64,000 nt of DNA from Bacteroidaceae bacterium (GTDB lineage Bacteria; Bacteroidota; Bacteroidia; Bacteroidales; Bacteroidaceae): contig JAFWXS010000047.1 of the NCBI GenBank assembly GCA_017517925.1, forward strand, positions 2,864-66,863. Reading direction: 5' to 3'. A program made the position numbers and the translations under genes. How positions within the stretch are numbered: the first letter of the stretch is position 1; every line of letters begins with the position of its first letter. Below the pieces are notes generated by a model. That model had not been told where the DNA came from, ran no database searches, and saw only the letters and a list, made by a program, of their open reading frames with translations. Shown in pieces: positions 1 through 64,000 of this stretch.

Positions 1-807
1 TGGAGTTATATAGTTGTTATAGACAGCCAAAACAGACTCTGATGTAGCAAACTTCAATGTTTGGAATAGATGTTCTGAATTCTTAAATAGGACACCCTCT
101 ACCTCTAATGGGCAAGATGACATATTGGACAATATCCAATGTTCGTCGGTCATTTTGTGAAAGAACACTGATTGTTCAATTGGATAAACTTGGATACCCC
201 AGTATTCGGGGTAATATTTCTTTATGAACTCTGCAATGCGGGTTGAACTCTTCTTTTTCAATTTCCCTTTCTCATCAAGTTCTACTTCTTCTATCTTCTT
301 GATAGCAATAATACTATCATCCAATATAGCAACATTGATTTTACCATTGTCTGGGTTTGATTGTGAATGTGCCCAAACAAGATAAAGAACGCCTATTTCA
401 TATAAGAACTTTGACACCTTAATCTCACCCTCTGTGCTCAATGAACCTATCATTTTTTTGACTGTTCCTTTGTTGCCAAGAAGGAGATTGCCTACATATT
501 TCCTGAAATGTTTCCCTAAACTTTTCGCTTCATCAGGTATCTGCCCAATTTGCTCTTCCACCTTCTCAACGATAGAGTTGTGAGGAGGCTTGGCTGATAC
601 GATATGGTTGGTATCTGTCAGTTCGGGGATTTCAAGGGTATATACATACTTTGTTTCACCCTTGCACTTGCCAGCATAAAGTGCTGCTGTATCATAAACA
701 CTGCTGGCGTAGTGTCCTACACCAAACTTTGATTTCCCCTCGCCCTCTCCAAGATGGGCAAGGTCGAAGTGGTCAAACTTCTTGGTTGTTCCGTGATATA
801 CAATCAT
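1..807 (-). CDS. NADAR (YbiA/DUF1768-like) domain protein with an N-terminal HG[ST]-type ART-fold-like domain; the 3' end of the gene lies outside the window
   Basis: Missing from the ORF track because it has no stop inside the window. Hand translation of the minus strand from the ATG at 807-805 gives 269 uninterrupted codons (MIVYHGTTKKFDHFDLAHLGEGEGKSKFGVGHYASS...VFFHKMTDEHWILSNMSSCPLEVEGVLFKNSEHLFQTLKF...). The C-terminal part matches the NADAR signature seen in E. coli YbiA (F-Y..FSNF...P..VDG....SEHYFQAQKF). Confidence 0.75.
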   Translation of the reverse strand, partial: MIVYHGTTKKFDHFDLAHLGEGEGKSKFGVGHYASSVYDTAALYAGKCKGETKYVYTLEIPELTDTNHIVSAKPPHNSIVEKVEEQIGQIPDEAKSLGKHFRKYVGNLLLGNKGTVKKMIGSLSTEGEIKVSKFLYEIGVLYLVWAHSQSNPDNGKINVAILDDSIIAIKKIEEVELDEKGKLKKKSSTRIAEFIKKYYPEYWGIQVYPIEQSVFFHKMTDEHWILSNMSSCPLEVEGVLFKNSEHLFQTLKFATSESVLAVYNNYITP

Positions 808-811
808 ACTA

Positions 812-819
812 CAAAGATA
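812..819 (-). promoter_or_regulatory. Candidate Bacteroidetes -7 box (TATCTTTG = TAnnTTTG) 5 nt upstream of the ATG at 807, which implies a leaderless or near-leaderless mRNA
   Basis: The minus strand reads TTATCTTTGTAGTATG and matches TAnnTTTG exactly. Confidence 0.4.
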
Positions 820-960
820 ACAAAAAAGTGGGATAGTAATCTGCGAAATAATTATTATTTTTCCTCCACGATATGTGGTTATTTACCTAATTAAATATAT
901 AAGAAATGGTCACCACTTTGCAAAAGGTGACCAAAAGTGACCAAATTTGAGGTTTTGGCA

Positions 961-1006
961 AAAAGAAAAATCCTGCAAGTATTGAAAACCAATCACTTAC
1001 AGGATT
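961..1006 (-). terminator. Intrinsic terminator downstream of tRNA-Leu
   Basis: The minus strand reads AATCCTGTAAGT-(14 nt loop)-ACTTGCAGGATT followed by TTTTTCTTTT. The 12-bp stem has one mismatch. Confidence 0.6.
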
Positions 1007-1012
1007 TTGATG

Positions 1013-1094
1013 TACCCAGACCCGGGGTCGAACCGGGATGGGTTGCCCCACTGGTGTTTGAGACCAGCGCGTCTACCGATTCCGCCATCTGGGC
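1013..1094 (-). tRNA. tRNA-Leu (anticodon CAA)
   Basis: The reverse complement is GCCCAGATGGCGGAATCGGTAGACGCGCTGGTCTCAAACACCAGTGGGGCAACCCATCCCGGTTCGACCCCGGGTCTGGGTA. It has a 7-bp acceptor stem, the anticodon loop CTCAAAC, a long variable arm and a TTCGA T-loop. Confidence 0.93.
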
Positions 1095-1237
1095 GTCCTT
1101 TTACAGACGTTGCTTCTCAAAAGCGGTGCAAAGTTAACACCTTTTTCTGAATCTGCAAGCAGGGGACGGTGATTTTTTTCAAAAAAGCACGTTTGTTGCC
1201 TCTTTTTGTGGTAAAAATCGATATCCTATAGCAAGTT

Positions 1238-1333
1238 TGTCATCCTGAGCGAAGCGAAGGATCCCGCAAGGTGTTCAGGCGAGGCATATTGCCAAATCCT
1301 ATTACGAGATCCTTCACTACGTTCAGGATGACA
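1238..1333. repeat. REP-like imperfect palindrome (TGTCATCCTGAGCGAAGCGAAGGATC ... GATCCTTCACTACGTTCAGGATGACA)
   Basis: The 26-nt arms have 3 mismatches and are separated by 44 nt. Related arms recur at 30935-30985 and 31552-31668. Confidence 0.7.
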
Positions 1334-1356
1334 CTAAGAAGTCTTTTCTTCCCTCT

Positions 1357-2067
1357 TTAGTTGTGCACGTAGGTGCCGATATTCTCGCCCTCCATGACCT
1401 TCTTGAGGTTGCCCACGACATCCATGTTGAAGACGTAGATGGGGAGGTTGTTCTGCTTGCACATGGTGGTGGCGGTGAGGTCCATCACCTTGAGTCCGCG
1501 GGTGTAGATCTCGTCGTAGGTGATCTCGGTGAACTTGGTGGCGGTGGGGTCCTTTTCGGGGTCGGCGGTGTAGATGCCGTCGACGCGGGTGCCCTTGAGC
1601 ATCACATCGGCCTCAATTTCGATGCCGCGAAGCGACGAGCCGGTGTCGGTGGTGAAGTAGGGGTTGCCGGTCCCGCCGCTGAGGATGACCACCTCGCCGG
1701 CCTCCATGCAGTCGATGGCCTTCCACTTGGTGTAGAGCTCACCGATGGGCTCCATACGGATGGCGGTGAGCACGCGGGCCTTGACACCGATGGCGGTGAG
1801 TGCCGAGCTGAGTGCAAGGCTGTTGATGACGGTGGCGAGCATACCCATCTGGTCGCCCTTGACGCGGTCGAAGCCTTTGCCAGCGCCGGTGAGTCCGCGG
1901 AAGATGTTACCACCACCGATGACGATACCTATCTGTACGCCCATGTCATGGATTTCCTTAATCTGGGCTGCATATTCGCCCAGACGCTTCTCGTCGATAC
2001 CGTAGCGCTGCTCGCCCATGAGGCTCTCGCCACTGAGCTTGAGGAGGATTCTGTTGAATTTTGCCAT
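1357..2067 (-). CDS. pyrH: UMP kinase
   Basis: 236 aa. It begins MAKFNRILLKLSGESLMGEQ and continues with GIVIGGGNIFRG, which is typical of PyrH. Confidence 0.95.
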   Translation of the reverse strand: MAKFNRILLKLSGESLMGEQRYGIDEKRLGEYAAQIKEIHDMGVQIGIVIGGGNIFRGLTGAGKGFDRVKGDQMGMLATVINSLALSSALTAIGVKARVLTAIRMEPIGELYTKWKAIDCMEAGEVVILSGGTGNPYFTTDTGSSLRGIEIEADVMLKGTRVDGIYTADPEKDPTATKFTEITYDEIYTRGLKVMDLTATTMCKQNNLPIYVFNMDVVGNLKKVMEGENIGTYVHN

Positions 2068-2227
2068 GTTCTTTTTGAGTTTATTGGTTTATGAGTTGGT
2101 TCTCGTCTTTGTTTCAAAGGCAAAGCTACAGTTTTTTGCTCAAAGATGCAACGCGACTCTTATATTTCGTTAAAAAAACGGTCACTTTGTATCTACTGAC
2201 AGCGATAATGCGTATCTTTGCACCACT

Positions 2228-2443
2228 ATGAAGATATACAAGAAACCTCTGCTGATGTGTCTGGTACTCGTCCTCTATGTCACGGGTATGGCCATCTACT
2301 TCGTGCCGCGCAATCATGAAATGACCTCCACAGGGAAGGCGGTCACCGTGGTGCTGGCCTATGTGCTGGTATTGGCCCTGTGGATAGCCATGCAGTACCG
2401 CGAGAAGTTGCGGCACAAGCGCGGTGATAATGAGGGGAAATAG
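2228..2443 (+). CDS. Small two-TM membrane protein, hypothetical
   Basis: 71 aa with two hydrophobic segments. A TATCTTTG -7 box lies just upstream (around 2211-2218). Confidence 0.5.
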   Translation: MKIYKKPLLMCLVLVLYVTGMAIYFVPRNHEMTSTGKAVTVVLAYVLVLALWIAMQYREKLRHKRGDNEGK

Positions 2444-2568
2444 GCGGATTGTTCACGGGAAATCATTAAAAATACTCAAACGCATAGTTTTTTTTGGCTG
2501 ATTGCGTTCGAATGACTATTTTTGCAGACGAAAATGCAATAATATTCACTAACTAATAACGCAATTTT

Positions 2569-4224
2569 ATGTTTGAAGGACAACCGAAAGGACTTTATGC
2601 ATTGGCCTTAGCGAACACAGGTGAGCGCTTCGGCTACTACACGATGCTTGCAATCTTTACACTCTTCTTGCAAGCAAAGTTCGGTTTCTCAGCTGCTGAG
2701 GCCGGACAGTTTTATTCTATCTTCTTGGCAGGCGTATACTTCCTGCCCATGGTAGGTGGTATCCTCGCCGATAAGTTTGGCTATGGCAAAATGGTTACCA
2801 TCGGTATTTTCATTATGTTTCTCGGCTATGCTCTGTTGGCTATTCCCACCGGTGCCGATACTATGGGATTGACCTTGATGATTGGTGCTCTCGCACTGAT
2901 TGCTTTGGGTACGGGTCTGTTCAAAGGTAACCTTCAAGTGATGGTAGGTAACCTTTACGATGAGGCAAAGTATTCATCGCGTCGTGACTCAGGTTTCTCA
3001 CTCTTCTACATGGCTATTAATATCGGTGCAATGTTCGCACCTACTGCAGCTACTGCCGTTACCAACTGGATTCTTGGCAAGGCAAACTTTACTTACCATG
3101 CTCGTATTCCTGAGTTGGCGCATCAATTCTTGAATGGCGACATCAACCCTGAGAACCTCGCAGCCCTTGGTCGTTTGCAGGCTGAGCAAGGTTTTGTGGG
3201 TGATATGTCGACATTCTGCCACACTTATCTTGACCAATTGGCACAATCTTATCACTATGGTTTTGCTGTAGCTTGTATCTCACTCGTGGCCTCTATTGCT
3301 ATTTATTATGGTTTCCGTAGCACATTCAAGCATGCCGACTACAATGCCAAGACACAGCCCAAGACTGGCGATATGGCTGTTGAGGAGTTGACACCGAAGC
3401 AGACCAAAGACCGTCTCGTGGCTCTCGTGCTCGTGTACATCGTAGTGCTCTTCTTCTGGATGGCTTTCCACCAGAATGGTGTGACTCTGACTTTCTTTGC
3501 TCGTGATTACACGGCTCCCTTTGCTACAGGCTTCATGAGCCTCGGCATCAGCGTATGGAACCTTGCAGTAGCTGCCATTGCCGTATATGCACTCTTCGGC
3601 ATTTTCCAGAACAAGAACAAGATGGTTCCTTCTGTGATTGCAGTCGTATGCTTAGGCTTCCTCGTGTATCAGTACATTGGCCTGCCTGAATCTACCCCTA
3701 TCTTGCCGCAAATTTTCCAACAATTCAATCCCTTCTTTGTAGTAGCCCTTACGCCCGTTTCGATGGCCGTATTTGGTGCATTGGCCAAGAAAGGTAAGGA
3801 ACCTTCTGCTCCTCGCAAGATAGGTCTTGGTATGCTTATCGCCTCACTAGGCTTTGTTATTATGGCTGTAGCCTCTTTCGGTCAGCCTAATCCCACGGCC
3901 CTCAGTGCCGGTGCCGAAGCCAACCTCGTATCGCCTAACTGGCTTATCTCAACTTACCTTGTGCTTACTTTCGGTGAGTTGTTGCTCTCTCCAATGGGTA
4001 TCTCCTTTGTGACTAAGGTAGCTCCTCCCAAATATAAGGGCTTGATGATGGGTGGTTGGTTTGCTGCTACAGCTATCGGTAATTATCTTACTGCTATTGG
4101 CCCGACATTGTGGGATAGAGATATTCCTCTTTGGGTAGTATGGGCTGTATTTATTGCCGTATGCCTCATTTCGTTTGTCTTCATCTTCTCTATTATGAAG
4201 AAGCTTGAGGCTGTAGCGAAGTAA
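2569..4224 (+). CDS. POT/PTR2-family di/tripeptide:proton symporter
   Basis: 551 aa and polytopic. The GERFGYYTM and ADKFGY motifs are typical of the POT family. Confidence 0.9.
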   Translation: MFEGQPKGLYALALANTGERFGYYTMLAIFTLFLQAKFGFSAAEAGQFYSIFLAGVYFLPMVGGILADKFGYGKMVTIGIFIMFLGYALLAIPTGADTMGLTLMIGALALIALGTGLFKGNLQVMVGNLYDEAKYSSRRDSGFSLFYMAINIGAMFAPTAATAVTNWILGKANFTYHARIPELAHQFLNGDINPENLAALGRLQAEQGFVGDMSTFCHTYLDQLAQSYHYGFAVACISLVASIAIYYGFRSTFKHADYNAKTQPKTGDMAVEELTPKQTKDRLVALVLVYIVVLFFWMAFHQNGVTLTFFARDYTAPFATGFMSLGISVWNLAVAAIAVYALFGIFQNKNKMVPSVIAVVCLGFLVYQYIGLPESTPILPQIFQQFNPFFVVALTPVSMAVFGALAKKGKEPSAPRKIGLGMLIASLGFVIMAVASFGQPNPTALSAGAEANLVSPNWLISTYLVLTFGELLLSPMGISFVTKVAPPKYKGLMMGGWFAATAIGNYLTAIGPTLWDRDIPLWVVWAVFIAVCLISFVFIFSIMKKLEAVAK

Positions 4225-4248
4225 TACCGGCTGTCAGCAATATCATTC

Positions 4249-4281
4249 AGAGCCGCATCCATCAGGGTGCGGCTCTTTCTT
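4249..4281 (+). terminator. Intrinsic terminator after the POT transporter gene
   Basis: AGAGCCGCA-(10 nt)-TGCGGCTCT followed by TTCTT. Confidence 0.6.
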
Positions 4282-4365
4282 ATATAGTCTCTCCGTTAAA
4301 AAACAATAAATATCACTCCTCGGCATGTGAGGAGAATGGATTTATATGTACCTTTGAATCTGTAA

Positions 4366-5079
4366 ATGCCATCCTCCCCTATGGAATACACAATGTATAA
4401 CACGCTGCTGCAGCTTCCCCTGTTTCAGGGGATGAGCCGTATCGAGCTGTCCGAAATCATCGAGCGTACCAAGTTCCACTTCGTGAAGATAGAGGCAGGG
4501 GGCACCGTCTTCGCGCAGGGCGAGCCGTGCACCAAGCTGGCATACCTCCTCGGGGGCGAGCTGACGGCCGAGACCGTGGCACCCTACGGCACCTTCTCGT
4601 TCGTGGAGGTACACGACACGCCGATGATGATAGAGCCCTACTCCCTCTTCGGCCGCCGCCCCTGCTACAAGGCTACCTACACGGCGCAGGGCGAGGTATC
4701 GCTCCTCACCATCGACAAGCAATACCTGTATGGTGTGCTCGACTCGTACGAGGTATTCCGCATGAACTTCTTCAACCAGCTCAGCGCGAGGGCCGAGCAG
4801 CTGCACGAGCGCGTGTGGAGCATCACGCCCCAGCAGCTCGAAGGACGGCTCATACACTTCATCCACAGCCTGTGTACTACGCCGCGAGGCACCAAGATAC
4901 TATGTGTGAAGATGGAAGACCTCGCCCGATTGCTCGACGATACCCGCCTCAACGTCTCCCACATACTCAACCGTTGGCAAGCCGAGGGACTCATAGCGAT
5001 GAGGCGCAAGGAGTTCCTCTTTTACAAGGTCGAGTTCCTCTTCGATAGGGAATATAAAAGGCACTGTCCCGCGGGGTAG
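4366..5079 (+). CDS. Crp/Fnr-family transcriptional regulator (cNMP-binding domain plus C-terminal HTH)
   Basis: 237 aa. The N-terminal sequence LPLFQGMSRIELSEIIERTKFHFVKIEAGGTVFAQGEPC is typical of this family. Confidence 0.85.
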   Translation: MPSSPMEYTMYNTLLQLPLFQGMSRIELSEIIERTKFHFVKIEAGGTVFAQGEPCTKLAYLLGGELTAETVAPYGTFSFVEVHDTPMMIEPYSLFGRRPCYKATYTAQGEVSLLTIDKQYLYGVLDSYEVFRMNFFNQLSARAEQLHERVWSITPQQLEGRLIHFIHSLCTTPRGTKILCVKMEDLARLLDDTRLNVSHILNRWQAEGLIAMRRKEFLFYKVEFLFDREYKRHCPAG

Positions 5080-5105
5080 TGCCTTTTAGTTGGTTCAGCG
5101 TGAAA

Positions 5106-6443
<1,338 letters not shown>

Positions 6444-6622
6444 ATATTTTAGGAGTTAGGAGTATAGGAGTTGCCTTTGGCCCCAACGGGCGGCGAACTT
6501 CGTTTCCGACCGCGAAGATACGGCTATTTTGCGAATAAATTGCCAAAAACCATGTATTTAGAAGCTTTTAGACTCGAAAATATGCACAAAGTTACTTTTT
6601 TCGGAAAATTTCATGTTTTTTC

Positions 6623-6653
6623 TTTGTTATTAAGAAAAAAAGCCTCACCTTTG
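6623..6653 (+). promoter_or_regulatory. Candidate promoter (-33 TTTG, 19-nt spacer, -7 CACCTTTG) for a short orphan transcript
   Basis: TTTG lies at 6623-6626 and CACCTTTG at 6646-6653. The -7 box is imperfect (CA instead of TA). Confidence 0.3.
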
Positions 6654-6698
6654 CACGTAACATTAGATTTTTTCATAGTTAAGGTTTAGGTTAAAAAG

Positions 6699-6735
6699 GA
6701 AGAGAGGGGCTGTGAAGTTCCTCTTTTTTTATTTT
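6699..6735 (+). terminator. Orphan intrinsic terminator between the divergent miaB and dcp genes
   Basis: A stem pairing 6699-6710 with 6717-6728 (GAAGAGAGGGGC / GTTCCTCTTTTT, with G-U pairs) is followed by a T-run. Confidence 0.45.
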
Positions 6736-6802
6736 TGTATGGCTATATCGGGATTATGCCCAGCCTTGTCAAAATAAACCTTGTTTATTCAGTCGTTTTT
6801 TG

Positions 6803-6810
6803 TACCTTTG
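6803..6810 (+). promoter_or_regulatory. Candidate -7 box TACCTTTG for dcp
   Basis: Exact TAnnTTTG match 36 nt upstream of the ATG at 6846. Confidence 0.4.
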
Positions 6811-6845
6811 CAGTTTGAAAACATATAATCTTCAATATATAAGCA

Positions 6846-8963
6846 ATGAAATTAAAACAACCCAAGGTGACCCTCTGTGCATTGGCACTTGCAGGTGCAA
6901 CCCTAAACATGACCTCTTGTATGGACAACAACAAAAACCCCTTCTACAGCGAGTATGACACACCGCATCAGACGGTGCCGTTCGATAAGATAAAACTGGA
7001 GCACTACGAGCCCGCCATCATGGAGGGCATCAAGCAGCATGCTGCCGAGGTGGAGGCTATCATCAATAACCCCGATGAACCGACATTTGAGAATACCATT
7101 GTAGCCTTGGAGTATGCAGGTGACCTGCTCGATCGCGTATTGACCGTGTTCTTCACACTCAACAGCGCCGAGACATCGGATGAAATGCAGGCTCTGGCAC
7201 AGAAACTCTCTCCCGTACTCACCGAGCACTCTAACAACATCTCGCTCAATGAGAAGCTTTTTGCACGTGTCAAGGCTGTGTATGAGTCTACCGACATGAG
7301 CACTCTCACCACCGAGCAGCAGCGACTGTTGCAGAAGAACTACGATAGCTTTGCCCGCAGTGGTGCTAACCTTAACGATGAGGACAAGGCCAAGTATCGT
7401 GAGCTGACCACCGAACTGAGCCAGGCGACTCTGGCTTTCGGGCAGAACACGTTGAAGGCGACCAATAATTATGCACTGAATGTTACCGACTCGACCCGCT
7501 TGAAGGGACTTCCCGAATCGGTGCTCGAGGCTGCCGCACAGACCGCCAAGGAGAAGGGGCATGAGGGATGGACCTTCACTCTGCATGCGCCCAGTTACAG
7601 CCCCTTGATGATGTACTGCGAAGACCGCGACCTGCGCCACGAGCTCTACATGGCCTACAACACACAGTGTGTGCAGAGCAATGACTACAACAATGAGGAG
7701 CTGGTGAAGAAAATCGTCAACCTCCGCCTCGCCATCGCCCAGCTCCTGGGTTACGAGAGCCATGCCGACTATGTGCTTGAGAACCGCATGGCCGAGAACG
7801 CTGCCAACGTGAACAACCTGCTCGACGAACTGCTCGTAGCTTACCTCCCTGCAGCCAAGGAAGAGGTGAAGGCCGTGCAGGAGATGGCAGCCCGCACTGA
7901 GGGCAAAGACTTCGAGCTGATGCCTTGGGACTGGTCGTTCTACTCAGAAAAACTTCGTGTAGAGAAATATAGCCTCAACGACGAGATGGTGCGCCCCTAT
8001 TTCAAACTCGAGAATGTAACCGACGGTGTGTTCGGCCTCGCCACACGCCTCTATGGCATCACCTTCGTGGAGAACAAGGACATCCCCGTATACCACCCCG
8101 ACGTGAAAGCCTATGATGTGCTTGACAAGGATGGCTCGTACCTCGCTGTCATCTACACCGACTTCTTCCCCCGTGCCGGCAAGCGCTCGGGCGCATGGAT
8201 GACCAGTTTCAAGGAGCAGTACGTGAAGGATGGCGTAGACAGCCGACCCCACGTGACCATCACGATGAACTTCACCAAGCCTACAGAGAGTAAGCCTGCA
8301 CTGCTCACACAAGATGAGGTGGAAACCTTCCTTCACGAGTTCGGCCACGCCCTGCATGGCATCTTCTCTGCAACAACTTATCCCTCAATGGGTGGTACCA
8401 ATGTATACCGCGACTTCGTGGAGCTGCCCTCGCAACTGATGGAGAACTTCTTGCCCAAGAAGGAGTTCCTCGCCACCTTCGCCTACCATTATGAGACGGG
8501 CGAGCTCATCCCCGACGAGCTCATCGAACGTATCGTACGTGCACAGAACTACAATGCCGCTTACCTCTGTATCCGTCAGTTGAGCCTCGGCATCCTCGAT
8601 ATGGCATGGTACTCACGCACCACACCGTTCGAGGGCGATGTGCTGGCCTACGAGCAGGAGGCATGGAAGTCAACCCAATTGTTGCCCTCAGCCCAAGGCA
8701 CAAATATGACCACTCATTTCGGGCATATCATGTCGGGCGGCTACTCGGCAGGCTACTATAGCTACAAGTGGTCCGAGATGCTTGATGCCGATGCCTTCTC
8801 GCTCTTCGAGGAAAAGGGCATCTACAATGAGGAGGTAGCCACATCGTTCCGTGAGAACATCCTCGAGAAGGGCTGTTCGGAGCATCCGAAGGAGCTCTAC
8901 CGCCGCTTCCGCGGGCAGGATGCCACCATCGATGCGTTGATGAAGCGGGACGGGATCAAGTAA
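6846..8963 (+). CDS. dcp: M3-family peptidyl-dipeptidase (Dcp-like), lipoprotein/secreted
   Basis: 705 aa. It has the HEFGHALHG zinc motif, an M3 layout and a signal peptide with Cys. Confidence 0.9.
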   Translation: MKLKQPKVTLCALALAGATLNMTSCMDNNKNPFYSEYDTPHQTVPFDKIKLEHYEPAIMEGIKQHAAEVEAIINNPDEPTFENTIVALEYAGDLLDRVLTVFFTLNSAETSDEMQALAQKLSPVLTEHSNNISLNEKLFARVKAVYESTDMSTLTTEQQRLLQKNYDSFARSGANLNDEDKAKYRELTTELSQATLAFGQNTLKATNNYALNVTDSTRLKGLPESVLEAAAQTAKEKGHEGWTFTLHAPSYSPLMMYCEDRDLRHELYMAYNTQCVQSNDYNNEELVKKIVNLRLAIAQLLGYESHADYVLENRMAENAANVNNLLDELLVAYLPAAKEEVKAVQEMAARTEGKDFELMPWDWSFYSEKLRVEKYSLNDEMVRPYFKLENVTDGVFGLATRLYGITFVENKDIPVYHPDVKAYDVLDKDGSYLAVIYTDFFPRAGKRSGAWMTSFKEQYVKDGVDSRPHVTITMNFTKPTESKPALLTQDEVETFLHEFGHALHGIFSATTYPSMGGTNVYRDFVELPSQLMENFLPKKEFLATFAYHYETGELIPDELIERIVRAQNYNAAYLCIRQLSLGILDMAWYSRTTPFEGDVLAYEQEAWKSTQLLPSAQGTNMTTHFGHIMSGGYSAGYYSYKWSEMLDADAFSLFEEKGIYNEEVATSFRENILEKGCSEHPKELYRRFRGQDATIDALMKRDGIK

Positions 8964-9078
8964 TTTACAATTTGACAATTTACTATTTACTATTTACCAT
9001 TTGTTGATGCAAGAAGTAAATTGTCGAATAACCAAATTGTAAATCAATTGTAAATTGTAAATGATTAAATCGTAAATC
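8963..9078. repeat. Word-repeat palindrome built from ATTTAC/AATTGTAAAT-type units
   Basis: The left arm at 8963-8984 (atttacaatttgacaatttact) pairs with the right arm at 9015-9044 (agtaaattgtc..aaattgtaaat). Further tandem aattgtaaat words run to 9078. Confidence 0.65.
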
Positions 9079-9084
9079 AAAACG

Positions 9085-9501
9085 ATGACCGACAAATTCG
9101 ACAAACGCTATATGCGCATGGCCACCATCTGGGCCGAGAATTCCTACTGCGAGCGCCGCAAAGTGGGTGCCCTCGTAGTGAAGGACAAGATGATTATCTC
9201 TGACGGTTACAATGGTACCCCCTCGGGATTCGAGAATGTATGCGAGGACGAGAACAATGTAACCAAGCCCTATGTTCTGCATGCCGAGGCCAATGCCATC
9301 ACCAAGATTGCCCGCTCCAACAACAACAGTGAGGGAGCTACACTGTATGTCACCGCATCGCCCTGTATCGAGTGTGCCAAACTCATCATACAGGCGGGCA
9401 TCAAGCGGGTGGTATATGGAGAGAAGTACCGCTTGACCGATGGCATAGACCTGCTGGAACGTGCCGGAGTGAAAGTAGAATATTTACCTATAGAAGAATG
9501 A
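9085..9501 (+). CDS. dCMP deaminase (ComEB-type cytidine/deoxycytidylate deaminase)
   Basis: 138 aa with the HAEANAI and PCIECAKLI zinc-ligand motifs. Confidence 0.9.
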   Translation: MTDKFDKRYMRMATIWAENSYCERRKVGALVVKDKMIISDGYNGTPSGFENVCEDENNVTKPYVLHAEANAITKIARSNNNSEGATLYVTASPCIECAKLIIQAGIKRVVYGEKYRLTDGIDLLERAGVKVEYLPIEE

Positions 9502-11087
9502 GACATCAACATATAAAGTTCAGCGTACTCACGCTTTCCGTACTCCTATTGGGCTGCTTCAGCTCATGCTTCGATTATGGTAGGCCTCAAGGGAGCGATA
9601 AACTGTCGGCTCTGCTGCATGTCATCGGCAACCAGTATGTAGATACGGTGGATATGGATGACCTCGTCGAGAAGACCATCCCCAAAGTATTGGCCGAACT
9701 CGACCCCCACTCGGTGTACATACCAGCCAAGGATGCCGAGGCTGCCGACCAGGATTTGCGTGGAAGCTTCAGCGGCATCGGCATACAGTTCATGATACAG
9801 GCCGATACCATCTATGTAAGTGATGTCATCCCTGGAGGTCCTGCCGAAAAGGTGGGCTTGATGGCCGGTGACCGTATCGTCACCATCGATGATTCACTTT
9901 ATGTGGGCAAGATTGTCAACAACGATGGAGCCATGAAACGCCTCAAGGGTCCCAAGGGAAGCGAGGTACGACTCGGCATCAAGCGCTATGGAGAGAAAGA
10001 CTTGCTCCAATACACTATTGTACGCGGTAACATTCCCGTCAAGAGTGTAGATGCCGCTTATATGATAGATGACCGCTGGTGCTACATCAAGATCAACAAG
10101 TTCGGTGAAACCACCTATCCCGAGATGCTCATTGCTCTCGCACAAGGCATGCAAAAAGGGTTGCAGGGCTGCATCATCGACCTGCGTGGTAATACGGGTG
10201 GTTACATGGGCGCTGCCATACAGATGGTCAATGAGTTCCTCCCCAAAGGCGATATGATTGTCTACACCGAAGGTGTCAATTCTCCGCGCTACGAGGAGCA
10301 TGCCAACGGAGGCGGCAGCTTCCAGAAGCTCCCTATTGTGGTACTCACCGACGAGACCTCAGCGTCGGCAAGCGAAATCTTTGCCGGTGCCATCCAGGAC
10401 AACGATCGCGGCACCATCATCGGTCGCCGCACCTTCGGCAAGGGCCTGGTACAGCAACCTATCGAGTTCTCCGACGGTTCATCCGTACGCCTCACCATCT
10501 CGCGCTACTACACCCCTTCGGGACGCTGCATACAGAAGCCCTACACCAACGGACACAACGAAGAGTATCAGCTCGACCTGCTCAATCGCTACGAGCATGG
10601 AGAGTTCTTCATCCAGGACAGCATCAAGCAAGACGAGAGCGTGGCATACAAGACCAAGAACGGACGCACTGTCTATGGCGGCGGTGGCATCATGCCCGAT
10701 ATCTTCGTACCTGAAGACACTACGGGCTACTCCTCATACTATGCCAACGTGGCCAAGATGGGACTCTTCACCCAGTTCCCCTTCCAGTATACCGACAAGA
10801 ACCGCCAACGTCTGTCGCAGTATACCACGATGGAGGAGTTGCTGCAATACCTCAAGACCCAGGACCTGCTGGAACAGCTCGTGCAACAAGCCACAAACAA
10901 AGGTGTCAAGCGTCGCAACAACCTCATCCGCCAGTCACGCACCTTGATGGAAGAGATACTCTACGGCAACGTCATATATAATATGCTCGGCATGGAGGAG
11001 TATGTAAAATATCTCAATCGAACCGACCCCGCTGTACTAAAAGCGGTAGAGGTGCTCGACCGGGGAGAATCGAAACCACAAAATTGA
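9498..11087 (+). CDS. S41-family C-terminal processing peptidase
   Basis: The track ORF 9372..11087 starts out of context inside the deaminase gene. The plausible start is the ATG at 9498 (MRHQHIKFSVLTLSVLLLGC), which makes an ATGA overlap with the deaminase stop. It has a PDZ region and the S41 motifs DLRGNTGG, SASASEIFAGAIQD and FGKGLVQ. Confidence 0.88.
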   Translation: MRHQHIKFSVLTLSVLLLGCFSSCFDYGRPQGSDKLSALLHVIGNQYVDTVDMDDLVEKTIPKVLAELDPHSVYIPAKDAEAADQDLRGSFSGIGIQFMIQADTIYVSDVIPGGPAEKVGLMAGDRIVTIDDSLYVGKIVNNDGAMKRLKGPKGSEVRLGIKRYGEKDLLQYTIVRGNIPVKSVDAAYMIDDRWCYIKINKFGETTYPEMLIALAQGMQKGLQGCIIDLRGNTGGYMGAAIQMVNEFLPKGDMIVYTEGVNSPRYEEHANGGGSFQKLPIVVLTDETSASASEIFAGAIQDNDRGTIIGRRTFGKGLVQQPIEFSDGSSVRLTISRYYTPSGRCIQKPYTNGHNEEYQLDLLNRYEHGEFFIQDSIKQDESVAYKTKNGRTVYGGGGIMPDIFVPEDTTGYSSYYANVAKMGLFTQFPFQYTDKNRQRLSQYTTMEELLQYLKTQDLLEQLVQQATNKGVKRRNNLIRQSRTLMEEILYGNVIYNMLGMEEYVKYLNRTDPAVLKAVEVLDRGESKPQN

Positions 11088-11137
11088 AATGAAGCGGTTT
11101 GAAACTCTTCATTCTTCACTTTTAACTCTTCACTTAC

Positions 11138-12091
11138 ATGAGCGTTATAGACTCTATCACCAACACTACACGCACGGCATTCTCCTTCGAGGTATTGCCG
11201 CCGCTCAAGGGTACGGGTATCAATACCCTGTTCCGCACCATCGACGAGCTGCGCGAGTTTGACCCACGCTATATCAACATCACCACACACCGCAGCGAAT
11301 ATGTATACCAAGAGTCGCCCGAAGGTGTCTTCCATAAGGTATCGCTCCGCCGCCGCCCCGGCACCGTGGCCGTAGCGGCAGCTATCAAGAACAAGTATGA
11401 TATTCCCGTGGTGCCTCATATCCTCTGCAGCGGTTTCACTCGCGAAGAGACCGAGTATGTACTGCTCGATCTGCAGTTTCTCGGCATTACCGACCTGTTG
11501 CTGCTTCGCGGTGACAAGGCCAAGCACGAGTCGGTGTTTACCCCTACGGCAGACGGCTACAGCCACGCCATAGAACTCCAAGGGCAGATCAACCGCTTTA
11601 ATGAGGGCTTCTTCTGTGACGGTTCGCCCATCAAGGAGCCGGGCCAACCTTTCTCCTATGGTGTGGCCTGCTACCCCGAGAAGCACGAGGAGTCGCCCAA
11701 CATGGAGATGGACCTCTACTGGCTGAAGGAAAAAGTGAAGGCCGGTGCCCAATATGCCGTCACACAGCTATTCTACGACAACGACAAGTACTTCCGCTTC
11801 GTGGAGCGTGCCCGTGCCGAGGGTATCACCATCCCCATCATTCCCGGTATCAAGCCCTTGAAGACCGCCCGCCAACTCAGCATCATCCCCAAGACCTTCA
11901 AGGTAGACTTGCCCCAAGCCCTGGCTACCGAGGTGCTCCGCTGCAAGAGCGACGAGGAGGTGCGCCAAGTGGGCATAGAATGGTGTACGGCCCAATGCCG
12001 CGAACTCATTGCACACGGCGTGCCCAGCATACACTTCTATGCCATGGCAGCCACCGACAGTGTAAAGCAGGTAGCCAAAGCAATCTATTAG
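11138..12091 (+). CDS. metF: 5,10-methylenetetrahydrofolate reductase
   Basis: 317 aa. It begins FSFEVLPPLKG and the overall pattern is MetF. Confidence 0.9.
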   Translation: MSVIDSITNTTRTAFSFEVLPPLKGTGINTLFRTIDELREFDPRYINITTHRSEYVYQESPEGVFHKVSLRRRPGTVAVAAAIKNKYDIPVVPHILCSGFTREETEYVLLDLQFLGITDLLLLRGDKAKHESVFTPTADGYSHAIELQGQINRFNEGFFCDGSPIKEPGQPFSYGVACYPEKHEESPNMEMDLYWLKEKVKAGAQYAVTQLFYDNDKYFRFVERARAEGITIPIIPGIKPLKTARQLSIIPKTFKVDLPQALATEVLRCKSDEEVRQVGIEWCTAQCRELIAHGVPSIHFYAMAATDSVKQVAKAIY

Positions 12092-12266
12092 TATAGTTGA
12101 GTTGCATCTATACTGACAGAAGGTATCATACTGTCCACTATCTTGGGGGTCGTTGCCTTCTCCTCTTTCTGGAGCATATTGGAGGTGTTCGAACAGCGCA
12201 AACGTGTTCGCAAAGGATGGTTCCCTGAAGGGCCCGGACACAAAAGATAAAAAAACCTTAACATAT

Positions 12267-12872
12267 ATGAAATTCCGTACATTGATTATTTGTCTTCTTT
12301 TATTTACTGGTGGGGCAACACTGTATGCCCAAGATAATAAAGTAATAAAAGGTTTCTCAGGCGGCATGATGGTCCACAGCGGATACCAATATGGCTGTGA
12401 CAATCCTTTTTGCTTAGAAATCAGTGCTCCCACATTCGGCATCGGAGGGTGTGCAAAATTGCACCTTTCCGACCACTTCCGCACGGGATTCGAAGGGTAC
12501 TTCTCTACAGCCCCCATCAAACGTGGTGCCCAAAGTGGCAGTCATAACAAACTCTTTTGGACAGGAGCGCTTGCCGATTTCTTTTGGGGACATGGCAAGC
12601 TTATCCCATACATCGGCACTACCCTTGGAGGAGGTATGGAGACCGCTTTCTTCATGTTTGAAGGTGACAAACATGATTGGGCGCTCGAAGGATCTACCGT
12701 ACTTCACAAACAACCCTTCTTCGCCATAGATCCTTACGTTGGTGTTGAATATATCATTGGCGCGGCTCTGCGCCTCACACTCAAGGCCGACTGGATGCTC
12801 GCTCTGAATTCTGACGGCCTCAATAAACCTATGGGTCCGCGCATCTACTTCGGCTTCATCTTTGCACACTGA
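12267..12872 (+). CDS. Outer-membrane beta-barrel (porin-family) protein
   Basis: The internal ATG at 12267 gives the signal peptide MKFRTLIICLLLFTGGATLYAQ. The sequence has an alternating beta-strand pattern and a C-terminal aromatic residue. Confidence 0.7.
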   Translation: MKFRTLIICLLLFTGGATLYAQDNKVIKGFSGGMMVHSGYQYGCDNPFCLEISAPTFGIGGCAKLHLSDHFRTGFEGYFSTAPIKRGAQSGSHNKLFWTGALADFFWGHGKLIPYIGTTLGGGMETAFFMFEGDKHDWALEGSTVLHKQPFFAIDPYVGVEYIIGAALRLTLKADWMLALNSDGLNKPMGPRIYFGFIFAH

Positions 12873-13023
12873 TCAAGTGGCATGGGAATCAGAGATTGCC
12901 TTTGATTGTTTTTATGACTTCAAGATGAATAAATAACGTCTATTTATTACGCTTAACCGAAAAATATCTGTAACTTTGTACACTTAAAGGTGTAAACAGA
13001 GTAATCACTAAAAACAGAACATA

Positions 13024-14547
13024 ATGTCGGACAACAAAAGAATGAAAACGGCCCTTGTATCGGTATTCCACAAGGACGGATTGGATGAGATCATTACCAC
13101 GCTCCATAAGGAGGGCGTACAGTTGCTTTCTACAGGCGGTACTCAGGAGTTCATCGAGTCGCTGGGCGTTCCCTGCCAGCGTGTAGAGGACTTGACAGGC
13201 TATCCCTCAATCCTTGGCGGACGTGTGAAGACACTCCACCCCAAGGTGTTCGGTGGTATCCTCGGTCGTCGCGACAACGAAGGCGACCAGGTGCAGATGG
13301 TCAACTACGAGATTCCCGAAATCGACCTCGTGATCGTAGACCTCTACCCCTTCGAGGCTACCGTTGCATCGGGCGCTTCACATGAGGCTATCATCGAGAA
13401 GATTGATATAGGCGGTATCTCGCTCATCCGCGCAGCAGCCAAGAATCACAAGGATGTGGTTATCGTAGCCAGCAAGGACCAGTATGCAGCACTCGCAGAC
13501 ATCCTTCGCAACAAGGGTGCACAGACCACCCTTGAGGAGCGCGTATGGTTCGCCAAGGAGGCATTTGCCGTATCTTCACTCTACGACTCTGCCATCTTCA
13601 ACTACTTCGATGGTGACAATGCCTCTATGTTCCGCAAGGCGGTGAACCATCCCAAATCACTCCGTTATGGTGAGAACCCCCACCAGAAGGGTTACTTCTA
13701 TGGTGACTTCGAGGCTATGTTCGACCAGATTCACGGCAAGGAGATTTCATACAACAACCTGCTCGATATCAACGCTGCCGTAGACCTCATCGACGAGTTT
13801 GACGAGACCACCTTCGCTATCCTCAAGCACAACAACGCTTGTGGCCTCGCTTCACGCGAGACCTTGCTTGAGGCTTGGACCGACGCTCTCGCTGGCGACC
13901 CCGTATCGGCTTTCGGTGGTGTGCTCATCACCAACCGCGCTATCGACAAGGCTACTGCCGAGGAGATCAACAAGATCTTCTTCGAGGTAATCATCGCTCC
14001 CGACTACGACGTGAATGCACTTGAGATTCTTACCCAGAAGAAGAACCGCATCATCCTCGTTCGGAAGGAGCCCGAGATGCCCCGTCAGCAGTACCGCTCT
14101 GTACTCAACGGTGTGCTCGTACAGGACCGTGACCTCAAGACCGAGACTCCCGAGGACTGCAAGCCTGTAACCAACAAGGTGGCTACAGCCGAGGAGATTG
14201 AGGATATGCTCTTCGCCAACAAGATTGTGAAGAACAGCAAGAGCAACGCTATCGTATTGGCCAAGAACAAGCAGCTGCTCGCCAGCGGTGTAGGTCAGAC
14301 CTCACGCGTAGATGCACTGAAGCACGCTATCGAGAAGGCTCAGGGCTTCGGCTTCGACCTTCAGGGTGCAGTGATGGCCAGCGATGCCTTCTTCCCCTTC
14401 CCCGACTGCGTGGAGATTGCCCACGAGGCAGGTGTTACCGCTGTCATCCAGCCCGGTGGCTCTGTACGCGACGCTGAGTCTGTACAGTACTGCAACGACC
14501 ACGATGTGGCAATGGTAATCACTGGTTTCCGTCATTTCAAACATTAA
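13024..14547 (+). CDS. purH: Bifunctional AICAR formyltransferase / IMP cyclohydrolase
   Basis: 507 aa. It begins ALVSVFHKDGL and continues with LSTGGT and TLHPKVFGGIL. Confidence 0.95.
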   Translation: MSDNKRMKTALVSVFHKDGLDEIITTLHKEGVQLLSTGGTQEFIESLGVPCQRVEDLTGYPSILGGRVKTLHPKVFGGILGRRDNEGDQVQMVNYEIPEIDLVIVDLYPFEATVASGASHEAIIEKIDIGGISLIRAAAKNHKDVVIVASKDQYAALADILRNKGAQTTLEERVWFAKEAFAVSSLYDSAIFNYFDGDNASMFRKAVNHPKSLRYGENPHQKGYFYGDFEAMFDQIHGKEISYNNLLDINAAVDLIDEFDETTFAILKHNNACGLASRETLLEAWTDALAGDPVSAFGGVLITNRAIDKATAEEINKIFFEVIIAPDYDVNALEILTQKKNRIILVRKEPEMPRQQYRSVLNGVLVQDRDLKTETPEDCKPVTNKVATAEEIEDMLFANKIVKNSKSNAIVLAKNKQLLASGVGQTSRVDALKHAIEKAQGFGFDLQGAVMASDAFFPFPDCVEIAHEAGVTAVIQPGGSVRDAESVQYCNDHDVAMVITGFRHFKH

Positions 14548-14551
14548 TAAT

Positions 14552-14672
14552 CAGGAGTTCAGGAGTCAGGAGTATAGGAGTTCAGACGATACTTATGACT
14601 GATGTCTTCGTTTCAAACATTCATTATTCAGAACTATTGTCTGAACTCCTGAACTCCTGACTTCTGAACTCC
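14552..14672. repeat. Long word-repeat hairpin (CAGGAGT/TCAGGAGT heptamer-like units) between purH and mreB
   Basis: The left arm at 14552-14587 pairs with the right arm at 14639-14672 over about 34 bp, with a few mismatches and a loop of about 50 nt. Confidence 0.75.
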
Positions 14673-14687
14673 CCAAAAGACAAATAC

Positions 14688-15710
14688 ATGGGACTTTTCT
14701 CTTTCACACAAGAAATAGCAATGGACCTCGGCACGGCCAACACCATTATCCTGCACAATGGCAAGATTGTGGTGGATGAGCCCTCTGTCGTAGCCCTCGA
14801 CCGCCGCACAGAGAAAATGGTTGCTGTGGGCGGACGTGCAAAACTGATGCACGAGAAGACCAATGAGAATATCAAGACCATCCGTCCGTTGCGTGACGGC
14901 GTGATTGCCGACTTTAATGCTTGTGAGCAGATGATGCGCGGACTCATCAAGATGGTGAATACACGTGCCCGCCTGTTCACTCCTTCATTGCGCATGGTTA
15001 TCGGTGTGCCTTCGGGTAGTACTGAAGTGGAACTGCGTGCTGTACGCGACTCGGCCGAACATGCTGGAGGACGTGACATCTACCTCATCTATGAACCTAT
15101 GGCTGCAGCTGTGGGTATCGGTCTCGACGTAGAAGCCCCCGAAGGCAACATGGTGGTAGATATAGGTGGTGGTTCTACCGAGATTGCCGTTATCTCACTC
15201 GGTGGTATTGTAAAGAACAGCTCTATCCGTGTAGCGGGTGATGATTTCACTGCCGACATCCAGGAGTATATGGGACGTCAGCACAACTTGAGAGTCAGCG
15301 AACGTATGGCCGAGCGTATCAAGATACATGTAGGCTCTGCTTTGACCGACCTCGATGAGGATGCCCCTGAAGAATACATCGTGCATGGCCCGAACAAGAT
15401 TACCGCTCTGCCTATGGCTGTGTCTGTATGCTATCAGGAGATTGCGCACTGCCTGGATAAGTCAATTGCCAAGATTGAGAATGCTGTGCTCAACGCACTC
15501 GAAGAGACACCGCCTGAAATCTATGCCGACATCATCCATAACGGCATCTATCTCGCTGGTGGTGGTGCCCTGCTGCGTGGCTTGGCCAAGCGTTTGCAGG
15601 ACAAGATCAACATCCCCTTCCACGTGGCCGATGACCCCTTGCACTGCGTTGCTCGCGGTACAGGCATCGCGCTGAAGAATGTGGAGAAGTTCTCGTTCTT
15701 GATGCGATAA
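14688..15710 (+). CDS. mreB: Rod-shape-determining actin homolog
   Basis: 340 aa with the MreB motifs DLGTANT and VVDIGGGSTE. Confidence 0.95.
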   Translation: MGLFSFTQEIAMDLGTANTIILHNGKIVVDEPSVVALDRRTEKMVAVGGRAKLMHEKTNENIKTIRPLRDGVIADFNACEQMMRGLIKMVNTRARLFTPSLRMVIGVPSGSTEVELRAVRDSAEHAGGRDIYLIYEPMAAAVGIGLDVEAPEGNMVVDIGGGSTEIAVISLGGIVKNSSIRVAGDDFTADIQEYMGRQHNLRVSERMAERIKIHVGSALTDLDEDAPEEYIVHGPNKITALPMAVSVCYQEIAHCLDKSIAKIENAVLNALEETPPEIYADIIHNGIYLAGGGALLRGLAKRLQDKINIPFHVADDPLHCVARGTGIALKNVEKFSFLMR

Positions 15711-15711
15711 A

Positions 15712-15815
15712 AAGACCCACCCCCAACCCCTCCCTCTATGGAGGGGCTTTGCGGATATCGCGGAGCCTTCTCCCCATAGAGGGGGAGATGCCCATAGGGC
15801 AGAGGGGGTCTTTCT
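15712..15815. repeat. Composite palindromic element containing CCCTC-TATG-GAGGG units
   Basis: The sequence runs agacccaccccc...ccctctatggagggg...ccccatagaggggg...gggggtct. Related copies lie at 37114-37146 and 37218-37241. Confidence 0.65.
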
Positions 15816-15830
15816 TTATTTATTTTATCC

Positions 15831-16691
15831 GTGAACTCCATTTTCCAATTCCTATACAAGCACCTTCATTGGATAGTCTTCATCGTGTTGGAGATTATCT
15901 GTTTTGTGTTGCTGTTTTCTTACAACAGCTTCCAAGGTAGTGTATACTTGTCTACAGCGGGTAACGTGACTGCGCGTATGCTCAATGGCAAGGATAAGGT
16001 GACGACTTACTTTGGTCTGGCCGAAAAGAACCGAGCCTTGGCCGAACAAAATGCTCTGCTGCAGCAACGTATTGTGGAGTTGGAGATGTTGTTTACGGAA
16101 CACCAATTGGATAGTCTTTCTCGGGCAGAGGCCATTACCCGCATACACCGTGCAGGCTATCACATCAGTCCGGCACAAGTGATTGCCAAGTCGGTCAACA
16201 AGACTGACAATTATTTAACCATCGACCGTGGAACGGCCGATGGTGTGGAGCCTGATATGGGTGTGATAGGTATTGATGGCGTGGTGGGCACCGTATTCAA
16301 GTGTACGGAACATTATTCATTGGTGATGCCACTGCTCAATAGTGATAGTTACACCAGTTGCAAGGTGCTGGGGAGCAAAGACATCGGTATACTTCAATGG
16401 AACGGCGGCGATGCCCGTTATGCCATGTTGTATGATCTTCCCCGCTATTCCGATGTGAAAGTAGGCGATACTATTGTGACCAGCGGGAATTCCTCATTCT
16501 TTCCTGAAGGTGTGATGGTGGGCAGAGTAGAAGAGGCTTATCCCTCTACCGATGGCTTATATATGACTCTGAAGATACAGTTGAGTACACAGTTCTCCAA
16601 GTTGGAGCATGTCTTCATCATGCGAAAGATGGATGCCGACGAACTTTCCGCGTTGAAAGAGTTGTTGAACCCGACGAAAAAGAAGAAGTGA
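15831..16691 (+). CDS. mreC: Rod-shape-determining protein MreC
   Basis: 286 aa with an N-terminal TM segment and coiled coil. It sits directly after mreB. Confidence 0.85.
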   Translation: MNSIFQFLYKHLHWIVFIVLEIICFVLLFSYNSFQGSVYLSTAGNVTARMLNGKDKVTTYFGLAEKNRALAEQNALLQQRIVELEMLFTEHQLDSLSRAEAITRIHRAGYHISPAQVIAKSVNKTDNYLTIDRGTADGVEPDMGVIGIDGVVGTVFKCTEHYSLVMPLLNSDSYTSCKVLGSKDIGILQWNGGDARYAMLYDLPRYSDVKVGDTIVTSGNSSFFPEGVMVGRVEEAYPSTDGLYMTLKIQLSTQFSKLEHVFIMRKMDADELSALKELLNPTKKKK

Positions 16692-16692
16692 T

Positions 16693-17193
16693 ATGGAAAG
16701 GATACTTGCCCGCATAGCATGGTTTGTGGCATTGGCTTTGGTACAGGCACTGCTTCTCAATAATATCAGCCTGTTCGAGTTGGCTACACCCTTTGTCTAT
16801 GTCTATTTCATCTTGGCATTAGATAAAGATACCGACCATATTTCCCTGATGGTGATGGCCTTTGCGTTGGGTTTGGTTGTCGATATATTCAGCAATACAC
16901 CGGGAGTCAATGCGGGTGCCTCAGTACTCATAGCTTTTCTACGTCCCAGTCTGCTGCGCTTGTTCTCTCCACGTGACGAGTATGAGAACTTCGAGCCTGG
17001 CATCTATACTTTAGGGATATGGCCTTTTGTGCGCTATGCTTTTGTGTCGGTTCTGTTACACCATACGGTACTGTTCTTCCTCGAAGCCTTCTCGTTTGTT
17101 CATATAGGCTATCTGTTGCTCCGCATCCTTTGCAGCGCACTGCTCACGGTGGTGTTGATAATGGCCATTGAGTTTGTCCGTCATAAACGATAA
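16693..17193 (+). CDS. mreD: Rod-shape-determining protein MreD
   Basis: 166 aa and polytopic. It sits between mreC and mrdA. Confidence 0.8.
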   Translation: MERILARIAWFVALALVQALLLNNISLFELATPFVYVYFILALDKDTDHISLMVMAFALGLVVDIFSNTPGVNAGASVLIAFLRPSLLRLFSPRDEYENFEPGIYTLGIWPFVRYAFVSVLLHHTVLFFLEAFSFVHIGYLLLRILCSALLTVVLIMAIEFVRHKR

Positions 17194-17202
17194 TTCTCGA
17201 AG

Positions 17203-19050
17203 ATGAACAACGATTATCGCTACGAGAACCGCAAGTTTGTGATTGTAGGCATCGTGCTTACTATTGTCTTCGTATTTATCGGTCGCCTGTTCAGCCTCCA
17301 GATATTGAGCGACGACTATAAGAAGCATGCCGACTCCAATGCCTTCCTCGACAAGACGGTATATCCTTCGCGAGGAGTGATGTATGACCGCAACGGCAAG
17401 TTGCTCGTGTCCAACCAGCCGGCCTATGATGTGATGGTTTGTATGCGCAACGTCAAGGAACTTGACACATTGGCATTCTGTCAATCATTGGGAATCACCC
17501 GTGAGTTTTTCGACAAGCGCATGAGCGATGTCAAGAACCGCCGTATCAACCCTGGCTATTCATCGTATACCGACCAACTATTCCTCAGCCAGCTCACCGC
17601 CGAGGAGTTTGCCATGTTTCAGGAACAACTCTATAAGTTCTCGGGCTTCTCCATTCAACGCCGTTCTATCCGGCAGTACGAATACCCTGTTGCCGGACAT
17701 ATCTTCGGTGATTTGGGTGAGGTGTCGAAGAACGACATTGCTAAGGATGAGTACTACAGGCGTGGCGATTACATAGGCAAGCAAGGCATAGAGGGTTACT
17801 ACGAGAAGCAGTTGCGTGGCGAGAAGGGTAAAGAGGTGCTGCTACGCGATGCTCATGGGCGTATCAAGGGGAAGTATATGGATGGCGCTATGGATGTGGA
17901 TGCCATTCCGGGACGGAATCTGACGCTAAGCCTTGACATCGAATTGCAGGCCTTGGCCGAGCGCCTGCTTCAGAACAAGATAGGCAGCGTAGTGGCTATT
18001 GAACCTTCGACGGGCGAAGTGCTTTGTATGGCTTCATCGCCAACCTTCGACCCGCAATTGCTGGTAGGGCGCAAGCGTGGTGAGAATCACCGTATGCTGT
18101 CAAAAGATACGCAGAAGCCACTGCTCAACCGTGCCATTATGGGAACCTATCCACCCGGCTCTACCTTCAAGACCTCGCAGGCACTTACCTACCTGCAAGA
18201 GGGAATTGTTACTCCTGCAACACAGTTTCCCTGTGCACTGGGCTTCAGACACAGAGGCCTTCATGTGGGGTGTCACGAGCACAGCTCGCCCATAGCCCTG
18301 GCACCTTCGTTGGCAACCTCCTGTAACAGTTATTACTGCTGGGGGCTCTACCGCATGATTGGTGATGAGAAGTACGGCTCTTCTCAGGCAGCACTCACCC
18401 GCTGGAAAGACCACATGGTGGCCATGGGCTTCGGGTATCGGTTGGGTATTGATCTGCCAGGCGAGGCACGTGGCTTCATCCCCAATGCTGCATTCTACGA
18501 CAAGTGGTATGGCAAGCGTTGGAACGGACTCACCATCATCTCCATCTCTATCGGCCAAGGTGAGGTAACGCTGACTCCGTTACAGATTGCCAATCTTGGT
18601 GCTACTATTGCCAACCGCGGATACTATATCACTCCCCATATCGTGAAAGAGGTGCAGGGCGAGGTGTTAGACAGCCTCTATCGTACTCCCAAATATACGA
18701 TGGTCGAGAAGATGCATTACGAGACCGTCATCCAAGGTATGCGCGAAGCTGTGCTCAACGGTACCTGTGCAGCAGCCAACCTGCCAGATATCGAGGTGTG
18801 TGGCAAGACGGGCACGGCTCAGAACCGTGGCAAAGACCACTCGGCATTCATGGGCTTTGCCCCGATGCACGAGCCCAAGATTGCCGTGGCCGTATACGTG
18901 GAGAACGGAGGTTTTGGCGCCGTGTATGGTGTACCCATCGGAGCACTTATCATGGAGCAATACCTTACAGGCACACTGAGCGAGGAGAGCGTGGAGAAAG
19001 CAAAAACAATACAACAGCGTATAATCTATTATGGCGATCAGGAACGTTAA
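17203..19050 (+). CDS. mrdA: Penicillin-binding protein 2 (elongasome transpeptidase)
   Basis: 615 aa with the STFK, SCN-type and KTGT motifs. Confidence 0.92.
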   Translation: MNNDYRYENRKFVIVGIVLTIVFVFIGRLFSLQILSDDYKKHADSNAFLDKTVYPSRGVMYDRNGKLLVSNQPAYDVMVCMRNVKELDTLAFCQSLGITREFFDKRMSDVKNRRINPGYSSYTDQLFLSQLTAEEFAMFQEQLYKFSGFSIQRRSIRQYEYPVAGHIFGDLGEVSKNDIAKDEYYRRGDYIGKQGIEGYYEKQLRGEKGKEVLLRDAHGRIKGKYMDGAMDVDAIPGRNLTLSLDIELQALAERLLQNKIGSVVAIEPSTGEVLCMASSPTFDPQLLVGRKRGENHRMLSKDTQKPLLNRAIMGTYPPGSTFKTSQALTYLQEGIVTPATQFPCALGFRHRGLHVGCHEHSSPIALAPSLATSCNSYYCWGLYRMIGDEKYGSSQAALTRWKDHMVAMGFGYRLGIDLPGEARGFIPNAAFYDKWYGKRWNGLTIISISIGQGEVTLTPLQIANLGATIANRGYYITPHIVKEVQGEVLDSLYRTPKYTMVEKMHYETVIQGMREAVLNGTCAAANLPDIEVCGKTGTAQNRGKDHSAFMGFAPMHEPKIAVAVYVENGGFGAVYGVPIGALIMEQYLTGTLSEESVEKAKTIQQRIIYYGDQER

Positions 19051-20494
19051 TCTTTGGCGGTCGATAGACTGGATTACCATCATCCTCTATTTTGCGTTGG
19101 TGACGTGCGGATGGCTCAGCATCTGCGGAGCCACGTACGACTTTGGCGAGCCCGACTTTCTGCGTTTCGACACATTCACCGGCAAGCAATTGGTGTGGAT
19201 AGGGTGTGCTGTGATACTCTCGCTTGTGTTACTCAACATCGAGAAGAAATACTACGAGATGATGGCCTATCCTCTCTACGTGGGGTTCATCATCCTATTG
19301 GCCGTCACTCGTTTTCTTGCAGGTGATGGTATCAACGGCTCCTACTCGTGGATAAAGATAGGACCTCTAAGCATACAGCCCGCCGAGTTTGCCAAGTTTG
19401 CCACCGCTATAGCTTTGGCGCGCCTGATGAGCACCTATGGCTTCTCTATGGCTAAGTGCAGCGATGTAGTGAAGATGCTTGCCATCATCGTGCTTCCCAT
19501 GCTGCTCATTGTGTTGCAGAATGAGACCGGCTCGGCACTTGTATACCTCTCCTTCTTCCTCGTGCTCTACCGTGAAGGGATGAGCGGTTCGCTCCTTGCC
19601 GTCGGTGTGTGTGCCATTGTCTACTTTGTCATCGGTGTAGGACAGGGCGATAAGCTCTTCGCAGCGATGCCCGTATGTGTAGGTGAATTTATTGTCTTCT
19701 TGCTCATACCGCTCTTCACGGCGCTTATGACAGGTATCTATGGTAAGCGTCTGGTGCGCGCCTGGTGGATAGCCGGAATCAATCTCGGGGGCACACTTAT
19801 TGCCTGGATATTCTCACGCTATGTGGTGCCGTTCGACATCTGCATCGTACAACTTGTGTTATGCGTATGCACAGCCCTATACCTACTGTATATATACATA
19901 CTCGAACGTCACACCTCGTACCTGCTCGTTGCGCTCTTTGCGTTGGGCTCTATAGGTTTCTATTACTCGTGCAACATGCTTATCAACAAGCTACAGCCGC
20001 ATCAACGATTGCGTATCGAGGTCCTATTGGGCTTAAAGGACGATCCTACGGGTGTGGGATACAATATCAACCAGTCAAAGATTGCCATCGGCTCGGGCGG
20101 TCTGTGGGGAAAAGGCTTCCTTAATGGCACTCAGACCAAGCTCAACTATGTTCCCGAACAGCATACCGACTTCATCTTCTGCACCATCGGTGAAGAGCAG
20201 GGCTTCATAGGGTGTACCTTTATTCTGTTGCTCTTTGCCGTCTTCATCATCCGTATCATCATGCTTGCCGAGCGGCAAGGTAGCAATAAGTTTACCCGAG
20301 TCTACGGCTACTCGTTAGCCTGCATCCTCACGTTCCACCTGTTTGTCAATGTGGGTATGGTCATCGGCTTAGCTCCAGTGATAGGCATCCCCCTACCTTT
20401 CTTCAGCTATGGAGGATCTTCTTTGTGGGGGTTCACCATCTTGCTCTCCATCTTGCTTCGCCTCGATGCCGAGCGTGAGAGTCGTTTCAGATAA
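19031..20494 (+). CDS. rodA: SEDS-family peptidoglycan polymerase RodA
   Basis: 487 aa, polytopic and FtsW/RodA/SpoVE-like. It overlaps the end of mrdA by 20 nt. Confidence 0.9.
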   Translation: MAIRNVNLWRSIDWITIILYFALVTCGWLSICGATYDFGEPDFLRFDTFTGKQLVWIGCAVILSLVLLNIEKKYYEMMAYPLYVGFIILLAVTRFLAGDGINGSYSWIKIGPLSIQPAEFAKFATAIALARLMSTYGFSMAKCSDVVKMLAIIVLPMLLIVLQNETGSALVYLSFFLVLYREGMSGSLLAVGVCAIVYFVIGVGQGDKLFAAMPVCVGEFIVFLLIPLFTALMTGIYGKRLVRAWWIAGINLGGTLIAWIFSRYVVPFDICIVQLVLCVCTALYLLYIYILERHTSYLLVALFALGSIGFYYSCNMLINKLQPHQRLRIEVLLGLKDDPTGVGYNINQSKIAIGSGGLWGKGFLNGTQTKLNYVPEQHTDFIFCTIGEEQGFIGCTFILLLFAVFIIRIIMLAERQGSNKFTRVYGYSLACILTFHLFVNVGMVIGLAPVIGIPLPFFSYGGSSLWGFTILLSILLRLDAERESRFR

Positions 20495-20530
20495 GTTCCA
20501 TTATTGTTTGACATCATTCCTGAATATAAA

Positions 20531-20562
20531 AGTACTGCCGCGAATCACTTCGCGGCAGTACT
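20531..20562. terminator. Bidirectional terminator between the convergent rodA and pnp genes
   Basis: A perfect 14-bp stem, AGTACTGCCGCGAA-TCAC-TTCGCGGCAGTACT. Confidence 0.65.
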
Positions 20563-20612
20563 GGTTGGAAGCAATATTGCTTCACTATCTTGGGGAGGGA
20601 ATGTACTCCTTA

Positions 20613-22829
20613 TTACTCCTCACGACGGCGGGGACGACGGTCGCCACGCTCGGGACGCTCGCGACGGGGACGCGCAGCACGCTCCTCGTAGCCTTCAGGC
20701 TTCTCAATGAGTGCGCGGTGTGAGAGCTTGAACTTACCAGTCTTGGGGTCGATGTCGAGGAGTTTCACCTCAATCTCGTCACCTTCCTGGATGCCAGTCT
20801 CCTCCATGGTCTCGAAGCGCTTCCAGTCGATTTCTGAGATGTGGAGCAAGCCGTCGCGACCAGCCATGAACTCTACGAATGCACCGTAGGGCATCACGCT
20901 GCGTACCTTACCGGTGTATACTTCACCCACCTCGGGTACAGCCACGATAGCGCGAATCTTGGAGAGGGCGCTGTCGATAGCCTCCTTGCAGGTGCCGGCA
21001 ATCTCTACCTTACCTACGCCGTCAATCTCATCAATAGCGATGGTAGCACCGGTCTCTTCTTGAATGCCCTGGATAATCTTTCCGCCCGGGCCAATGACAG
21101 CACCGATGAACTCCTTGGGTATGGTGATAGATACGATGCGGGGAGCGTGGGGCTTGAGATCGGCACGGGGCTCGGCGATGCACTCGGTAATCTTGCCGAG
21201 GATGTGGAGACGTGCGTCACGTGCCTGGTAGAGAGCCTTCTCGAGAATCTCGTAAGAGAGGCCGTCACACTTGATGTCCATCTGGGTAGCGGTAAGACCG
21301 TCGGCAGTACCGGTGGTCTTGAAGTCCATGTCGCCCAAGTGGTCCTCGTCGCCGAGGATATCGCTCAGTACGGCATACTTCTCTTCGCCAGGGTTCTTGA
21401 TAAGACCCATGGCGATACCTGAAACCGGCTTGCGGATGGGCACACCGGCATCCATCAGCGCGAGGGTACCGGCACATACGGTAGCCATAGATGATGAGCC
21501 GTTTGACTCGAGGATATCAGATACCACGCGTACGCAGTAGGGATAGTCGGCAGGAAGAACCTCCTTCAAGCCACGCCATGCGAGGTGGCCGTGACCAATC
21601 TCACGACGGCCTACACCGCGCTGGGCCTTGGCCTCACCGGTTGAGAAGGGAGGGAAATTGTAGTGGAGGAGGAAACGCTCGCGTGACTGGTTGAGCACAT
21701 CGTCGATGATCTTCTCATCAGACTTGGTACCGAGTGTCACTGAGGTGAGTGACTGAGTCTCACCACGGGTAAACACAGCTGAGCCGTGAGGACCGGGCAA
21801 GTAGTCAACCTCGCACCAGATGGGACGGATATCGGTAGTAGAGCGGCCGTCGAGACGCTTGCCCTCGTCGAGGATGCAGCGACGCATAGCGTCCTTCTCT
21901 ACGTCGTGGTAGTAGCGGTTGATGAGCGACATCTTCTCGGCGAGTTCGTCGGCATCCATCTCGGCGTGAGCCTCGGTGTAAGCTACCTTGAACTCCTCAC
22001 GTACAGCCTCGAAAGCCTCGGCACGAGCGTGCTTGTCGCGGTTACCCTCAGCAGCGATAGCGTAGGCCTTGTCATAGCAAGCAGCCTTCACCTCGGCGCG
22101 GAGCTCCTCGTCGTTCACCTCGTGGCAGTACTCGCGCTTCACGGTAGAGCCTACAGCCTCCATGAGCTCGATCTGAGCCTGGCACTGCACCTTGATAGCC
22201 TCGTGAGCAGCCTTCAGAGCCTCCAAGAGGTCGAGCTCTGAAACCTCCTTCATCTCACCCTCAACCATCATGATGTTGTCGATAGTAGCACCTACCATGA
22301 GGTCCATATCGGCCTTCTCGAGCTGTGCGAAGGTGGGGTTGATAACGAACTCGCCATCGATACGTGCTACGCGCACCTCAGAGATGGGTCCGTTGAAGGG
22401 GATGTCAGATACTGCCAACGCAGCAGAAGCAGCGAAGCCAGCCAATGCATCGGGCATGTCAACGCCGTCAGCAGAGAAGAGGATGATGTTCACATACACC
22501 TCAGCGTGGTAGTTGTCGGGGAAGAGAGGACGCAGAGCGCGGTCAACCAAACGACATGTCAGAATCTCATTGTCCGAAGCTTTACCCTCGCGCTTGGTGA
22601 AGCCACCGGGGTAACGGCCGAATGAGGCATATTTTTCTCTGTACTCAACCTGTAAAGGCATGAAATCTGTACCGGGAACTGCATCTTTGGCGGCGCATAC
22701 GGTAGCCAACAGCACGGTGTTACCCATGCGGAGCACTACAGAGCCGTCGGCCTGCTTGGCCAATTTCCCGGTTTCCAACGTGATGACTCTTCCGTCAGGC
22801 AGAGTCACTGATTTTGTAATCGGATTCAT
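20613..22829 (-). CDS. pnp: Polyribonucleotide nucleotidyltransferase (PNPase)
   Basis: 738 aa with two RNase PH domains, KH and S1 domains, and a basic C-terminal tail. Confidence 0.96.
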
Positions 22830-22984
22830 CTTAACTTATTTATATAAAACGTCTAATGTTGATATTTTCATCCAAAATTCGGGCAAAGATAGTGAAAAGT
22901 TAGCACTATCCCCACGAAAAGGGGGAAATATTATCTCAGATTCATTATTTTTAGTTAGATTTGCACATAAAATCACATAAAAAG

Positions 22985-24139
22985 ATGAAAAAACTATCAA
23001 ATATCCTTATTTTATCTGCGCTTGTGAGTGTCGTGAGTTGCACCAAGGCTCCGCAAGCCACTATTGAGGGCACCATTACCGAAGCTGCCGGCAAGGTACT
23101 CTACCTCGACTATATTGGTGTGGAGAAGACCACTGTGGCCGACTCCGTGAAATTGGACAAGGAGGGCGCGTTCCGCTTCCGCGTGGCGCAGCCCGAGTGT
23201 TTCGACTTCTATCGATTGCGCATAGGTAAGGAACTGGCCTACCTCTCTGTCGACTCCACCGAGACGCTCACGGTAACCGCTGCACTGCCCACCCTGAGCA
23301 TTGCCTACGAGGTGGAGGGCTCTGAAGACAACCTCATGCTGAAGGCCCTGGTAATGAAGCAGCGCGAGCTCCAGCACGACGTGCAGCAGCTGATGCTGAA
23401 TGCCACCAATCTGGCTACCGCACAGACACGTTTTGACGAGCTGGTACTGGACTACAAGAAGTCGGTACGCATGGAGTATATCTTCCCCGACCCGGGCAAG
23501 CCCTACGCCTACTTCGCGCTGTTCCAGCGCTTGGGTGGGCGATACATCTTCGACCCTACGGCCACGCGCGATGACATCCGCTGCTTTGCTGCCGTAGCCA
23601 CCAACCTCGACCTCTTCTATCCCGAGGCCGAGCGTACCAAGAACATCAAGAGTATCACGCTCAAGGGTATGCGCAACACGCGCCCCACACAATCTGTAGA
23701 CTATAGCGTGCTGGAAGGTAAGATACACGAAGCGAGCCTCATCGATATTGCCCTGCCCGACATCGACGGGCAGGAGCGTCGACTCACCGACCTCAAGGGT
23801 AAGGTGGTGATGCTCGACTTCAATGTGTACGGCCACCCGCAGTCATCGGCCCGTGTGCTCATCATGCGCGAGCTCTATGAAAAGTATGCTGCCCAGGGGT
23901 TCGAGATATACCAGGTTTCGCTCGATGAAAACGAACATTTCTGGAAGACAGCCGTTGAGAGTATACCTTGGGTATGCGTGCGCAGCACCGAGGCACCCTA
24001 TTCCAAAGAAGCCAACCTCTACGGTGTGCGCGAGGTGCCCACCTACTTCCTTATCAACCGTGCCGGTGAACTCGTGATGCGAGATACGATGGTAAAAGAG
24101 TTGGAGCAGGAGTTGGAGCGATTGTTAGCGGAAAAATAA
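22985..24139 (+). CDS. DUF4369-type N-domain plus TlpA-like thioredoxin-fold lipoprotein
   Basis: The ATG at 22985 gives a lipoprotein signal (MKKLSNILILSALVSVVSC). The C-terminal half is AhpC/TSA/TlpA-like. Confidence 0.75.
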   Translation: MKKLSNILILSALVSVVSCTKAPQATIEGTITEAAGKVLYLDYIGVEKTTVADSVKLDKEGAFRFRVAQPECFDFYRLRIGKELAYLSVDSTETLTVTAALPTLSIAYEVEGSEDNLMLKALVMKQRELQHDVQQLMLNATNLATAQTRFDELVLDYKKSVRMEYIFPDPGKPYAYFALFQRLGGRYIFDPTATRDDIRCFAAVATNLDLFYPEAERTKNIKSITLKGMRNTRPTQSVDYSVLEGKIHEASLIDIALPDIDGQERRLTDLKGKVVMLDFNVYGHPQSSARVLIMRELYEKYAAQGFEIYQVSLDENEHFWKTAVESIPWVCVRSTEAPYSKEANLYGVREVPTYFLINRAGELVMRDTMVKELEQELERLLAEK

Positions 24140-24151
24140 AGATATAAAGCC

Positions 24152-26320
24152 ATGGGAAAATCAGCCAAGAAAAACCAGCAGCGCATGACCAAGCGCATGA
24201 TGTTCGATGCCCTCATCGACCTCTTCCAAGAGAACAGTGACCGCGCCCTCACCTATAGCCGCATCTGGAAGGAGCTACGCCTCACCACGCATCCGCAGAA
24301 GATGCTCTGCGGTGACATCATCGGTGACATGCTCATCGACGGCAGCATTGTGGAAACCAAGAACGGGCACTTCCGTCTTGTGTTCCAAAGGCGCGAACTC
24401 ATAGGCACCATCCAGCGCACTGGCAGCGGCCGCATCCTCTTCGCCCCCGAGGAGGACGAGGAGTCGGTATACATTGCCGAGCGTCACTCGATGCACGCCC
24501 TGCATGGCGACCGCGTGCGCGTGAGCCTCTTTGCCCGCCGCCGTGGCCGCAGCATGCCCGAAGGCGAGGTGGTAGAGATCCTCGAGCGGGCCAACGATAC
24601 TTTCGTAGGTATCCTCAAGGTGGAGCGCAACTATGCCTTCCTGCTCACCGAGAGCCGCACGCTCGACAATGACATCTTCATCCCTCGCGACAAGCTCAAG
24701 GGCGGCAAGAGCGGCGACAAGGCCGTAGTGAAGATTGTAGAGTGGCCCGAGACTGCCCGCAACCCCATAGGTCAGGTAGTGGACATCCTTGGTAAAGCTG
24801 GCAACAACGACGTGGAGATGCACGCCATCCTCGCCGAGTTTGGACTTCCCTACAAGTATCCTCTTGCCGTGGAGAATGCCGCCAACCACATCAGCGACGT
24901 CATCCCTGCCGACGAGATAGCCCGCCGCATCGACATGCGCGACGTGCTTACCTTCACCATCGACCCCCACGATGCCAAGGACTTTGACGATGCCCTCTCC
25001 ATCCGTCCCCTCGGCAAGAACCTCTGGGAGGTGGGCGTACACATTGCCGACGTCACCCACTACGTAGGCGAGAACGGCATCATCGACAAGGAGGCACAGC
25101 ACCGCGCCACCTCGGTATATCTCGTCGACCGCACCATCCCCATGCTTCCCGAGCGCCTGTGCAACTACATCTGCTCGCTCCGCCCCGACGAAGACAAGCT
25201 CACCTATTCCGTGCTCTTCCATATCGATGACAAGGGGCGCGTGAAGTATCATCAGATAGCCCACACCGTCATCCGTAGCAACAGGAGGTATGCTTACGAG
25301 GAGGTGCAGGCCATCATAGAGCGCCAGCAGCGCGGCACCAAAGAGACCTTGCCTGGCGATGAATATACCAACGAACTGCTCTTGCTGAACGGCTTTGCCC
25401 AGCAGATGCGTGCTGCTCGCTTTGCCGGTGGCGCCATCAACTTCGACCGCGTGGAGGTGCGCTTCGACATCGACGAGACGGGCCACCCCGTGAGCGTACA
25501 CCTCAAGGAGTCCAAGGAGGCCCACCAACTCATCGAGGAGTTCATGCTACTGGCCAACCGCACCGTGGCTGAGACCATCGGGAAGGTGCCCGAGAAGAAG
25601 AAAAAGGTGTTCCCCTACCGTATACACGACGTGCCCGACCCCGAGAAACTCGACAATCTGGCACGCCTCGCTCTCCCCTTCGGACATAAGGTGCGCACTA
25701 CGGGCGACAAGGTCGACATCGCCAAGTCGTTCAACCGCCTGCTGGCCGATGTCAAGGGCAAGCGCGAGCAGCACCTCATCGAGACCGTGTCGCTCCGCGC
25801 CATGCAGAAGGCCCGCTACAGCACCGACAACATCGGTCACTACGGCCTTGCCATGGACTACTACACCCACTTCACCTCGCCCATACGCCGCTACCCCGAC
25901 ATGATGGTACACCGCCTCCTCTCGCGCTACTTAGACGGTGGCCGTTCGGGCACCAAGAGCAAGTATGAGGCCCTGTGCGAACACTCATCACAGATGGAGC
26001 AGCTCGCCGCCTCGGCCGAACGTGCCAGCATCAAGTACAAGCAGGTAGAGTACATGGCCGACCGCATGGGCATCACCTACGACGCCATCATCAGCGGCGT
26101 CACCGAGTGGGGACTCTATGCTGAGATCATCGAGAACAAGTGTGAGGGTCTCATCCCCATGCGCGACCTCGACGACGACTACTACGAGTTTGACGAGCGC
26201 AACTACTGCCTCGTAGGCCGCCGCACCCACAAGCGCTACGCCTTGGGCGACACCGTCAAGATCCAGGTAGCCCGCTGCAACCTTGAAAAGAAACAACTCG
26301 ACTTCGCTCTAGTAGAGTGA
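24152..26320 (+). CDS. rnr: Ribonuclease R
   Basis: 722 aa with an RNB catalytic domain (DPHDAKDFDDALS) and a C-terminal S1 domain. Confidence 0.95.
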   Translation: MGKSAKKNQQRMTKRMMFDALIDLFQENSDRALTYSRIWKELRLTTHPQKMLCGDIIGDMLIDGSIVETKNGHFRLVFQRRELIGTIQRTGSGRILFAPEEDEESVYIAERHSMHALHGDRVRVSLFARRRGRSMPEGEVVEILERANDTFVGILKVERNYAFLLTESRTLDNDIFIPRDKLKGGKSGDKAVVKIVEWPETARNPIGQVVDILGKAGNNDVEMHAILAEFGLPYKYPLAVENAANHISDVIPADEIARRIDMRDVLTFTIDPHDAKDFDDALSIRPLGKNLWEVGVHIADVTHYVGENGIIDKEAQHRATSVYLVDRTIPMLPERLCNYICSLRPDEDKLTYSVLFHIDDKGRVKYHQIAHTVIRSNRRYAYEEVQAIIERQQRGTKETLPGDEYTNELLLLNGFAQQMRAARFAGGAINFDRVEVRFDIDETGHPVSVHLKESKEAHQLIEEFMLLANRTVAETIGKVPEKKKKVFPYRIHDVPDPEKLDNLARLALPFGHKVRTTGDKVDIAKSFNRLLADVKGKREQHLIETVSLRAMQKARYSTDNIGHYGLAMDYYTHFTSPIRRYPDMMVHRLLSRYLDGGRSGTKSKYEALCEHSSQMEQLAASAERASIKYKQVEYMADRMGITYDAIISGVTEWGLYAEIIENKCEGLIPMRDLDDDYYEFDERNYCLVGRRTHKRYALGDTVKIQVARCNLEKKQLDFALVE

Positions 26321-26404
26321 AACCTACAGGAGCAGAGGTGAGTTGAACCTGTTCCACTCACCGACTTCGCTCTAGTAGAGTGAAATCTACGGGAGCAGAG
26401 GTGA
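26299..26404 (+). repeat. Tandem duplication (43-nt units, 63-bp offset) that includes the last 22 nt and stop codon of rnr
   Basis: 26299-26341 (cgacttcgctctagtagagtgaaacctacaggagcagaggtga) compared with 26362-26404 (cgacttcgctctagtagagtgaaatctacgggagcagaggtga) shows 2 mismatches. Confidence 0.9.
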
Positions 26405-26631
26405 ATAAGTGAAGTTCAAATAAGGAGAAATGTGTAAATCGCCCCATAAATAGCACGGATTATATAAAATAATAGACTTTTTGTGCACAGATTCCGTGAA
26501 AAGTTGCATCCTGCTGAGGAGATTCTTTTCGGAGAGGAAAAGGATATAAAACACCCACGCAATCTGCTACACAAACCCGAGAAATCCATCATCCACCATA
26601 GGGAGCAGGGGCATTTATGCCGATTTCTCTC

Positions 26632-26669
26632 AAAAAACAGAGGGTATGTCATCCCTGACACACCCTCTG
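26632..26669 (-). terminator. Intrinsic terminator of the LRR operon
   Basis: The minus strand reads CAGAGGGT-(16 nt)-ACCCTCTG followed by TTTTTT. Confidence 0.7.
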
Positions 26670-26737
26670 TCCCACTTCATTTGGTAGGAATTCATATTTG
26701 GATATCCTTCACCTAATGGATATACTTTTCAAATCTC

Positions 26738-29700
26738 TTACATTACCACAAACTTCTTTCCGTTTTGGATGTAGATACCGGTAGGCAGAGTTTCCCGAGT
26801 TCCACTTACGCGCATACCCTTCAGATTATATATAGGAGTATCGTCAGCATCCATAATGACATTCTCAACACCATCTACTACATCATCCTCAATGAAGAAG
26901 AACTCCTTCCACTGGTTAGCAACCATATAAGCATTGAGGCTTCCTACAGGTACTTTAAGCACACAGCTCCACTTATTAATATCATCAAGAGCCTGTGAGC
27001 CACAAACAGGAGGAGTTACTGCATAACTGGTGATTGCTGTTAGGTTAGTACAATCAGAGAAGGCTTCAGTACCAATTGTTTTCATGCTACGACCAAACGA
27101 GAACCCTTCAAGGCTACTACAACCCGAGAAGGCATAGTTTCCGATACTTTTCACGCCATTACCGATGGTCACATCCTGCAAGTTGGTGCAGCCATAGAAC
27201 TCATTGTCGTAAATCTGCTCCTCACGATCGGTAATTACTATCGTGCGCAGCGAGGTATTGCGATAGAAAGGAGAGTAACCCTCACTGCTCGTGGTGCTAT
27301 AGGTAATCTTACCACCGATATATACCGAGTCGAGCGGGCAATCGGCGAACAACGCTGATGAGCCGTTGCTACCCAAACTTAATGCTGTGATGCGGTCTTC
27401 GATGATGACATCGGCCAACTTGCTGCAGCCAACGAATACATTGTCACCTATCTTCGTCACGGCTTGTGGTATCGTGATTGTGGGGAGGGATGAGCAACCT
27501 TGGAAAGCATAGTTGTTGATGGTGGCTACACCACTGCCTATCTTGACATCCTTCAATGAAGAGCAACCAGAGAAAGCATTTGCTTCCAATATCTTAACCT
27601 TATAGCCAATCTCAACGTTCTCCAATCCTATGCAGCCATTGAACATTGTCCCATTAACCTTAATCAAGCCATTGCCCAATACTGCACTCTTCATACCTCT
27701 ACATTCCTTAAAAGCATAGTTGCCGATTGAGGTTATATTATCGCCAATGATAATCTTTTCCAATCCGCAATTGGCAAAGGTATATTCCTTCACATTCTTC
27801 AGTCCATCGCCTATCACCGCATTCTTCATCACTGTGCAACCATAGAAGCAATACGTACCTACCGACTTTACAGAATTGGGGATTACGATTTCTTGCAAAC
27901 TTGTACATCCGCGGAACGCATCATTGCCCAATGAAGTGACCTTATCGCCCAATGTCGCCGACTTCAATGAAACGCAGTCGTAGAAAGCTGAACTATTAAC
28001 GGCACCTGTATTAGCAACAATGGCCGTTTCCAAAGCACCGCAACCACGGAAAGACTTATCGCCTACATATCCAACATTAGATATATCCAGTGACTTGATT
28101 CCATCGCAATCATAAAATGCTTGGCTTTCGATATTTCCTTGGTTTGAGATTGTAGCAGCCAACATTCCATCGCAATCATAGAATGCCTGACTTCCCACAT
28201 TGCCTTCGTTAGAAATCTCTACACTTTGTACACTATCACAATCGTAAAAAGCGTAATCACCGATATTCCCTTTGTGTGAAATATTCACCTCTTTGATATG
28301 CTTGTTCCCATAGAACGTGTATGGCATCACCTCCTTCACAGTCATGGCAATACCCTTGAACGAGGCCGTCTCGCTGACGTTAATCGACTCTGCAGTACTA
28401 TCGTATGCACAATCAATCGCATGACAAGTGCGCTCCGATGGACTTACGGGCACATACTTCACCCCATCCACCTCGAACATGCTGCTCAGGTAGGGATATA
28501 CTTTTACATTGCTAACTCTTGTATACAGGTCGTTAGCCACATAGTTGATGCTTCCCTGAGCATTGGCATAGCCCGTAGGGGGCGTATTGGTCAGCCAAAT
28601 GACCTTTTCGGGAGTACTGAATGCACCGTTGCCAATGGACAGTACGCCACTGCCTATAGTTACAGAATACAAGCTGCTGCAATTATAGAAAGCCTTGTCT
28701 CCAATGCTCGTCACGCCCTCGGGGATGGTGATGGAGGTGAGGCTGCTGCAATTTTGGAAAGTATATTCTTCGATGCTCGTCACGCCCTCGGGAATGTTAA
28801 TGGCCTTGAGGCTGCTGCAACCAGAGAAAGCATACTCGCCAATACTCGCCACACCCTCGGGGATGGTGATGGCGGTAAGGCTGCTGCAAGAATAGAAAGC
28901 GCAATCTCCGATTTTATAATTCTCCCCATTGTAACTATCCGGCAATACGATTTCGGTATCATTGCCTATGTAGTTCACTAATGAATAAATGCCATTGGAA
29001 GTATAGAATTGATAGTCACCAACAGTGGTAAGTTCACCTCCTTGATATACTGCTTTTGCAAAATAGGCGACATTGCCATAGTTGCTTGAGCCTTTAGATA
29101 ATGACAGATTGGAATAGTTGATCACTTTATAGAGGCTGCTGCAACCACTGAAAGCAATGCTTCCAATGCTCGTCACGCCCTCGGGGATGGTGATGGTGGC
29201 GAGGCTGCTGCAATCACTGAAAGCAATGCTTCCAATGCTCGTCACGCTCTCGGGGATGGTGATGGCGGTGAGGCTGCTGCAATTAGAGAAAGTATAGCTT
29301 TCAATGCTCGTCACGCCCTCGGGGATGGTGATGGCGGTGAGGCTGCTACAATCAGAGAAAGCATACTCTCCAATGCTCGTCACACCCTCGGGGAGGATGA
29401 TGGAGGTGAGGCTGCTACAATCAAAGAAAGCATACTCTCCAATGCTCGTCACGCTCTCGGGGAGGGTGATGGCGGTGAGGCTGCTGCAATCACGGAAAGC
29501 AAAACTTCCAATACTCGTCACATTATCACCAATGGTTAGAGTTGTCAACTTTCCTTTGTTATAGAACGGAGAATAGCCATAAAAGCTACCGCTACTGTAA
29601 CTCAAGTTACGTCCCAAGTAAACCTCTTCTAACGGGCAGTCATAGAACAGACCTTCGCCAGTACTAATGCTATAATAATAATAGTTATATCCCAACGATA

Positions 29701-30070
29701 AGGTTGTGTTGCCATCCTCGATGATGACTTTCTTGAGAGCGGTACAATTGCCAAAAGCATAGTTTCCAATGCTCGTCACGCTCTCGGGGATGGTGATGGC
29801 GGTGAGGCTGCTGCAACCATCGAAAGCCCTCTCTCCAATGCTCGTCACACGATACGTCTTGCTATTATAGGTGACGGTGGTGGGGAGGGCGATGGAGCCG
29901 GAGTAATCTTCGTTGCTGTACGAATTTCCCTTGAAGGTCACACCGACCGTGCGCGCAGCTTCAGAGGTGATGTTGTAGTAGATACCCTCTACCGAAAAAT
30001 CATGTGCACTTACCGTGAGGCTGCACAATAGCGTGGCTATCGTGGTCAGCCAAAGTTTAAATGTTTTCAT
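26738..30070 (-). CDS. BspA-type leucine-rich-repeat (LRR_5) surface protein with a T9SS C-terminal sorting domain
   Basis: 1110 aa with a signal peptide. It carries dozens of ~23-aa units (SLTAITIPEGVTSIGxYAFxxCSSL). The C-terminus (IYNLKGMRV...GIYIQNGKKFVVM) looks like a Por secretion tail. Confidence 0.9.
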   Translation of the reverse strand: MKTFKLWLTTIATLLCSLTVSAHDFSVEGIYYNITSEAARTVGVTFKGNSYSNEDYSGSIALPTTVTYNSKTYRVTSIGERAFDGCSSLTAITIPESVTSIGNYAFGNCTALKKVIIEDGNTTLSLGYNYYYYSISTGEGLFYDCPLEEVYLGRNLSYSSGSFYGYSPFYNKGKLTTLTIGDNVTSIGSFAFRDCSSLTAITLPESVTSIGEYAFFDCSSLTSIILPEGVTSIGEYAFSDCSSLTAITIPEGVTSIESYTFSNCSSLTAITIPESVTSIGSIAFSDCSSLATITIPEGVTSIGSIAFSGCSSLYKVINYSNLSLSKGSSNYGNVAYFAKAVYQGGELTTVGDYQFYTSNGIYSLVNYIGNDTEIVLPDSYNGENYKIGDCAFYSCSSLTAITIPEGVASIGEYAFSGCSSLKAINIPEGVTSIEEYTFQNCSSLTSITIPEGVTSIGDKAFYNCSSLYSVTIGSGVLSIGNGAFSTPEKVIWLTNTPPTGYANAQGSINYVANDLYTRVSNVKVYPYLSSMFEVDGVKYVPVSPSERTCHAIDCAYDSTAESINVSETASFKGIAMTVKEVMPYTFYGNKHIKEVNISHKGNIGDYAFYDCDSVQSVEISNEGNVGSQAFYDCDGMLAATISNQGNIESQAFYDCDGIKSLDISNVGYVGDKSFRGCGALETAIVANTGAVNSSAFYDCVSLKSATLGDKVTSLGNDAFRGCTSLQEIVIPNSVKSVGTYCFYGCTVMKNAVIGDGLKNVKEYTFANCGLEKIIIGDNITSIGNYAFKECRGMKSAVLGNGLIKVNGTMFNGCIGLENVEIGYKVKILEANAFSGCSSLKDVKIGSGVATINNYAFQGCSSLPTITIPQAVTKIGDNVFVGCSKLADVIIEDRITALSLGSNGSSALFADCPLDSVYIGGKITYSTTSSEGYSPFYRNTSLRTIVITDREEQIYDNEFYGCTNLQDVTIGNGVKSIGNYAFSGCSSLEGFSFGRSMKTIGTEAFSDCTNLTAITSYAVTPPVCGSQALDDINKWSCVLKVPVGSLNAYMVANQWKEFFFIEDDVVDGVENVIMDADDTPIYNLKGMRVSGTRETLPTGIYIQNGKKFVVM
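28690..29830. repeat. Near-identical ~69-bp DNA repeats encoding consecutive LRR units
   Basis: Repeated strings such as ccaatgctcgtcacgccctcggggatggtgatggcggtgaggctgctgcaa occur many times. Confidence 0.85.
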
Positions 30071-30267
30071 TGTTGTTTGTATTTAAAATTAGGGATAAAA
30101 ATTCTTTCCATAGTGTTTAAAACAAGTTCCTCATTGCTTTCTTCATATAGAAATTTTCCGTCTTCATACGATAATAGGCCTGTTTGTAACAATTCTTCCT
30201 CGAATTTCTGAAGCTTATCGGGGCTAATCTGTTCTATAATGAACATGATGGATAACTGTTTCTTCAT
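30067..30267 (-). CDS. Small acidic hypothetical protein (66 aa)
   Basis: Its start and stop make ATGA overlaps with both neighbours (30264-30267 and 30067-30070). It is very AT-rich and has no signal peptide. Confidence 0.55.
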   Translation of the reverse strand: MKKQLSIMFIIEQISPDKLQKFEEELLQTGLLSYEDGKFLYEESNEELVLNTMERIFIPNFKYKQQ

Positions 30268-30716
30268 AATTCATTTACATTGTTATTTATTATGTTTATA
30301 AGCTCCATAAACAGATTGTAATCCATGGCTCCTCTAGCAGAAAATGATGTAGGTTTAACAGTAGAATAATCTGCAATGATTATCCGTTGGTCTTCCCTAA
30401 AAATTAGTCCGTGCGCAATGGAGTTACGCAAATGTGATAAAAATGATAGGACTTTATCCTTATTTTTAGATTTAGTGAAACAAATTTTATTTTTGAATGT
30501 ACTCAAGTCTACTTTTTGGATTTCCCTTAACCCTGTTTTCGATAGTTCTAAATTCCCAAGAAATAAGGGAAGAATGTGTACTAATTGAGGATGACAACGA
30601 TATACATCTTCTAAAGCATAGAAAAACCCAAATCCGCCCTTTTCATACATACAGATAAAACGATAAAGATCCTTTACCTCATCTTTTGTAAAGCCATTGA
30701 TTTCTTCTTGTTTCAT
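30264..30716 (-). CDS. Hypothetical 150-aa protein with an R-x4-H (HEPN-like) motif
   Basis: The motif LSHLRNSIAHGLIF (R97...H102, nt 30411-30428) matches the HEPN Rx4-6H / RNxxAH signature. The gene is AT-rich, cytoplasmic in type, and first in the three-gene unit. Confidence 0.6.
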   Translation of the reverse strand: MKQEEINGFTKDEVKDLYRFICMYEKGGFGFFYALEDVYRCHPQLVHILPLFLGNLELSKTGLREIQKVDLSTFKNKICFTKSKNKDKVLSFLSHLRNSIAHGLIFREDQRIIIADYSTVKPTSFSARGAMDYNLFMELINIINNNVNEL

Positions 30717-30801
30717 AGTTGCCTAAATTCTTGCCTACCACTCTCCCCGCTTCAGCATTAAGTTAATACTACGGTTATGGATCCTGTTCACGTAGGGACA
30801 T

Positions 30802-30843
30802 AAAAAAGACGTGGGAGAAACTTTCTTGCTTATCCCAATCGTC
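30802..30843 (-). terminator. Intrinsic terminator at the 3' end of structured-RNA copy 1
   Basis: The RNA reads GACG-AUU-GGGAUAAGC-AAGAAA-GUUUCUCCC-A-CGUC followed by UUUUUU. Confidence 0.6.
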
Positions 30844-31225
30844 CGGCCTTCGCATTGCCTATGTACAAGGATAAGCAACTCAGCCAGCCCACGCCGTGCG
30901 GTTTATAAACAACCATCGCCTATGGCACTGCGCGAGATTTTTCACTTCGTTCAAAATGACAAATTTGTTCAGAATGACAAAGCGAGGCCTCGCGGCCATA
31001 GGTTAGGGGTAATAAACGCCCGAAGTGGACGCTTCGTTGCGGTATCTTCTTGTACATAATCAAAGTTGCGAAGTTTGACGATCAGAAGATAACGTTCAGA
31101 AAACGTCCTTTTCCTGCTCCTCGGCGAGGCTCGGTGCTGACGCGAAGTCTGCGGTGAGCGATGCGCTCTCAAAGCACGGAATCCAATATGTCTTGACCCA
31201 CCCATCCCTTGCGAGCTGGCTGAAT
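30802..31225 (-). ncRNA. Candidate structured noncoding RNA or cis-regulatory leader, copy 1 (~420 nt), family unknown
   Basis: It has its own TAnnTTTG box upstream, a terminator at the 3' end, no credible ORF, and a diverged paralog at 60686-60978 that keeps the same helices. Confidence 0.6.
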
Positions 31226-31230
31226 CGCAG

Positions 31231-31238
31231 CAAATGTA
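31231..31238 (-). promoter_or_regulatory. -7 box TACATTTG for structured-RNA copy 1
   Basis: Exact TAnnTTTG match on the minus strand. I did not find a clean -33 TTTG at the canonical spacing. Confidence 0.45.
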
Positions 31239-31299
31239 GTAAATAATTAGGAATTAGGAGTTAGATTTTACAAATTATTCATAAAAATTGCCTTTGGCC

Positions 31300-31607
31300 C
31301 CTTGCTTTTCCCCTACGGGCCAGCGACCTAAAGGTTCGGGCGGCGAACACGTTTCACGGGAAATTCATGGAAATTCATGTTTTAAACGCAAACCGAAGTT
31401 CGCATGAAACAAAAAGCTGTGGGGAACTTGAATATTTTTATAATACGTTTCCCTGCGCGGTAGTTAGTGAGGTATTCCGCGGTAATTAGCGAGGTACACC
31501 GCGATAGTTAGCGAGGCATTCCGCGGTAGTTAGCGAGGTATACCGCGATAGTGTCATCCAGAACGAAGTGAACCTTTAGGTCGCTGGCCCGTAGGGGAAA
31601 AGCAAGG
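31300..31607. repeat. Perfect 38-bp inverted repeat (31300-31337 / 31570-31607) enclosing 232 bp; MITE-like or cruciform element
   Basis: CCTTGCTTTTCCCCTACGGGCCAGCGACCTAAAGGTTC and its exact reverse complement. Confidence 0.9.
31456..31553. repeat. Tandem array of 4.5 copies of the 22-bp unit CGCGRTARTTAGYGAGGYAYWC
   Basis: The units lie at 31456-31477, 31478-31499, 31500-31521, 31522-31543, plus a partial unit at 31544-31553. Confidence 0.9.
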
Positions 31608-31668
31608 ATCTCGCAAACGTCTCATGCTAAGTCCCAGCGCGAGATCCCTCTCTAAGCTCGGGATGACA
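31552..31668. repeat. REP-like palindrome of the same family as 1238-1333, with nested modules
   Basis: tgtcatccagaacgaagtgaacc pairs with gagatccctctctaagctcgggatgaca. The interior contains the IR GGATCTCGC...GCGAGATCC. Confidence 0.6.
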
Positions 31669-31697
31669 GAGACTTCTGGGTAAACTCTATATTATTG

Positions 31698-31733
31698 CCA
31701 AAAACAATAGGGGCAGGCACAAGGCCTACCCCT
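31698..31733 (-). terminator. Intrinsic terminator of pepC
   Basis: The minus strand reads AGGGGTAGGC-CTTGT-GCCTGCCCCT followed by ATTGTTTTTGG. Confidence 0.7.
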
Positions 31734-31765
31734 ACGGATTGTTTGGCTAACAAGAGAGCGTGGAA

Positions 31766-33154
31766 TTACTCCTCACCCATGAACATGGGGTCCCAGCAGG
31801 GGAGCATGATGGGCTTCTGCTTGGCGGCCTTCAGTACCTCGGGGGTGGCGTACTTCTTGTTCACCACTAAGCGGAACATGTACTCATTGAACCACTCGTC
31901 GGTCATGATGAGATGTCCGTTGTGGCCTGAGGCGGCACCCCAGCTGTTTTCCACTTTCCACATGGTGGGACGACCCTCTGCATCTACGTCGACAGCCATC
32001 ATGGTCATGGCATGCGACGAGCCGCTGTCGAAGGTGCGGATGCGCTGTGCCTTGTCCATGCCGAACTTGATGCCGAGGAGCGACTCGTAGTCGTAGTTGT
32101 CCATATCGAGCAGGCCGCGCTTGCTGTCGAGCTCCTTGGCCACGTCGCAAGAGAAGTACATCATCACGGAGTCCTTGATGGAGGCGATGGCCATCTCTTT
32201 GATTTCGTCGAGGGGGAGGTTGAGGTAGAGCCAGTTGTGACCGTCGTAGGTGTGGCGGTCGTACTGTATCTCGTAGGTCTTCCAGTACTCGCGGGTGGGG
32301 TCGTTCATGAGCATGATGTAGTCGTTCTGGTAGTCCTCGCCTACGAACTCGGCGTAGAACGACTGCGGGGTGTACTCCTTAGGCTCCCACATGTACTTGC
32401 CCTGGGCATCCTTGGGAGCCCACTTGAAGGTGGTGACGGGCTCGCCGAAGCCGAGCACGAGGATGCGATATACCTCGCTCAGCATGTCCTCCTTGAGGGC
32501 CTGCAGCTCTTTCTTCTTGGCACCGGCGGCAATACGGTCGCGCAGGATGAGGCCATCTTCACGCAGCTTGCGGGTGATGAGTCCGGTGAAGCGTGAGGTG
32601 TTGTTGCTGGCATAGGTCTCGGGCATCACGCCGGAAGGCACGATACCATACTTGGCTACGAGGTCGGCCACACCGGTGAAGGTACCGCCGTCGCTCAGGG
32701 GGTGCTTGAAGAGCCACTCCACGGTCTTGTCTTCCATAGGTTTGTCGCCCGTGTCGATAACGGCCTGGAGGAAGAGGTTTGACTTCTCCAACTGGTCGTA
32801 GAAGAAGTTGTACACCTGCGAGAAGGTGAGCCCGGGTAGGTTGTGCTCGTTGATGACACGGCTACGCATCACGTTGAGGCCGGTGAAGAGCCAGCAGCGG
32901 CCCGATGACTTCTGGTCGGTGATGCCGCGTGAGGGCACGCTGTGGGCAAAGTAGGTGTCCATCTCTACCTGGTTGGCCTGGTTCACGGCCAGGTTGCGCA
33001 CGTCGTTGGTGGCCATGGCATTGTGGATGGCGCGGTCGGTAGCGGTGAGCGCATTGTCGGTTTTGAACTTCTCCAGCATCTGCGGAGTGATACTCTGTGC
33101 TGCAGCGCCGAGGCTCATGACGGCGAGGGCGGCTGCGAATAGTGTTTTCTTCAT
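31766..33154 (-). CDS. pepC: Aminopeptidase C (C1-family, bleomycin-hydrolase-like), secreted
   Basis: The internal ATG at 33154 gives the signal peptide MKKTLFAAALAVMSLGAAAQ. The SSGRCWLF active-site Cys motif is present. Confidence 0.9.
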   Translation of the reverse strand: MKKTLFAAALAVMSLGAAAQSITPQMLEKFKTDNALTATDRAIHNAMATNDVRNLAVNQANQVEMDTYFAHSVPSRGITDQKSSGRCWLFTGLNVMRSRVINEHNLPGLTFSQVYNFFYDQLEKSNLFLQAVIDTGDKPMEDKTVEWLFKHPLSDGGTFTGVADLVAKYGIVPSGVMPETYASNNTSRFTGLITRKLREDGLILRDRIAAGAKKKELQALKEDMLSEVYRILVLGFGEPVTTFKWAPKDAQGKYMWEPKEYTPQSFYAEFVGEDYQNDYIMLMNDPTREYWKTYEIQYDRHTYDGHNWLYLNLPLDEIKEMAIASIKDSVMMYFSCDVAKELDSKRGLLDMDNYDYESLLGIKFGMDKAQRIRTFDSGSSHAMTMMAVDVDAEGRPTMWKVENSWGAASGHNGHLIMTDEWFNEYMFRLVVNKKYATPEVLKAAKQKPIMLPCWDPMFMGEE

Positions 33155-33185
33155 ATTGTGCTTATTTTTAAAGGTAAATGTCTTT

Positions 33186-33596
33186 CTATCGCATCTCCAA
33201 GGCGCGGTTCTCGGCAGCTTCCATAATCTCGCGCTCGCCGGGTCCCTTGTCGTTGATACCGCAGAGGTGGAGGATACCATGTATGATGGTACGGTGCAGC
33301 TCCTCATCGTACTCGGTGGCAAACTGTTCGCTGTTGGTCCTCACCGTGTCGAGGCTGATGAAGAGGTCGCCTCCGATAGTGTCGCCCTCGGTGTAGTCGA
33401 AGGTGATGATGTCGGTATAATAGTCGTGCTGCAGGTACTCGCGGTTGACCTCGATGATACGCTCATCGTTGCAGAAGATGTAGCCCACGTCGCCCACCTT
33501 CTTGCCGTAGGTGGCTGCCACGCGGCGTATCCATGCTGTAGTCTCGCGCTTCTTGATGTTTGGCATCCGAGTGCCGTCGGTTTGGTAGGTTATCAT
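33186..33596 (-). CDS. ybeY: rRNA maturation endoribonuclease YbeY
   Basis: 136 aa with the zinc motif HGILHLCGIND. Confidence 0.92.
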   Translation of the reverse strand: MITYQTDGTRMPNIKKRETTAWIRRVAATYGKKVGDVGYIFCNDERIIEVNREYLQHDYYTDIITFDYTEGDTIGGDLFISLDTVRTNSEQFATEYDEELHRTIIHGILHLCGINDKGPGEREIMEAAENRALEMR

Positions 33597-33659
33597 GTTT
33601 TGTTTAGTGTTAGAGGTTAGAGTTTAGGGATTCCCCGCATTCATCTCTCATCGTAAAAA

Positions 33660-34892
33660 TCATCCGAAGAACAAATAACAAATGAATATTGCCGATACGA
33701 TACCTGCCAGGTCGGCCAGGAGGCCGCAGGTGACGGCATGGCGAGTCTTGCGTATGCCTACACTGCCGAAGTACACGGCCAGTATATAGAAGGTGGTATC
33801 GGTAGCCCCCTGGAATAGGCAGGCAAGGCGACCCACAAAGGAGTCGGCACCATAGGTGGTCATGGCATCGACCATCAGTCCGCGTGCACCGCTACCGCTC
33901 AGGGGCTTCATCAGTGCCGTAGGCAGAGCACCTACAAACTCGGTGTCGCCACCCAAGAATGCCACGAGCCAGGCGATGCCGTCGATGAGGAAGTCCATCG
34001 CGCCCGATGCACGGAACACGCCGATGGCCACCAATATGGCCACTAAGTAGGGGATGATGCGCACGGCTGTCTGGAAACCCTCCTTGGCTCCTTCGATGAA
34101 GGTCTCGTATACATTGATCTTCTTACGCATTCCCGCCAGAATGAAACAGGCGATTATGCCGCAGAGGAACACGTTCGCAAAGGTAGACGACACCACATCC
34201 ATCTGCTCGCGCGGCATGGCACTGAAGCCCCAGATGATGAGGGCTACCAGGGTACACAAGGCACCGAGGAAGAGCAGTAGCGTGCGGTTCAGGAGGTTGA
34301 TGCGCTGATAGAGGCAGGTGATGATGAGTCCCACCACGGTAGAGAAGAAGGTGGCGAGGAGGATGGGTACAAACACATCGGTAGGCTGCGCGGCACCCAG
34401 CTGGGCACGATACACCATCACGCTGATGGGTACGAGCGTAAGCCCCGAAGTGTTGAGCACGAGAAACATGATCATCGGGTTGGTGGCGGTATCCTTCTTG
34501 GTGTTCAACTCTTGCAACTGCTCCATCGCCTTAAGCCCCATGGGCGTAGCCGCATTGTCGAGCCCCAGCATATTGGCGGCAAAGTTCATAAAGATGGTAC
34601 CTGTCACGGGATGCCCTTTGGGTATGTCGGGGAAGATTTTGGAGAACACGGGAGCCAACCACCGAGCCACTACATTGACCACCCCACCCTTCTCGCCAAT
34701 GCGCATGATGCCGAGCCATAGGGAGAGCACTCCCGTGAGGCCGAGCGAAATCTCGAAGGCCGACCGTGCCGACGAGAACGTAGAGTTCATGATAGCGGGG
34801 AACACCTCGGTGTCGCCCATGAAGATGAGGCGCACCAATGCCACGGCAAAGGCCACGAGGAAGAATGCTATCCAGATATAGTTGAGTACCAT
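33660..34892 (-). CDS. Nucleoside-recognition (Gate) domain membrane protein, SpmA/SpmB-like
   Basis: The likely start is the ATG at 34892 (MVLNYIWIAFFLVAF). The track ORF begins at an upstream TTG. Confidence 0.8.
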   Translation of the reverse strand: MVLNYIWIAFFLVAFAVALVRLIFMGDTEVFPAIMNSTFSSARSAFEISLGLTGVLSLWLGIMRIGEKGGVVNVVARWLAPVFSKIFPDIPKGHPVTGTIFMNFAANMLGLDNAATPMGLKAMEQLQELNTKKDTATNPMIMFLVLNTSGLTLVPISVMVYRAQLGAAQPTDVFVPILLATFFSTVVGLIITCLYQRINLLNRTLLLFLGALCTLVALIIWGFSAMPREQMDVVSSTFANVFLCGIIACFILAGMRKKINVYETFIEGAKEGFQTAVRIIPYLVAILVAIGVFRASGAMDFLIDGIAWLVAFLGGDTEFVGALPTALMKPLSGSGARGLMVDAMTTYGADSFVGRLACLFQGATDTTFYILAVYFGSVGIRKTRHAVTCGLLADLAGIVSAIFICYLFFG

Positions 34893-35003
34893 GAGGACAA
34901 AATTAGTGCAAGCCGAGCGGAAATGCAAATTTATTTGCAATTTCCCGAGGCGCAGCCTAATTTCTGCAACACAGTTGCTAAAAATTGCATGAAACAAACA
35001 AAG

Positions 35004-36005
35004 TTATTTACGCAACATTTCTCCGAGACCTTTCTCTAAATCGTATTGCGGCTGATAATCCAGTTCATCCACAAGCGGTGTGATGTCGCACGTCCAGTTG
35101 CGCTGCTTGAGGATACGGTATTTGTCTCTGTTGAGCACGAAACTCTTGCCCATAAGCTTACCCACAACATCGCAGAGGGTGGCGGCTATGGAGCCTATCC
35201 ACAGCGGGAGGGTGATGTGCATGACGAAGGGATGACCCAAAGCCTTGCGCACCGCACGGCCAAAGTCGTGGGCGGTGTAGACATTGCCATCAGTGACAAA
35301 GTAGCTGCGGCGGACGATGCCGCGGGAGATGGCGCAGAAAACGGCTTGTACCAAGTCGCGGACGTAGACAAAGGTAATCAATTGGCGGCGATAGCCTAAG
35401 CGCAGATCTACATGGTGGCGTATAGAGTTTATCAACACTTGATAGTCCTTGTCGCGTGGACCGTATACGCCTGTTGGGCGGAAGATGACGTAGGGTAGGG
35501 TGGGGTGCCCTGTCAGATAGGCTTCGGTGGCGTGCTTGCTCTGCCCGTAGACTGTGTCGGGCTGCGGAGTGTCGGCCTCTGTGATGCGCTGAAAAGGCGG
35601 TGTCTCGTGTATGGGACCATATACGCCAAGGGTGCTGAGGTAAATGAATTGCCGGGGAAGGATATTCAAGGCTTGCAACGCATCGACAAGACGGTGTGTG
35701 CCCATATAGTTGGCCTCGTAGAACTCTTGCTTGTACAGACACTTGGTGGCGCCTGCGCAATGGATGATGATGTCCCATGCGCCATGAAGCAGGTAGTGCT
35801 CGTGGAGCTGCGCGGTGAGCGTGGCTGCATCCGTGTAGTCCAGTTCGATAAAGTGTATGCGGCTATCTGTCAGGTAGCGGCGGTTACTGGTAGTACGTAC
35901 GGCAGCCCATGTCTCATAGCCACAGCCCAAGGCCTGCTCTACCATGTGGCTCCCGACAAAGCCGGAGGCACCGGTGACAAGGATGCGTGTGTGAGTGTTG
36001 TCCAT
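35004..36005 (-). CDS. NAD-dependent epimerase/dehydratase-family (extended SDR) protein
   Basis: 333 aa with the Rossmann motif VTGASGFVGSH and a YxxxK (YGQSK) motif. Confidence 0.85.
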   Translation of the reverse strand: MDNTHTRILVTGASGFVGSHMVEQALGCGYETWAAVRTTSNRRYLTDSRIHFIELDYTDAATLTAQLHEHYLLHGAWDIIIHCAGATKCLYKQEFYEANYMGTHRLVDALQALNILPRQFIYLSTLGVYGPIHETPPFQRITEADTPQPDTVYGQSKHATEAYLTGHPTLPYVIFRPTGVYGPRDKDYQVLINSIRHHVDLRLGYRRQLITFVYVRDLVQAVFCAISRGIVRRSYFVTDGNVYTAHDFGRAVRKALGHPFVMHITLPLWIGSIAATLCDVVGKLMGKSFVLNRDKYRILKQRNWTCDITPLVDELDYQPQYDLEKGLGEMLRK

Positions 36006-36064
36006 CTATGAAGGATAACAGACAGAAAGCGAAATTGTTGTCAGGATGACACGAGGGCTTGGGA

Positions 36065-37186
36065 TTAGTTTCCCCTCTTCATCTTACGGATGGTGGCGGG
36101 AGTCTTCTTGTCTTTTTTCTCCGGTTTCTTCTCCTCGGTGAGTTCTCCGACTTTTTTGTCCAATGCCTCGCCATAGAGGTCAATAGCCTGTATGCGGCGT
36201 GAGGGGTTGAGCAAGAAGTTGGCAGGCAGATGATGCACCTGCATGCGCTCCACGATACCCGTCTGCCATCCGTCGAAGTCACATGCCTGACGCCAAGTGA
36301 CCGAGTCTTCGGCGATGGCCTGCAGCCAAGCTTCACGGTCGGTATCGAGCGATACGCTGAGGATGTCGAAGTTGTGCTTCTCGTATTTCTCTTTCAAGGC
36401 AATGAGCTCGCGCTGACGCCGACGGCTCTCTTCATCCCATGATGCCCAGAAGGTGATGAGCAGGTAGGTGTCCTTATAATCCGATGAACTCACGTTCTTC
36501 CCCTCGCTATCGCGCACGCTATAGCTGCTTACCGAGTTGTTCTTGGCCAAGGGCTTGTAGGTGCTGAGGGTACGCTGCAACTGCTTTATGTAGTTGTTGT
36601 CCTGCAGGTTGCCGCTCATGGAACCGATGAGGGTCTTTATCTTCGTATTCTCAGGTTTGGGCTGCTGTACAAAATACTCGCGCAGCAGATAGATGCTCAC
36701 CTCTGAGTAGGGATTGGCACGGATAAACGAGTCGGCCACAGCGGCAAGCTCCTTGGTATCGGTGATGCTGTCGGTACGATAATAGAATGCCTGCAGCAAG
36801 GCATTCTGCTCGCCGCCCGTGATGCGTATGTTTCCTGCAACTGCCGTATCGCCCTGCATAGTCACCGACAATCCCTTGTGGGCAAAGAGCATCTCACGGT
36901 GCATATTGGGGAAGAGCACCCACAGTGGGGTCACCGTGTCGACCTCAGCCGTGTAGTGGAACACGCCACCCTGAGCCATCACCGTATCGAGGCGTTCATA
37001 CAGTGCATCGGCACCATATATATAGATGGTATCGTGCGCGAGGCGGCCTATGTTGCCTTCGAGGACAAAAGTATTTGCCTTGTCATTGCACGAACAAAGA
37101 CAAAGCAAGAAAATCCATCCCCAACCCCTTCCTCTATGGAGGGGGGCAAGGAATGTAGCCCTCAGTCTCTGTGCAAACCTACACAT
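36065..37186 (-). CDS. DUF4369-type N-domain plus TlpA-like thioredoxin-fold lipoprotein
   Basis: 373 aa. The TlpA-like C-terminal half contains LITFWASWDEESRR. The n-region of the signal peptide is encoded by a CCCTCTATGGAGGGG repeat element. Confidence 0.75.
   Translation of the reverse strand: MCRFAQRLRATFLAPLHRGRGWGWIFLLCLCSCNDKANTFVLEGNIGRLAHDTIYIYGADALYERLDTVMAQGGVFHYTAEVDTVTPLWVLFPNMHREMLFAHKGLSVTMQGDTAVAGNIRITGGEQNALLQAFYYRTDSITDTKELAAVADSFIRANPYSEVSIYLLREYFVQQPKPENTKIKTLIGSMSGNLQDNNYIKQLQRTLSTYKPLAKNNSVSSYSVRDSEGKNVSSSDYKDTYLLITFWASWDEESRRRQRELIALKEKYEKHNFDILSVSLDTDREAWLQAIAEDSVTWRQACDFDGWQTGIVERMQVHHLPANFLLNPSRRIQAIDLYGEALDKKVGELTEEKKPEKKDKKTPATIRKMKRGN
37114..37146. repeat. CCCTC-TATG-GAGGG palindromic unit lying inside the 5' end of a CDS
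   Basis: atccatccccaaccccttcctctatggagggggg resembles 15717-15746. A further unit lies at 37218-37241. Confidence 0.6.
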
Positions 37187-37248
37187 ATTTTTATCTCCTA
37201 TTATCTAAACTCTGCTACTCCCCTCCATAGAAGAAGGGGAGGCTCCTT

Positions 37249-39048
37249 TTAGCTGCGATTGGCACGCTTGCGCTCTATCTCATCAAGGATGACCTTGCGC
37301 ATACGCATCGACTTGGGAGTAACCTCCACGTACTCATCTTCCTTGATATACTCAAGTGCCTCCTCCAACGAGAATACGATGGGCGGTACGATACGGGCCT
37401 TGTCGTCAGAGCCGCTGGCACGCATATTGGTGAGCTTCTTGCTCTTGGTCACGTTGATGACGAGGTCATTGTCGTGCACGTGCTCGCCCACTACCTGACC
37501 GGCGTATACCTCATCCTGTGGATTGATGAAGAACTTGCCGCGGTCCTGCAACTTGTCGATGGCATAGGCAAATGCCGTACCCGACTCCATGGCAATCATC
37601 GAGCCATTGGTACGGCGGTCGATGTCGCCCTTGTAGGGTTCATAGCCCTTGAAGCGGTGTGCCATGATGGCCTCACCGGCCGAAGCGGTGAGCACATTGG
37701 TGCGGAGGCCGATGATACCGCGCGAAGGAATATTGAAGGCAATGTTCACACGGTCACCCTGCGTCTCCATCGAGGTGAGCTCGCCCTTGCGGCGGGTCAC
37801 CATATCAATCATCTTGCTTGAGTACTCCTCGGGAACGCTGATGGTGAGTTCCTCGATGGGCTCACACTTCTGTCCGTCGATGGTCTTGTAGATTACCTGA
37901 GGCTGACCCACCTGCAGCTCGTAGCCCTCGCGACGCATGGTCTCGATGAGCACCGAGAGGTGCAGCACGCCACGGCCATAGACAATCCACTTGTCGCTGT
38001 CCTCCTCCTTCACCACACGCAGGGCAAGGTTCTTGTCGAGCTCCTTCATCAAACGGTCGTGGATGTGGCGTGAGGTGACGAACTTACCCTCCTTACCGAA
38101 GAAGGGCGAGTCGTTGATGGCAAAGAGCATACTCATCGTAGGCTCGTCGATAGCGATGGTGGGCATGGGCTCGGGGTTCTCGGCATCGCATACAGTGTCG
38201 CCAATCTCAAAGTTCTCCAAGCCCACGATAGCGCAGATGTCGCCCGAGCTTACCGACTCGGTGCGCTTGCGGCCCAGTCCCTCGAAGGTATGCAACTCCT
38301 TGATCTTAGCCTTCTCCATCTCGCCATTGCGATGAGCAAGAGTGATGGTCATGCCCTCGGTAAGTGTGCCACGATGTACGCGACCCACAGCGATACGTCC
38401 CGTGTAAGAGGAGAAGTCGAGCGAGGTGATGAGCATCTGCGGTGTACCCTCCAGACGCTCAGGACCGGGAATATGCTCAAGTATGACATCCAAGAGGTAG
38501 TTGATATTGTCGGTCGGAGTCTTCCAGTCGGCACCCATCCAGTTGTTCTTGGCCGAGCCGTATACCACGGGGAAGTCGAGCTGCTCTTCGGTAGCTTCAA
38601 GGGCAAACATCAGGTCGAACACCATCTCGTACACCTCCTCGGGGCGGCAGTTGGGTTTGTCCACTTTGTTGACCACCACGACGGGCTTGAGACCTATCTG
38701 CAACGCCTTCTGCAACACGAAGCGTGTCTGCGGCATGGGACCCTCGAAGGCGTCGACCAGCAAGATACATCCGTCGGCCATATTGAGCACGCGCTCTACC
38801 TCGCCACCGAAGTCCGAGTGGCCCGGGGTGTCGATGATATTGATCTTCGTACCCTTGTAGTTGATGGACACGTTCTTGGAGAGGATGGTTATTCCTCGTT
38901 CGCGCTCCAGGTCATTGTTGTCGAGTACCAACTCCCCACCGTTCTGGTTCTCACGAAACAGGTTCCCGGCGAGCATCATCTTGTCTACCAGCGTAGTCTT
39001 TCCGTGGTCTACGTGCGCAATAATGGCAATGTTTCTGATGTCCTGCAT
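37249..39048 (-). CDS. typA: Translational GTPase TypA/BipA
   Basis: 599 aa. It has the [20 protein letters not shown]1 motif and an EF-G-like layout. Confidence 0.96.
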
Positions 39049-39137
39049 ATGTAGTATACTAAATATTCTGCAAAATTAGTGCAAGGCGAGCGGATATGCA
39101 AAAAAATCCCTAACTTTGGCAGTCAAATACATACACT

Positions 39138-39473
39138 ATGAACAACGACATCACCCTAAGCGACGCGCAGCGCCAGGCCGACGAATGGATTAAGACCTAC
39201 GGCGTACGCTACTTCAACGAACTCACCAACATGGCCATCCTCACCGAGGAGGTAGGTGAGCTGGCCCGTGTCATGGCCCGCACCTACGGCGAACAGTCCT
39301 TCAAGGAGGGCGAAACACCTAACCTTGCCGAGGAGATGGCCGACGTGCTGTGGGTGCTCGTCTGCATAGCCAACCAAACGGGCGTAGACCTCACCGAGGC
39401 TTGGCGACAGACCATCGAGAAGAAGACCGCACGTGATAACATGCGGCACAAGAACAACGAGAAGCTGAGGTGA
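39138..39473 (+). CDS. MazG-like nucleotide pyrophosphohydrolase
   Basis: 111 aa with EEVGELARV and EEMADVLWVL, the EExxE/D motifs of the all-alpha NTP-PPase fold. Confidence 0.85.
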   Translation: MNNDITLSDAQRQADEWIKTYGVRYFNELTNMAILTEEVGELARVMARTYGEQSFKEGETPNLAEEMADVLWVLVCIANQTGVDLTEAWRQTIEKKTARDNMRHKNNEKLR

Positions 39474-39772
39474 CTTTGCTTGGAATAACTTTCTTTTTCT
39501 TCTTGGCGCACTTTATCCAATAATTTAGGAAGGCTCCAGCGAGGATTTCGCAGTAATGAAGGAGGTTTTTCTCTCCATCCAAATCAAATGTCTTCGTTAT
39601 AATCTTCGTACACGCTGAGAGTGTTTACTTTGTCCTTTGAGAAACGAATATCTCGGAGCGTTTGCATTGTGTTTGAACAAAAATCAAGTGCATTTCTTGT
39701 ATTTTTAAATCACTAATTTTAGCTTGCTGCGCAATCTGAAGATAGGCTGCGCCTCAGAAATGCTCAAATAAA

Positions 39773-39804
39773 TTTGGCAGTTCGTTCGGCTTGCACTATC
39801 TTTG
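39773..39804 (+). promoter_or_regulatory. Candidate promoter (-33 TTTG, 20-nt spacer, -7 TATCTTTG) about 470 nt upstream of the lipoprotein pair
   Basis: TTTG lies at 39773-39776 and TATCTTTG at 39797-39804. The hairpin CCGAGG-GGAGAAAT-CCTCGG follows at 39811-39830. Confidence 0.4.
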
Positions 39805-40281
39805 CAGCATCCGAGGGGAGAAATCCTCGGTTCAAGAATGCGTTTCTTGCTTTATCCTTTTTATCGAAATCTGGAAAATTTCAAACAACAGAGGGATGGA
39901 GACAATGCAACGCTCATTCTGTTTGTATATCCCATGTACAGCCCCTGCTGTACCCTACGAGGTATATACGACAGCGTGGGGTATTTGTTTCTCAGTTCAT
40001 TTCTGTTGTAGGTTTTCCAGAGCCTGATAAAAGATGAGCGCGACAAGTCTCTACGCTTTTCTTGCATCTGTTAATCAAGCACAAAATTTATTAACGCTGA
40101 TTTCGGGAGACTTATAAGCAATAAAGAGGGGTAAATCTCTAATAAGTCCTACGATTATGATGTACGCGAACTTTTTCCTTCGCGTCACATATTCCTCTAT
40201 GCATTGTAGCATGCCAGCACATCTTATCAATTAATACATAACATCTACTACTTAATTACTAACCATTTAATTTTATTTATT

Positions 40282-40941
40282 ATGAAAAAAGCTTTTTTAC
40301 TGACAATCGCTTTGGTTCTATCGCTATCTTGCTCAGCTCAGTTACTCGGCAAAGTAAAAACAATTAATGTTGTGCCTGACAAGGCAAAAATTATTATGGG
40401 CGGTGCTGAGGTAGGTCAGGGCTCGTATAGTCTGAATATGGGTCGTCAGGACTATGTTATGCTACGATTAACTTGCCCGGGCTATGTGGACCGTGTTGTG
40501 CGTGTCTATCGCAATGATAAGCGTAATGCGATAAGTTTTACGCTCGAAGAGGATGAGTCATTCTCTGCATCTGAGGCAAATTCCGACTTGGCAAATAAGT
40601 ATATGACCGTAACTGTTCGTGAGGGTCTAACATCAGATGTTGTATGGAAACGTCTTATCCTTACTATTTCGGATCTCTTTCCCAACCTCGAAGTTAACGA
40701 CAAAGAGGCTGGCTGGATTCGCAGTGCATGGGAGGTTGAGCGTTTTGCCTATGTGACGGTAAGAACACGCATAGAAATTAAGGAGGTCATGGGATTTGAC
40801 ACCCCGCGTTACAGAGTACGTTTGCAGTCCGAGATAGCAAGTAACGAGTGCGGTACACATGACGAGTGTTACAAAGCATGGGACAGAGTGCTCAAAACAT
40901 ACATCGAGAGTATAACCGACTTGATTAGTTCTATACAATAA
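40282..40941 (+). CDS. Hypothetical lipoprotein (PEGA-like N-terminal region)
   Basis: 219 aa with the lipoprotein signal MKKAFLLTIALVLSLSC. The gene is AT-rich. Confidence 0.7.
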   Translation: MKKAFLLTIALVLSLSCSAQLLGKVKTINVVPDKAKIIMGGAEVGQGSYSLNMGRQDYVMLRLTCPGYVDRVVRVYRNDKRNAISFTLEEDESFSASEANSDLANKYMTVTVREGLTSDVVWKRLILTISDLFPNLEVNDKEAGWIRSAWEVERFAYVTVRTRIEIKEVMGFDTPRYRVRLQSEIASNECGTHDECYKAWDRVLKTYIESITDLISSIQ

Positions 40942-40958
40942 CTTAACAACAACTTATT

Positions 40959-41489
40959 ATGAAGAAAATACTGTTATTTTCAGTCCTTATTTTTTGTTCG
41001 CTGGTATGTAACGCACAAAAGAAAAAATCATTTTACTATGATGGTATAGAGATACATAACGTAAAGGGTTGGACTATCGCTCCCTCAAAAGATGCGAACG
41101 TTACGACAATAACCGCTGTGTTGCTCCCTTCTCAGTTACAGATTACTAAACAGGGTTTGCCGCAAAATTTCAATGCGGAGAGGTATCTCGAGAAAACGAT
41201 AGAGCAACTAATGGAGATGAGTGTAATGGCGGGGCGTAAAGAACCCAAGATTAAATCGGTTGGCGATGTCTCGGATGGATACATTAATAGCATTCCTGCC
41301 AAGTATGTCGATATTACATACAGTAAGGATATTGTTAAGCGCATATACACTTTCTCAATGCACGACCAATTGTTTATAGTGCAGTGGACGGGAAAAGGTA
41401 AAATAAATAAGGTTTCCAAGGTATTCGATAAAATACTATCGACCTTTACTTATAATCCCGAAAGAAGCCCATACGGCTCGCTTATGTAA
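40959..41489 (+). CDS. Hypothetical secreted protein
   Basis: 176 aa with the signal peptide MKKILLFSVLIFCSLVCNAQ. The gene is AT-rich. Confidence 0.7.
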   Translation: MKKILLFSVLIFCSLVCNAQKKKSFYYDGIEIHNVKGWTIAPSKDANVTTITAVLLPSQLQITKQGLPQNFNAERYLEKTIEQLMEMSVMAGRKEPKIKSVGDVSDGYINSIPAKYVDITYSKDIVKRIYTFSMHDQLFIVQWTGKGKINKVSKVFDKILSTFTYNPERSPYGSLM

Positions 41490-41519
41490 GAAACGGGATC
41501 TATTGGTAAAAAAACAGAA

Positions 41520-41553
41520 TAGGGCGTGTCGCAGTGACACGCCCTAATTTTTC
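41520..41553. terminator. Bidirectional terminator between convergent genes
   Basis: TAGGGCGTGTC-GCAGT-GACACGCCCTA is flanked by an A-run upstream and a T-run downstream. Confidence 0.7.
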
Positions 41554-41573
41554 TATGCATTCATCAGGTGCTT

Positions 41574-43067
41574 TTATGCCAGTTCGCTCCAGTTGGTGAG
41601 GCGCATATCGCCCTTCTCCATGAGTGCCTGGTGCATGCCGAAGGCGGCACGCAGGTTGTGGCAGGTGTGTCCCTTGGTGGAGTGGTGCAGGTAGTCCCAC
41701 AAGAGCTGGCGGTAGTCGGGGTGTGCGCAGTTCTCGATGATGGCCTTGGCACGCTCCATGGGGCTCTTGCCGCGGAGGTCGGCGATACCCTGTTCGGTGA
41801 TGAGGATGTTGACGCTATGCTCGTTGTGGTCGACATGTGACACCATGGGCACGATGGCGCTGATGGCACCGTTCTTGGCTGTTGAGGGGCATGAGAAGAT
41901 AGAGATGTAGGCGTTGCGGGTGAAGTCGCCCGAGCCTCCGATACCGTTCATCATCTTCGTGCCACATACGTGGGTAGAGTTCACATTGCCATAGATGTCG
42001 GCCTCGAGGGCGGTGTTCATCGAGATGAGACCTATGCGGCGTGCCACAGCGGGGTGGTTGGAGATTTCCGAGGGACGCAGGATGAGCTTGTCCTTGAAGA
42101 AGTTGATGTCCTCGTAGATGCTCTTGAGACCCTCGTTGCTCACGCTGAGCGAACAAGTACTGCCAAACTTACAACGGCCCGAGCGGATGAGGTCGATGAC
42201 GGAGTCTTGGATGACCTCGGTATACATCTCGAAGGCGGGCACGGTGGGGTCGGCACCGAGGGCACCGAGCACGGCATTGGCCACGTTGCCCACACCACTC
42301 TGCAAGGGAAGGAAGCTGGGAGGGATGATGCCACGCTTAAGGTCGCTGATGAGGAACTGTGCCACGTTGTGACCTATCTGCTGTGTGATGGGGTCGGGGT
42401 CGGTGAAGGGGCGTGCCTCGTCGGGGAGGTTGACCTCGACGACACCCACGATCTTGGCGGGGTCTACCTGGATGTAGGGCGCACCGATGCGGTCGCTGGG
42501 ACGGTATACGGGAATCTCGCGGCGCAGAGGTTGGTCGAGGGGTTCGTAGATGTCGTGCAAGCCCTTGGGCGCAGTGCCGTAGGCGCTGTTGAGCTCGATG
42601 ATAATCTTGTCGGCCATGCGAGCCACGGTAGGGGCGATACCCACACCGGCAGTGAGGTATATCTTACCGCAAGGAGTTACCTCGCAAGCCTCGAGGATGG
42701 CCACGTCGACCTTGCCCAGGAAGCCATAGCGCAGGTCCTGCGCCATCTGTGAGAGGTGTATGTCGTTATAGGCAATCTCGCCTGCATTGACCGCCTTGCG
42801 GAAGTCGGCATTCGTAGTATAGGGAGCACGGTAGCGCAATGCCTTGGCTCGGGTGAGCGCACCGTCACACGAGTCGCCAGTGGAAGCACCAGTGAACAGA
42901 CCTATCTGGAAAGGGCGACCTGCCGCATGCTCGGCCTCGGCCAAGCGTGCAATCTCTGCTGTTACAGTCTTGGGGGTACCGGCTGGAGTGAAACCACCCA
43001 AACCTACATTATATCCATGCTTTACATAGCTCGCAGCTTCGGCTGCAGTAATAATTCTGAAACTCAT
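41574..43067 (-). CDS. Acetyl-CoA hydrolase/transferase-family enzyme (succinate/propionate CoA-transferase-like)
   Basis: The internal ATG at 43067 gives MSFRIITAAEAASYVKHGYNVGLGGFT, which is typical of this family. Confidence 0.88.
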   Translation of the reverse strand: MSFRIITAAEAASYVKHGYNVGLGGFTPAGTPKTVTAEIARLAEAEHAAGRPFQIGLFTGASTGDSCDGALTRAKALRYRAPYTTNADFRKAVNAGEIAYNDIHLSQMAQDLRYGFLGKVDVAILEACEVTPCGKIYLTAGVGIAPTVARMADKIIIELNSAYGTAPKGLHDIYEPLDQPLRREIPVYRPSDRIGAPYIQVDPAKIVGVVEVNLPDEARPFTDPDPITQQIGHNVAQFLISDLKRGIIPPSFLPLQSGVGNVANAVLGALGADPTVPAFEMYTEVIQDSVIDLIRSGRCKFGSTCSLSVSNEGLKSIYEDINFFKDKLILRPSEISNHPAVARRIGLISMNTALEADIYGNVNSTHVCGTKMMNGIGGSGDFTRNAYISIFSCPSTAKNGAISAIVPMVSHVDHNEHSVNILITEQGIADLRGKSPMERAKAIIENCAHPDYRQLLWDYLHHSTKGHTCHNLRAAFGMHQALMEKGDMRLTNWSELA

Positions 43068-43202
43068 AGCTTTTGCTATTTTTTGATTTCTTTCTGTTAA
43101 CTTATAATTTGCGGGCAAAATTAGCACATGACAAGAGAAAAAGCAAATTTATCGTGACTTCTTTGTATCTTTGCATTTAAAGAACAATCAACTTGGGACC
43201 AA

Positions 43203-44141
43203 ATGAGAGGTATTACAGAACATCTTATTGAGGAAGAAGCTTTACGTTTGGGTTTTTCGGCCTGCGGCTTTGCCAAGGCCGAGTCGGTGGGCGAGGATAT
43301 GGCCTGCGTGCTCGACCGCTGGACGGCCAATGGCTATCATGCCGACATGGGCTATATGGAGCGTAACCGCCACCTGCGACTCGACCCCACACAATTGCTC
43401 CCCGGGTGCCGTACGCTCATCGTTGTGGCGCTCAACTATTATCCCAAGCAGTTGCTCCCGAGAGAGAACTACCAGATTGCCTATTACGCCTATGGGAAGG
43501 ACTATCACCGTGTGGTGAAAGACAAGCTGTACCAATTGCTGGCCTATATAAAGACCATTGTGCCCGATGTCGACGGACGTGCCTTCTGCGATACAGCACC
43601 CCTGCTCGAACGCTACTGGGCGGTGAAGGCGGGGTTGGGATTCATCGGTCTCAACCACCAGCTCATCATCCCTGGCAAGGGCAGCTATTTCTTCTTGGGG
43701 GTGTTGGCTGTAGATGTTGCGCTGCAGGCAGATTCTCATGCAAGATCACTTTCTTGTGGCAACTGCAAGCGTTGTCTTATCGCCTGTCCTACAAAAGCAC
43801 TTACGGCGGAGGGTATCGACTGCCGCCGATGTCTCTCGTACCTTACCATCGAACATCGTGGCCCGATACCCGATGAAATGGCACAAAAACTTGGTCGACG
43901 CATCTATGGGTGCGACACCTGCCAGCAGGTGTGTCCGCACAACAGGTATGCTCAACCGACTGAGGAAAGCACTTTCGAGATGTCGCCCGAGGTGGCCGCA
44001 ATGACGCCCGAGGACTGGCACGCGCTCACTCCCGAACACTACAAGGTGCTATTCAAGCATAGCGCCATGGAACGTGCTGGCTATGAGGGGCTGATGCGAA
44101 ATGTCTCTTTAATGGACAACGGACAACAGACAACGGACTAA
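43203..44141 (+). CDS. queG: tRNA epoxyqueuosine(34) reductase
   Basis: 312 aa with two 4Fe-4S motifs (CGNCKRCLIACP and CDTCQQVCPHN) and a QueG layout. Confidence 0.9.
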   Translation: MRGITEHLIEEEALRLGFSACGFAKAESVGEDMACVLDRWTANGYHADMGYMERNRHLRLDPTQLLPGCRTLIVVALNYYPKQLLPRENYQIAYYAYGKDYHRVVKDKLYQLLAYIKTIVPDVDGRAFCDTAPLLERYWAVKAGLGFIGLNHQLIIPGKGSYFFLGVLAVDVALQADSHARSLSCGNCKRCLIACPTKALTAEGIDCRRCLSYLTIEHRGPIPDEMAQKLGRRIYGCDTCQQVCPHNRYAQPTEESTFEMSPEVAAMTPEDWHALTPEHYKVLFKHSAMERAGYEGLMRNVSLMDNGQQTTD

Positions 44142-44191
44142 GGTCACTTCCCTGATGAAAGTACGCCGTCCGTTGTCCGTTGTCTGTTGTC
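44114..44191. repeat. Word-repeat hairpin (GGACAAC heptamers / GTTGTCC complement)
   Basis: The left arm at 44114-44138 lies inside the last codons of queG (MDNGQQTTD). The right arm lies at 44168-44191. Confidence 0.75.
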
Positions 44192-45246
44192 TATTGTCCT
44201 AAAAAAGACCATAAGTTCAAGTCGTACGCCTGCTCCTCGCGTCGCAGGGGGTAATTGCCGCGCAGGAACTCGAATTGTGAGGGAGCATCTTTCAAAGCCT
44301 TGCTATCGGTGTGTGGGTTGTAGATGCTGAGCAATGCCTCTGCCCGGCTCTTGGCATGGATTGTAGTCTCAGACGGTAGGGGAGGCTCAATGCTGGGGAC
44401 ATCGCCCAATCCGAAGTGGCGGGACAAGGCCTCCAACGACATGCGTGTGGCGTTGGCCTTGCCGTCGGCAGAATAGCCGGCGATGTGTGGAGTACCAATG
44501 TAGCAGCGATTGAGCAGATTGAGGTTGATGTGTGGCTCGTGTTCCCAGACGTCGATAATGCTCCCGGCAATCTTACCACTTTCAAGAGCGTGCAGAAGGG
44601 CTGCGGTATCTGTGGTTTCTCCACGTGATGTGTTGATGAAGTAGGGCTTTCGCTGCAGGGAGTTGAAGAAAGTCTCATCGGCTAAATGGAAGGTAGGGTA
44701 GGGCCCCTCCTTGGTGAGCGGTGTATGCAGGGTGATGATATCGGCTTCGCGGGCTATCGTTTCCAAGGAGACGAACCCCTTTTCACCTCGTTCGGCCCGT
44801 AGGGGGTCACAGCAGAGTACACGCATGTTCCATGAGCGGGCCATCTCTACCACTAATGTGCCTACATGGCCTACTCCCACCACACCCAATGTCGCTTCTG
44901 GGAGCTTGACCCCCTGCTCACATTGCAGGAGCAGCAGGACCGACTGCACATATTGGCGTACCGAGGCGGCATTGCAGCCCGGTGCATTGGTCCAACAGAT
45001 ACCATGTGCAGCACAGTAGCCGGTGTCGATATGGTCATAGCCGATGGTGGCAGTGGCAATGAACTGTACACGGCTACCATCGAGCAGCGCTGCATCACAA
45101 CGGGTGCGGGTGCGCACGATGAGTGCGTCGGCATCGCGCACCGCCTCAGGAGAAATCGTGCTGCCGGGGAGATAGACAGCCTCTACGCCCATCGCACTCA
45201 AGGCTTCGCGGATATAGGGTATCTTGTCATCTACTATAACTTTCAT
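44191..45246 (-). CDS. pdxB: 4-phosphoerythronate dehydrogenase
   Basis: 351 aa. The N-terminus MKVIVDDKIPYIREAL and the D-2-hydroxyacid dehydrogenase core are typical of PdxB. Confidence 0.85.
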   Translation of the reverse strand: MKVIVDDKIPYIREALSAMGVEAVYLPGSTISPEAVRDADALIVRTRTRCDAALLDGSRVQFIATATIGYDHIDTGYCAAHGICWTNAPGCNAASVRQYVQSVLLLLQCEQGVKLPEATLGVVGVGHVGTLVVEMARSWNMRVLCCDPLRAERGEKGFVSLETIAREADIITLHTPLTKEGPYPTFHLADETFFNSLQRKPYFINTSRGETTDTAALLHALESGKIAGSIIDVWEHEPHINLNLLNRCYIGTPHIAGYSADGKANATRMSLEALSRHFGLGDVPSIEPPLPSETTIHAKSRAEALLSIYNPHTDSKALKDAPSQFEFLRGNYPLRREEQAYDLNLWSFLGQ

Positions 45247-45259
45247 GATAATTCACTTT

Positions 45260-45889
45260 TTATTTGTTTCCGTTCAGTATGATGATGCTCTCAGGCCCCA
45301 TATTGAACAGCAGGTCTGCGATACTCAGGTTGGGGATGAAGCCGTGCTTCTCCTTGAATACCTGATAATACTCCATAGGACGGAATTCCTTGTCCTCTTC
45401 CCACGAGGTTTTTGGGGTAATCAGTGAACGGAAATCGGCCATTCCATCGGGATTATTCTGATATTCATCGGTAGGTTTCAGTAGGGCATCCAATCCGATG
45501 AGGCCGCATATCAGCTGTGTCAATTGCATGTTGAAATCGTAGAGAAAGGGAATCTTCCTCTCATAGAAGGGACGGAAGTCATCCTCATAGTATTGGAAGA
45601 AGGGCGTATGGCGATAGGCGGCTTCGAGGGCGTTCCAATGTCGGTGGCGCCAGTTGCCGTGGTCGCTGATGCGGATGTCGCGCATCAGGCACTTCCCCTC
45701 GGCCGTCTTCTCAGTGGGAATGGTGAGTGCCAACGGACCGTTAGCATCGGCAATGACGCATCGGTTACGATAGGTCTGCTTGGTGTAGTTGTCCCATGCC
45801 TCAATGTATGCGGTGCCCGATCCGCATTGCGGCAGTTTGGTATAGTATTGTATAGGGGCCAGATAGGCCGATGAGAGTAATACGTTCAT
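45260..45889 (-). CDS. WbqC-family protein
   Basis: The internal ATG at 45889 gives MNVLLSSAYLAPIQYY, which is typical of WbqC-like proteins. Confidence 0.75.
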   Translation of the reverse strand: MNVLLSSAYLAPIQYYTKLPQCGSGTAYIEAWDNYTKQTYRNRCVIADANGPLALTIPTEKTAEGKCLMRDIRISDHGNWRHRHWNALEAAYRHTPFFQYYEDDFRPFYERKIPFLYDFNMQLTQLICGLIGLDALLKPTDEYQNNPDGMADFRSLITPKTSWEEDKEFRPMEYYQVFKEKHGFIPNLSIADLLFNMGPESIIILNGNK

Positions 45890-45900
45890 AGTTATCCGTA

Positions 45901-47982
45901 TCAGTTGACGCTGAGGTTGACCTGCATGGTGGCCCGGTATTCTTTTCCGTCGGTATGTTTGTAGATGATGGCCTGGCGGATGGTGTAGGTCTTTCCGCGT
46001 GTAAGGCGTCCGGGGTATTGCCCTATGTAGCATCCGTACTTGTCGGGATAGAATTCGGCAAAGATGCGGGCGTTGCTGTTATAGCCGCATACGTTGCCCG
46101 CTGCATTGAACCAATGGCCGTAACAGGTGGATGAACTGGTCGATGTGGTGGTACTTTCCTTCAATGATCCATTGGTGCTGACCCCGGCAAAGCGTATCGT
46201 GTTTGACGTGCCTACCTTAACCGACGCGAGCTGCGCTGTGCTGAGTCCCAAGGCCTGGCTTATGGCATCCATATCGTACTGTACGCGCACAGAAGAATAG
46301 CTCGAACTGCTGTATGCCAATGTGGCATTGATCACTACCGTAGTGTCGTGCCGTACATAGTCGGTCGGGAATTCCCCGTAGGTGCGGTTAGCCCCATAGG
46401 GGTCTGAACCGGAGAACTTGACCGCGTATGGCCACTGCTCATCATCGGCTACATTGCCGTTCCACGAGTGAGTCCACCATTTCGTCGGGGCTCCCATCAC
46501 GACAAACCATAGGTGGGTGCAACCTTCGGGAATGGTGATGCTTACCTCTCCCTCTGCATCGCGCCCGGTACTGCTATAGGTGCGTGTGCCGTCGGCCGAG
46601 TAGGCCACGAGTCCGTAGCGCCATCCGGCACGCTCGGGGTATATCGAGCGATAGCCTGTGGCACCTACAAGTCCTTTGAATGTGGCGGTCACCACTGTGC
46701 CGGCGACAGGGACTTTCAGTGGGTTGGCATTGTAACCATAGTTCTGGGGGCAATACTCGGGCGATACCACCCACCAGTTCTTCTCACTATTGAGGTGAGA
46801 CTGCACGATGGCATCGGGAGCATCGGTCAGGCGCTGCTGTTCGCTGCCAATGAGTCCCTGCCCATATTTCTTCCACAAGTCAATGTCCATAGCTGCGATA
46901 TGGGCATATCCTTCAAACTGCTCATCGGCAAAGGTCGAGTCGTTGAGGTCGAATATACGCATATAGGCCTGTATGGGATCTTCGGGATTGACGGACTCAC
47001 GCCACACCCGGCCTATGGTGTTGAGTCCATGCTTCTGGCACCACCAGTCTTGATAATAGCAATTGTTGTATCGGGCATCTTCGTGGATGATGTTGAGGTG
47101 ATGCATGTCTTGATTGTTGTTCCAATTGGTGGCAAACTGCTTGTCGGGGTATACCTTATGAGCTTGCCAGTTGGCGCAGTCTTCCCACCACTCATTACCG
47201 CTGGAGTTCTCGCCCAACACGTAGTTCAGTCCGTGGTTCATACCCAGATCGGCACTGACGAGGTACTGGAACGTGTGTCCTATCTCATGCGCCACGGTGA
47301 CATTGTCGCTGGCTGCCCATGCATTGCAATGGAAGAGGCCGACCTTCTGCGATTTTGCGGTCTTCGTAGTGCCCGTCCCTGCAGTCCATACGGTACCGTC
47401 GACACCGCTTCCATCGGCACGCCAGTCAGACTGGTTTACGACGAACATCTCTATCTTCACCTTGTCTGTCGTCGATTTTCCCGGCACAAGGAAACCAAGG
47501 TCGCCCACATACACATCCCATATCTTCTCGGCATTGCGTAGCAGTGTGTTTACATTACATACGGAGTTCGAGGCCCCTCCTGTGAGGTTACCGTTGCTCT
47601 GCTTCTTCAGCCCTTTGGCCCAGAATACCACGAAATGCTCGCTTTCGGCACTGCGCTGGAAGCAGTAAGTGGAGTTCTCGTCGGTGAAGTCGTTTGAAGC
47701 ATATGTAGAGGGTTTCACAAGATAGCGTTCCAACTCGTCGAAACGATATTTCCCGTTAGTGCGATAACTTTTCGAACGAGCAGTCGTACGGTCTGCTCCC
47801 GCGTGGTATTTATATAGTTTATAGGTCGAGGAGAGAAACTCTATTGAGTCGATGTTGGTGAGATCGATGATTTCGTTTTCCACGAAGCGGTCGTCAAACT
47901 GCACCCACATGGTGTCGGGTTTCTCTTGTGCGAAGGCATTATAGCATAGTGCTATGCTTAGGGCAAGCAGTATATTTCTCAT
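45901..47982 (-). CDS. Secreted zinc-metalloprotease-like protein (HExxH)
   Basis: 693 aa with a signal peptide and the motif VAHEIGHTFQY. Confidence 0.7.
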   Translation of the reverse strand: MRNILLALSIALCYNAFAQEKPDTMWVQFDDRFVENEIIDLTNIDSIEFLSSTYKLYKYHAGADRTTARSKSYRTNGKYRFDELERYLVKPSTYASNDFTDENSTYCFQRSAESEHFVVFWAKGLKKQSNGNLTGGASNSVCNVNTLLRNAEKIWDVYVGDLGFLVPGKSTTDKVKIEMFVVNQSDWRADGSGVDGTVWTAGTGTTKTAKSQKVGLFHCNAWAASDNVTVAHEIGHTFQYLVSADLGMNHGLNYVLGENSSGNEWWEDCANWQAHKVYPDKQFATNWNNNQDMHHLNIIHEDARYNNCYYQDWWCQKHGLNTIGRVWRESVNPEDPIQAYMRIFDLNDSTFADEQFEGYAHIAAMDIDLWKKYGQGLIGSEQQRLTDAPDAIVQSHLNSEKNWWVVSPEYCPQNYGYNANPLKVPVAGTVVTATFKGLVGATGYRSIYPERAGWRYGLVAYSADGTRTYSSTGRDAEGEVSITIPEGCTHLWFVVMGAPTKWWTHSWNGNVADDEQWPYAVKFSGSDPYGANRTYGEFPTDYVRHDTTVVINATLAYSSSSYSSVRVQYDMDAISQALGLSTAQLASVKVGTSNTIRFAGVSTNGSLKESTTTSTSSSTCYGHWFNAAGNVCGYNSNARIFAEFYPDKYGCYIGQYPGRLTRGKTYTIRQAIIYKHTDGKEYRATMQVNLSVN

Positions 47983-47986
47983 GGTA

Positions 47987-48445
47987 TTATTTCTTTAAGA
48001 TTTTCAATGACGTTTCTCCTGCAGTGATGATGTAGGCCCCTTGGGGGAGTGGGCTCAGGTCGACAACGGTTTTGTCGCCAACCCATCGGGGATATACATT
48101 CATCTCGTTGCCGCCAGACGAATACACCTTAACCACAAGGGGTTTGTCGGTGTCGAATATCACCATATTGTCATTATATTCGGCCATCGTGCTGTTTATG
48201 GTATGTTCGATGCCATTAGGGTCATCAGTGGCCGATATATAGAAGTTCTTTATTCCGCTGAACTCATAGATATCGGTATCGACTTTGATTTTTCCGTCGA
48301 CAAACCGTATCATCGGATTGGTATCTTCACCGAGAAGATAGTATACCAATGCTCCGTTCTCCAAGGTAAGCACTAAACTTTTGGCCGGCAATGCGCCCAC
48401 AGCCAGCGACAAGGATATGGCGAAGGCAATAGTTCTTCCTTTCAT
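47987..48445 (-). CDS. Small secreted protein with a T9SS-type C-terminal domain
   Basis: The internal ATG at 48445 gives MKGRTIAFAISLSLAVGALPA. The C-terminus is LPQGAYIITAGETSLKILKK. Confidence 0.6.
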   Translation of the reverse strand: MKGRTIAFAISLSLAVGALPAKSLVLTLENGALVYYLLGEDTNPMIRFVDGKIKVDTDIYEFSGIKNFYISATDDPNGIEHTINSTMAEYNDNMVIFDTDKPLVVKVYSSGGNEMNVYPRWVGDKTVVDLSPLPQGAYIITAGETSLKILKK

Positions 48446-48542
48446 TTTCGATGTCAAGATTGAATGGTATAAATGTGTGTCTGCAAAAATATCCAAATCT
48501 TTCGAAATGAACAAATTTTCTCCTCCCCTATTACCTTCCGGG

Positions 48543-49616
48543 CTACAAGATTTGAATTTGTCGCTGTATCCACGTCCCCAGCAAAATCAGTACGTCAGAA
48601 GATATTGGAGATTTTATCTGTCTATATTCTTCAGGAGTTCCAGTTTCGCAAGGTAACAATATATGATTTAGCCCAGGAAAAATATGTGATTCCACCAACG
48701 GATTATGGGACAAACACCTCAGGGCATTGTTCGAGTGTATCTGGGCATTAACCATAATATCCTTTTCTGCATTTATAAGTAGCACGGGAACCTCTATTTT
48801 TGACAAATACTCTGCTGGGTTATAACGTATATGGAATCTATACCAAGGAGAGGTCGCGGTCATTGTATACATATAGATACTAAAGCGTATATGGGCATTC
48901 GTGGTATCTGTCCTCCAGTGATTGTAAGCCTCCATCAGTTTCTCGTCCAAATTGTCAGAATCAGCATAATGAAAGGCTGTGTGAAACATCTTTTCATTAA
49001 TTTCATTGTAAAGCATTTTATCCTCTTCGGACATGGGATAAGTATCGATTAGGTCACGATTCTGACAAATGAGAGCATTCAAGCCATCGAGCATCAATCC
49101 TGATAGGCTAACCATGAATGCAACATCAGGAGATTGCGAGGTGGCGATGGATACGGCAGCACCTCCTTCGCTATGCCCTATGAGACCAATCTTTTTGGGG
49201 TCTATATCAGTACGAGACTTTAGGTATTCGACCGCAGCGAGTGCGTCAAGAGCAAAATCATAGGTTGTTGCAGCATCGTAACATCCAGTGCTTCCTCCAA
49301 CCCCACGGTCATCACTGCGCAATACTGCAATACCTTGCGATACCAAATAGTCTGATATCTCTTTGAAAAGCAAATGACCTGCTATATTGCAGTCACGGTC
49401 TTGCTTTCCCGTTCCAGAGACGAGAACTACTACAGGATGCCTTTCCTGTCCATTTGTGGGAATAGCCAATGTTGCGGATAGACGGACAGTATCGCACGAG
49501 ACATAGACAATGGTCGAGTCTTCAATAAAAGGATGTTTTTCCTGTCCCCAACAGGTCAACGAATAACCTGCAACAATCACAAAGGCAAGCACCTTTAGAC
49601 AAGTTTCCCTACTCAT
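48543..49616 (-). CDS. Alpha/beta-hydrolase (serine hydrolase, GHSEGG nucleophile elbow)
   Basis: 357 aa with a signal peptide and a GxSxG motif. It overlaps the upstream gene by 4 nt. Confidence 0.8.
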   Translation of the reverse strand: MSRETCLKVLAFVIVAGYSLTCWGQEKHPFIEDSTIVYVSCDTVRLSATLAIPTNGQERHPVVVLVSGTGKQDRDCNIAGHLLFKEISDYLVSQGIAVLRSDDRGVGGSTGCYDAATTYDFALDALAAVEYLKSRTDIDPKKIGLIGHSEGGAAVSIATSQSPDVAFMVSLSGLMLDGLNALICQNRDLIDTYPMSEEDKMLYNEINEKMFHTAFHYADSDNLDEKLMEAYNHWRTDTTNAHIRFSIYMYTMTATSPWYRFHIRYNPAEYLSKIEVPVLLINAEKDIMVNAQIHSNNALRCLSHNPLVESHIFPGLNHILLPCETGTPEEYRQIKSPISSDVLILLGTWIQRQIQIL

Positions 49617-51643
49617 TTTTCGTTTTTCAGATATTCAATGATATAGGATATCTCATCTGCCATACCGACAGGACTCCCCTTATAGCCAGACCCCATCCAG
49701 CGGATGTGCCCTCTGCCATCAACAATGACTTTCAAAGGTATCCCCGATGTATGAAGGGCAGCACACATCGTTTTGTATAATTTATTCTGACTCTTGAGTT
49801 CACCTTCGTCAAATAAGACATTGAGGGAGTACCCTTTTGAATGAATAAATTCCTCAGCTTTCTTACGGTAGTCCGCTGTATTTTCCTCCGTGTCTACAAA
49901 ATAAAACTCTACATCGGAGTCATCAGCCCAACGGTCTACGAGCATCTGTCCGCCAGCCATAGAAGCCTTACACGGAGCACACCAGGTAGCCCAAAAATCC
50001 AAAAAGAGTATCTTACCCTCTTTCTTGTTTAGTTCCGTTATTCCTCCTTCCATATTCTCAAGCGCACAGAGTTCTATGGGGATGTCAATGAGCTGAGATA
50101 TGGCCTTTTCGCGTTCTTGCGCAATCTTCTCTGCGCTCTTCAACGAATATAGGTAATCTTCAAACCCCTCATAACTTCCCGAGTTCTTTCGATAGTCTTC
50201 ACGCAACAAATCCAGCATCTGTTGTGTAGTGGCATCGGTCGACACACATTTCTTTATGTATGGGATAACTTCCTCATCACGCCCCAGGTTCTGTAACAAA
50301 GCGACATAGATATTTGCATATTCAGCCTTGTCTGCATACAATGGATACACCATCTCCATGTACTTCATAGCTTCATCTGCTCTTTCCAAAGCATCTAGCA
50401 CTCGAGCATGCGCATACAATGCCATTGCACGGATCTTCACAACGTGTTTCTCCCACTCATTAGGCGAGTATACCAACATAGAGTACTCATCCCTCGGACG
50501 GGTTAACATCTCGTTTACAATCAGTTCAGAAAGCGGAAGAGCCTTTTCTGCAGAGATTTGTCCATTGGTAAAGGGTATCTCCACTACATGCCAATGAGTT
50601 GATACCAACTCATCGAAAGGAATGTCATGAATATATTTATAGACATTACTGTAATCATCGGCACGCATAATGCGGTCATAGTTGACTGCACGGAAGATTT
50701 TAGAATAGAACAAATCCGACACAAAGGAACGTGCATTTCTGAAATTTTCTGTAGGGAATCGCTTGAGGAAAGCTTCAAACTCCACTTGTGCCAACGCTGC
50801 TATGGAATCATCCGGTTCGCGGGTTTTGACACTTCCAAAAAGGTTCTGTATTCGAAGCAATTCTTCATCTCTCGCCATTATCCCATCGGGATAGAGCGCT
50901 TTTGTGCGTTCTTTTATCTGTCTCGCCAACGTCGTGTCAGACAATGTCCGCTGGGCTATATCATACATGTCACTCCATTGCTGGTCTGTAAGAGAGAGGC
51001 TGTCGTTGGCCAAGAAGAACAGGATACTCTCTTTTAGCTGTTGGTTCTTTTCACCAGGCTTTACTCTACCTAATGTATTCACCAAATAACGCAGTTGGTG
51101 GAGTTGTGCTTGGGGAAATTGTTGTAACTCATTATTGAGCCACATCAGCTGCACCTCTCCTGCAATGGGCTGTGCCCCTTCTGCTTCCATCATTCCAGGT
51201 AAGTTCAGTCCAGAGTTTGGCGTGCGAAGCATGGCCCACCCTAATCGTGAACCCTCCTTGTTCTGTTTGTTCTTGTCCAAAACGAACGTGGCATAGGTGG
51301 CAGGCCAACCCCAATCGGCCTTTTCTTCAGTATAGAATTTACTACATAATAATACTGCATCTTCAGGAACCTCGAACGTTGCAGTCCATCGGCCTCCCCT
51401 TTTCTTAAGATCCAAATCCGTCGCTTCCCACCAATAGTTGCGCATTATGTACAACACACCTTTCACCTTCTTTTCGTTTTCAAGAACTGTGCCTGCAGGG
51501 TTGTAAACGACCTTCTGTTTAGCTGCTCCCTCAATGACATATTGAGGTTCATATTGCACACCACTCGGAATGTCCTTTTTTGAACAAGATACAATCATCA
51601 GACATCCGATGACTAAAGTACTTAAGATAAAGATTCTTTTCAT
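49613..51643 (-). CDS. Lipoprotein with a C-terminal TlpA-like thioredoxin domain (WCAPC)
   Basis: 676 aa. It has LDFWATWCAPCKASM in the C-terminal region and a large N-terminal domain I could not assign. Confidence 0.8.
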   Translation of the reverse strand: MKRIFILSTLVIGCLMIVSCSKKDIPSGVQYEPQYVIEGAAKQKVVYNPAGTVLENEKKVKGVLYIMRNYWWEATDLDLKKRGGRWTATFEVPEDAVLLCSKFYTEEKADWGWPATYATFVLDKNKQNKEGSRLGWAMLRTPNSGLNLPGMMEAEGAQPIAGEVQLMWLNNELQQFPQAQLHQLRYLVNTLGRVKPGEKNQQLKESILFFLANDSLSLTDQQWSDMYDIAQRTLSDTTLARQIKERTKALYPDGIMARDEELLRIQNLFGSVKTREPDDSIAALAQVEFEAFLKRFPTENFRNARSFVSDLFYSKIFRAVNYDRIMRADDYSNVYKYIHDIPFDELVSTHWHVVEIPFTNGQISAEKALPLSELIVNEMLTRPRDEYSMLVYSPNEWEKHVVKIRAMALYAHARVLDALERADEAMKYMEMVYPLYADKAEYANIYVALLQNLGRDEEVIPYIKKCVSTDATTQQMLDLLREDYRKNSGSYEGFEDYLYSLKSAEKIAQEREKAISQLIDIPIELCALENMEGGITELNKKEGKILFLDFWATWCAPCKASMAGGQMLVDRWADDSDVEFYFVDTEENTADYRKKAEEFIHSKGYSLNVLFDEGELKSQNKLYKTMCAALHTSGIPLKVIVDGRGHIRWMGSGYKGSPVGMADEISYIIEYLKNEK

Positions 51644-51666
51644 AATTATTTGTTTTTAAGATTCAG

Positions 51667-53343
51667 TTATTCTAAGGTATCCCCACGTCCTTGGGGTTTC
51701 ACGCACATATCTACAACCCTTCCGAATCCACCAAAGACATTGTATGGTGCCTTCAGATTTCCGTTGGCATCACTTCTGTTGTTTAGTCGCAACGTCGTTC
51801 TGTTAATCGGAAATTCATAGATTTTACCTTCCTTCCCATTCCATGTAGCGACATACAGCAATGTGCCACTAATATCACTTAAATTAGGAGTATAATACTC
51901 CACATTGTATATGCAGAAATCCGTAATCTCTTCATCCTCAGGGAATGGCTCGTTTATCAGGATTCCCCTTTTGGCGCTGAAGTCATAGGAATAGATATTC
52001 TTGGATGAAGCATACAGCATTGTGTTTGCGGCATAGCGCCCACATTCAAAGAATTTTGCATCGTCTCCCTCCGTTGCTGCCGAGAAATCATATTTGGCTG
52101 CAGCTTGCTTGTATACTTGCGGATTAATGACCTCTTCCCCATTCTCTGTTACCGTGCTGGCAACGTTAAATCTCATGCGATAGAGATGACGCTTCGACCC
52201 ATCGGTGAATACGGCATAGGCCAAGGCTCCGTAGTTCTTTCCCATCCACACCATGTCCATCCCGATGTTGTTCACGTCAAAATACTTGGTTTTATTCTCC
52301 TCGTCCTGTTCGTTGAAGGCAAAGAGGATGGGCTCCACATCATAACTTTCTGCAACTTTCACGAAGCGTTTCCCTATCTCATCATATAGGATGGCCGAAT
52401 ACCCTGTTTGCGAGCCGAACAGATCTGGTTGGTACACATAAGGGGCAAAACGCATCTCTCCCGTCAAGCTGGCATTGGGTTTTAGTGCTCTTGAGAATTG
52501 ATATCCATACGACATCGTTGCCTGTTGGTTAAGGACATGCGCCTGTCCATCGTTCAGCATTACCGTCATATGCGTATTGCTGACCGAGCGAACCATTGCT
52601 GTTATGTCTATTTTATCAGGAGCCACCATAAACAGGTCCCCGTCTGCATGTTCCAAAGAGAAGTCCGAAGAATTTATACGCACCACCTGCTTATCGGTCC
52701 ATACGTAAAGGTTCTTCACCTGTGGCTCATAACTGCTCTTTGTCACCAAAGAGAAACTTACCCCCCTTGGCTCTCCATCCAATGGCTCTCCATGGTTATT
52801 TATGGCATAGACATTTGATATATGTCGGTTGCTTGCAAATGAGGGCTCGGCATAGGTCGAAGCGAGATAGTCCAAACGACATGTCCCATTATCATCCTGT
52901 AGCACCATCAGCCCCGAAAGGACACTCGGTAGGACACTTACATAGTACTTGAATCTATAACTTGCCCCAGTACTCTTCTCCGTCACCGTCAGCACCACGG
53001 CATAGTCGGTCGTGCTTGCTGGGCGAGTTATCTGTGCCCTAAGGTTCTTCTCTGTGCCAAGGACTATGGACTGTGTCTCTGTGTTAGCCCAATCATCCAG
53101 ATAGATTTCCCATTTATAAGCCATATCGTCATCGGCCAGTTGCTGCTGCGAGAAACCGAATTGCGGTTCTATACGCAAGGTGTCATAGCGGTCAATGACA
53201 TAACGGGACCCCTCAACGGGAGCATTCAAAAAGACCTCATTTAATTTCACATAGTCATAATTCCCCTTATCCTCATAGCATGACACCAAGAAGAGGGTGA
53301 GGCCGATAAGCAGAACGGGGAAATGGTTTTTATCTTTTATCAT
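51667..53343 (-). CDS. PKD-like-family lipoprotein (PUL accessory)
   Basis: 558 aa with a lipoprotein signal (LFLVSC). Its position and composition match the PKD-like proteins that follow DUF4843 genes. Confidence 0.65.
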   Translation of the reverse strand: MIKDKNHFPVLLIGLTLFLVSCYEDKGNYDYVKLNEVFLNAPVEGSRYVIDRYDTLRIEPQFGFSQQQLADDDMAYKWEIYLDDWANTETQSIVLGTEKNLRAQITRPASTTDYAVVLTVTEKSTGASYRFKYYVSVLPSVLSGLMVLQDDNGTCRLDYLASTYAEPSFASNRHISNVYAINNHGEPLDGEPRGVSFSLVTKSSYEPQVKNLYVWTDKQVVRINSSDFSLEHADGDLFMVAPDKIDITAMVRSVSNTHMTVMLNDGQAHVLNQQATMSYGYQFSRALKPNASLTGEMRFAPYVYQPDLFGSQTGYSAILYDEIGKRFVKVAESYDVEPILFAFNEQDEENKTKYFDVNNIGMDMVWMGKNYGALAYAVFTDGSKRHLYRMRFNVASTVTENGEEVINPQVYKQAAAKYDFSAATEGDDAKFFECGRYAANTMLYASSKNIYSYDFSAKRGILINEPFPEDEEITDFCIYNVEYYTPNLSDISGTLLYVATWNGKEGKIYEFPINRTTLRLNNRSDANGNLKAPYNVFGGFGRVVDMCVKPQGRGDTLE

Positions 53344-53353
53344 GATGTAAGCC

Positions 53354-54124
53354 TTAAGTTTCAGGTGAATAATGAATTTCTACTTTCTCCTCGGCCTTAT
53401 CATCCACATAGATAGGAGCGTGCGTTTTTCGATATTCGGCATAGTGCTCATTCAGTTGGGATGCAAACAACTGCAACTGAGCCGAGGTATAGAGGCCTGG
53501 TTCACTACCGTTGCTGAACCGGTCGGCTTGTGGCCAATCGGTAAGCCCGAGAACATCTATGGCAAACTGATACTTGCTATTGCTATACACACCAAAATAG
53601 TAGGGCCAGTGTGCGGGTCTCATCAAGATGTCACCCCACGAGAGACGGAAATGTATCGCATCGGCATTTCCTGCTGCCAGTTCTCCACCATTGGTTATCT
53701 CCAGATAAAGGCTCACGCTTTGTACCTTGGTGTCTTCCGTACGCTTAATGAGTATCGGCAAGTAGCCTTTATACTCATGGGCAGGGATTACTCCATTTAG
53801 AATCTCATAGTGCGTAGGACTCACCGCTGTCGTACTATCGGGAACGGCTATCGCACAGAATGTGCGATCATGGTCGGCAAGGCGTCCCATAAGCCAAGTT
53901 TCAATGTATATGGTATCTTCCATCAACATAGAGGGCTGAAGCGCAAACGAATAATTCTTCTCCCATACGTTCTTCTCTACGGACAATACTTCTTCCGTTT
54001 CATGAAAGTATACACGATCGTCCAATGCGTATACCAACCTCTCGTTCTCCTCGCATGCCATGAATATACTTAGCGCGCAAGCAATGCAGATGGTATATAT
54101 ACCTTTTAATCCTCGTTGTTTCAT
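53354..54124 (-). CDS. DUF4843-like lipoprotein (PUL accessory)
   Basis: The internal ATG at 54124 gives the lipoprotein signal MKQRGLKGIYTICIACALSIFMAC. It lies directly after the SusD gene. Confidence 0.65.
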   Translation of the reverse strand: MKQRGLKGIYTICIACALSIFMACEENERLVYALDDRVYFHETEEVLSVEKNVWEKNYSFALQPSMLMEDTIYIETWLMGRLADHDRTFCAIAVPDSTTAVSPTHYEILNGVIPAHEYKGYLPILIKRTEDTKVQSVSLYLEITNGGELAAGNADAIHFRLSWGDILMRPAHWPYYFGVYSNSKYQFAIDVLGLTDWPQADRFSNGSEPGLYTSAQLQLFASQLNEHYAEYRKTHAPIYVDDKAEEKVEIHYSPET

Positions 54125-54134
54125 AGTGTCCTTA

Positions 54135-55643
54135 TTATTTCTCGTTTTCTCTTTCACCGAACTCGACCTCGTCATCGGGCAATGGGAAGGTATAGTTGGG
54201 GGCTACATAAGTCGTGCTGATAGAACTACCCACAGCAGTTTCTATAGGGATGCGTTCGTAGTTCAATCTCTTGTAATAGTAATATATCTGACCTTCACAT
54301 ACGAATTCTTTCAGGTACTCCTTGCGTATTTCCTCGTAAGCCTCCTCCTTTGTTAAATTCAGCGGTAGGTCGTCGATTAGGTTTCTATGACTGCGCACAG
54401 TATTCAGATGACGGATACAAGATTCAATGTTTTGGTTGGCAACCAATTCACACTCTGCAGCAATGTAATATGCTTCTGAAAGTCTCATCAAGGGAATTCG
54501 ATGCATATATCTCGTGTTCCCGCTCATAGGTTGCATATATTTCGTGTTGTATCTCTTTCCGTCCAGTTCCTTGTTTTGGTAGGCATAGCGATAGTCTCCG
54601 AAATATCCCGTATTGAAAAGTTCATAGATGGCATGGTAACTTGTTTCATTCATGATGAGCGACATCTGATTACTTGATGTGAAATAAGACGAATATCTCG
54701 TTCTCAAGTCACTGTCATAGAGCGCAAACACCAATTCCTCGGCAAAGATTCGATTACGCTGTTCATCTTCTGCCACATTTATCTCCTCGTCGGGGGTCCA
54801 ATAGAAAGTGCCCTGTTGTATTACAGATTCTGCAGCAACCAATGCCTCATCGTGCAATCCCATATAGAGATATATTCGAGCCTGCAACAGTTTGACCCCA
54901 TAATAGTTCAACTTGAAGGTACGATCCCTCTCATAGTTGACATCGGCATTTTCAACCTCCTTCTCCGTAGAGGTGTTGCCTTCACCGACAATCACCGGAT
55001 CTCGCGAGAGTTCATGCTCTGCCACAGCCAGATCTTCGAGGCATAAGCCAAGAGCCTCCTCCACAGTGCTGAGTGGGGTGACATCGGCCGTGACACTCTT
55101 CATGTATGGGATGCATTTGTCATTCTTGTCCTTGGCATAAGATGCTCCCCACAATTTGGTGAGGTCAAAATGCAAGAATGCTCTCAAGGCATATGCTTCA
55201 CCACGAATAAGATGATAGTTGCGTCCTGTGAATATTGTGCTATCAGCCTCGTCAATGTGCACAATCAACTCATTGTCATTGCTTAAAGCCGTGTAGGCCT
55301 TACTCCAGATTGAGTTTATGCGCTGTTCACATTCAGCATTCTCATAATCAAATGCTGCATCGTACTTATAGGTGTTATTCGTTGCCATTCCGGTATAGTA
55401 CTGCCCCATGGCGTCCAGCATACCGAAGGTGAGTTCCTTGCCATAGAGGGACTCATCAGTCAGCAAGAGATATACTCCCGTCAGTGCATCCTTATACCCT
55501 TGTTCCGTACTGAAGTTGTCATCAGACTTGATTTGTGTTTTAGGGCTCACGTCAAGCCAATCTTCGCATCCTGTCAAGCAGAGCGATACGAGCAGCAAGC
55601 CATAGGATAAGATATTCTTCTTGATGTTCTGCATAGTTGTCAT
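54135..55643 (-). CDS. RagB/SusD-family nutrient-binding outer-membrane lipoprotein
   Basis: 502 aa with a lipoprotein signal (LCLTGCEDW) and a TPR-like SusD pattern. It lies downstream of the SusC gene. Confidence 0.9.
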   Translation of the reverse strand: MTTMQNIKKNILSYGLLLVSLCLTGCEDWLDVSPKTQIKSDDNFSTEQGYKDALTGVYLLLTDESLYGKELTFGMLDAMGQYYTGMATNNTYKYDAAFDYENAECEQRINSIWSKAYTALSNDNELIVHIDEADSTIFTGRNYHLIRGEAYALRAFLHFDLTKLWGASYAKDKNDKCIPYMKSVTADVTPLSTVEEALGLCLEDLAVAEHELSRDPVIVGEGNTSTEKEVENADVNYERDRTFKLNYYGVKLLQARIYLYMGLHDEALVAAESVIQQGTFYWTPDEEINVAEDEQRNRIFAEELVFALYDSDLRTRYSSYFTSSNQMSLIMNETSYHAIYELFNTGYFGDYRYAYQNKELDGKRYNTKYMQPMSGNTRYMHRIPLMRLSEAYYIAAECELVANQNIESCIRHLNTVRSHRNLIDDLPLNLTKEEAYEEIRKEYLKEFVCEGQIYYYYKRLNYERIPIETAVGSSISTTYVAPNYTFPLPDDEVEFGERENEK

Positions 55644-55655
55644 TCCTAAATGTTA

Positions 55656-58600
55656 TCAAAATCTTGCCGAGAGTGTGAATGAGAACTGTCTCGCTCTGGG
55701 GTAGGAGGTACCCCACTCTTTCTTTACGGTAGAGAGCCTGCCAATATCATTCATAGTAGCACTCAATTTAAGGTAGTTGAGCGGACTCTTCTGAATCAAC
55801 GGGAACGAGGAAAAATCATATCCTACAGAGATTACAGAAAAAGCCAGTTCATTAAAGTCCTCGACAAATCTACTGGTCGGTTTGGTCGTGCTTGTATCCT
55901 TGATTGATTTGTACTTGGCAACCTGTCCAGGTGTGTTCCAACGTTCGGTCAACACACGGCGGTCAACGTTCCAATTGTTTACATCCACGTTCTCCACCTT
56001 TTCTACCAAAGTCGAATTATATGTCTGTCCACCGAATTTGTAGGCAAATGAGATATTCGCATCCAAGTTGCCCCAGCGTGCCGAACTTCCGAAGTTCCCT
56101 TGGAATGTGGGTTGTGCATCACCACACACAACTTGGTCGGCACTGTTCCATTCAAAGGTCGTTGTTCCATCTTTCTTGATAAAGACCTCCTTACCCGTGG
56201 TCGGGTCTATGCCTGCCGAGCGTACGGCCCAGATGGCGGTCATGCTTTGTCCCTCCTCATAGCGGGTAGACACTTTGCGCTGGACACTCTTTTGCTCCTC
56301 CGTTCCTGCGTAATCATCCTTGATGGCATCCTGTTCTTCATTGTATGCCCTCAATGCATTGGATATCTTTGAAATTTTATTGGTGTTGTGCGATATGTTC
56401 CAGAAGAGGTTTACTGTAGTCCTGCTTGCAGGAAGTGTGAGCAAGCGATAGTTCAATGAAAGTTCAAAACCCTTATTGAGCGTTTCGCCCAAATTCTCTT
56501 TGTAGGAGCTGAATCCTGAAGATGGGGCAAGGGTAACGTCGGTCAATAGATTCTCGGTCAGGTTGTTGTAATACTCAAATCGTCCAGACAGGTACTTCAT
56601 GATGGTGATGTCAAACCCTACGCTCTTTTCCAATTGGTATTGCCATCTCAGGTTGGGATTGGCCAATGCCATCTGTATCACTCCCATATCACCATTGTAG
56701 GTCTTATCGGTGATATAGCTATATGTTGAAAGAGCCTGATAGGAGTTGAAGTTCTGCGAGCCGGTGCGTCCTACCGAGCCACGTATCTTTAGGTAGGTCA
56801 CGACCTGTTGTTTCTTGAACCATTCTTCGTGATGCAAGTTCCATCCTGTACCCACCGACCAGAAATGTCCCCATTTGTTGTGGCTACCAAATTGCGATGA
56901 AGCATTCAGGCGATAAGATACATCGGCCAGATATCGGTCGTCATAAGAGTAGTTGACCGCACCGATGACACCGACGCTACGTACCGTGCTCTCAGAGCCA
57001 CTGGGCTTGGAGCCGGTTTCATACCCATTACCGAAGGAGATAAAGTCCATCCGGTCGCTCGGGAAGCCAATCGCGGTAAACGTCTGGTTGTTGCTGGTCG
57101 ACTCCTCAATCGAGTATTGCGCGTTGCTGAACAATTGGTGCTTCTTCAATTGAAGGTTATAGTTGATACCCACGTCGGCACTCATCTGGAGCATCTCTCC
57201 ATGTCCTTGTGTATAGGAACCTCTTTTCAGATACTCCTCCGATGAGGGCAAGATGCTGGCATACTTGGTACTCGTTGCCGGCACAAATACGTCGCTACCC
57301 TCTTTTCTCTTGTTTATACCTAAGCGTGCAGTCAGTTTTAATTGCTTCAACACGTTCCATTCCGTATAGAAGTTTTCGGTAATCAGCGTATACTTTGATT
57401 GGTTCTTGCTATTCAGTCCGGCATCGTACAATGGGTTGTAAGTACCGTTGCTATATTGTTTGATGAGTTGTCCATTGGCATCGTAAATGCGCCAATAGGG
57501 GTTCATACGTGAATGCTGGGAGAAGTCTCCATAGGGTGAGTTGTTGGCAACATTGTCATCGACGGTCAGTTGGCTGCGAAAGATGAAGTCCTTGACACGG
57601 TATGACAGGGTGATGTTTCCACTTATCGTTTGTCTTTCACTCCCTTTCATTACTCCTTGTACATTGTTATATGACATGTTTGCCGAATACAGCATGGCTC
57701 CATCGCCACCGTCCACCATCAGGGAATGCTTCTGCCCCAATCCTAAGTGCAAAGGTTGCGACATCCAGTAACTGTCCACTCCCCGAGCCACTTCATTGAA
57801 CAGTTCATAGTAGGCTGCCGTCAAGTTGGATTGGTCGTAAGCATTGGCGGTGTTGGTATATTTCCCTGCCAACACCTCTGCCTGTAGTTTTTCCGAGGCA
57901 TTACACAGGTTATAACTATTCAGGTCGGGCACGGTAAGATCCATGCTGGCATTGTATGACACCCGCAGACTTCCCGACTTGGGTTGCACGGTTTCGACCA
58001 CAACAACTCCATTGGCCGCCTTCGAGCCATATATCGCTTTCGCGGCAGCGTCCTTGAGTATGGTGATGCTGGCAATCAGATTCATGTCCATGTCTACAAT
58101 CTTCTCGAGCGAGGTCTCAAATCCGTTCAAGATGAATAGAGGTTGGTTGGGAGCAGTCTCATAGTCTCCACGAAGGTCTATGCTGCTTTGGCCACGGATC
58201 TGTATGTCAGGCATGGTGTTGGGGTCGCTACCCAACTCTGCACTTTCATTGATAATGAATGAGGGGTCTAAGTTCTTAAGGCTCTGAATGGCATTCATGC
58301 TTCCGTTGAGGCGCAGTTGGTCGCCACTATAGGTTGTGGCTGCGCCCGTGAAGGTTTCGCTCCTTCGCATAAACATACCATTGCCGATGACCTCGACATT
58401 GTTCAGCTGCACGGCGTCTTCCTTCAATGCTACGTTTATCACTTTGGACTTACCTATTTTCACCTCTTGCGATGTCATTCCCACGAAACTATATACCAGA
58501 ATCGCATCCTTGGCGTCAGGTATCGTTATCGCATAGTGGCCATCCATATCCGACACACAAGCTACCGAAGTGTTCCCTTTCATTACGACATTGGCTCCAG

Positions 58601-58718
58601 GCAGCACCTCACCTTTTGTGTCGGTAATCTTTCCTGTGACGACGATACTGGTCTGTGCCCACACCGCTTCGGTGAAGAGCAAGAGCAATAGGAGTATTTT
58701 CCAAAGTTTCCGATTCAT
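55656..58718 (-). CDS. SusC/RagA-family TonB-dependent outer-membrane transporter
   Basis: The internal ATG at 58718 gives MNRKLWKILLLLLLFTEAVWAQ. It has a carboxypeptidase-regulatory-like N-domain, a plug and barrel, and a terminal F. Confidence 0.93.
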   Translation of the reverse strand: MNRKLWKILLLLLLFTEAVWAQTSIVVTGKITDTKGEVLPGANVVMKGNTSVACVSDMDGHYAITIPDAKDAILVYSFVGMTSQEVKIGKSKVINVALKEDAVQLNNVEVIGNGMFMRRSETFTGAATTYSGDQLRLNGSMNAIQSLKNLDPSFIINESAELGSDPNTMPDIQIRGQSSIDLRGDYETAPNQPLFILNGFETSLEKIVDMDMNLIASITILKDAAAKAIYGSKAANGVVVVETVQPKSGSLRVSYNASMDLTVPDLNSYNLCNASEKLQAEVLAGKYTNTANAYDQSNLTAAYYELFNEVARGVDSYWMSQPLHLGLGQKHSLMVDGGDGAMLYSANMSYNNVQGVMKGSERQTISGNITLSYRVKDFIFRSQLTVDDNVANNSPYGDFSQHSRMNPYWRIYDANGQLIKQYSNGTYNPLYDAGLNSKNQSKYTLITENFYTEWNVLKQLKLTARLGINKRKEGSDVFVPATSTKYASILPSSEEYLKRGSYTQGHGEMLQMSADVGINYNLQLKKHQLFSNAQYSIEESTSNNQTFTAIGFPSDRMDFISFGNGYETGSKPSGSESTVRSVGVIGAVNYSYDDRYLADVSYRLNASSQFGSHNKWGHFWSVGTGWNLHHEEWFKKQQVVTYLKIRGSVGRTGSQNFNSYQALSTYSYITDKTYNGDMGVIQMALANPNLRWQYQLEKSVGFDITIMKYLSGRFEYYNNLTENLLTDVTLAPSSGFSSYKENLGETLNKGFELSLNYRLLTLPASRTTVNLFWNISHNTNKISKISNALRAYNEEQDAIKDDYAGTEEQKSVQRKVSTRYEEGQSMTAIWAVRSAGIDPTTGKEVFIKKDGTTTFEWNSADQVVCGDAQPTFQGNFGSSARWGNLDANISFAYKFGGQTYNSTLVEKVENVDVNNWNVDRRVLTERWNTPGQVAKYKSIKDTSTTKPTSRFVEDFNELAFSVISVGYDFSSFPLIQKSPLNYLKLSATMNDIGRLSTVKKEWGTSYPRARQFSFTLSARF

Positions 58719-58862
58719 AAGCAATCGTTTTTTATCAAGAAGGGCCACACCAAGATGTGGCAGAACAATAAGAAAAAGTATAGGGAGCATCCTCCAACCC
58801 TTATCCTCTTTTATGGCAAGGGGTGGTGAAGAATGCTCCCCATGTGAGTTTTGTCTAATGGA

Positions 58863-60452
58863 TTACTTCATCACTTTCTTCACCATGCCACCCTGCTTGA
58901 TGATATAAATCTGGGGTGTAGCATCTGTGGTGTAGATACGCTGGCCTGCAAGGTTGTACATCTCTACCTCTTCATTGTTGTCGGCATCAACCATATCCAC
59001 AGAGGAAGCCTTCTGTGCCAAGTCATAGATGTTAACCTCCACTACGTTAGAGGGAGCCGACTCGCCTGTTGCATAAACCGCACAGATCCAAACCTTACAA
59101 TCAGGACCTGATCCCAAGCTTACATTCTGATAGGTGTCAGGGTCATATTCTGTATTCTCAAAGTTGGTCCACCAGAATCCCTGCTTGGTTTCCCATGCAT
59201 TCACATTGTTGTAGACACCGGTCTTCTCCTCAGCAGTGAGGCCGTAGGTATAGCCTGTGCTTGCATTGTATGAACTTCCAAAGTCAACATATACCTTATA
59301 CTCGGTAATGTCCGAAGCCTCGGCGGGAACATCCCACTTCATGTTCAACTCATAGTATGTGCTTACATATCCGTTATTATCATAATCAACCTTCTTGGCA
59401 CCCAGTATCTGGAAGTTCTGCATGGGGAGGTTACCCTCGTCCTTCACGCTCACTACAGTAAAATCAGAGATGTTCTTCTTCTCGCCATTTACCACAGCAA
59501 GAACTGCCACCTGATGTTCACCGTCGAGGAGCATGGGAGTTGTGTATTCGGTTGTTTCTACCTCGACCACATTGTTGTCATACATTACTACATAGGTGGT
59601 AGCACCAGCTACGGCATCCCATGTCACCTTCACCAAGTTACCCTTGAGTGCCTCGGCCTTTACGTTGGCAGGAATCAATGATGCGTCCAATGTTGCATAT
59701 ACATATCTCCACTCCTTTTCAGTCACGCCATAGCGAGAGCTTGCCCATTCTGTTTTGGTCTTTGTCATGCCGTTCTCATAGGTATATGTGGTCTTACCTT
59801 GCAGTGTTGACCACTCCTGACCCTCACCCAAGTTAGGATTATAGTAGGCCTGTGTCATCTCAATCAAATAGCTATTCGCGTCGTAAGTATAGAACTCACC
59901 AAGACCCTTTGAATCGAACTCGCCTGTAGAATAGTTCTTATTCATCTGAATCCTTGACACGAGTTGTTTGTTCTCATTGAAAGTAAGTTCGTAGTGCACC
60001 TCATAGGTAGCCTCTCCCTCTGCATTAGTGTTCTTCATCACCTTGTAATGGCCATTCTCGAATTCCTCAAAAAGTTGACCGCCTGTCGATGTCACCTCAC
60101 CAGCCTGATCAAGGTATTGTAATGTAATCTCTGTGTTGTTGCCTTGGGTATCATACTTGTAAGTGGCAATCTGAGACTTGTAGAAAACACCGCTTGTATT
60201 CCATGTCTCTTTGGTGGCTACAGTACCGTTTTCGTTATAGGTGTAGCGATAATGGCCATAGGCACTGATTTCAATAGCCATCTTGTTGTTACTATCATAG
60301 TAATAGCAGTTAGAAGTCTCATACACCGGCTCCTCCAGTTTTTCTCCTGTAGTAGCATCGAGTGTGTTGTAGCCCTTCTGCTCCACAAGATACTGAGCCG
60401 AAAGACTTGTTGCAGCCATTACGGCAGCGAAAAGAAGTAAAGTTTTCTTCAT
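58863..60452 (-). CDS. T9SS-secreted protein with YD-like repeats and Fn3-like region
   Basis: 529 aa with a signal peptide. It carries repeated YxYDxxG/YTYENG motifs. The C-terminus (MYNLAGQRIY...IYIIKQGGMVKKVMK) looks like a Por secretion tail. Confidence 0.8.
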   Translation of the reverse strand: MKKTLLLFAAVMAATSLSAQYLVEQKGYNTLDATTGEKLEEPVYETSNCYYYDSNNKMAIEISAYGHYRYTYNENGTVATKETWNTSGVFYKSQIATYKYDTQGNNTEITLQYLDQAGEVTSTGGQLFEEFENGHYKVMKNTNAEGEATYEVHYELTFNENKQLVSRIQMNKNYSTGEFDSKGLGEFYTYDANSYLIEMTQAYYNPNLGEGQEWSTLQGKTTYTYENGMTKTKTEWASSRYGVTEKEWRYVYATLDASLIPANVKAEALKGNLVKVTWDAVAGATTYVVMYDNNVVEVETTEYTTPMLLDGEHQVAVLAVVNGEKKNISDFTVVSVKDEGNLPMQNFQILGAKKVDYDNNGYVSTYYELNMKWDVPAEASDITEYKVYVDFGSSYNASTGYTYGLTAEEKTGVYNNVNAWETKQGFWWTNFENTEYDPDTYQNVSLGSGPDCKVWICAVYATGESAPSNVVEVNIYDLAQKASSVDMVDADNNEEVEMYNLAGQRIYTTDATPQIYIIKQGGMVKKVMK

Positions 60453-60685
60453 AATGTAAATGTTTTTGTTAGTAAAGTTAGTAAATAGTGGTTATATATA
60501 ATATAATATCTTCAAGCATTGAATCAAATAGACACAACGGAAGTTGTGCAAAGGGAATCATGAACTTTTTAGTTCATCAACTGTTGTAGGTTTGTATTGC
60601 AGAGTAGCTTGAATGGTGTTTTATAGTGTCCGCCGATGCCCAATACGGAGATATTATCGTGCTATATTCTTCCATTATACATAAC

Positions 60686-60721
60686 AAAAAAGCGGGGCAC
60701 CCCACTTGCTGCTTATCCCGC
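60686..60721 (-). terminator. Intrinsic terminator at the 3' end of structured-RNA copy 2
   Basis: The RNA reads GCGGG-AUAA-GCA-(GCAAGUGGGG)-UGC-CCCGC followed by UUUUUU. Confidence 0.55.
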
Positions 60722-60978
60722 GTCCAAGGCTCTCGCATTGCCTAAACCAGTCTGGATAAGCAACACAGAAGCCCACGCCGATATGTATAATATACCACAC
60801 TCCACATCCGTGGAGATTCTCAGTGGCAATTAACACATCACGTAGACATCTACCGTTGCTCTGCTTTGACTGGTTTCTTAGAATTTGCGAGATTCTGGAT
60901 CGCCAAAGACAAAACGTCAAGTAAACGTCTTTCTCATTATGTATACCGCCCACCCTCGAAGCCCGTCGGGATGAACGA
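60686..60978 (-). ncRNA. Candidate structured noncoding RNA or cis-regulatory leader, copy 2 (~290 nt), family unknown
   Basis: It has a canonical promoter (60984-61014) and a terminator, no credible ORF, and it is collinear with copy 1 (30802-31225) with compensatory helix changes. Confidence 0.65.
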
Positions 60979-60983
60979 TGTGG

Positions 60984-61014
60984 CAAAAGTAATGCAATTT
61001 GAAGAAAAAACAAA
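60984..61014 (-). promoter_or_regulatory. Bacteroidetes-type promoter: -33 TTTG, 19-nt spacer, -7 TACTTTTG
   Basis: The minus strand reads CATTTG-(19 nt)-TACTTTTG. It lies downstream of the tRNA-Asn terminator, so it starts an independent transcript. Confidence 0.55.
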
Positions 61015-61078
61015 TGAAAATATCGTTTTTTTTTGGCAGAGCGTACAAAGTGCCTACAAGTCTCTTCCATTAAGTCAA

Positions 61079-61110
61079 ACAAAAGAGGCTCATCTCGCGA
61101 TGAACCTCTC
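61079..61110 (-). terminator. Intrinsic terminator of the tRNA-Asn pair
   Basis: The RNA reads GAGAGGUUCAUC-GCGA-GAUGAGCCUCUU followed by UUUG. The stem is 12 bp with a GNRA loop. Confidence 0.75.
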
Positions 61111-61113
61111 TTG

Positions 61114-61187
61114 CTCTTCGTCTTGGACTTGAACCAAGGACCCTCTGATTAACAGTCAGATGCTCTAACCGACTGAGCTAACGAAGA
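61114..61187 (-). tRNA. tRNA-Asn (anticodon GTT), copy 1
   Basis: The reverse complement is TCTTCGTTAGCTCAGTCGGTTAGAGCATCTGACTGTTAATCAGAGGGTCCTTGGTTCAAGTCCAAGACGAAGAG, which folds as a canonical cloverleaf. Confidence 0.95.
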
Positions 61188-61209
61188 ATATTCTAACCCT
61201 TAAATCTTG

Positions 61210-61283
61210 CTCTTCGTCTTGGACTTGAACCAAGGACCCTCTGATTAACAGTCAGATGCTCTAACCGACTGAGCTAACGAAGA
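61210..61283 (-). tRNA. tRNA-Asn (anticodon GTT), copy 2 (identical sequence)
   Basis: The same 74-nt sequence, 22 nt upstream of copy 1. Confidence 0.95.
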
Positions 61284-61452
61284 ATATTTGCGCAAAAAAG
61301 TAGTTTTGTCGGTTTTATTTCACTTTTTTGCTTGCGACTGAAAGAAAAAACGATTTTTTCTCTCAATTGCGCTGCAAAAGTAATAGGATATTTTGAAATA
61401 AGCAATAACTTTGTGGAAAAATTTACAGAAAACGACAAATAACGCTACAAAA

Positions 61453-62439
61453 ATGAAGAAAATTATAGGAATCGGCAATGCTTTGGTCGATGCGTTGGTC
61501 AGTTTGCCCAATGATGACTTGCTCCACACCTTTGGACTTCCAAAGGGTAGCATGACGCTTATCGGCGACGGGGAGCAGCAGCGTATACAGGAATGTTTCG
61601 TATCGCTCGATGTGCAACGTGCTACAGGCGGTTCGGCCGGCAACACGATGTTGGCATTGGCAAATCTTGGAGCGAAGCCCGGCTTTATCGGCGCTGTGGG
61701 TGACGATGCTACGGGACAGTTCTTCGCCACCAATTGCGAGCAATGTGGTATCGTCCCTTATCTGACAACCCTGCCTGTCCAGTCGGGAGTGGCCTACACC
61801 TTTATCTCTCCCGATGGGGAGCGCACCTTTGCCACCTATCTCGGCGCTGCTGCTATGATGGGTCCGGAGAGCCTCACTGCCGGAATGTTCGAGGGGTACG
61901 ACTACCTCTACGTGGAGGGTTATCTGGTGCAGAATCATGCGCTTATCCTCCGTGCTGTGGAGCTGGCTAAGGAGATGGGGTTGAAGGTGTGCCTCGACCT
62001 CGCGAGCTACAATATCGTGGCAGCCGACCACGAGTTCTTCACCCGACTGGTGACCGACTATGTAGACATCGTCTTTGCCAATGAGGAGGAGGCACGTGCC
62101 TTCTCGGCTGCCGACCCTGCCACTGCGCTCGAGCACTTGCACTCATTGTGCGAGGTGGCGGTAGTGAAGCTGGGTGCTGCCGGCTCTACCGTCATGTGTG
62201 AGGGTGAGAAGGCATTTGCTCCTGCAATGAAGGTCGACAAGGTGGTTGACACCACAGCGGCCGGTGACTTCTATGCAGCCGGTGTCATGTATGGTCTGAT
62301 GAATGGTTATACCTTGACCCAATGTGCTGAGATTGGCACTTTGCTCTCGGGTCACGTGATACAGACCGTGGGTACCCGCTTGCCCGAAGAGATATGGGGT
62401 AATATCAAATCTGAAATATCCAAAATAGTAGAACGATGA
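61453..62439 (+). CDS. PfkB-family adenosine kinase-like carbohydrate/nucleoside kinase
   Basis: The internal ATG at 61453 gives MKKIIGIGNALVDAL. The PfkB motifs GGSAGN and DTTAAGD are present. Confidence 0.85.
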   Translation: MKKIIGIGNALVDALVSLPNDDLLHTFGLPKGSMTLIGDGEQQRIQECFVSLDVQRATGGSAGNTMLALANLGAKPGFIGAVGDDATGQFFATNCEQCGIVPYLTTLPVQSGVAYTFISPDGERTFATYLGAAAMMGPESLTAGMFEGYDYLYVEGYLVQNHALILRAVELAKEMGLKVCLDLASYNIVAADHEFFTRLVTDYVDIVFANEEEARAFSAADPATALEHLHSLCEVAVVKLGAAGSTVMCEGEKAFAPAMKVDKVVDTTAAGDFYAAGVMYGLMNGYTLTQCAEIGTLLSGHVIQTVGTRLPEEIWGNIKSEISKIVER

Positions 62440-64000
62440 AGCATTTCCGTAAATCCGTGGTATGGTTGCTTGCCATACCGCTTGTATGTACTGCATTGGT
62501 GAGTTTCAAAGGAGATGATCGCAACTTCCTTATTTCAAAATATCTTGACATCTTCCACTCGGTATTCCGCGAGCTTGACATGATGTACGTTGACACCCTT
62601 GACGTGCCCGATGCCATAGAAACAGGTATTCACGCTATGCTTGCCGACCTCGACCCCTATACTGTATATTATCCCGAGGAGGATGACGATGACCTGAAGA
62701 TGATGATTACGGGCAAGTATGCCGGTGTGGGAGCTGTTATCCGCTACCACAAGAAGCATGACCGCGTGGTCATCGTAGAACCCTACGAGGGTATGCCGGC
62801 TCTTGATGCAGGTCTTCGTGCCGGTGACATCTTGCTCTCCATCGACGGTGAGGACCTCAAGGGGCTACCTGTAGACGAGGTGAGCTCACGTTTGCGTGGC
62901 GAGCCGGGTACCACACTTTCGGTGCGCGCCAAACGCCAGGGCGTGGCCGACAGCATCATCGAGGTGAAACTTTCGCGTGCCAATATCGCCCTTCCCTCGG
63001 TACCATATTATACGATGTTTGCCGACAGAGTAGGCTACCTCATCCTCAACAGCTTCACCGAGAACTGTGCCCGTGAGGTACGTCTGGCACTCGTGGAGCT
63101 CAAGAACCGCGGTGCCCGTAGCTTCATCCTTGACCTGCGTGGCAATGGAGGAGGTTCATTGGCCGAGGCCGTGGACATCACCGGAATGTTTGTTCCCAAG
63201 GGTACTACCGTAGTCTCTACCAAGGGCAAGATTCCCCAGGCATCGCAGACCTATAAGACCCGTCGCGAGCCGCTCGATGAGAATATGCCGCTCGTCATCC
63301 TTGTCGACGGACAGAGCGCATCGGCCTCAGAGATTGTTGCTGGTGCCATACAGGACCGTGACCGCGGTGTCATCATGGGTACTCGCACCTTCGGTAAAGG
63401 CTTGGTGCAGTCGGTACGAGAACTTCCCTATAACGCTTCGCTCAAGATTACAACTTCAAAGTATTACACTCCCTCGGGGCGTTGCGTGCAGAAGATTGAC
63501 TATTCGAAGAAGCGCTCGGCATCGGACAAGGAGGATAGCAAGGCCGACAGCGTGAAGGCTACGTTCTATACCCTATCGGGACGTCCCGTACACGAGAGCG
63601 GTGGCATAGCTCCCGATGTGGAGATTACCGCCAATCGCCTGCCCAACCTGCTGTTCTACTTGGCCAACAGTGATGTGCTGCTCGACTTCGCTACCGACTT
63701 CACACGTCGCCATGCCGCCATCGCTCCCATCGAGGAGTTTGAGGTAAGCGACAGTCTGTTCTTTGCATTCAAGGAGGCAGTCAAGGCATCGGACTTCACT
63801 TACGATCGCCAGAGCGAGAAGGCGCTGGCAGCACTCAAGGAGGTGGCCGAGTTTGAAGGTTACACCACCGATGCCGCTGCCGAGTTTGCCGCTCTGGAGA
63901 AGAAGCTCAGCCACGACGTTGACCGTGACTTCGATATTTTCAGGGATGACATCTGCCAGTTGCTTGCCGATGAACTCGCCACCCGCTACTACCATCAGCG
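62436..64000 (+). CDS. S41-family C-terminal processing peptidase (second paralog); the 3' end lies outside the window
   Basis: Missing from the ORF track because there is no stop in the window. The ATG at 62436 makes an ATGA overlap with the kinase stop. Hand translation is open to 64000 and contains the S41 motifs DLRGNGGGS, SASASEIVAGAIQD and FGKGLVQ. Confidence 0.85.
   Translation, partial: MKHFRKSVVWLLAIPLVCTALVSFKGDDRNFLISKYLDIFHSVFRELDMMYVDTLDVPDAIETGIHAMLADLDPYTVYYPEEDDDDLKMMITGKYAGVGAVIRYHKKHDRVVIVEPYEGMPALDAGLRAGDILLSIDGEDLKGLPVDEVSSRLRGEPGTTLSVRAKRQGVADSIIEVKLSRANIALPSVPYYTMFADRVGYLILNSFTENCAREVRLALVELKNRGARSFILDLRGNGGGSLAEAVDITGMFVPKGTTVVSTKGKIPQASQTYKTRREPLDENMPLVILVDGQSASASEIVAGAIQDRDRGVIMGTRTFGKGLVQSVRELPYNASLKITTSKYYTPSGRCVQKIDYSKKRSASDKEDSKADSVKATFYTLSGRPVHESGGIAPDVEITANRLPNLLFYLANSDVLLDFATDFTRRHAAIAPIEEFEVSDSLFFAFKEAVKASDFTYDRQSEKALAALKEVAEFEGYTTDAAAEFAALEKKLSHDVDRDFDIFRDDICQLLADELATRYYHQ

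Follow-up and report, generated by a model that had tools for sequence, protein, structure and literature searches.

A candidate single-chain writer and eraser of ADP-ribosylation: an ART-like domain fused to a NADAR domain in gut and rumen Bacteroidales

It has recently been recognized that bacteria use pairs of an ADP-ribosyltransferase (ART) and a hydrolase, which ADP-ribosylate DNA and RNA reversibly, for growth control and anti-phage defense; to our knowledge such pairing is so far known from DarT-DarG and DarT1-NADAR. CapRel(SJ46) is a fused toxin-antitoxin defense protein whose antitoxin domain works by occlusion and sensing, and T4 Alt and the ARTs of polyvalent proteins are thought to reprogram host targets. 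For DarT1-NADAR, action as a toxin-antitoxin pair is proven, the NADAR reversing the ADP-ribosylation of guanine (Schuller et al., 2023; PMC11543638). The ART-PolyVal family was defined by a His in strand 1, a Tyr in strand 2, and an Asp in strand 5, and has been grouped with polymorphic-toxin ARTs and a toxin-antitoxin class (Iyer et al., 2017; PMC5512222). NADARs also appear in PDC-M42, a catalogued PADLOC candidate defense system that is made up of a DUF3990-like ART, a DUF3791-like protein, and a NADAR and lies embedded in other defense loci (Payne et al., bioRxiv 10.1101/2024.01.29.577857), and in DS-32 (PRTase plus NADAR), a validated E. coli anti-phage system (DefensePredictor, bioRxiv 10.1101/2025.01.08.631726).

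The gene described here joins an ART-like and a NADAR domain in one polypeptide. It lies at the left edge of the window (i.e., the whole 64,000-nucleotide stretch of Bacteroidaceae DNA that was analyzed), which corresponds to positions 2864-66863 of contig C61, so that the remainder of the gene can be read on the contig. A minus-strand ORF at window positions 1-807, with its ATG at 805-807, exits through the left edge after 269 codons; the full ORF (C61:2513-3670, 385 aa) continues for another 351 nt past that edge. A sequence-only reading of the window had proposed an ART-like/NADAR fusion cut by the window edge. The ORF exists as it was quoted there, with both motif blocks present, the extension past position 1 recovered the complete 385-aa gene, and the fusion itself is supported by profile, sequence, and structure. 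The locus is laid out as follows (window coordinates, strand, feature, and basis):

1-807, minus strand: ART-like/NADAR fusion gene, first 269 codons (ORF list with open ends, full ORF on the contig, same-length clusters, dN/dS)
280-807, minus strand: ART-fold domain (ART-PolyVal/DUF3990 kind), residues 1 to ~176 (Pfam, AlphaFold, Foldseek, profile, columns, alignment)
193-279, minus strand: Lys-rich, predicted flexible linker (residues ~177-190) and N-terminal extension of the NADAR (~191-205) (pLDDT profile, conservation)
1-192, minus strand: start of the NADAR domain, residues ~206-269 of ~206-366 (Pfam, YbiA alignment, Foldseek, conservation)
812-819, minus strand: TATCTTTG, match to the Bacteroidetes -7 promoter consensus TAnnTTTG (sequence scan, upstream alignment of nine loci)
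840-859, minus strand: upstream copy of the ~20-nt repeat AATAATAATTATTATTYAGA, with 3 mismatches (flanking repeats in relatives, boundary alignment)
960-1007, minus strand: hairpin and T-run straight after the 3' end of tRNA-Leu (read from the sequence)
1012-1094, minus strand: tRNA-Leu(CAA) (ARAGORN, synteny)

The same 384-385-aa architecture recurs in at least 272 clusters at 90% identity, which rules out an assembly artefact or chimera as the source of the fusion. Comparison with orthologues gives a dN/dS of 0.16-0.22 for the whole gene (ART half, 0.11-0.22; NADAR half, 0.20-0.32), with purifying selection acting on both halves; a pseudogene is ruled out by the conservation together with dN/dS. 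The gene is as AT-rich as had been claimed: its GC content is 39.6%, whereas the window averages 50.5% (sd 5.0), and a value as low as that is found in just 1.3% of equal-sized windows.

Assignment of the N-terminal half draws on profiles and on a structural model. Pfam ART-PolyVal (PF18760) matches residues 1-57 marginally, at 32.3 bits against a gathering score of 31.2, and the alignment spans only model positions 7-58 of 140 because of a helical insert; the remainder of the domain aligns directly with ART domains of polyvalent proteins. DUF3990 (PF13151) stays below threshold (20.8 versus 32.2 bits), and many stand-alone relatives of the domain carry a precomputed PF13151 match. An AlphaFold model built from a 136-row alignment reaches pLDDT 94.5 over the N-domain (the single-sequence model, at pLDDT 35, was unusable), with strands at residues 2-7, 32-35, 53-59, 142-146, 157-161, and 168-175 and a helical insert at 77-137. 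Foldseek matches this model in the PDB to the RES toxin 6gw6 (probability 0.98) and PARP4 (0.96) and further to diphtheria toxin, exotoxin A, cholix, and PARP3/10, and in BFVD to phage "PolyVal ADP-ribosyltransferase" models at E 1e-9 to 1e-10; no non-ART fold was assigned in this structure search. The family profile, HG[ST]...GxGxY...A..Y, was aligned to the PDB sequences of PARP12, PARP16, and tankyrase. Residues 1 to ~176 are thus assigned to an ART fold of the ART-PolyVal/DUF3990 kind, the resemblance that the sequence-only reading had put forward from motif patterns.

The catalytic Glu or Asp of active H-Y-[ED] ARTs is found at the head of strand 5. The family columns show His5, Tyr33, Tyr44, Lys27, Asn67, Arg102, Lys103, Trp145, and Asn158 to be near-invariant; His5, in strand 2-7, is conserved in 93 of 94 members and Tyr33, in strand 32-35, in 91 of 93, and together with Tyr44 they are the putative NAD-binding residues. 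The head of strand 5 (157-161, I-N-V-A-I) is occupied by Asn158 rather than Glu/Asp, and the position is Asn in 92 of 97 family members. The nearest acidic residues (Glu59, Asp163/164, and Glu173) are only moderately conserved; Asp163 and Asp164 come after strand 157-161, and the Asp163 column reads D in 55, N in 31, and K in 8 members. The H-Y part of the expected catalytic signature is invariant, and the strand-5 Asp of the published ART-PolyVal definition has no certain position in this protein. Because the canonical acidic residue is replaced by Asn158, transferase activity is not assured, and the domain might bind NAD+ or ADP-ribose without transfer, or use other chemistry.

In the C-terminal half, Pfam NADAR (PF08719) covers residues 215-363 and model positions 1-160 of 163 at 66.2 bits (cut-off 35.1), YbiA (2b3w) is matched in sequence at E 1.9e-10, and Foldseek finds the NADARs YbiA 2b3w (E 7.7e-7, TM on target 0.70) and P. 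nicotianae 8bau (E 1.2e-5). The part within the window holds the Glu/Lys motif S-E245-H-L-F-Q-T-L-K252-F, and Glu323 and Trp339 lie past the window edge; the four residues, which are conserved in 98/106 (Glu245), 71/77 (Lys252), 77/77 (Glu323), and 76/77 (Trp339) family members, are all found in the full-length protein and align to YbiA, bearing out the NADAR/YbiA signature noted earlier. They were equated by motif position, not by superposition, with the published catalytic positions E88/K95 of the E. coli C7 NADAR and E125/W133 of the P. nicotianae NADAR (PMC11543638). On this evidence, residues ~206-366 make up a full YbiA-type NADAR that retains its catalytic Glu/Lys/Glu. Equivalog cut-offs were not reached for the riboflavin-intermediate N-glycosidase model TIGR02464 (62.1 versus 73.7 bits) or for the DS-32 NADAR model NF053876 (99.1 versus 240 bits). 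The linker between the halves has a pLDDT of 71, and the "YYPxYWGIxxYP" extension that follows it is kept whether the NADAR is fused or is a stand-alone partner.

The pairing of the two domains extends to several hundred species-level Bacteroidales genomes. The best 80 loci come from species-representative genomes; in about 60 of them the ART-like gene is followed by an adjacent NADAR gene, often with a 1-4-nt overlap, and in about 8 the two halves are fused. Well-supported branches of the N-domain tree imply at least 7 fusion/fission changes; it should be noted that two rows were mislabelled and that the true figure may be 5-6. Fusion or fission occurred several times, and relative to the two-gene operon the fused gene is derived and in the minority. 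An 830-aa protein (P0166) has the reversed order HTH-NADAR-HAD-ART; its NADAR has no Pfam match at E ≤0.001 and matches the 385-aa fusion protein by BLASTP at E 7e-9.

Sugar- or ADP-ribose-processing enzymes are encoded within 5 kb in about 30 of the same best 80 loci: a PfkB-like kinase in 18 (in 13 of these at most 151 nt away), ARH in 11, a PARG-type macrodomain in 9, Nuc_deoxyri_tr2 in 7, and a metallophosphoesterase in 6. The kinase can also substitute for either partner, as in four PfkB-NADAR pairs (L062, L069, L077, and L089) and one ART-like-PfkB pair (L044), and RtcB and HD proteins are occasional neighbors. Such a neighborhood fits a pathway as well as a conflict system, and it raises a serious rival to a toxin-antitoxin reading, namely that the two domains act in sequence or in cooperation as enzymes on small ADP-ribose or ribosyl compounds, either to salvage them or to destroy signals derived from NAD or nucleotides that are toxic. 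The Asn158-bearing ART-like domain would bind or cleave NAD+ or ADP-ribose derivatives, the NADAR would cut an N-glycosidic ribosyl bond, and the PfkB, ARH, PARG-type macrodomain, deoxyribosyltransferase-like, and phosphoesterase neighbors would process the products. The loss of the usual catalytic acid and the exchangeability of the kinase with either partner would suit such a scheme, as would the fact that YbiA-type NADARs are known small-molecule N-glycosidases (PMC9503650). However, the fused clade has none of these neighbors (PfkB, ARH, PARG-type, or other such enzymes) and travels alone as a 1.3-kb cassette, its very patchy distribution and signs of horizontal spread are unusual for a metabolic pathway, and the nearest relatives of the N-domain are effector domains of polyvalent proteins from phages and conjugative elements. 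We consider small-molecule processing somewhat unlikely on balance.

The Asn at the catalytic position and the other eraser families close by in many loci also speak for a purely protective role, in which the NADAR, joined to a transfer-dead ART-like module for NAD/ADP-ribose binding or targeting, would erase the marks left by foreign ART toxins, the gene being an acquired immunity gene. Such toxins might be delivered by competing Bacteroidales as contact-dependent effectors, or be injected by phages in the form of polyvalent proteins. NADARs and PARGs guard, both in vitro and in vivo, against ART toxins of exogenous origin (PMC11833690, PMC11125620), and since phages and conjugative elements use ART-PolyVal domains as effector domains (PMC5512222), one can imagine a copy that serves as a decoy or for binding. 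Yet His5, Tyr33, Tyr44, and many other N-domain positions are conserved above the NADAR half (omega 0.11-0.22 versus 0.20-0.32), which suggests an enzyme and not a decoy, the strict ART-like-then-NADAR order with stop/start overlap is a toxin-antitoxin pattern, and stand-alone NADARs would be enough for protection; we regard this role as improbable.

The surroundings of the gene point to a self-contained unit. The motif TATCTTTG is located 5-12 nt ahead of the ATG and is kept in 8 of the 9 fused-clade sequences aligned, with the variants TAGCTTTG, TATATTTG, and TAACTTTG. We take it to be a promoter from its match to the Bacteroides -7 consensus TAnnTTTG, and the mRNA would then be leaderless or nearly so. 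The hairpin and T-run at 960-1007 look like a candidate terminator of tRNA-Leu itself, in which case the fusion gene would be a separate transcription unit. Homology with other genomes begins 19-30 nt ahead of the ATG and stops 70-600 nt past the stop codon, and the fused gene thus appears to be a ~1.3-kb cassette with its own predicted promoter and terminator. Direct repeats of 20-36 nt flank the fusion gene on both sides in relatives (L013, L015, and L006) and are degenerate here: the upstream copy of AATAATAATTATTATTYAGA at 840-859 is the sole match with ≤3 mismatches in the 64-kb window (0.01 expected), and the downstream copy lies outside the window, at ~C61:2433-2458, beside the hsdR stop codon. 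Exact copies of the repeat adjoin only the ART-like/NADAR fusion gene in the loci compared.

The fusion gene is situated past the 3' end of tRNA-Leu(CAA), on the same strand. The tRNA marks the border between a conserved side carrying pyrH and a variable side carrying the fusion gene, synteny with same-genus genomes is lost ~86 nt past its 3' end, and the fusion gene stands beside tRNA-Leu in two other genomes as well (L015 and L016). Of the island insertion at tRNA-Leu suggested by the sequence-only reading, the variable spot among congeners and the recurrent tRNA neighbor hold up; a tRNA-derived att repeat bounding an island was not found in C61:1-4200, nor an integrase in the 2.5 kb between the fusion gene and the contig end. 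Both halves are present in 5 of 201 same-family genomes and in 0 of 9 same-genus genomes, and copies that are 84-89% identical occur in MAGs labelled Bacteroidaceae, Alistipes, Rikenellaceae, and even Clostridia. These are signs of an accessory module that spreads horizontally among gut and rumen Bacteroidales. The gene here abuts the 3' end of a type I hsdR that survives only as a remnant; an intact type I hsdR together with GmrSD adjoins it in L005, hsdR in L013, and hsdR remnants in L006-L008. The defense-island association of the fused clade rests on this one shared hsdR junction and not on independent events.

Cassette-like mobility of this kind would also be expected of an effector that a mobile element turns on its host or on competing elements, the ART reprogramming a host target and the NADAR countering host DarT1-type defenses. 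By sequence and by structure, the N-domain does have its closest relatives in giant polyvalent proteins of phages and conjugative elements, and phage NADARs neutralize DarT1 (PMC11825919). However, the full module was found once among 2.9 million viral contigs (IMG/VR), in none of 50,697 phage records (INPHARED), and in none of 72,556 plasmids (PLSDB), counts that speak for a host-side module and against carriage by phages or plasmids, and the surroundings of the fused gene, both here and in L005 and L013-L016, showed no packaging, conjugation, or integrase genes. An effector of this type is distinctly improbable in our estimate.

The explanation that we favor, and to which we give about an even chance, is that the protein is a single-chain ADP-ribosylation "writer plus eraser," the fused form of a two-gene conflict cassette that moves horizontally in gut and rumen Bacteroidales. 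What the analysis shows is the identity of the domains, their conserved binding and catalytic residues, the tie between gene pair and fusion, purifying selection, mobility in the manner of a cassette, and a position beside restriction genes; the activity of the N-domain, its acceptor, its toxicity, the trigger, and any anti-phage effect are what we infer in the following scheme. The PARP-like ART domain would bind NAD+ via His5, Tyr33, and Tyr44 and pass ADP-ribose to an N-linked acceptor, most likely the exocyclic amine of a nucleic-acid base, because the sole macromolecular linkage that NADARs are known to cleave is of that kind. The YbiA-type NADAR half (Glu245, Lys252, and Glu323) would hydrolyze the same linkage, so that in a resting cell the modification would be undone in cis. 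Only once the eraser was outpaced or blocked (e.g., during phage infection) would damage or a net consumption of NAD+ set in, in the manner of a fused toxin-antitoxin system. The module probably acts like a toxin-antitoxin or defense module, and its best reading is as a single-chain relative of ART/NADAR toxin-antitoxin or defense pairs such as DarT1-NADAR. A covalent 1:1 fusion of toxin and antitoxin has no obvious activation route, which counts against the toxin-antitoxin reading.

A bolder proposal, which we advance tentatively and would sooner doubt than accept, is that the ART-PolyVal-like/NADAR pair constitutes an undescribed ADP-ribosylation-based immune or conflict family of Bacteroidales with the fusion gene as its single-chain form. 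An active H-Y-N ART directed at nucleic acids (or another N-acceptor) would be held in check by the covalently attached eraser and either be released by an invader-dependent event or operate as a futile cycle that burns NAD+. We found no published description of such a family; an earlier mention in the NADAR paper of de Souza and Aravind (2012) is possible. If true, this would be a new toxin-antitoxin build, with two opposing enzymes in one protein.

The fusion gene points to a second, unrelated ART lineage teamed with NADAR, the lineage used in the injected polyvalent effectors of phages and conjugative elements, in hosts of the dominant gut and rumen order Bacteroidales, whose defense systems are poorly charted. 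As a repeated writer-eraser fusion in one gene of 385 residues, it is a compact test object for asking what ART-PolyVal domains target, whether transfer can proceed with an Asn at the catalytic position, and how opposing activities are regulated within one protein. Should the N-domain be inactive or purely metabolic, a large set of "hypothetical" or "ribA/ribD-fused" proteins would still gain an annotation.

Set against the systems described so far, the module is closest to DarT1-NADAR, with which it shares the pairing of an NAD+-dependent ART of the H-Y-x clade with a NADAR hydrolase and a patchy, accessory distribution; the split relatives of the fusion likewise form a compact operon with the ART gene first and the NADAR second. 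It differs in that its ART belongs to the ART-PolyVal/DUF3990 group (no DarT family was among the Pfam matches of the fusion protein at E up to 1), with a ~75-residue helical insert and Asn in place of the essential Glu152 of DarT1, in that its NADAR is of the YbiA type (I-V-E323) and not of the Asp171 type of DarT1 partners, and in being one polypeptide, from Bacteroidales hosts, that is known from sequence and model. With ART-PolyVal (PF18760; Tox-ART-HYD2 clade), it shares the blocks hYHGS..F..FD, GxGxY, A..Y, YVYTVEIP..N, G..FRK, and N-x-[AV]-[IV]-[LF]-[DN], and PolyVal ARTs are the best viral structure matches of the N-domain. Here, however, the domain occurs in a ~190-residue stand-alone or NADAR-linked chromosomal protein, whereas in polyvalent proteins it is a module of an injected protein of 2-6 thousand residues.

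All matches of the fusion protein to PADLOC and NCBIfam defense models are under membership level. It resembles PDC-M42 in linking an ART-like protein with a NADAR, but only the NADAR half matches, weakly (PDC-M42C, E 1.3e-4, 20 bits), and there is no middle component; the fusion protein matches neither PDC-M42A nor PDC-M42B, and the N-domain matches PDC-M13B at E 0.002. DS-32, whose NADAR model is the best NCBIfam match of the fusion protein, also pairs a NADAR with an enzyme that makes an N-ribosyl bond, although the score of ~99 bits is far under the 240-bit cut-off and the DS-32 partner is a phosphoribosyltransferase and not an ART. CapRel(SJ46) is unrelated in folds and chemistry, and its antitoxin domain performs no catalytic reversal; like the fusion protein, it holds a toxin-like enzymatic domain and a neutralizing domain in one chain, and it illustrates in concept how a fused writer-eraser might be turned on.

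The open frame at the left edge of the window runs off that edge on the minus strand, as the sequence-only reading had claimed, and reading on past position 1 along the contig (JAFWXS010000047.1, hereafter C61) recovers the full fused gene at C61:2513-3670, encoding 385 residues. The contig stops 2.5 kb beyond this gene, and the source genome is 2.36 Mb and 77% complete.

Features around the fused gene (C61 positions lie outside the window)
Window 1-807, minus: fused-gene ORF, ATG at 805-807, open at the left edge
Window 840-859, minus: upstream copy of the flanking repeat, with three mismatches
Window 908-942: GGTCACC/GGTGACC repeat cluster, ~100-135 nt upstream of the fused gene
Window ~960-1007: hairpin and T-run between tRNA-Leu and the fused gene
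Window 1012-1094, minus: tRNA-Leu(CAA)
Window ~1236-1343: element of ~100 nt with inverted ends GTCATCCTGAGCGAAGCGAAGGATC ... GATCCTTCACTACGTTCAGGATGAC, between tRNA-Leu and pyrH
C61 ~2433-2458: downstream copy of the flanking repeat, abutting the hsdR stop codon
C61:1911-2444, plus: hsdR remnant of 161-177 residues (the last ~177), ~420-950 nt left of window position 1
C61:858-1889, plus: BspA-type leucine-rich-repeat (LRR) gene (Pfam LRR_5)
C61:2-709, plus: 235-residue ORF cut by the contig start

Because the tRNA lies on the strand of the fused gene, the gene comes after the tRNA 3' end; the hairpin and T-run between them look like the tRNA terminator. A sequence scan finds TATCTTTG 5-12 nt ahead of the ATG, a match to the Bacteroidetes -7 promoter box. 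The GC content of the gene is 39.6% versus 50.5% (sd 5.0) in the rest of the window, a value that only 1.3% of windows of this size reach or fall below, so that the first observation on this stretch (a strongly AT-rich, edge-cut gene on the 3' side of tRNA-Leu) is confirmed in every particular.

The C-terminal half matches Pfam NADAR over residues 215-363 (66.2 bits, cut-off 35.1) and E. coli YbiA (2b3w) by sequence (E 1.9e-10), and its structure model matches both 2b3w and 8bau, in which the P. nicotianae NADAR is bound to ADP-ribose. The family shows almost no variation at the S-E245-H-L-F-Q-T-L-K252-F motif, at I-V-E323 or at W339-G, all of which this protein has; the counterparts of E245, K252, E323 and W339, equivalent by motif position, have been shown to be important in NADARs (PMC11543638). 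Judged by its sequence and structure model, this half is a complete, catalytically equipped NADAR and a bona fide YbiA-type member. The Glu of I-V-E323 is typical of YbiA, whereas DarT1 partners are of the Asp type. The protein scores below the equivalog cut-offs of both TIGR02464 and the DS-32 anti-phage NADAR.

The N-terminal half had been likened, less securely, to ART-fold families. Pfam ART-PolyVal is matched at 32.3 bits (gathering score 31.2) over residues 1-57 only, and DUF3990 below threshold. An exhaustive search with residues 1-214 returned 337 representatives, the majority being stand-alone proteins of ~185-215 residues, with some larger proteins that carry the domain C-terminally and some polyvalent proteins of 2,000-6,400 residues; when aligned to the polyvalent-protein domains, the similarity spans the whole N-domain, last strands included. 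AlphaFold with a 136-row alignment gave a model with pLDDT 94.5 and pTM 0.75.

Predicted elements of the N-domain (AlphaFold model)
Residues 2-7, 32-35, 53-59, 142-146, 157-161, 168-175: strands
Residues 77-137: helical insert
Residues ~177-190: flexible Lys-rich linker

Foldseek against the PDB retrieves RES toxin (probability 0.98), PARP4, diphtheria toxin, exotoxin A and cholix, and against viral models 'PolyVal ADP-ribosyltransferase' proteins (E 1e-9 to 1e-10); the family profile aligns YHG[ST]...GxGxY...A..Y with PARP12, PARP16 and tankyrases. By profile, sequence and structure comparison, the N-terminal half is an ART fold of the ART-PolyVal/DUF3990 kind, and the domain belongs either to ART-PolyVal or to a sister group.

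In active H-Y-[ED] ARTs, the catalytic acid sits at the head of strand 5. Here, His5 and Tyr33 of the expected H-Y-E set are present and invariant or nearly so (as are Tyr44, Lys27, Asn67, Arg102, Lys103 and Trp145), but the head of strand 5 is Asn158 instead of an acid, with Asn in 92 of the 97 family members. Asp163/164 follows strand 5 and is only moderately conserved; the ART-PolyVal definition of Iyer et al. includes 'Asp in strand 5' (PMC5512222). Asn where the catalytic acid would be expected hints at the main rival reading, a role in small-molecule ADP-ribose/ribosyl processing. A smaller rival, which we consider improbable, is an eraser that serves for protection only and whose ART-like module is non-catalytic.

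The two halves recur together. Stand-alone N-domain genes have a stand-alone NADAR gene within 1-4 nt downstream in unrelated contigs, and among genomes sampled at one per species at least 521 stretches encode a relative, nearly all in Bacteroidales of rumen and gut (Prevotella, Xylanibacter ruminicola, Alistipes, Muribaculaceae, Bacteroidaceae and Rikenellaceae; MAG labels may contain binning errors). Among the best 80 of these loci, the halves are adjacent, often overlapping genes in about 60 and fused in about 8, with a single half in a few; the single chain is thus a minority form of a two-gene operon. Well-supported branches of the N-domain tree force at least seven fused/split changes, a number that may be five or six as two rows are mislabelled split. 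Because the clade of the present gene (six fused members and one split) is nested within a 30-member clade whose other 23 members are all split, the fusion here is derived. A further protein from the representative search (P0166, 830 residues) combines an HTH, a NADAR-like region (missed by Pfam, found by BLASTP against the fused protein at E 7e-9), a HAD phosphatase and an ART-PolyVal-like domain, i.e., the order is reversed with the phosphatase between. Omega against seven orthologues is 0.11-0.22 for residues 1-190 and 0.20-0.32 for residues 215-385, and both halves are under purifying selection.

Neighbors within 5 kb of the two-part module, best 80 of at least 521 loci
Divergent PfkB-family kinase: 18 loci, 13 within 151 nt
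ADP-ribosylglycohydrolase: 11 loci
Microbial PARG-type macrodomain: 9 loci
Nucleoside-2-deoxyribosyltransferase-like protein: 7 loci
AAA ATPase: 11 loci
Metallophosphoesterase: 6 loci

The fused clade lacks all of these partners in the loci compared. In many split loci (L053, L087, L036, L091 and others) a PfkB kinase of ~311 residues lies 11-33 nt from the module, and it can take the place of one partner, preceding NADAR in L062, L069, L077 and L089 and following the ART-like gene in L044. In Prevotella, it also adjoins ADP-ribosylglycohydrolase proteins of 770-790 residues, PARG-type macrodomains and nucleoside-deoxyribosyltransferase-like genes, which together look like a wider ADP-ribose gene set. 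The PfkB, ARH and PARG neighbors also hint at the small-molecule role, which we nevertheless regard as rather unlikely.

BspA-type LRR genes also occur near the module in L005, L006-L008, L013, L030, L073, L081, L087, L104 and others, lying within 8 kb in 21 module-holding loci (23 fetched loci in all) and immediately adjacent in 8; one stands beside tRNA-Leu in the same-genus genome G203, which has no ART-NADAR gene. This recurrence may reflect coincidence in LRR-rich genomes or a common variable hotspot. The ORF at the contig start has no Pfam or NCBIfam match; it shares 58% identity with an ORF that lies ~6 kb away from the split module in a Rikenellaceae MAG (L018).

Both halves were found in 5 of 201 sampled genomes of the same family and in none of nine same-genus genomes, a sample in which several are incomplete. 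The pyrH-tRNA-Leu arrangement is common to four same-genus genomes; the two with an annotated flank past the tRNA (G203 and G204) have a BspA-type LRR gene and/or HU-HIG and VapE-like genes there, without the fused gene. Since homology to the nearest, G203, ends ~86 nt past tRNA-Leu (about window 926-935), inside the GGTCACC/GGTGACC cluster, this cluster marks the synteny break point. Dozens of partial copies of the element at ~1236-1343 are scattered over other contigs of this and same-genus genomes, which makes it a dispersed REP/MITE-like repeat.

In the fused-gene carriers compared, shared homology starts just 19-30 nt ahead of the ATG and ends 70-600 nt past the stop. The upstream flank is tRNA-Leu here and in L015 and L016, guaA in L013 and kduI in L005; the downstream flank, where it survives, is the 3' end of a type I hsdR gene (full-length and adjoining GmrSD in L005, cut by the contig end in L013, a 41-residue remnant in L006-L008). 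The present remnant shares 95-97% identity with the hsdR that adjoins the fused gene in L005 and L013. No further pieces were found elsewhere in the 77%-complete assembly, and this lineage has lost the restriction system next to the cassette by deletion. Direct repeats of 20-36 nt (AATAATAATTATTATTYAGA...) flank the gene in three loci.

Flanking repeats in other loci
L013: 7929-7964 and 9210-9245
L015: 7950-7969 and 9211-9230
L006: 1874-1889 and 3140-3155

The motif has no further copy in the 64-kb window and, among the fetched loci, occurs only beside the fused gene, and the repeats suggest a ~1.26-kb cassette inserting or recombining at the hsdR 3' end. In L005, a 758-kb metagenome scaffold, two paralogous copies (10001-11158 and 14546-15709; 91% and 88% DNA identity to the present gene), 3.4 kb apart, enclose an LRR gene together with small ORFs and adjoin the intact hsdR and GmrSD. 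The module is nearly absent from phage and plasmid collections: 2.9 million viral contigs yielded a single full module, and 50,697 phage records and 72,556 plasmids yielded none; that it is a mobile-element effector seems to us very doubtful. In a genome of the same family (G124), an ART-PolyVal-like domain at C17:625868-626326 lies in a 3,989-codon open frame, i.e., a polyvalent-type giant protein.

With domain identities, coupling, selection, mobility and neighborhood observed, we infer chemistry, toxicity and triggering, and hold with middling confidence that the fused gene is a writer/eraser conflict cassette. The ART-like domain would transfer ADP-ribose from NAD+ to an N-linked acceptor. 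Every known macromolecular substrate of NADARs is a guanine or cytosine amine of DNA or RNA (PMC11543638, PMC11833690, PMC12945103), and by analogy this acceptor would be one too. The attached NADAR would reverse this modification, and the whole protein would behave like a toxin-antitoxin or abortive-infection device fused into one chain and located among restriction genes. Within the literature searched, ART-PolyVal and NADAR are mentioned together in no paper. The candidate system PDC-M42 of PADLOC (DUF3990-like, DUF3791-like, NADAR) is a catalogued relative, but only its NADAR model is matched, and weakly. DarT1-NADAR is the closest working analogue, although membership in it fails because the ART here is not a DarT; in validated defence systems, NADARs pair with different N-ribosyl-forming enzymes (DS-32; bioRxiv 10.1101/2025.01.08.631726).

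Follow-up and report, generated by a model that had tools for sequence, protein, structure and literature searches.

The window, by which we mean the whole 64,000-nucleotide stretch of Bacteroidaceae DNA analysed here, carries a putative three-gene operon encoding a 150-aa HEPN-like protein, a 66-aa acidic protein and a BspA-type LRR surface protein, headed by a structured leader RNA. The 150-aa ORF is a real gene under purifying selection and belongs to an uncharacterised small-protein family near the HEPN families, and its product is probably a HEPN-type RNase, as predicted from its motif, its Pfam matches and an AlphaFold model. Across related loci the two small genes come and go, so that they look like dispensable riders of the surface-protein operon. 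The most likely reading, put forward tentatively, is that the gene encodes an accessory conflict RNase co-expressed with exchangeable surface-protein cassettes. The elements of the predicted operon are listed in the order of transcription.

31231..31238, minus strand: Bacteroidetes-type -7 promoter motif TACATTTG, matching the consensus TAnnTTTG
30717..31228, minus strand: structured leader RNA (5' UTR) of about 500 nt, its 5' end placed by the position of the promoter
30264..30716, minus strand: 150-aa HEPN-like protein gene, first cistron
30408..30434, minus strand: codons for H95-L-R97-N98-S-I-A-H102-G103 (HLRNSIAHG), with the Rx4H predicted active-site motif
30067..30267, minus strand: 66-aa acidic protein gene, second cistron, with ATGA overlaps at both ends
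26738..30070, minus strand: BspA-type LRR surface protein gene, 1110 aa, signal-peptide-like N-terminus, third cistron

The stop codon of the 150-aa gene overlaps the start of the 66-aa gene as ATGA, and the 66-aa stop overlaps the ATG of the LRR gene in the same manner. Promoters were scanned with TAnnTTTG, the sigma-70-type scan being set aside as inapplicable to Bacteroidetes, and the motif is unique on the minus strand between 29900 and 31700; it is from this one consensus match that the promoter of the operon is predicted. Gut, rumen and oral Bacteroidales have BspA-type LRR proteins as major variable surface proteins, and to our knowledge the regulation of these proteins is poorly understood. 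The 1110-aa protein matches Pfam LRR_5 at E=1.3e-191 as well as NCBIfam LRR adhesin models. No T9SS C-terminal sorting domain (TIGR04183, PF18962) was found in it at Pfam E<=1 and NCBIfam E<=1e-3; its C-terminal ending, '...GIYIQNGKKFVVM', bears no more than a resemblance to T9SS tails.

The first-pass annotation had described the two small ORFs and their ATGA overlap, the acidity of the second, the lack of a signal peptide in either and the AT-richness of the module, which it took to suggest horizontal acquisition, and these observations hold. The 66-aa protein has a pI of 4.7 (D+E = 12, K+R = 8), and inspection of both small proteins by eye revealed no N-terminal basic residue followed by a hydrophobic run. 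The 150-aa ORF has a GC content of 0.318 and the 66-aa ORF one of 0.313, placing the module at 0.31-0.32 against a window mean of 0.503; the LRR gene is at 0.463 and the upstream pepC at 0.585. The three genes of the predicted operon lie in a low-GC island of about 5 kb, flanked by RNase R and PNPase on one side and PepC and YbeY on the other. Horizontal acquisition is compatible with such an island amid housekeeping genes. Where the first-pass annotation saw a stand-alone toxin-antitoxin (TA) or defence module, the two genes instead appear to open a three-gene operon that ends with the LRR gene.

Around the 150-aa protein we identified an uncharacterised family of proteins of about 150 aa with 163 representatives (E<=1e-3), the Bacteroidales members being 135-160 aa long. 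An Rx4H motif alone is a trivial match, and weight comes from its conservation: in 84 aligned family members, H95, R97, N98, H102 and D116 are at least 90% conserved at 19-34% identity to the window protein (three closest homologs excepted), and R97, N98 and H102 are invariant in the closest 22 homologs. The R97/H102 numbering given in the first-pass annotation is correct. Both small genes evolve under purifying selection, as estimated from dN/dS between diverged lineages, where the 150-aa gene gives values of 0.16-0.32 and the 66-aa gene 0.12-0.25; values from two near-identical pairs are noisier and higher (0.56 and 0.39).

HEPN RNases are central to conflict systems, among them Cas13, Csm6, HepT, PrrC/RloC and Abi proteins. 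The superfamily is defined by a conserved Rx4-6H motif in which the R is followed at once by N, D or H as a polar residue (PMC3710099); R97-N98-S-I-A-H102 has this form, N98 being the polar residue. For the window protein as for its relatives, the best sub-threshold Pfam matches are the HEPN families PF18736, PF18735, PF18737, PF18739 and PF06479. PF18736 (pEK499_p136) is the commonest Pfam match in the family, found at E<=0.01 in 58 of the 84 aligned relatives and reaching its lowest E-value, 8.7e-07, within that alignment. The window protein itself scores 14.7 bits against PF18736 (E=0.026), below the curated gathering cut-off of 26.6 bits and ranking second behind PF18735. Twenty relatives were run singly: 19 score 14-23.5 bits, likewise below 26.6, with PF18736 the top or second match for nearly all, and the twentieth, P0153, has no PF18736 match at E<=0.1. 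No family member with a known bit score reaches the cut-off. The NCBIfam search of the small proteins returned only a motif-level Cas13e match (E=0.003), and PDB sequence searches with profiles yielded only noise (E>0.2).

The AF2 model used for the 150-aa protein was built from the 84-sequence alignment and has a pLDDT of 96.6, a five-sequence model having been discarded at 68.7. It is predicted to contain helices at 11-26, 35-53 (broken), 88-101 and 133-146 and five beta-strands, with the Rx4H motif at the C-terminal end of the long helix 88-101 and a beta-hairpin (105-117) following it. [quoted passage not shown] The conserved acidic residue of HEPN domains typically occurs as ExxxK/R in helix 2 (PMC3710099). 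In the closest 22 sequences Y24-E25 is invariant, with E25 at the end of the first helix and outside any Ex3[KR] pattern. Solved HEPN domains are up-down bundles of four helices, built from two alpha-hairpins. Foldseek searches of the model against PDB and BFVD returned nothing at E<=1e-3, all matches having TM<0.25. Of the HEPN call made in the first-pass annotation, the motif, its helix position and the HEPN identity of the top Pfam matches stand, whereas those matches lie below the cut-off and Foldseek retrieved no solved HEPN structure.

By sequence comparison, the leader is a widespread structured RNA of gut Bacteroidales that is uncatalogued in Rfam. Within it we distinguish the following elements.

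30796-31118, minus strand: conserved core of the leader, from the family profile match
31101-31108 pairing with 31027-31034, minus strand: leader P1, from covariation analysis
31067-31073 (CTTCGCA) and 30848-30854 (TGCGAAG), minus strand: covarying kissing-loop partners
30895-30808, minus strand: terminator-like long hairpin GGCGTGGG...CCCACGTC, then a T-run at 30807-30802
30732..30756, minus strand: post-terminator conserved box GCTGAAGCGGGGAGAGTGGTAGGCA, about 15 nt upstream of the ATG

The leader family comprises at least 120 metagenomic loci. Rfam gave no match at E<=1 on 29500-32500 or at the gathering score over the whole window, and a literature search on the leader RNA found nothing relevant. 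The leader is a single structured unit whose sole internal repeat is an 18-nt duplication in a variable region. Its four segments appear to have attenuator-like complementarity, in which pairings 1:2 and 3:4 (the terminator) would alternate with 2:3. As the first-pass annotation had noted, a structured RNA with a terminator-like hairpin precedes the module; hairpin and T-run lie about 85 nt upstream of the ATG of the 150-aa gene. The simple terminator scan allows hairpin loops of 3-8 bases only and does not report this long hairpin. In about 40 of 94 loci a TAnnTTTG motif stands at a fixed spacing of 35-40 nt upstream of the leader; loci with an inserted hairpin, the one in the window among them, have it at 70-115 nt.

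Among the matches listed, the first genes downstream of the leader at metagenomic loci are highly diverse, and a HEPN-family ORF lies within 2.5 kb at just 3 of 113 evaluable loci. Ten small first ORFs from other leader loci matched no Pfam family. At a second copy of the leader in the window (60939-60678, minus strand) there is no HEPN gene, and the gene downstream encodes a 529-aa secreted protein. The post-terminator box and the spacer are alike whether or not a leader locus carries the HEPN gene; since the box is common to HEPN-free loci, we reject a HEPN-specific cis element in the spacer.

The genomic context of the HEPN-like gene was surveyed at 20 Bacteroidales genome loci, related loci being sought with a 22-sequence alignment. 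The leader lies upstream at 13 of the 19 Bacteroidales HEPN loci that have upstream sequence and is missing at the other 6, as it is at all Firmicutes HEPN loci. A gene for a signal-peptide-like protein adjoins the HEPN gene at 17 of the 20 Bacteroidales loci, and in L009, L010, L012, L013, L014, L022 and L037 the start of a BspA LRR gene overlaps the HEPN stop; the HEPN proteins of the LRR-coupled loci share only about 28-35% identity. The conserved order is that of a leader RNA with a terminator-like hairpin, the HEPN-like gene and a gene for a signal-peptide protein, usually of the BspA LRR type. The secreted proteins downstream are heterogeneous (LRR, PBP-like, collagen-like). More distant family members occur elsewhere, with kinase-like neighbours in L015 and L024 and as fusion proteins of about 300 aa in Firmicutes.

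Evidence of a link to defence or to mobile elements was sought in several databases. No PADLOC-DB v2 family matched the 150-aa or 66-aa protein at E<=1; PHROGs gave only very weak matches (E 0.05-0.35), to families of unknown function; the IMG/VR protein search found no viral relatives of the HEPN-like protein and PLSDB no plasmid relatives. An 'UNVERIFIED Bacteriophage sp.' record was rejected as a phage relative, the ORF translations of its contig looking bacterial, with TatA/TatC-like and radical-SAM-like genes. Inspection of the neighbouring genes places the window locus outside any defence island.

That the two small genes form a type II TA pair, in which a HEPN toxin would arrest growth, the coupled 66-aa protein would bind and neutralise it and the pair would stabilise the island, is in our estimate unlikely. 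Their ATGA coupling, the purifying selection on both and the acidity of the partner (pI 4.6-4.9) all speak for it, as does the retention of the pair in the closest clade (window, L050, L052, L182 and L183). In L176-L181, moreover, a stub of 31 codons is all that is left of the HEPN gene next to intact 66-aa and LRR genes, so that the 66-aa gene outlives HEPN loss as an antitoxin would. Against this, the 66-aa family consists of 8 clusters only, all from the closest clade, compared with 163 representatives of the HEPN family, and HEPN homologs that have no small partner beside them (L001 at 55% identity; L006, L010, L012 and L014 at 28-35%) run straight into the secreted-protein gene. The persistence of such homologs is the argument by which we exclude a lethal toxin. 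The toxin gene would also stand first in order, and searches with Pfam, NCBIfam and profiles detected no antitoxin or DNA-binding domain in the 66-aa protein. As the first-pass annotation had remarked, there is no MNT partner: neither the 66-aa protein nor its neighbours contain an NTP_transf_2 or Polbeta domain. L011 has a 75-aa ORF in the position of the 66-aa gene, but no homology between the two can be demonstrated (nothing by BLASTP, hhalign probability 11%). Judged by gene content, the HEPN-like and 66-aa genes are not a self-contained TA pair, each being found without the other. The first-pass annotation had named in advance a failure of the two ORFs to co-occur as counting against its own module, and this is what we find, the partner occurring only in the closest clade.

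A different possibility is an RNase dedicated to its own operon, which would cleave or bind the leader or the polycistronic mRNA and so adjust how stable the surface-protein message is or how well it is translated, with the 66-aa protein as its cofactor or as a partner of the LRR protein. The deep, translationally coupled tie of HEPN-family genes to leader-headed secreted-protein operons favours such a role, the HEPN superfamily contains RNA-processing enzymes (PMC3710099), and the 66-aa gene remains with the LRR gene once HEPN is lost. On the other hand, about 97% of the sampled leader loci (among the matches listed) have no HEPN gene, the spacer and post-terminator box are alike with or without it, the other genes of the slot are unrelated orphans and distant family members live in the other contexts described above; we give this a minor share of the probability. 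The leader itself could be imagined as the antitoxin of a type III-like system, its terminator setting the ratio of RNA to toxin as in ToxIN, and the layout together with the presence of the RNA upstream of most Bacteroidales HEPN homologs led the first-pass annotation to note the resemblance. That resemblance did not survive closer comparison: the RNA is no tandem-repeat array, it precedes very diverse genes at its 120 or more loci, it lacks a HEPN gene at its second copy in the window, and neither the Firmicutes HEPN loci nor 6 of the 19 evaluable ones in Bacteroidales have it. Because the leader is generic and only rarely found with HEPN, the ToxIN-like reading is ruled out, its probability being close to nil. 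Nor do we think it probable that the protein is not a nuclease, its HEPN-like motif binding RNA or a ligand, or the protein acting as a cytoplasmic chaperone or export helper for the secreted protein. The fold has no solved relative by Foldseek, every Pfam match is below cut-off and coupling to signal-peptide protein genes is tight, but the near-invariant R, N and H are the pattern of an active HEPN RNase, and the variety of the downstream secreted proteins is hard to square with a specific chaperone.

The accessory conflict RNase remains the leading, if tentative, interpretation. The conserved R97, N98 and H102, the PF18736 matches and the helix placement in the AF2 model count for the HEPN RNase part of it; the sub-threshold PF18736 score, the Foldseek result, the five strands of the model and the place of E25 in the first helix instead of the second count against. 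Read-through of the leader would express the HEPN-like, 66-aa and LRR genes together. Between leader and secreted-protein gene there would be a variable slot for small, mostly orphan cytoplasmic genes, occupied here by the HEPN and 66-aa genes. The predicted metal-independent RNase would use R97, N98 and H102 and probably be a dimer like other HEPN enzymes. Its accessory role could be abortive-infection-like defence or cassette addiction, and the 66-aa protein may be a lineage-specific modulator, possibly an inhibitor, rather than an obligatory antitoxin. The defence version gains nothing from the PADLOC, PHROGs, phage, plasmid and defence-island results. Conflict genes usually have shifting neighbours, and the stable translational coupling to secreted-protein genes across deep divergence therefore hints at an operon-tied function and against a conflict role. 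A HEPN RNase wired to the attenuator-type leader class, which would process the leader or operon transcript or else provide receptor-coupled abortive-infection immunity, is given some weight, as an outside chance. In the receptor-coupled version, the RNase would be made only when the LRR protein, a possible phage receptor, is displayed.

These results define an unclassified HEPN-like family that is confidently foldable and has no solved relative. In Bacteroidales the family lies outside defence islands, and translational coupling ties its genes to those of BspA-type adhesins and other secreted proteins. The analysis also exposes an abundant leader RNA absent from Rfam, which has a predicted promoter of its own, a kissing loop that covaries and alternative pairings like those of an attenuator. 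Should RNase and leader be functionally linked, this would be a new route by which dominant gut bacteria join control at the RNA level to the horizontal exchange of cassettes and possibly to phage defence at their cell surface. If the wired reading is true, leader, small-gene slot and surface-protein gene would together make up a modular locus of a new kind, one that gut and rumen Bacteroidales use for exchangeable secreted-protein cassettes.

Several known systems resemble the window locus in part. TA and HEPN cassettes stabilise integron arrays. With the 'Integron cassette HEPN' (PMC3710099) the locus shares a small conflict-type gene among exchangeable cassettes of horizontal origin and a conserved upstream element, but it has no integrase or attC, and the shared element is a transcribed leader with a promoter rather than a recombination site. 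Cassette exchange may take place at leader-headed loci. ToxIN has the same succession of promoter, structured RNA, terminator and endoribonuclease gene, whereas the window RNA has no repeat array, is not nuclease-specific and is a widespread leader of secreted-protein operons, and the nuclease is HEPN-like and not ToxN/AbiE-like. The pEK499_p136 (PF18736) proteins are likewise small stand-alone proteins having Rx4H with N after the R, although the HEPN-like family scores 14-23.5 bits against them, below the 26.6 cut-off. Their published contexts are R-M, ART/Macro, NamA and Pgl operons (Anantharaman et al. 2013, PMC3710099), in contrast to the leader RNA and secreted LRR protein of the window gene.

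Stand-alone HEPN defence (gp57r; AbiK/Abi-type) likewise involves just one small HEPN-motif protein, with no antitoxin dedicated to it. Protein gp57r of mycobacteriophage Butters defends against phages without a partner and alone is non-toxic, according to its authors' own unpublished growth data (bioRxiv 10.1101/2023.01.03.522681). It differs in being prophage-encoded, and its HEPN assignment is weak, while the window locus shows no phage or defence-island context. HEPN-MNT systems (HepT/MntA, type II/VII) pair a small HEPN RNase with a small partner gene through overlapping codons. In the window locus there is no nucleotidyltransferase, the partner is a 66-aa acidic orphan of one clade that stands behind the HEPN gene, and either gene also occurs alone. 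In L182 a canonical HepT/MNT pair adjoins the homologous locus and is clearly distinct from the HEPN-like gene.

The HEPN-like gene, a small acidic gene and a BspA-type leucine-rich repeat (LRR) gene form one unit in which each stop codon overlaps the next start. The unit stands behind a conserved structured leader RNA with a promoter motif of its own. The features, all on the minus strand, are:

26738-30070 (-): LRR gene, 1110 aa, Pfam LRR_5 (E=1.3e-191), signal-peptide-like N-terminus
30067-30267 (-): 66-aa ORF, from the ORF reading
30264-30716 (-): 150-aa HEPN-like ORF, from the ORF reading
30408-30434 (-): codons for HLRNSIAHG, within the 150-aa ORF
30717-31238 (-): leader and promoter, first copy, upstream of the HEPN-like gene
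31238-31231 (-): promoter motif TACATTTG, the only TAnnTTTG on this strand within 29900-31700

An ATGA overlap joins the 150-aa stop to the 66-aa start, and likewise the 66-aa stop to the ATG of the LRR gene. The two ORFs of the first-pass annotation are real, with coordinates, overlap, motif and acidic partner (pI 4.7) all confirmed. Its AT-rich module is equally evident: the GC content is 0.318 for the 150-aa ORF and 0.313 for the 66-aa ORF against a window mean of 0.503, with 0.463 for the LRR gene and 0.585 for pepC upstream. This low-GC stretch of about 5 kb is flanked by housekeeping genes on both sides (PNPase, a thioredoxin-like protein and RNase R on one; aminopeptidase C, YbeY and a nucleoside-recognition transporter on the other). 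Both small genes are under purifying selection: between diverged lineages the 150-aa gene has a dN/dS of 0.16-0.32 and the 66-aa gene one of 0.12-0.25; two near-identical pairs gave noisier values of 0.56 and 0.39.

A word-indexed search recovered only five relatives of the 150-aa protein, among which SFLxHLRNSIAHG is invariant, and an exhaustive search with a profile brought the family to 163 representatives at E<=1e-3, most of them 130-160 aa long. In an 84-member alignment most members are only 19-34% identical to the window protein; despite this, conservation is at least 90% at H95, R97, N98, H102 and D116, and the HEPN-type motif seen at first pass is conserved in the family. Informative Pfam matches are HEPN families without exception. 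The window protein matches PF18735 (E=0.008) and PF18736 (E=0.026), and the 84 members match PF18736 at E<=0.01 in 58 cases, PF18735 in eight and PF18737 in four. When 20 relatives were scanned singly, 19 matched PF18736 at 14-23.5 bits and one had no match, with weak matches to Ribonuc_2-5A (KEN) and Apea HEPN now and then. Because every individually scanned score falls under the PF18736 cut-off of 26.6 bits, the family is, by sequence, a sub-threshold sister of PF18736 and not a curated member. PADLOC gave no match for either small protein, and searches of PHROGs and NCBIfam gave no useful one.

The AlphaFold model built with the 84-sequence alignment is confident (pLDDT 96.6, pTM 0.90), with helices at 11-26, 35-41/45-53, 88-101 and 133-146 and strands at 57-60, 77-80, 105-108, 111-117 and 125-132. 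Helix 88-101 carries R97-H102 at its C-terminus; the HEPN survey has the motif where helix 3 ends, records inserts between that helix and helix 2, and describes a beta-hairpin following the motif in Csx1 (PMC3710099). A Foldseek search of solved and viral-predicted structures returned nothing at E<=1e-3 (TM-scores < 0.25), and it is by its sequence and motif that we accept the protein as probably a HEPN-superfamily member. It is a new family-level variant inside a known superfamily and a predicted RNase.

Homologous loci (L001 and so on) were chosen by HEPN homolog, 66-aa gene or leader RNA. A conserved noncoding element upstream of the HEPN-like gene is shared by the window, L001 and the distant L006. 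Of the 19 Bacteroidales genome loci having upstream sequence, which span Prevotella, Paludibacteraceae, Bacteroidaceae and other Bacteroidales, 13 have the leader ahead of their HEPN homolog in profile searches. A signal-peptide-like protein gene, called by a crude test (basic residue plus hydrophobic run), adjoins the homolog in 17/20 Bacteroidales genome loci. Most of these neighbors are BspA LRR genes; a PBP-like protein is found in L010 and collagen-like proteins in L019, L023, L028 and L029. The family recurs in leader-headed secreted-protein operons across deep divergence; no description of its link with this uncatalogued leader and with BspA-type surface-protein operons was found in the literature searched.

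More distant members occur elsewhere: those of L015 and L024 have kinase-like neighbors, and Peptoniphilus, Anaerococcus and Bacillus have members about 300 aa long. In these longer proteins (L018, L025, L027, L034 and others, including Bacillus badius) the HEPN-like domain lies within the N-terminal half, and the extra C-terminal region weakly matches an SfsA restriction-endonuclease-like domain (E=0.03); these Firmicutes loci have neither leader RNA nor LRR neighbor. No plasmid or phage relatives were found in the databases searched, the single matching "phage" record being rejected since its contig looks bacterial. Downstream of the HEPN-LRR operon of L014, two small neighboring genes (7581-8260, minus strand) may be a HigB/HigA-type toxin-antitoxin pair, which their N-terminal sequences resemble.

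The 66-aa gene is confined to a single clade. It is conserved at 65-77% identity, restricted to the closest relatives, and forms eight clusters in a collection of 5.8 billion proteins. In the closest clade (L050, L052, L182, L183) it always lies between the HEPN-like and LRR genes. L001, with a HEPN protein 55% identical, has no partner, only a 95-nt gap before the LRR gene; in seven further loci (L006, L010, L012, L013, L014, L022, L037) the HEPN stop directly overlaps the start of the secreted-protein gene. A 75-aa ORF occupies the same slot in L011, with no demonstrable homology to the 66-aa protein. Conversely, L176-L181 (22 contigs) have intact 66-aa and LRR genes and only a 31-codon stub of the HEPN gene (MNTKEINGFTEIEVVNLYRFIYLYEKGG...); this natural deletion allele (L176 4890-4985, also L177-L181) keeps the first ~28 HEPN-like codons, then a stop. 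Since partnerless and HEPN-deleted loci both exist, each gene persists without the other, an outcome that the first pass itself had named as refuting, and an obligate pair does not hold.

Two loci deserve mention here. L051 (950-1129, protein P0002) is 100% identical to the window up to 30391 and diverges inside the HEPN gene, giving a 129-aa product whose unrelated C-terminal tail matches none of the other fetched sequences; the divergence may reflect an insertion, an allelic variant or chimeric assembly. L182 carries a canonical HepT-like/nucleotidyltransferase (MNT) pair (2414-3096, minus strand) about 750 nt upstream of its HEPN-66aa-LRR operon, unrelated in sequence to the 150-aa family.

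The leader is present twice in the window:

60678-60939 (-): leader, second copy, with no HEPN gene
58863-60452 (-): gene for a 529-aa signal-peptide protein, downstream of the second copy

Two tRNA-Asn genes precede the second copy, and 226 nt separate it from the 529-aa gene that follows. The product of that gene belongs to no family in Pfam or NCBIfam, though its C-terminal end is similar to those of the LRR proteins. The element is absent from Rfam 15, and a pattern from its 3' domain matched at least 120 metagenomic contigs and one IMG/VR contig. TAnnTTTG, the Bacteroidetes -7 motif, keeps a fixed distance upstream, 35-40 nt in ~40/94 loci, or 70-115 nt where a hairpin is inserted. A 73-sequence alignment shows stem P1 (GGACGUUU / AAACGUCC; 32 double-change cells), a conserved long terminator-like terminal hairpin (GGCGUGGG / CCCACGUC, inner UUGCUUAUCC / GGGAUAAGC), and a covarying kissing loop, in which 7 bp join the 5' hairpin loop to the apical loop of that terminal hairpin; this loop-loop helix has 62 double-change cells and is paired in 100% of cases (CUUCGCA/UGCGAAG vs UCUCGCA/UGCGAGA). 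Alternative pairings of the P1 3' strand with the terminal hairpin 5' strand are conserved, without covariation support, and give a four-segment attenuator layout. Between T-run and start codon there is a further conserved box (GCUGAAnCnGGG...UAGGCA), in HEPN-bearing and HEPN-less loci alike.

The first ORF begins ~45-100 nt past the terminal hairpin. Among the matches listed, first ORFs are extremely diverse (58 clusters for 100 ORFs, including 45 singletons), many encoding secreted proteins and others small cytoplasmic orphans that lack a Pfam family and are followed by an LRR gene. A HEPN-family ORF lies within 2.5 kb in only 3 of the 113 evaluable RNA-selected loci among the matches listed. 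As an abundant family of gut and rumen Bacteroidales, mostly placed before secreted-protein genes, the leader may be of greater interest than the HEPN gene. In L055, L094, L105, L162, L164, L009, L013, L007, L169 and L080 the first ORF after the leader is a small cytoplasmic orphan (~80-230 aa, no Pfam family), unrelated to the genes here and placed ahead of an LRR or HEPN gene, which suggests that this slot is a hot spot for acquired small genes.

Transcription of the three genes would depend on read-through of the leader, and the HEPN gene, with or without the 66-aa gene, would be one of many genes that can fill a variable slot within horizontally exchanged surface-protein cassettes. We tentatively favor a role in conflict, as an Abi-like or cassette-addiction RNase that the 66-aa protein would modulate in its own lineage. 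Butters gp57r offers a precedent for a stand-alone HEPN protein without antitoxin, which its authors, citing unpublished growth data, describe as non-toxic alone (bioRxiv 10.1101/2023.01.03.522681). A classical type II toxin-antitoxin pair would suit the conserved pairing in the closest clade and is unlikely given the HEPN homologs that have no small partner; a non-nuclease role, set against the conserved motif, is very unlikely.

The main rival to a conflict role is operon-dedicated RNA processing by the HEPN-like protein. The stable coupling to secreted-protein genes speaks for it; however, ~97% of leader loci among the matches listed have no HEPN gene, and no HEPN-specific cis element was found, the box after the T-run being shared with HEPN-less loci, so we regard it as rather unlikely. 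The same scarcity of HEPN genes among the matches listed rules out a ToxIN-like system with the RNA as dedicated antitoxin. The type III resemblance remarked on at first pass was superficial: in ToxIN the RNA is dedicated to the toxin, whereas here a generic leader precedes very diverse genes and has a HEPN-less copy in the window itself, making a type III system extremely improbable.

Just upstream of the leader promoter lies a repeat-bounded segment:

31300-31337 and 31570-31607: perfect 38-nt inverted repeat
31456-31565: four to five 22-nt tandem repeats, inside the 232 nt enclosed

No TAnnTTTG was seen on reading this segment, which may be an invertible element or alternatively a MITE. The first 2 nt (GT) of L051, a contig that is otherwise 100% identical to the window, agree with the segment's opposite end, a hint that the segment is inverted in another sample.

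Follow-up and report, generated by a model that had tools for sequence, protein, structure and literature searches.

What is encoded on the minus strand between 30802 and 31238 of the 64-kb window, that is, of the whole 64,000-nucleotide stretch of DNA considered here? A sequence-only reading had proposed a noncoding RNA with its own promoter and terminator, tied to a HEPN-like/LRR operon and accompanied by a paralog on the same strand, and had not recognised the family. The candidate is real and belongs to a large RNA family that is absent from Rfam 15 and lies ahead of many surface, capsule, and defence genes. The further proposal, that compensatory changes together with insertions in hairpin tips reflect a functional RNA fold, is borne out by a strand-specific structured family with covariation in homologs. 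From comparison of sequences and modelling of their folds, the element is probably a cis-acting 5' leader RNA that operates as a conditional transcription attenuator.

Architecture of the element

All features of the first copy (copy 1) are on the minus strand. Its promoter is a -7 box of the Bacteroidetes type, TACATTTG at 31231-31238, which was read correctly and matches TAnnTTTG, and transcription would start a few nucleotides past it, at about 31224-31228. The entire leader RNA spans ~425 nt (30802-31228), scores 72.1 bits with the covariance model R1, and is longer than the ~290-nt family core because of two insertions (31109-31184 and 30919-31002). The first nucleotides of the transcript contain GAUUCAGCCAGCUC (31213-31226), the 5' strand of a closing helix, P1, which is seen as an inverted repeat with its partner at 30878-30896 and reaches -27.8 kcal/mol (z -2.4) in this copy. 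Next comes hairpin H2, GGACGUUUUCUGAACGUU (31091-31108), the previously described GACGUU/AACGU hairpin, whose pairing is 98% across the family and in which an exchange of G-C to A-U is compensated. Helix P3, formed by AUCUUCU (31084-31090) and AGAAGAU (31044-31050), encloses segment X (31060-31083), which is composed of the 5' strand of helix K2 (GAUCGUC, 31077-31083) and hairpin B3 (31060-31078). The B3 loop, CUUCGCA (31067-31073), is the 5' strand of helix K1. As had been noted, the loop of this hairpin is kept between the two copies (CUUCGCAAC and CUCGCAA) and the stems are unrelated; beyond this conservation, the loop base-pairs with the AAUGCGA loop of the 3' hairpin.

The remainder of the molecule begins with the conserved junction CGCAACGAAGCGUCC (31027-31041; family consensus AGCAACGGUAGAUGYCC) and continues with a hairpin of variable length (30919-31002), which in copy 1 carries a repeat-like insert with two 18-nt tandem units. 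Box B6, CGGCGUGGGCU (30886-30896), is conserved and constitutes, with its flank (30878-30896), the 3' strand of P1; the same region is also an alternative partner for the 3' strand of the terminator. The two-tier hairpin B7 (30825-30879) has a stem of GUUGCUUAUCC (30869-30879) and GGGAUAAGCAAG (30825-30836) and a mini-hairpin, GGC-AAUGCGAAG-GCC (30845-30859), that holds the K1 3' strand UGCGAAG (30848-30854), and the K2 3' strand GACGAUU (30837-30843) is part of the same region. The local terminator (30802-30837) pairs UGGGA with UCCCA; its 3' strand, UCUCCCACGUC (30808-30818), runs into U6 (30802-30807), the hairpin-plus-U6 ending that had been described, and its 5' strand overlaps the B7 3' strand and abuts K2. 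A 38-nt perfect inverted repeat adjoins copy 1, whose closest relatives are in Paludibacteraceae MAGs (L041 and L095). The first gene past this copy encodes 150 aa (30264-30716), with its ATG 85 nt beyond the U-run, and is followed by a 66-aa ORF and a 1110-aa BspA-type LRR protein (26738-30070). The HEPN-like label given to the 150-aa ORF corresponds to sub-threshold Pfam matches only (E 0.008).

Three copies in one window

The paralog, copy 2, is found on the minus strand as proposed: promoter box TACUUUUG (60984-60991) and an RNA of ~298 nt (60686-60983) together occupy 60686-60991 and score 78.9 bits with R1. Both copies fold more stably than shuffled sequence (z -5.2 for copy 1 and -6.3 for copy 2). 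The collinear features that had been listed are present in copy 2, namely H2 (60912-60930), B3 (60880-60896), B6 (60770-60780), and the two-tier 3' hairpin, in which the mini-hairpin occupies 60728-60742; the counterpart of the variable hairpin is a hairpin of 16 nt (60800-60815). In addition, copy 2 has the junction at 60842-60860, K2 strands GCGAUCCAG (5', 60895-60903) and UUGGACGC (3', 60720-60727), and U6 at 60686-60691. Its P1 is weak (z +0.45), and the next ATG is 233 nt away.

A third, diverged copy on the plus strand (39805-40063) had been missed. It was detected by a covariance model of the 3' domain (E 0.12) and a hidden Markov model of the central domain (E 3.6e-4), and the number of copies in the window was settled with nhmmer profiles of the central domain. 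With promoter box TAUCUUUG (39797-39804), copy 3 spans 39797-40063 and contains K2 strands CUUUUUAUC (5', 39857-39865) and GAUAAAAG (3', 40026-40033), a B3 hairpin (39866-39882) with loop UCUGGAA, a junction (39906-39919), a B6-like CAGCGUGGGGU (39972-39982), a mini-hairpin (40011-40024) with UUCCAGA, and a terminator 3' strand with a U-rich tail (40049-40063). Its K1 differs from the canonical sequence by three compensated base pairs, so that pairing is kept. The gene after it starts with an ATG at 40282, also on the plus strand.

A family ahead of diverse genes

Homologs occur well beyond this genome: two independent patterns located over 119 loci in genomes and over 120 in metagenomes. The carriers are nearly all gut or rumen Bacteroidales from many families of the order, together with two Phocaeicola plasmids. 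A plasmid locus is at ~53875-54185 of NZ_CP072250.1 in Phocaeicola dorei CL06T03C03, and Leyella, Paraprevotella, and Paludibacteraceae isolates are further candidate carriers; INPHARED and IMG/VR yielded zero matches, and a search of 60 loci with 8-kb flanks using R1 added almost no further diverged copies. Nearly every member consists of a TAnnTTTG box, 270-430 nt of folded RNA, and then a hairpin that leads into a U-run. The box lies directly upstream in most homologs examined (within 330 nt in 87 of 114), as it does among 98 unique members.

At 91 of 98 genome loci the following ORF lies on the element's own strand and starts ~30-100 nt past the U-run, and the metagenome set replicates this, with 64 next genes on the same strand versus 10 on the opposite strand and a median distance of 62 nt. 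A co-oriented gene at such a short distance makes a 5' leader more likely than a free-standing sRNA. Of the original description, the structured RNA with promoter and terminator motifs stands, whereas a stand-alone gene is not supported. Nor is the tie to a HEPN-like/LRR operon supported, as the family precedes very diverse genes: the 92 first downstream genes match 49 Pfam and 69 NCBIfam families, and the genes and operons preceded include UpxY/NusG-like proteins, BspA LRR proteins, lipoproteins, capsule export proteins, SusC/D operons, Thoeris ThsA, and AbiH. Many downstream units are one short gene only. No single function or shared pathway is common to these 92 genes, which is unusual for a metabolite riboswitch.

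Covariation and a bipartite pseudoknot

Compensatory changes first seen between two copies are confirmed in ~100 to 200 homologs. RNAalifold on whole-length MAFFT alignments gave structures that were poor or spurious at long range because of indels and pseudoknots, and it was dropped in favour of anchor-based extraction, mutual information, and stacked-pair scans. The most prominent feature is a bipartite long-range pseudoknot of ~15 bp that connects the central hairpin region with the inside of the 3' hairpin: in K1 the B3 loop pairs with the loop of the mini-hairpin (GGC...GCC), and in K2 the 5' flank of B3 pairs with the 3' flank of the mini-hairpin. K2 pairing is 93.7% versus 58.4% in shuffles, with 278 versus 84 cells in which both sides have changed. 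For K1, pairing is 99.4% versus 91.5% and the changed cells number 69 versus 19; since the search pattern fixed the core sequences of K1 and B6 in the genome set, the metagenome set and copy 3 are the only sources of covariation for these cores. In 95% of members of the metagenome set, which is independent, the X-Y duplex has z < -2; its median energy is -24.9 kcal/mol, and over 10 distinct K1 sequences occur. As many as 4-6 types of pair are seen at a single position among the long-range compensatory pairs.

H2, P3, B7, and P1 are each backed by covariation or complementarity statistics. For P3, numerous different sequence pairs are complementary (median z -1.9), and the B7 stem has five compensated pairs. 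P1 joins the first ~20 nt of the transcript to B6 and its flank with a mean of -22.9 kcal/mol and a median z of -2.1; it covaries in the variable flank across the family and is weak or absent in ~14% of members, among them window copy 2 and a Phocaeicola plasmid copy. The B6 box itself is exact in 80 of 110 loci where the search did not impose it. Across helix cells, G-U outnumbers A-C by 345 to 64, as expected of strand-specific pairing, and many unpaired nucleotides are invariant in the family. Hence the family has a conserved, structured 5' UTR domain with covariation of the kind found in riboswitches. Two further candidate pairings, one joining GCGUUUAYU in the H2 5' strand and loop to GGUAGAUGU and the other joining AAAAGGCGU to the 3' ACGCUUUUU, were set aside because both are G-U-rich and inseparable from composition effects.

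A terminator shared with competing helices

Pairing of the local terminator is 88.9%, with 77 both-sides-changed cells versus 32 in shuffles, and neither value was reached in any of 500 shuffles. Its 5' strand (CGUGGRA) is common to K2 and the B7 3' strand, and its 3' strand (YCCACGC, then the U-run) is also pairable with B6, the GGCGUGGGCU box. This 3' strand changes by transitions only, so that pairability with B6 is kept at 99.7%. In this arrangement, as in riboswitches, the terminator and helices of the conserved domain exclude each other.

Folding of individual members reproduces the competition. When left free, the 3' domains of the three canonical members adopt a hairpin together with the terminator. 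If the 3' strands of K1/K2 are blocked, B7 forms, yet B6 takes the terminator 3' strand; with B6 blocked too, no hairpin is left beside the U-run in members L036 and L001, and none reaches the U-run in L003. Under constrained folding, the terminator is lost only when K1/K2 and P1 are both formed, which was the case in three of the five members tested. In copy 1 a 5-bp AU-rich hairpin involving the U-run remains under constraint, and in copy 2 a self-contained GC hairpin beside the U-run survives; given these small hairpins, some members may terminate always. As the pseudoknot is beyond ViennaRNA scoring, the energies of these states are indicative only. Another hairpin, A (GGGC..GCGUUGYC with GGCAAUGC..GCCY), has the lowest energy when 3' domains are folded in isolation and can form in nearly all members. 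Both of its strands are conserved, and the metagenome set contains only two compensated cases plus several breaks. Hairpin A might represent a third alternative, which is mentioned as a possibility and not as a claim.

A probable conditional attenuator and its alternatives

Steady co-orientation with diverse genes, together with a terminator embedded in mutually exclusive helices, favours a cis-acting leader and attenuator. Under this model, transcription would begin at the canonical Bacteroidetes promoter and the first 270-430 nt would fold into a compact core, in the order H2, P3 enclosing B3, the AGCAACGGUAGAUG junction, the variable hairpin, the GGCGUGGGCU box, and the two-tier B7, held by two long-range ties, the pseudoknot K1/K2 and the closing helix P1. 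With both ties formed, B7 is predicted to form and to leave the U-run side unpaired, as in the three of five members folded so, and RNA polymerase, meeting a U-run without an adjoining hairpin, would read into the downstream gene, which starts ~40-100 nt beyond. If either K1/K2 or P1 fails, a hairpin would arise beside the U-run and the transcript would end as a ~300-nt RNA. We infer that termination is modulated in this way; the modulator might be a small molecule that binds the invariant junctions, folding kinetics, a protein, or RNA polymerase or a Nus factor.

A broader and more tentative interpretation, which we consider quite possible though short of an even chance, is that these RNAs constitute an undescribed class of ~300-nt regulatory leaders with a two-lock antiterminator, that is, a hypervariable 15-bp pseudoknot and a closing helix at the 5' end. 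Such leaders would control operons by the tens in each gut or rumen Bacteroidales genome, those for capsules, surface proteins, SusC/D, and phage defence among them, and a single global signal (for instance a second messenger, a Nus-type factor, or the RNA polymerase itself) would be sensed by their invariant core.

One may argue that the element acts in cis but unconditionally, either as a processive antitermination RNA similar to HK022 put or Bacillus EAR or as a 5' stabiliser or insulator, with a terminator that merely filters misfolded transcripts. Members head operons of the kinds that are under processive antitermination elsewhere (UpxY/NusG-like capsule operons in 10 of 92 cases, polysaccharide export, long surface-protein, and SusC/D operons), the many invariant unpaired nucleotides could touch a conserved partner such as RNA polymerase, and the gene set is too varied for a metabolite signal. 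However, the single short genes that make up many downstream units do not fit this explanation, the three-way contest for the terminator 3' strand resembles decision logic, and there is no likeness to EAR or any other Rfam model. An unconditional role is thus unlikely.

Less likely again is a set of free-standing, trans-acting sRNA genes, whose terminated ~300-nt product would act on other mRNAs or proteins while the downstream gene is just a neighbour or receives leaky read-through. A promoter of its own and a 3' end resembling a terminator are indeed found in nearly every member, and the fold is compact and stable; copy 2 in particular, where P1 is weak, the terminator hairpin is self-contained, and the next ATG is 233 nt away, would fit such a gene, and gut Bacteroidales have sRNAs of similar size, among them SrcF of Segatella copri with 272 nt. 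But independent sRNA genes need neither co-orientation (91 of 98 and 64 of 74) nor a narrow spacing of ~60 nt, nor would their terminator strands be expected to be shared with covarying alternative helices. Moreover, a conserved single-stranded seed is not evident, and variability is greatest in K1 and K2, segments that pair with each other within the same molecule. The weakest explanation, a DNA-level repeat such as a mobile-element end, MITE, or REP, could account for the multiple copies (three in 64 kb and at least three per MAG), the plasmid copies, and the repeat-like inserts and inverted repeat of copy 1, but it is highly improbable given the fixed orientation relative to genes and promoter, with the promoter box at a fixed position, the excess of G-U over A-C, the long-range compensatory pairs, the lack of terminal inverted repeats and of a neighbouring transposase or recombinase, and the lack of matches in the viral contigs and phage records searched.

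Significance

Bacteroidales dominate the human and ruminant gut, where colonisation, immune interaction, and phage susceptibility are determined by their capsules, surface proteins, nutrient transporters, and phage defences. Such genes are known to be controlled mostly through DNA inversion, sigma/anti-sigma pairs, hybrid two-component systems, and UpxY/UpxZ. An elaborate, conserved leader that is present in many copies ahead of these genes would add an RNA-based layer of control, and a new class to the short list of large structured RNAs. The covariation in K1/K2 is strong enough for building a covariance model and taking a census. If the one-signal, two-lock interpretation is true, the family would be a master switch for cell-surface and accessory genes in a dominant gut order.

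Comparison with known RNA families and systems

At gathering thresholds, Rfam 15 finds only two tRNAs in the whole window and, among 18 homolog loci, a single match, a cobalamin riboswitch elsewhere in locus L081. At E <= 10, copy 1 has no match, and copy 2 and the canonical member L036 have matches at chance level only. The literature on UpxY leaders, Bacteroidales structured RNAs, riboswitch candidates, and FopS was negative or unrelated. Among sRNAs, FopS and GibS of B. thetaiotaomicron and SrcF of Segatella copri are similar in being multicopy or abundant, with canonical promoters, Rho-independent terminators, and links to surface genes or PULs. However, FopS RNAs are ~65-70 nt and consist of a single-stranded seed and a terminator, whereas members of the family are 270-430 nt, highly paired, and thus not short seed RNAs of the FopS/GibS type. 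Published riboprobe primers for SrcF (272 nt, compared via its primers only) have no match in family loci at up to 4 mismatches, and primers for other S. copri sRNAs were likewise negative.

HK022 put and Bacillus EAR are structured RNAs that open long surface-polysaccharide or accessory operons and permit read-through of terminators. The family shares with them a structured RNA at the operon start, but it has no sequence or model similarity to either, is much larger, and has its own terminator wired into alternative helices. A leader of the UpxY/ops type holds a single NusA-enhanced pause site and an ops-like hairpin in the non-template DNA, and its first gene encodes the cognate UpxY, with UpxZ next. 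UpxY/ops leaders come from the same bacterial order and occupy the same place between the promoter and first capsule gene; as described, each is a short pause site specific to its locus, has a pause hairpin, and is recognised by the cognate UpxY on both DNA and RNA (Saba et al. 2024, PMC11685472). In contrast, the family is a conserved ~300-nt fold, and most members have no NusG paralog downstream: a UpxY-type paralog is the first gene in 10 of 92 cases and in none of the three window copies.

The family also resembles the cobalamin riboswitch (RF00174) in being a large 5' leader with a long-range loop-loop contact. Cobalamin riboswitches are abundant in Bacteroidales, often ahead of surface and transport genes, and in these large 5' leaders gene expression is decided by a long-range kissing contact that the sensing domain makes with the expression platform. 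The differences are that the family has no RF00174 match, although the same search caught the true one in L081, that its contact takes the form of a bipartite 15-bp pseudoknot with a hypervariable sequence, and that no B12-box-like motif is recognised and its genes are unrelated to cobalamin. Classical attenuators and T-box leaders offer another parallel, since in both cases one strand can join either a terminator or a rival helix, the RNA lies between promoter and first gene, and many paralogous copies are present per genome. T-box leaders are marked by a stem I with a specifier loop and by a conserved antiterminator sequence. Judged by the Rfam model only, T-box (RF00230) gives no match at E <= 10 for copies 1 and 2 and L036, and the family lacks a leader peptide. 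Furthermore, in place of one adjacent hairpin, the putative antiterminator of the family needs two long-range interactions, K1/K2 and P1.

Three copies in the window

The structured RNA proposed by the sequence-only reading is real, and the evidence for it now goes beyond what that first reading could reveal. On the minus strand, 30500-31700 and 60400-61300 match the description, with every listed feature where it had been placed. Copy 1 (30802-31228, minus) follows the promoter box TACATTTG at 31231-31238 (minus) and ends in U6 at 30802-30807, and the small GACGUU/AACGU hairpin lies at the position claimed for it. Copies 1 and 2 (the latter at 60686-60983, minus) both have the hairpin with a CUUCGCAAC or CUCGCAA loop on unrelated stems, the CGGCGUGGGCU block and the two-tier 3' hairpin, while the variable hairpin spans 30919-31002 in copy 1 versus 60800-60815 in copy 2. 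Both fold far better than dinucleotide shuffles (z -5.2 and -6.3 for copies 1 and 2), and the 1-kb gap said to lack a credible ORF holds only short, unconserved ones. A diverged third copy at 39805-40063 (plus), absent from the earlier list, was picked up by both R1, a 3'-domain covariance model, and a central-domain HMM; it has the promoter box TATCTTTG (element 39797-40063, plus), and a gene starting at 40282 lies downstream.

A perfect 38-nt inverted repeat lies upstream of copy 1, some 65 nt from its promoter; the repeat's arms (31300-31337 and 31570-31607, around 232 nt) are the only two in the window, with four 22-nt direct repeats between them (31456-31565). Possible identities for this unit are a MITE/REP-like module and an invertible segment. 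Within the copy 1 variable hairpin, 30941-30961 is 86% complementary to a 21-nt stretch at 31552-31572. Two tRNA-Asn(GTT) genes in tandem, apparently identical, lie immediately upstream of copy 2 (61113-61283, minus); they are followed by a terminator with a weak match (E 0.01) to the 3' end of Rfam BTnc231.

Distribution and downstream genes

Homologs extend far beyond this genome. A scan of one genome per species with the exact pattern of two 3' blocks, GGCGTGGGCT N15-40 TAGGCAATGCGA, gave at least 119 loci, and a scan of metagenome contigs with central-domain blocks only, GGCGTTTA N50-80 AGCAACGRTAGATG, which leaves the 3' domain unconstrained, gave at least 120. Among the genome matches listed, carriers are nearly all gut or rumen Bacteroidales MAGs and include Paludibacteraceae, Prevotella, Paraprevotella, Muribaculaceae, Parabacteroides, Bacteroides, Phocaeicola, Alistipes and Barnesiella, several assemblies having at least 2-3 matches each. 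BLASTN also located unannotated members on two ~95-kb Phocaeicola plasmids of cultured strains, P. dorei NZ_CP072250.1 (5937-6245 of locus L120) and P. vulgatus NZ_CP096966.1 (34616-34859), each followed 67 nt later by a co-oriented CDS for a hypothetical protein; such strains could suit experiments. Phage and viral collections yielded no family member.

At 91 of 98 genome loci the following ORF is co-oriented, usually starting 30-100 nt past the U-run, and the metagenome set replicates this (64 same-strand versus 10 opposite; median distance 62 nt); upstream genes have mixed orientation. First downstream genes are highly diverse. UpxY-type NusG paralogs account for 10 of 92, and others encode BspA/HupY LRR adhesins, DUF3575 and OmpH-type envelope proteins, polysaccharide export proteins, UDP-galactopyranose mutase, T9SS cargo, Thoeris ThsA, AbiH, DUF4007 and, judged by N-terminal sequences only, small HTH-like proteins. 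By a permissive heuristic, many of the products have signal-peptide-like N termini. Copy 1 precedes a 150-aa ORF with sub-threshold HEPN matches only, a 66-aa ORF and a 1110-aa BspA-LRR protein. Downstream of copy 2 come a secreted 529-aa protein and then a SusC/SusD/DUF4843/PKD/thioredoxin operon; copy 3 is followed by two small unknown proteins.

A pseudoknot and a closing helix

Compensatory changes, previously read from two copies as the sign of an RNA fold, are borne out by covariation across ~100 unique members and the metagenome set. The strongest signal of the whole leader is long-range and bipartite. In K1, the loop of hairpin B3 pairs with that of the GGC...GCC mini-hairpin (UCUCGCA/UGCGAGA); in K2, the partners are the 7-9 nt immediately 5' of B3 and the 7-9 nt immediately 3' of the mini-hairpin. 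K2 pairs in 93.7% of cells versus 58.4% in shuffles, with 278 versus 84 both-side-changed cells and four to six standard pair types at each of eight positions. K1 takes at least 10 different sequences in the metagenome set, compensated every time (UCUAGCA/UGCUAGA, UCUUCCA/UGGAAGA, CCUAGGA/UCCUAGG, UCUGGAAAA/UUUCCAGA and others), unlike GGCGUGGGCU, which is exact in 80 of 110 metagenome loci. The combined duplex is found in 95% of metagenome members (z < -2; median -24.9 kcal/mol). In the window, K2 and K1 read GAUCGUC/GACGAUU and CUUCGCA/UGCGAAG in copy 1, GCG(A)UCCAG/CUUGGACGC and UCUCGCA/UGCGAGA in copy 2, and CUUUUUAUC/GAUAAAAG with K1 rewritten as UCUGGAA/UUCCAGA in copy 3.

A further helix, P1, joins the 5'-terminal ~20 nt of the transcript to the conserved 3' box B6 and its variable 3' flank (mean -22.9 kcal/mol, median z -2.1, z below -1 in 86% of members), and the flank covaries (CGUGAA/UUCGCG, UUCAGCC/GGCUGAG, CUCAGUA/AACUGAG). 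Copy 1 has a strong P1 (-27.8 kcal/mol) and copy 2 a weak one, and plasmid copy L120 has no obvious P1 5' strand.

Local helices were sought in ~100 unique anchor-extracted members by mutual information and stacked Watson-Crick columns. H2 (GGCGU/ACGCU) is 98% paired in these members, copy 1 having the compensated variant GACGU/ACGUU. P3 appears as GUUCUGA/UCAGGAC or AUUCUUGAC/GUCAAGGAU, and as AUCUUCU/AGAAGAU in copy 1; the B3 stem has covariation support, and the B7 lower stem has five compensated pairs. Across helices, G-U exceeds A-C (345 versus 64), which fixes the transcribed strand. Copy 1 and its closest relatives (L041, L095) carry an extra structured insert of ~85 nt (31109-31184, minus, in copy 1) between the GACAUAUU junction and H2, absent from most members.

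A terminator in alternative pairings

The TAnnTTTG Bacteroidetes -7 box directly precedes most members examined, and their 3' end is a hairpin plus U-run. This local terminator, T (CGUGGRA...UYCCACG plus U-run), is 88.9% paired with 77 both-side-changed cells versus 32 in shuffles, neither value being reached in any shuffle (0/500). Its 5' strand shares nucleotides with the 3' strand of B7 and lies directly against that of K2. Its 3' strand varies by transitions only and so pairs with both its covarying local partner and invariant B6; against B6, 99.7% of cells pair (2 of 749 broken).

Isolated 3' domains of three canonical members (L036, L001, L003) fold into a hairpin and the local terminator. 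When the K1/K2 3' strands are blocked, mimicking docking on the central domain, B7 forms and B6 pairs with the T 3' strand beside the U-run. When B6 is blocked too, mimicking P1, B7 forms with no U-run hairpin in L036 and L001 and none reaching the U-run in L003; under both blocks, copy 1 retains a 5-bp AU-rich hairpin with the U-run, and copy 2 a small GC hairpin. From these constrained folds, the element is most likely a two-lock attenuator. Read-through would require the fully folded leader, with pseudoknot and 5' closure both formed, and failure of either lock, by whatever cause, would lead to termination. The balance might be set by a factor or ligand on the invariant junctions (GACAUAUU, AGCAACGGUAGAUG, AUAUCGGCGUGGGCU, UAGGCAAU), by RNA polymerase or Nus factors, or by co-transcriptional kinetics. 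One kinetic route would be a local hairpin of the 5' strand with the G-rich GGGUGGG / GGCGGAGGG segment, which appears in subfamily folds. We infer that the leader regulates, and that it responds to a signal.

In the 3' domains of L036, L003, L001 and most members, conserved GCGUUGYC/GGCAAUGC and GGGC/GCCY are mutually complementary; their hairpin, the minimum-energy fold of the isolated domain and without covariation support, is a possible third (off-state) conformation. In copy 2, the self-contained GC hairpin GGGGUGCCCCGC (60692-60703, minus), 5' of the U-run, persists in constrained folds; together with the weak P1, it suggests that this copy may terminate constitutively and be more sRNA-gene-like.

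Comparison with known systems

Rfam 15 returned nothing for copy 1 or copy 2 at gathering thresholds or E <= 10, and was likewise negative for the family in 18 homolog loci and one canonical member. The search itself worked, because it detected a genuine cobalamin riboswitch (102.5 bits; 2164-2370, plus, of L081) on a contig from a Phocaeicola plebeius MAG, with a family member ~0.5-0.7 kb away. Literature text searches found neither the motif strings nor a description of such a leader, and fragments might sit in large unnamed motif catalogues, e.g. a human-microbiome screen (PMC8040213). FopS/GibS are rejected as they are ~65-70 nt, and the ops/UpxY leader of B. fragilis capsule operons because it is a short, locus-specific pause site (PMC11685472). 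For S. copri SrcF (272 nt), compared by probe primers only, the primers match no family locus. In function, the family resembles attenuators, T-boxes and the kissing-loop control of cobalamin riboswitches; it belongs to no Rfam family. The description that fits best is a new, widespread and multicopy class of Bacteroidales leader RNA, whose pseudoknot is proven by covariation and whose terminator is built into alternative pairings.
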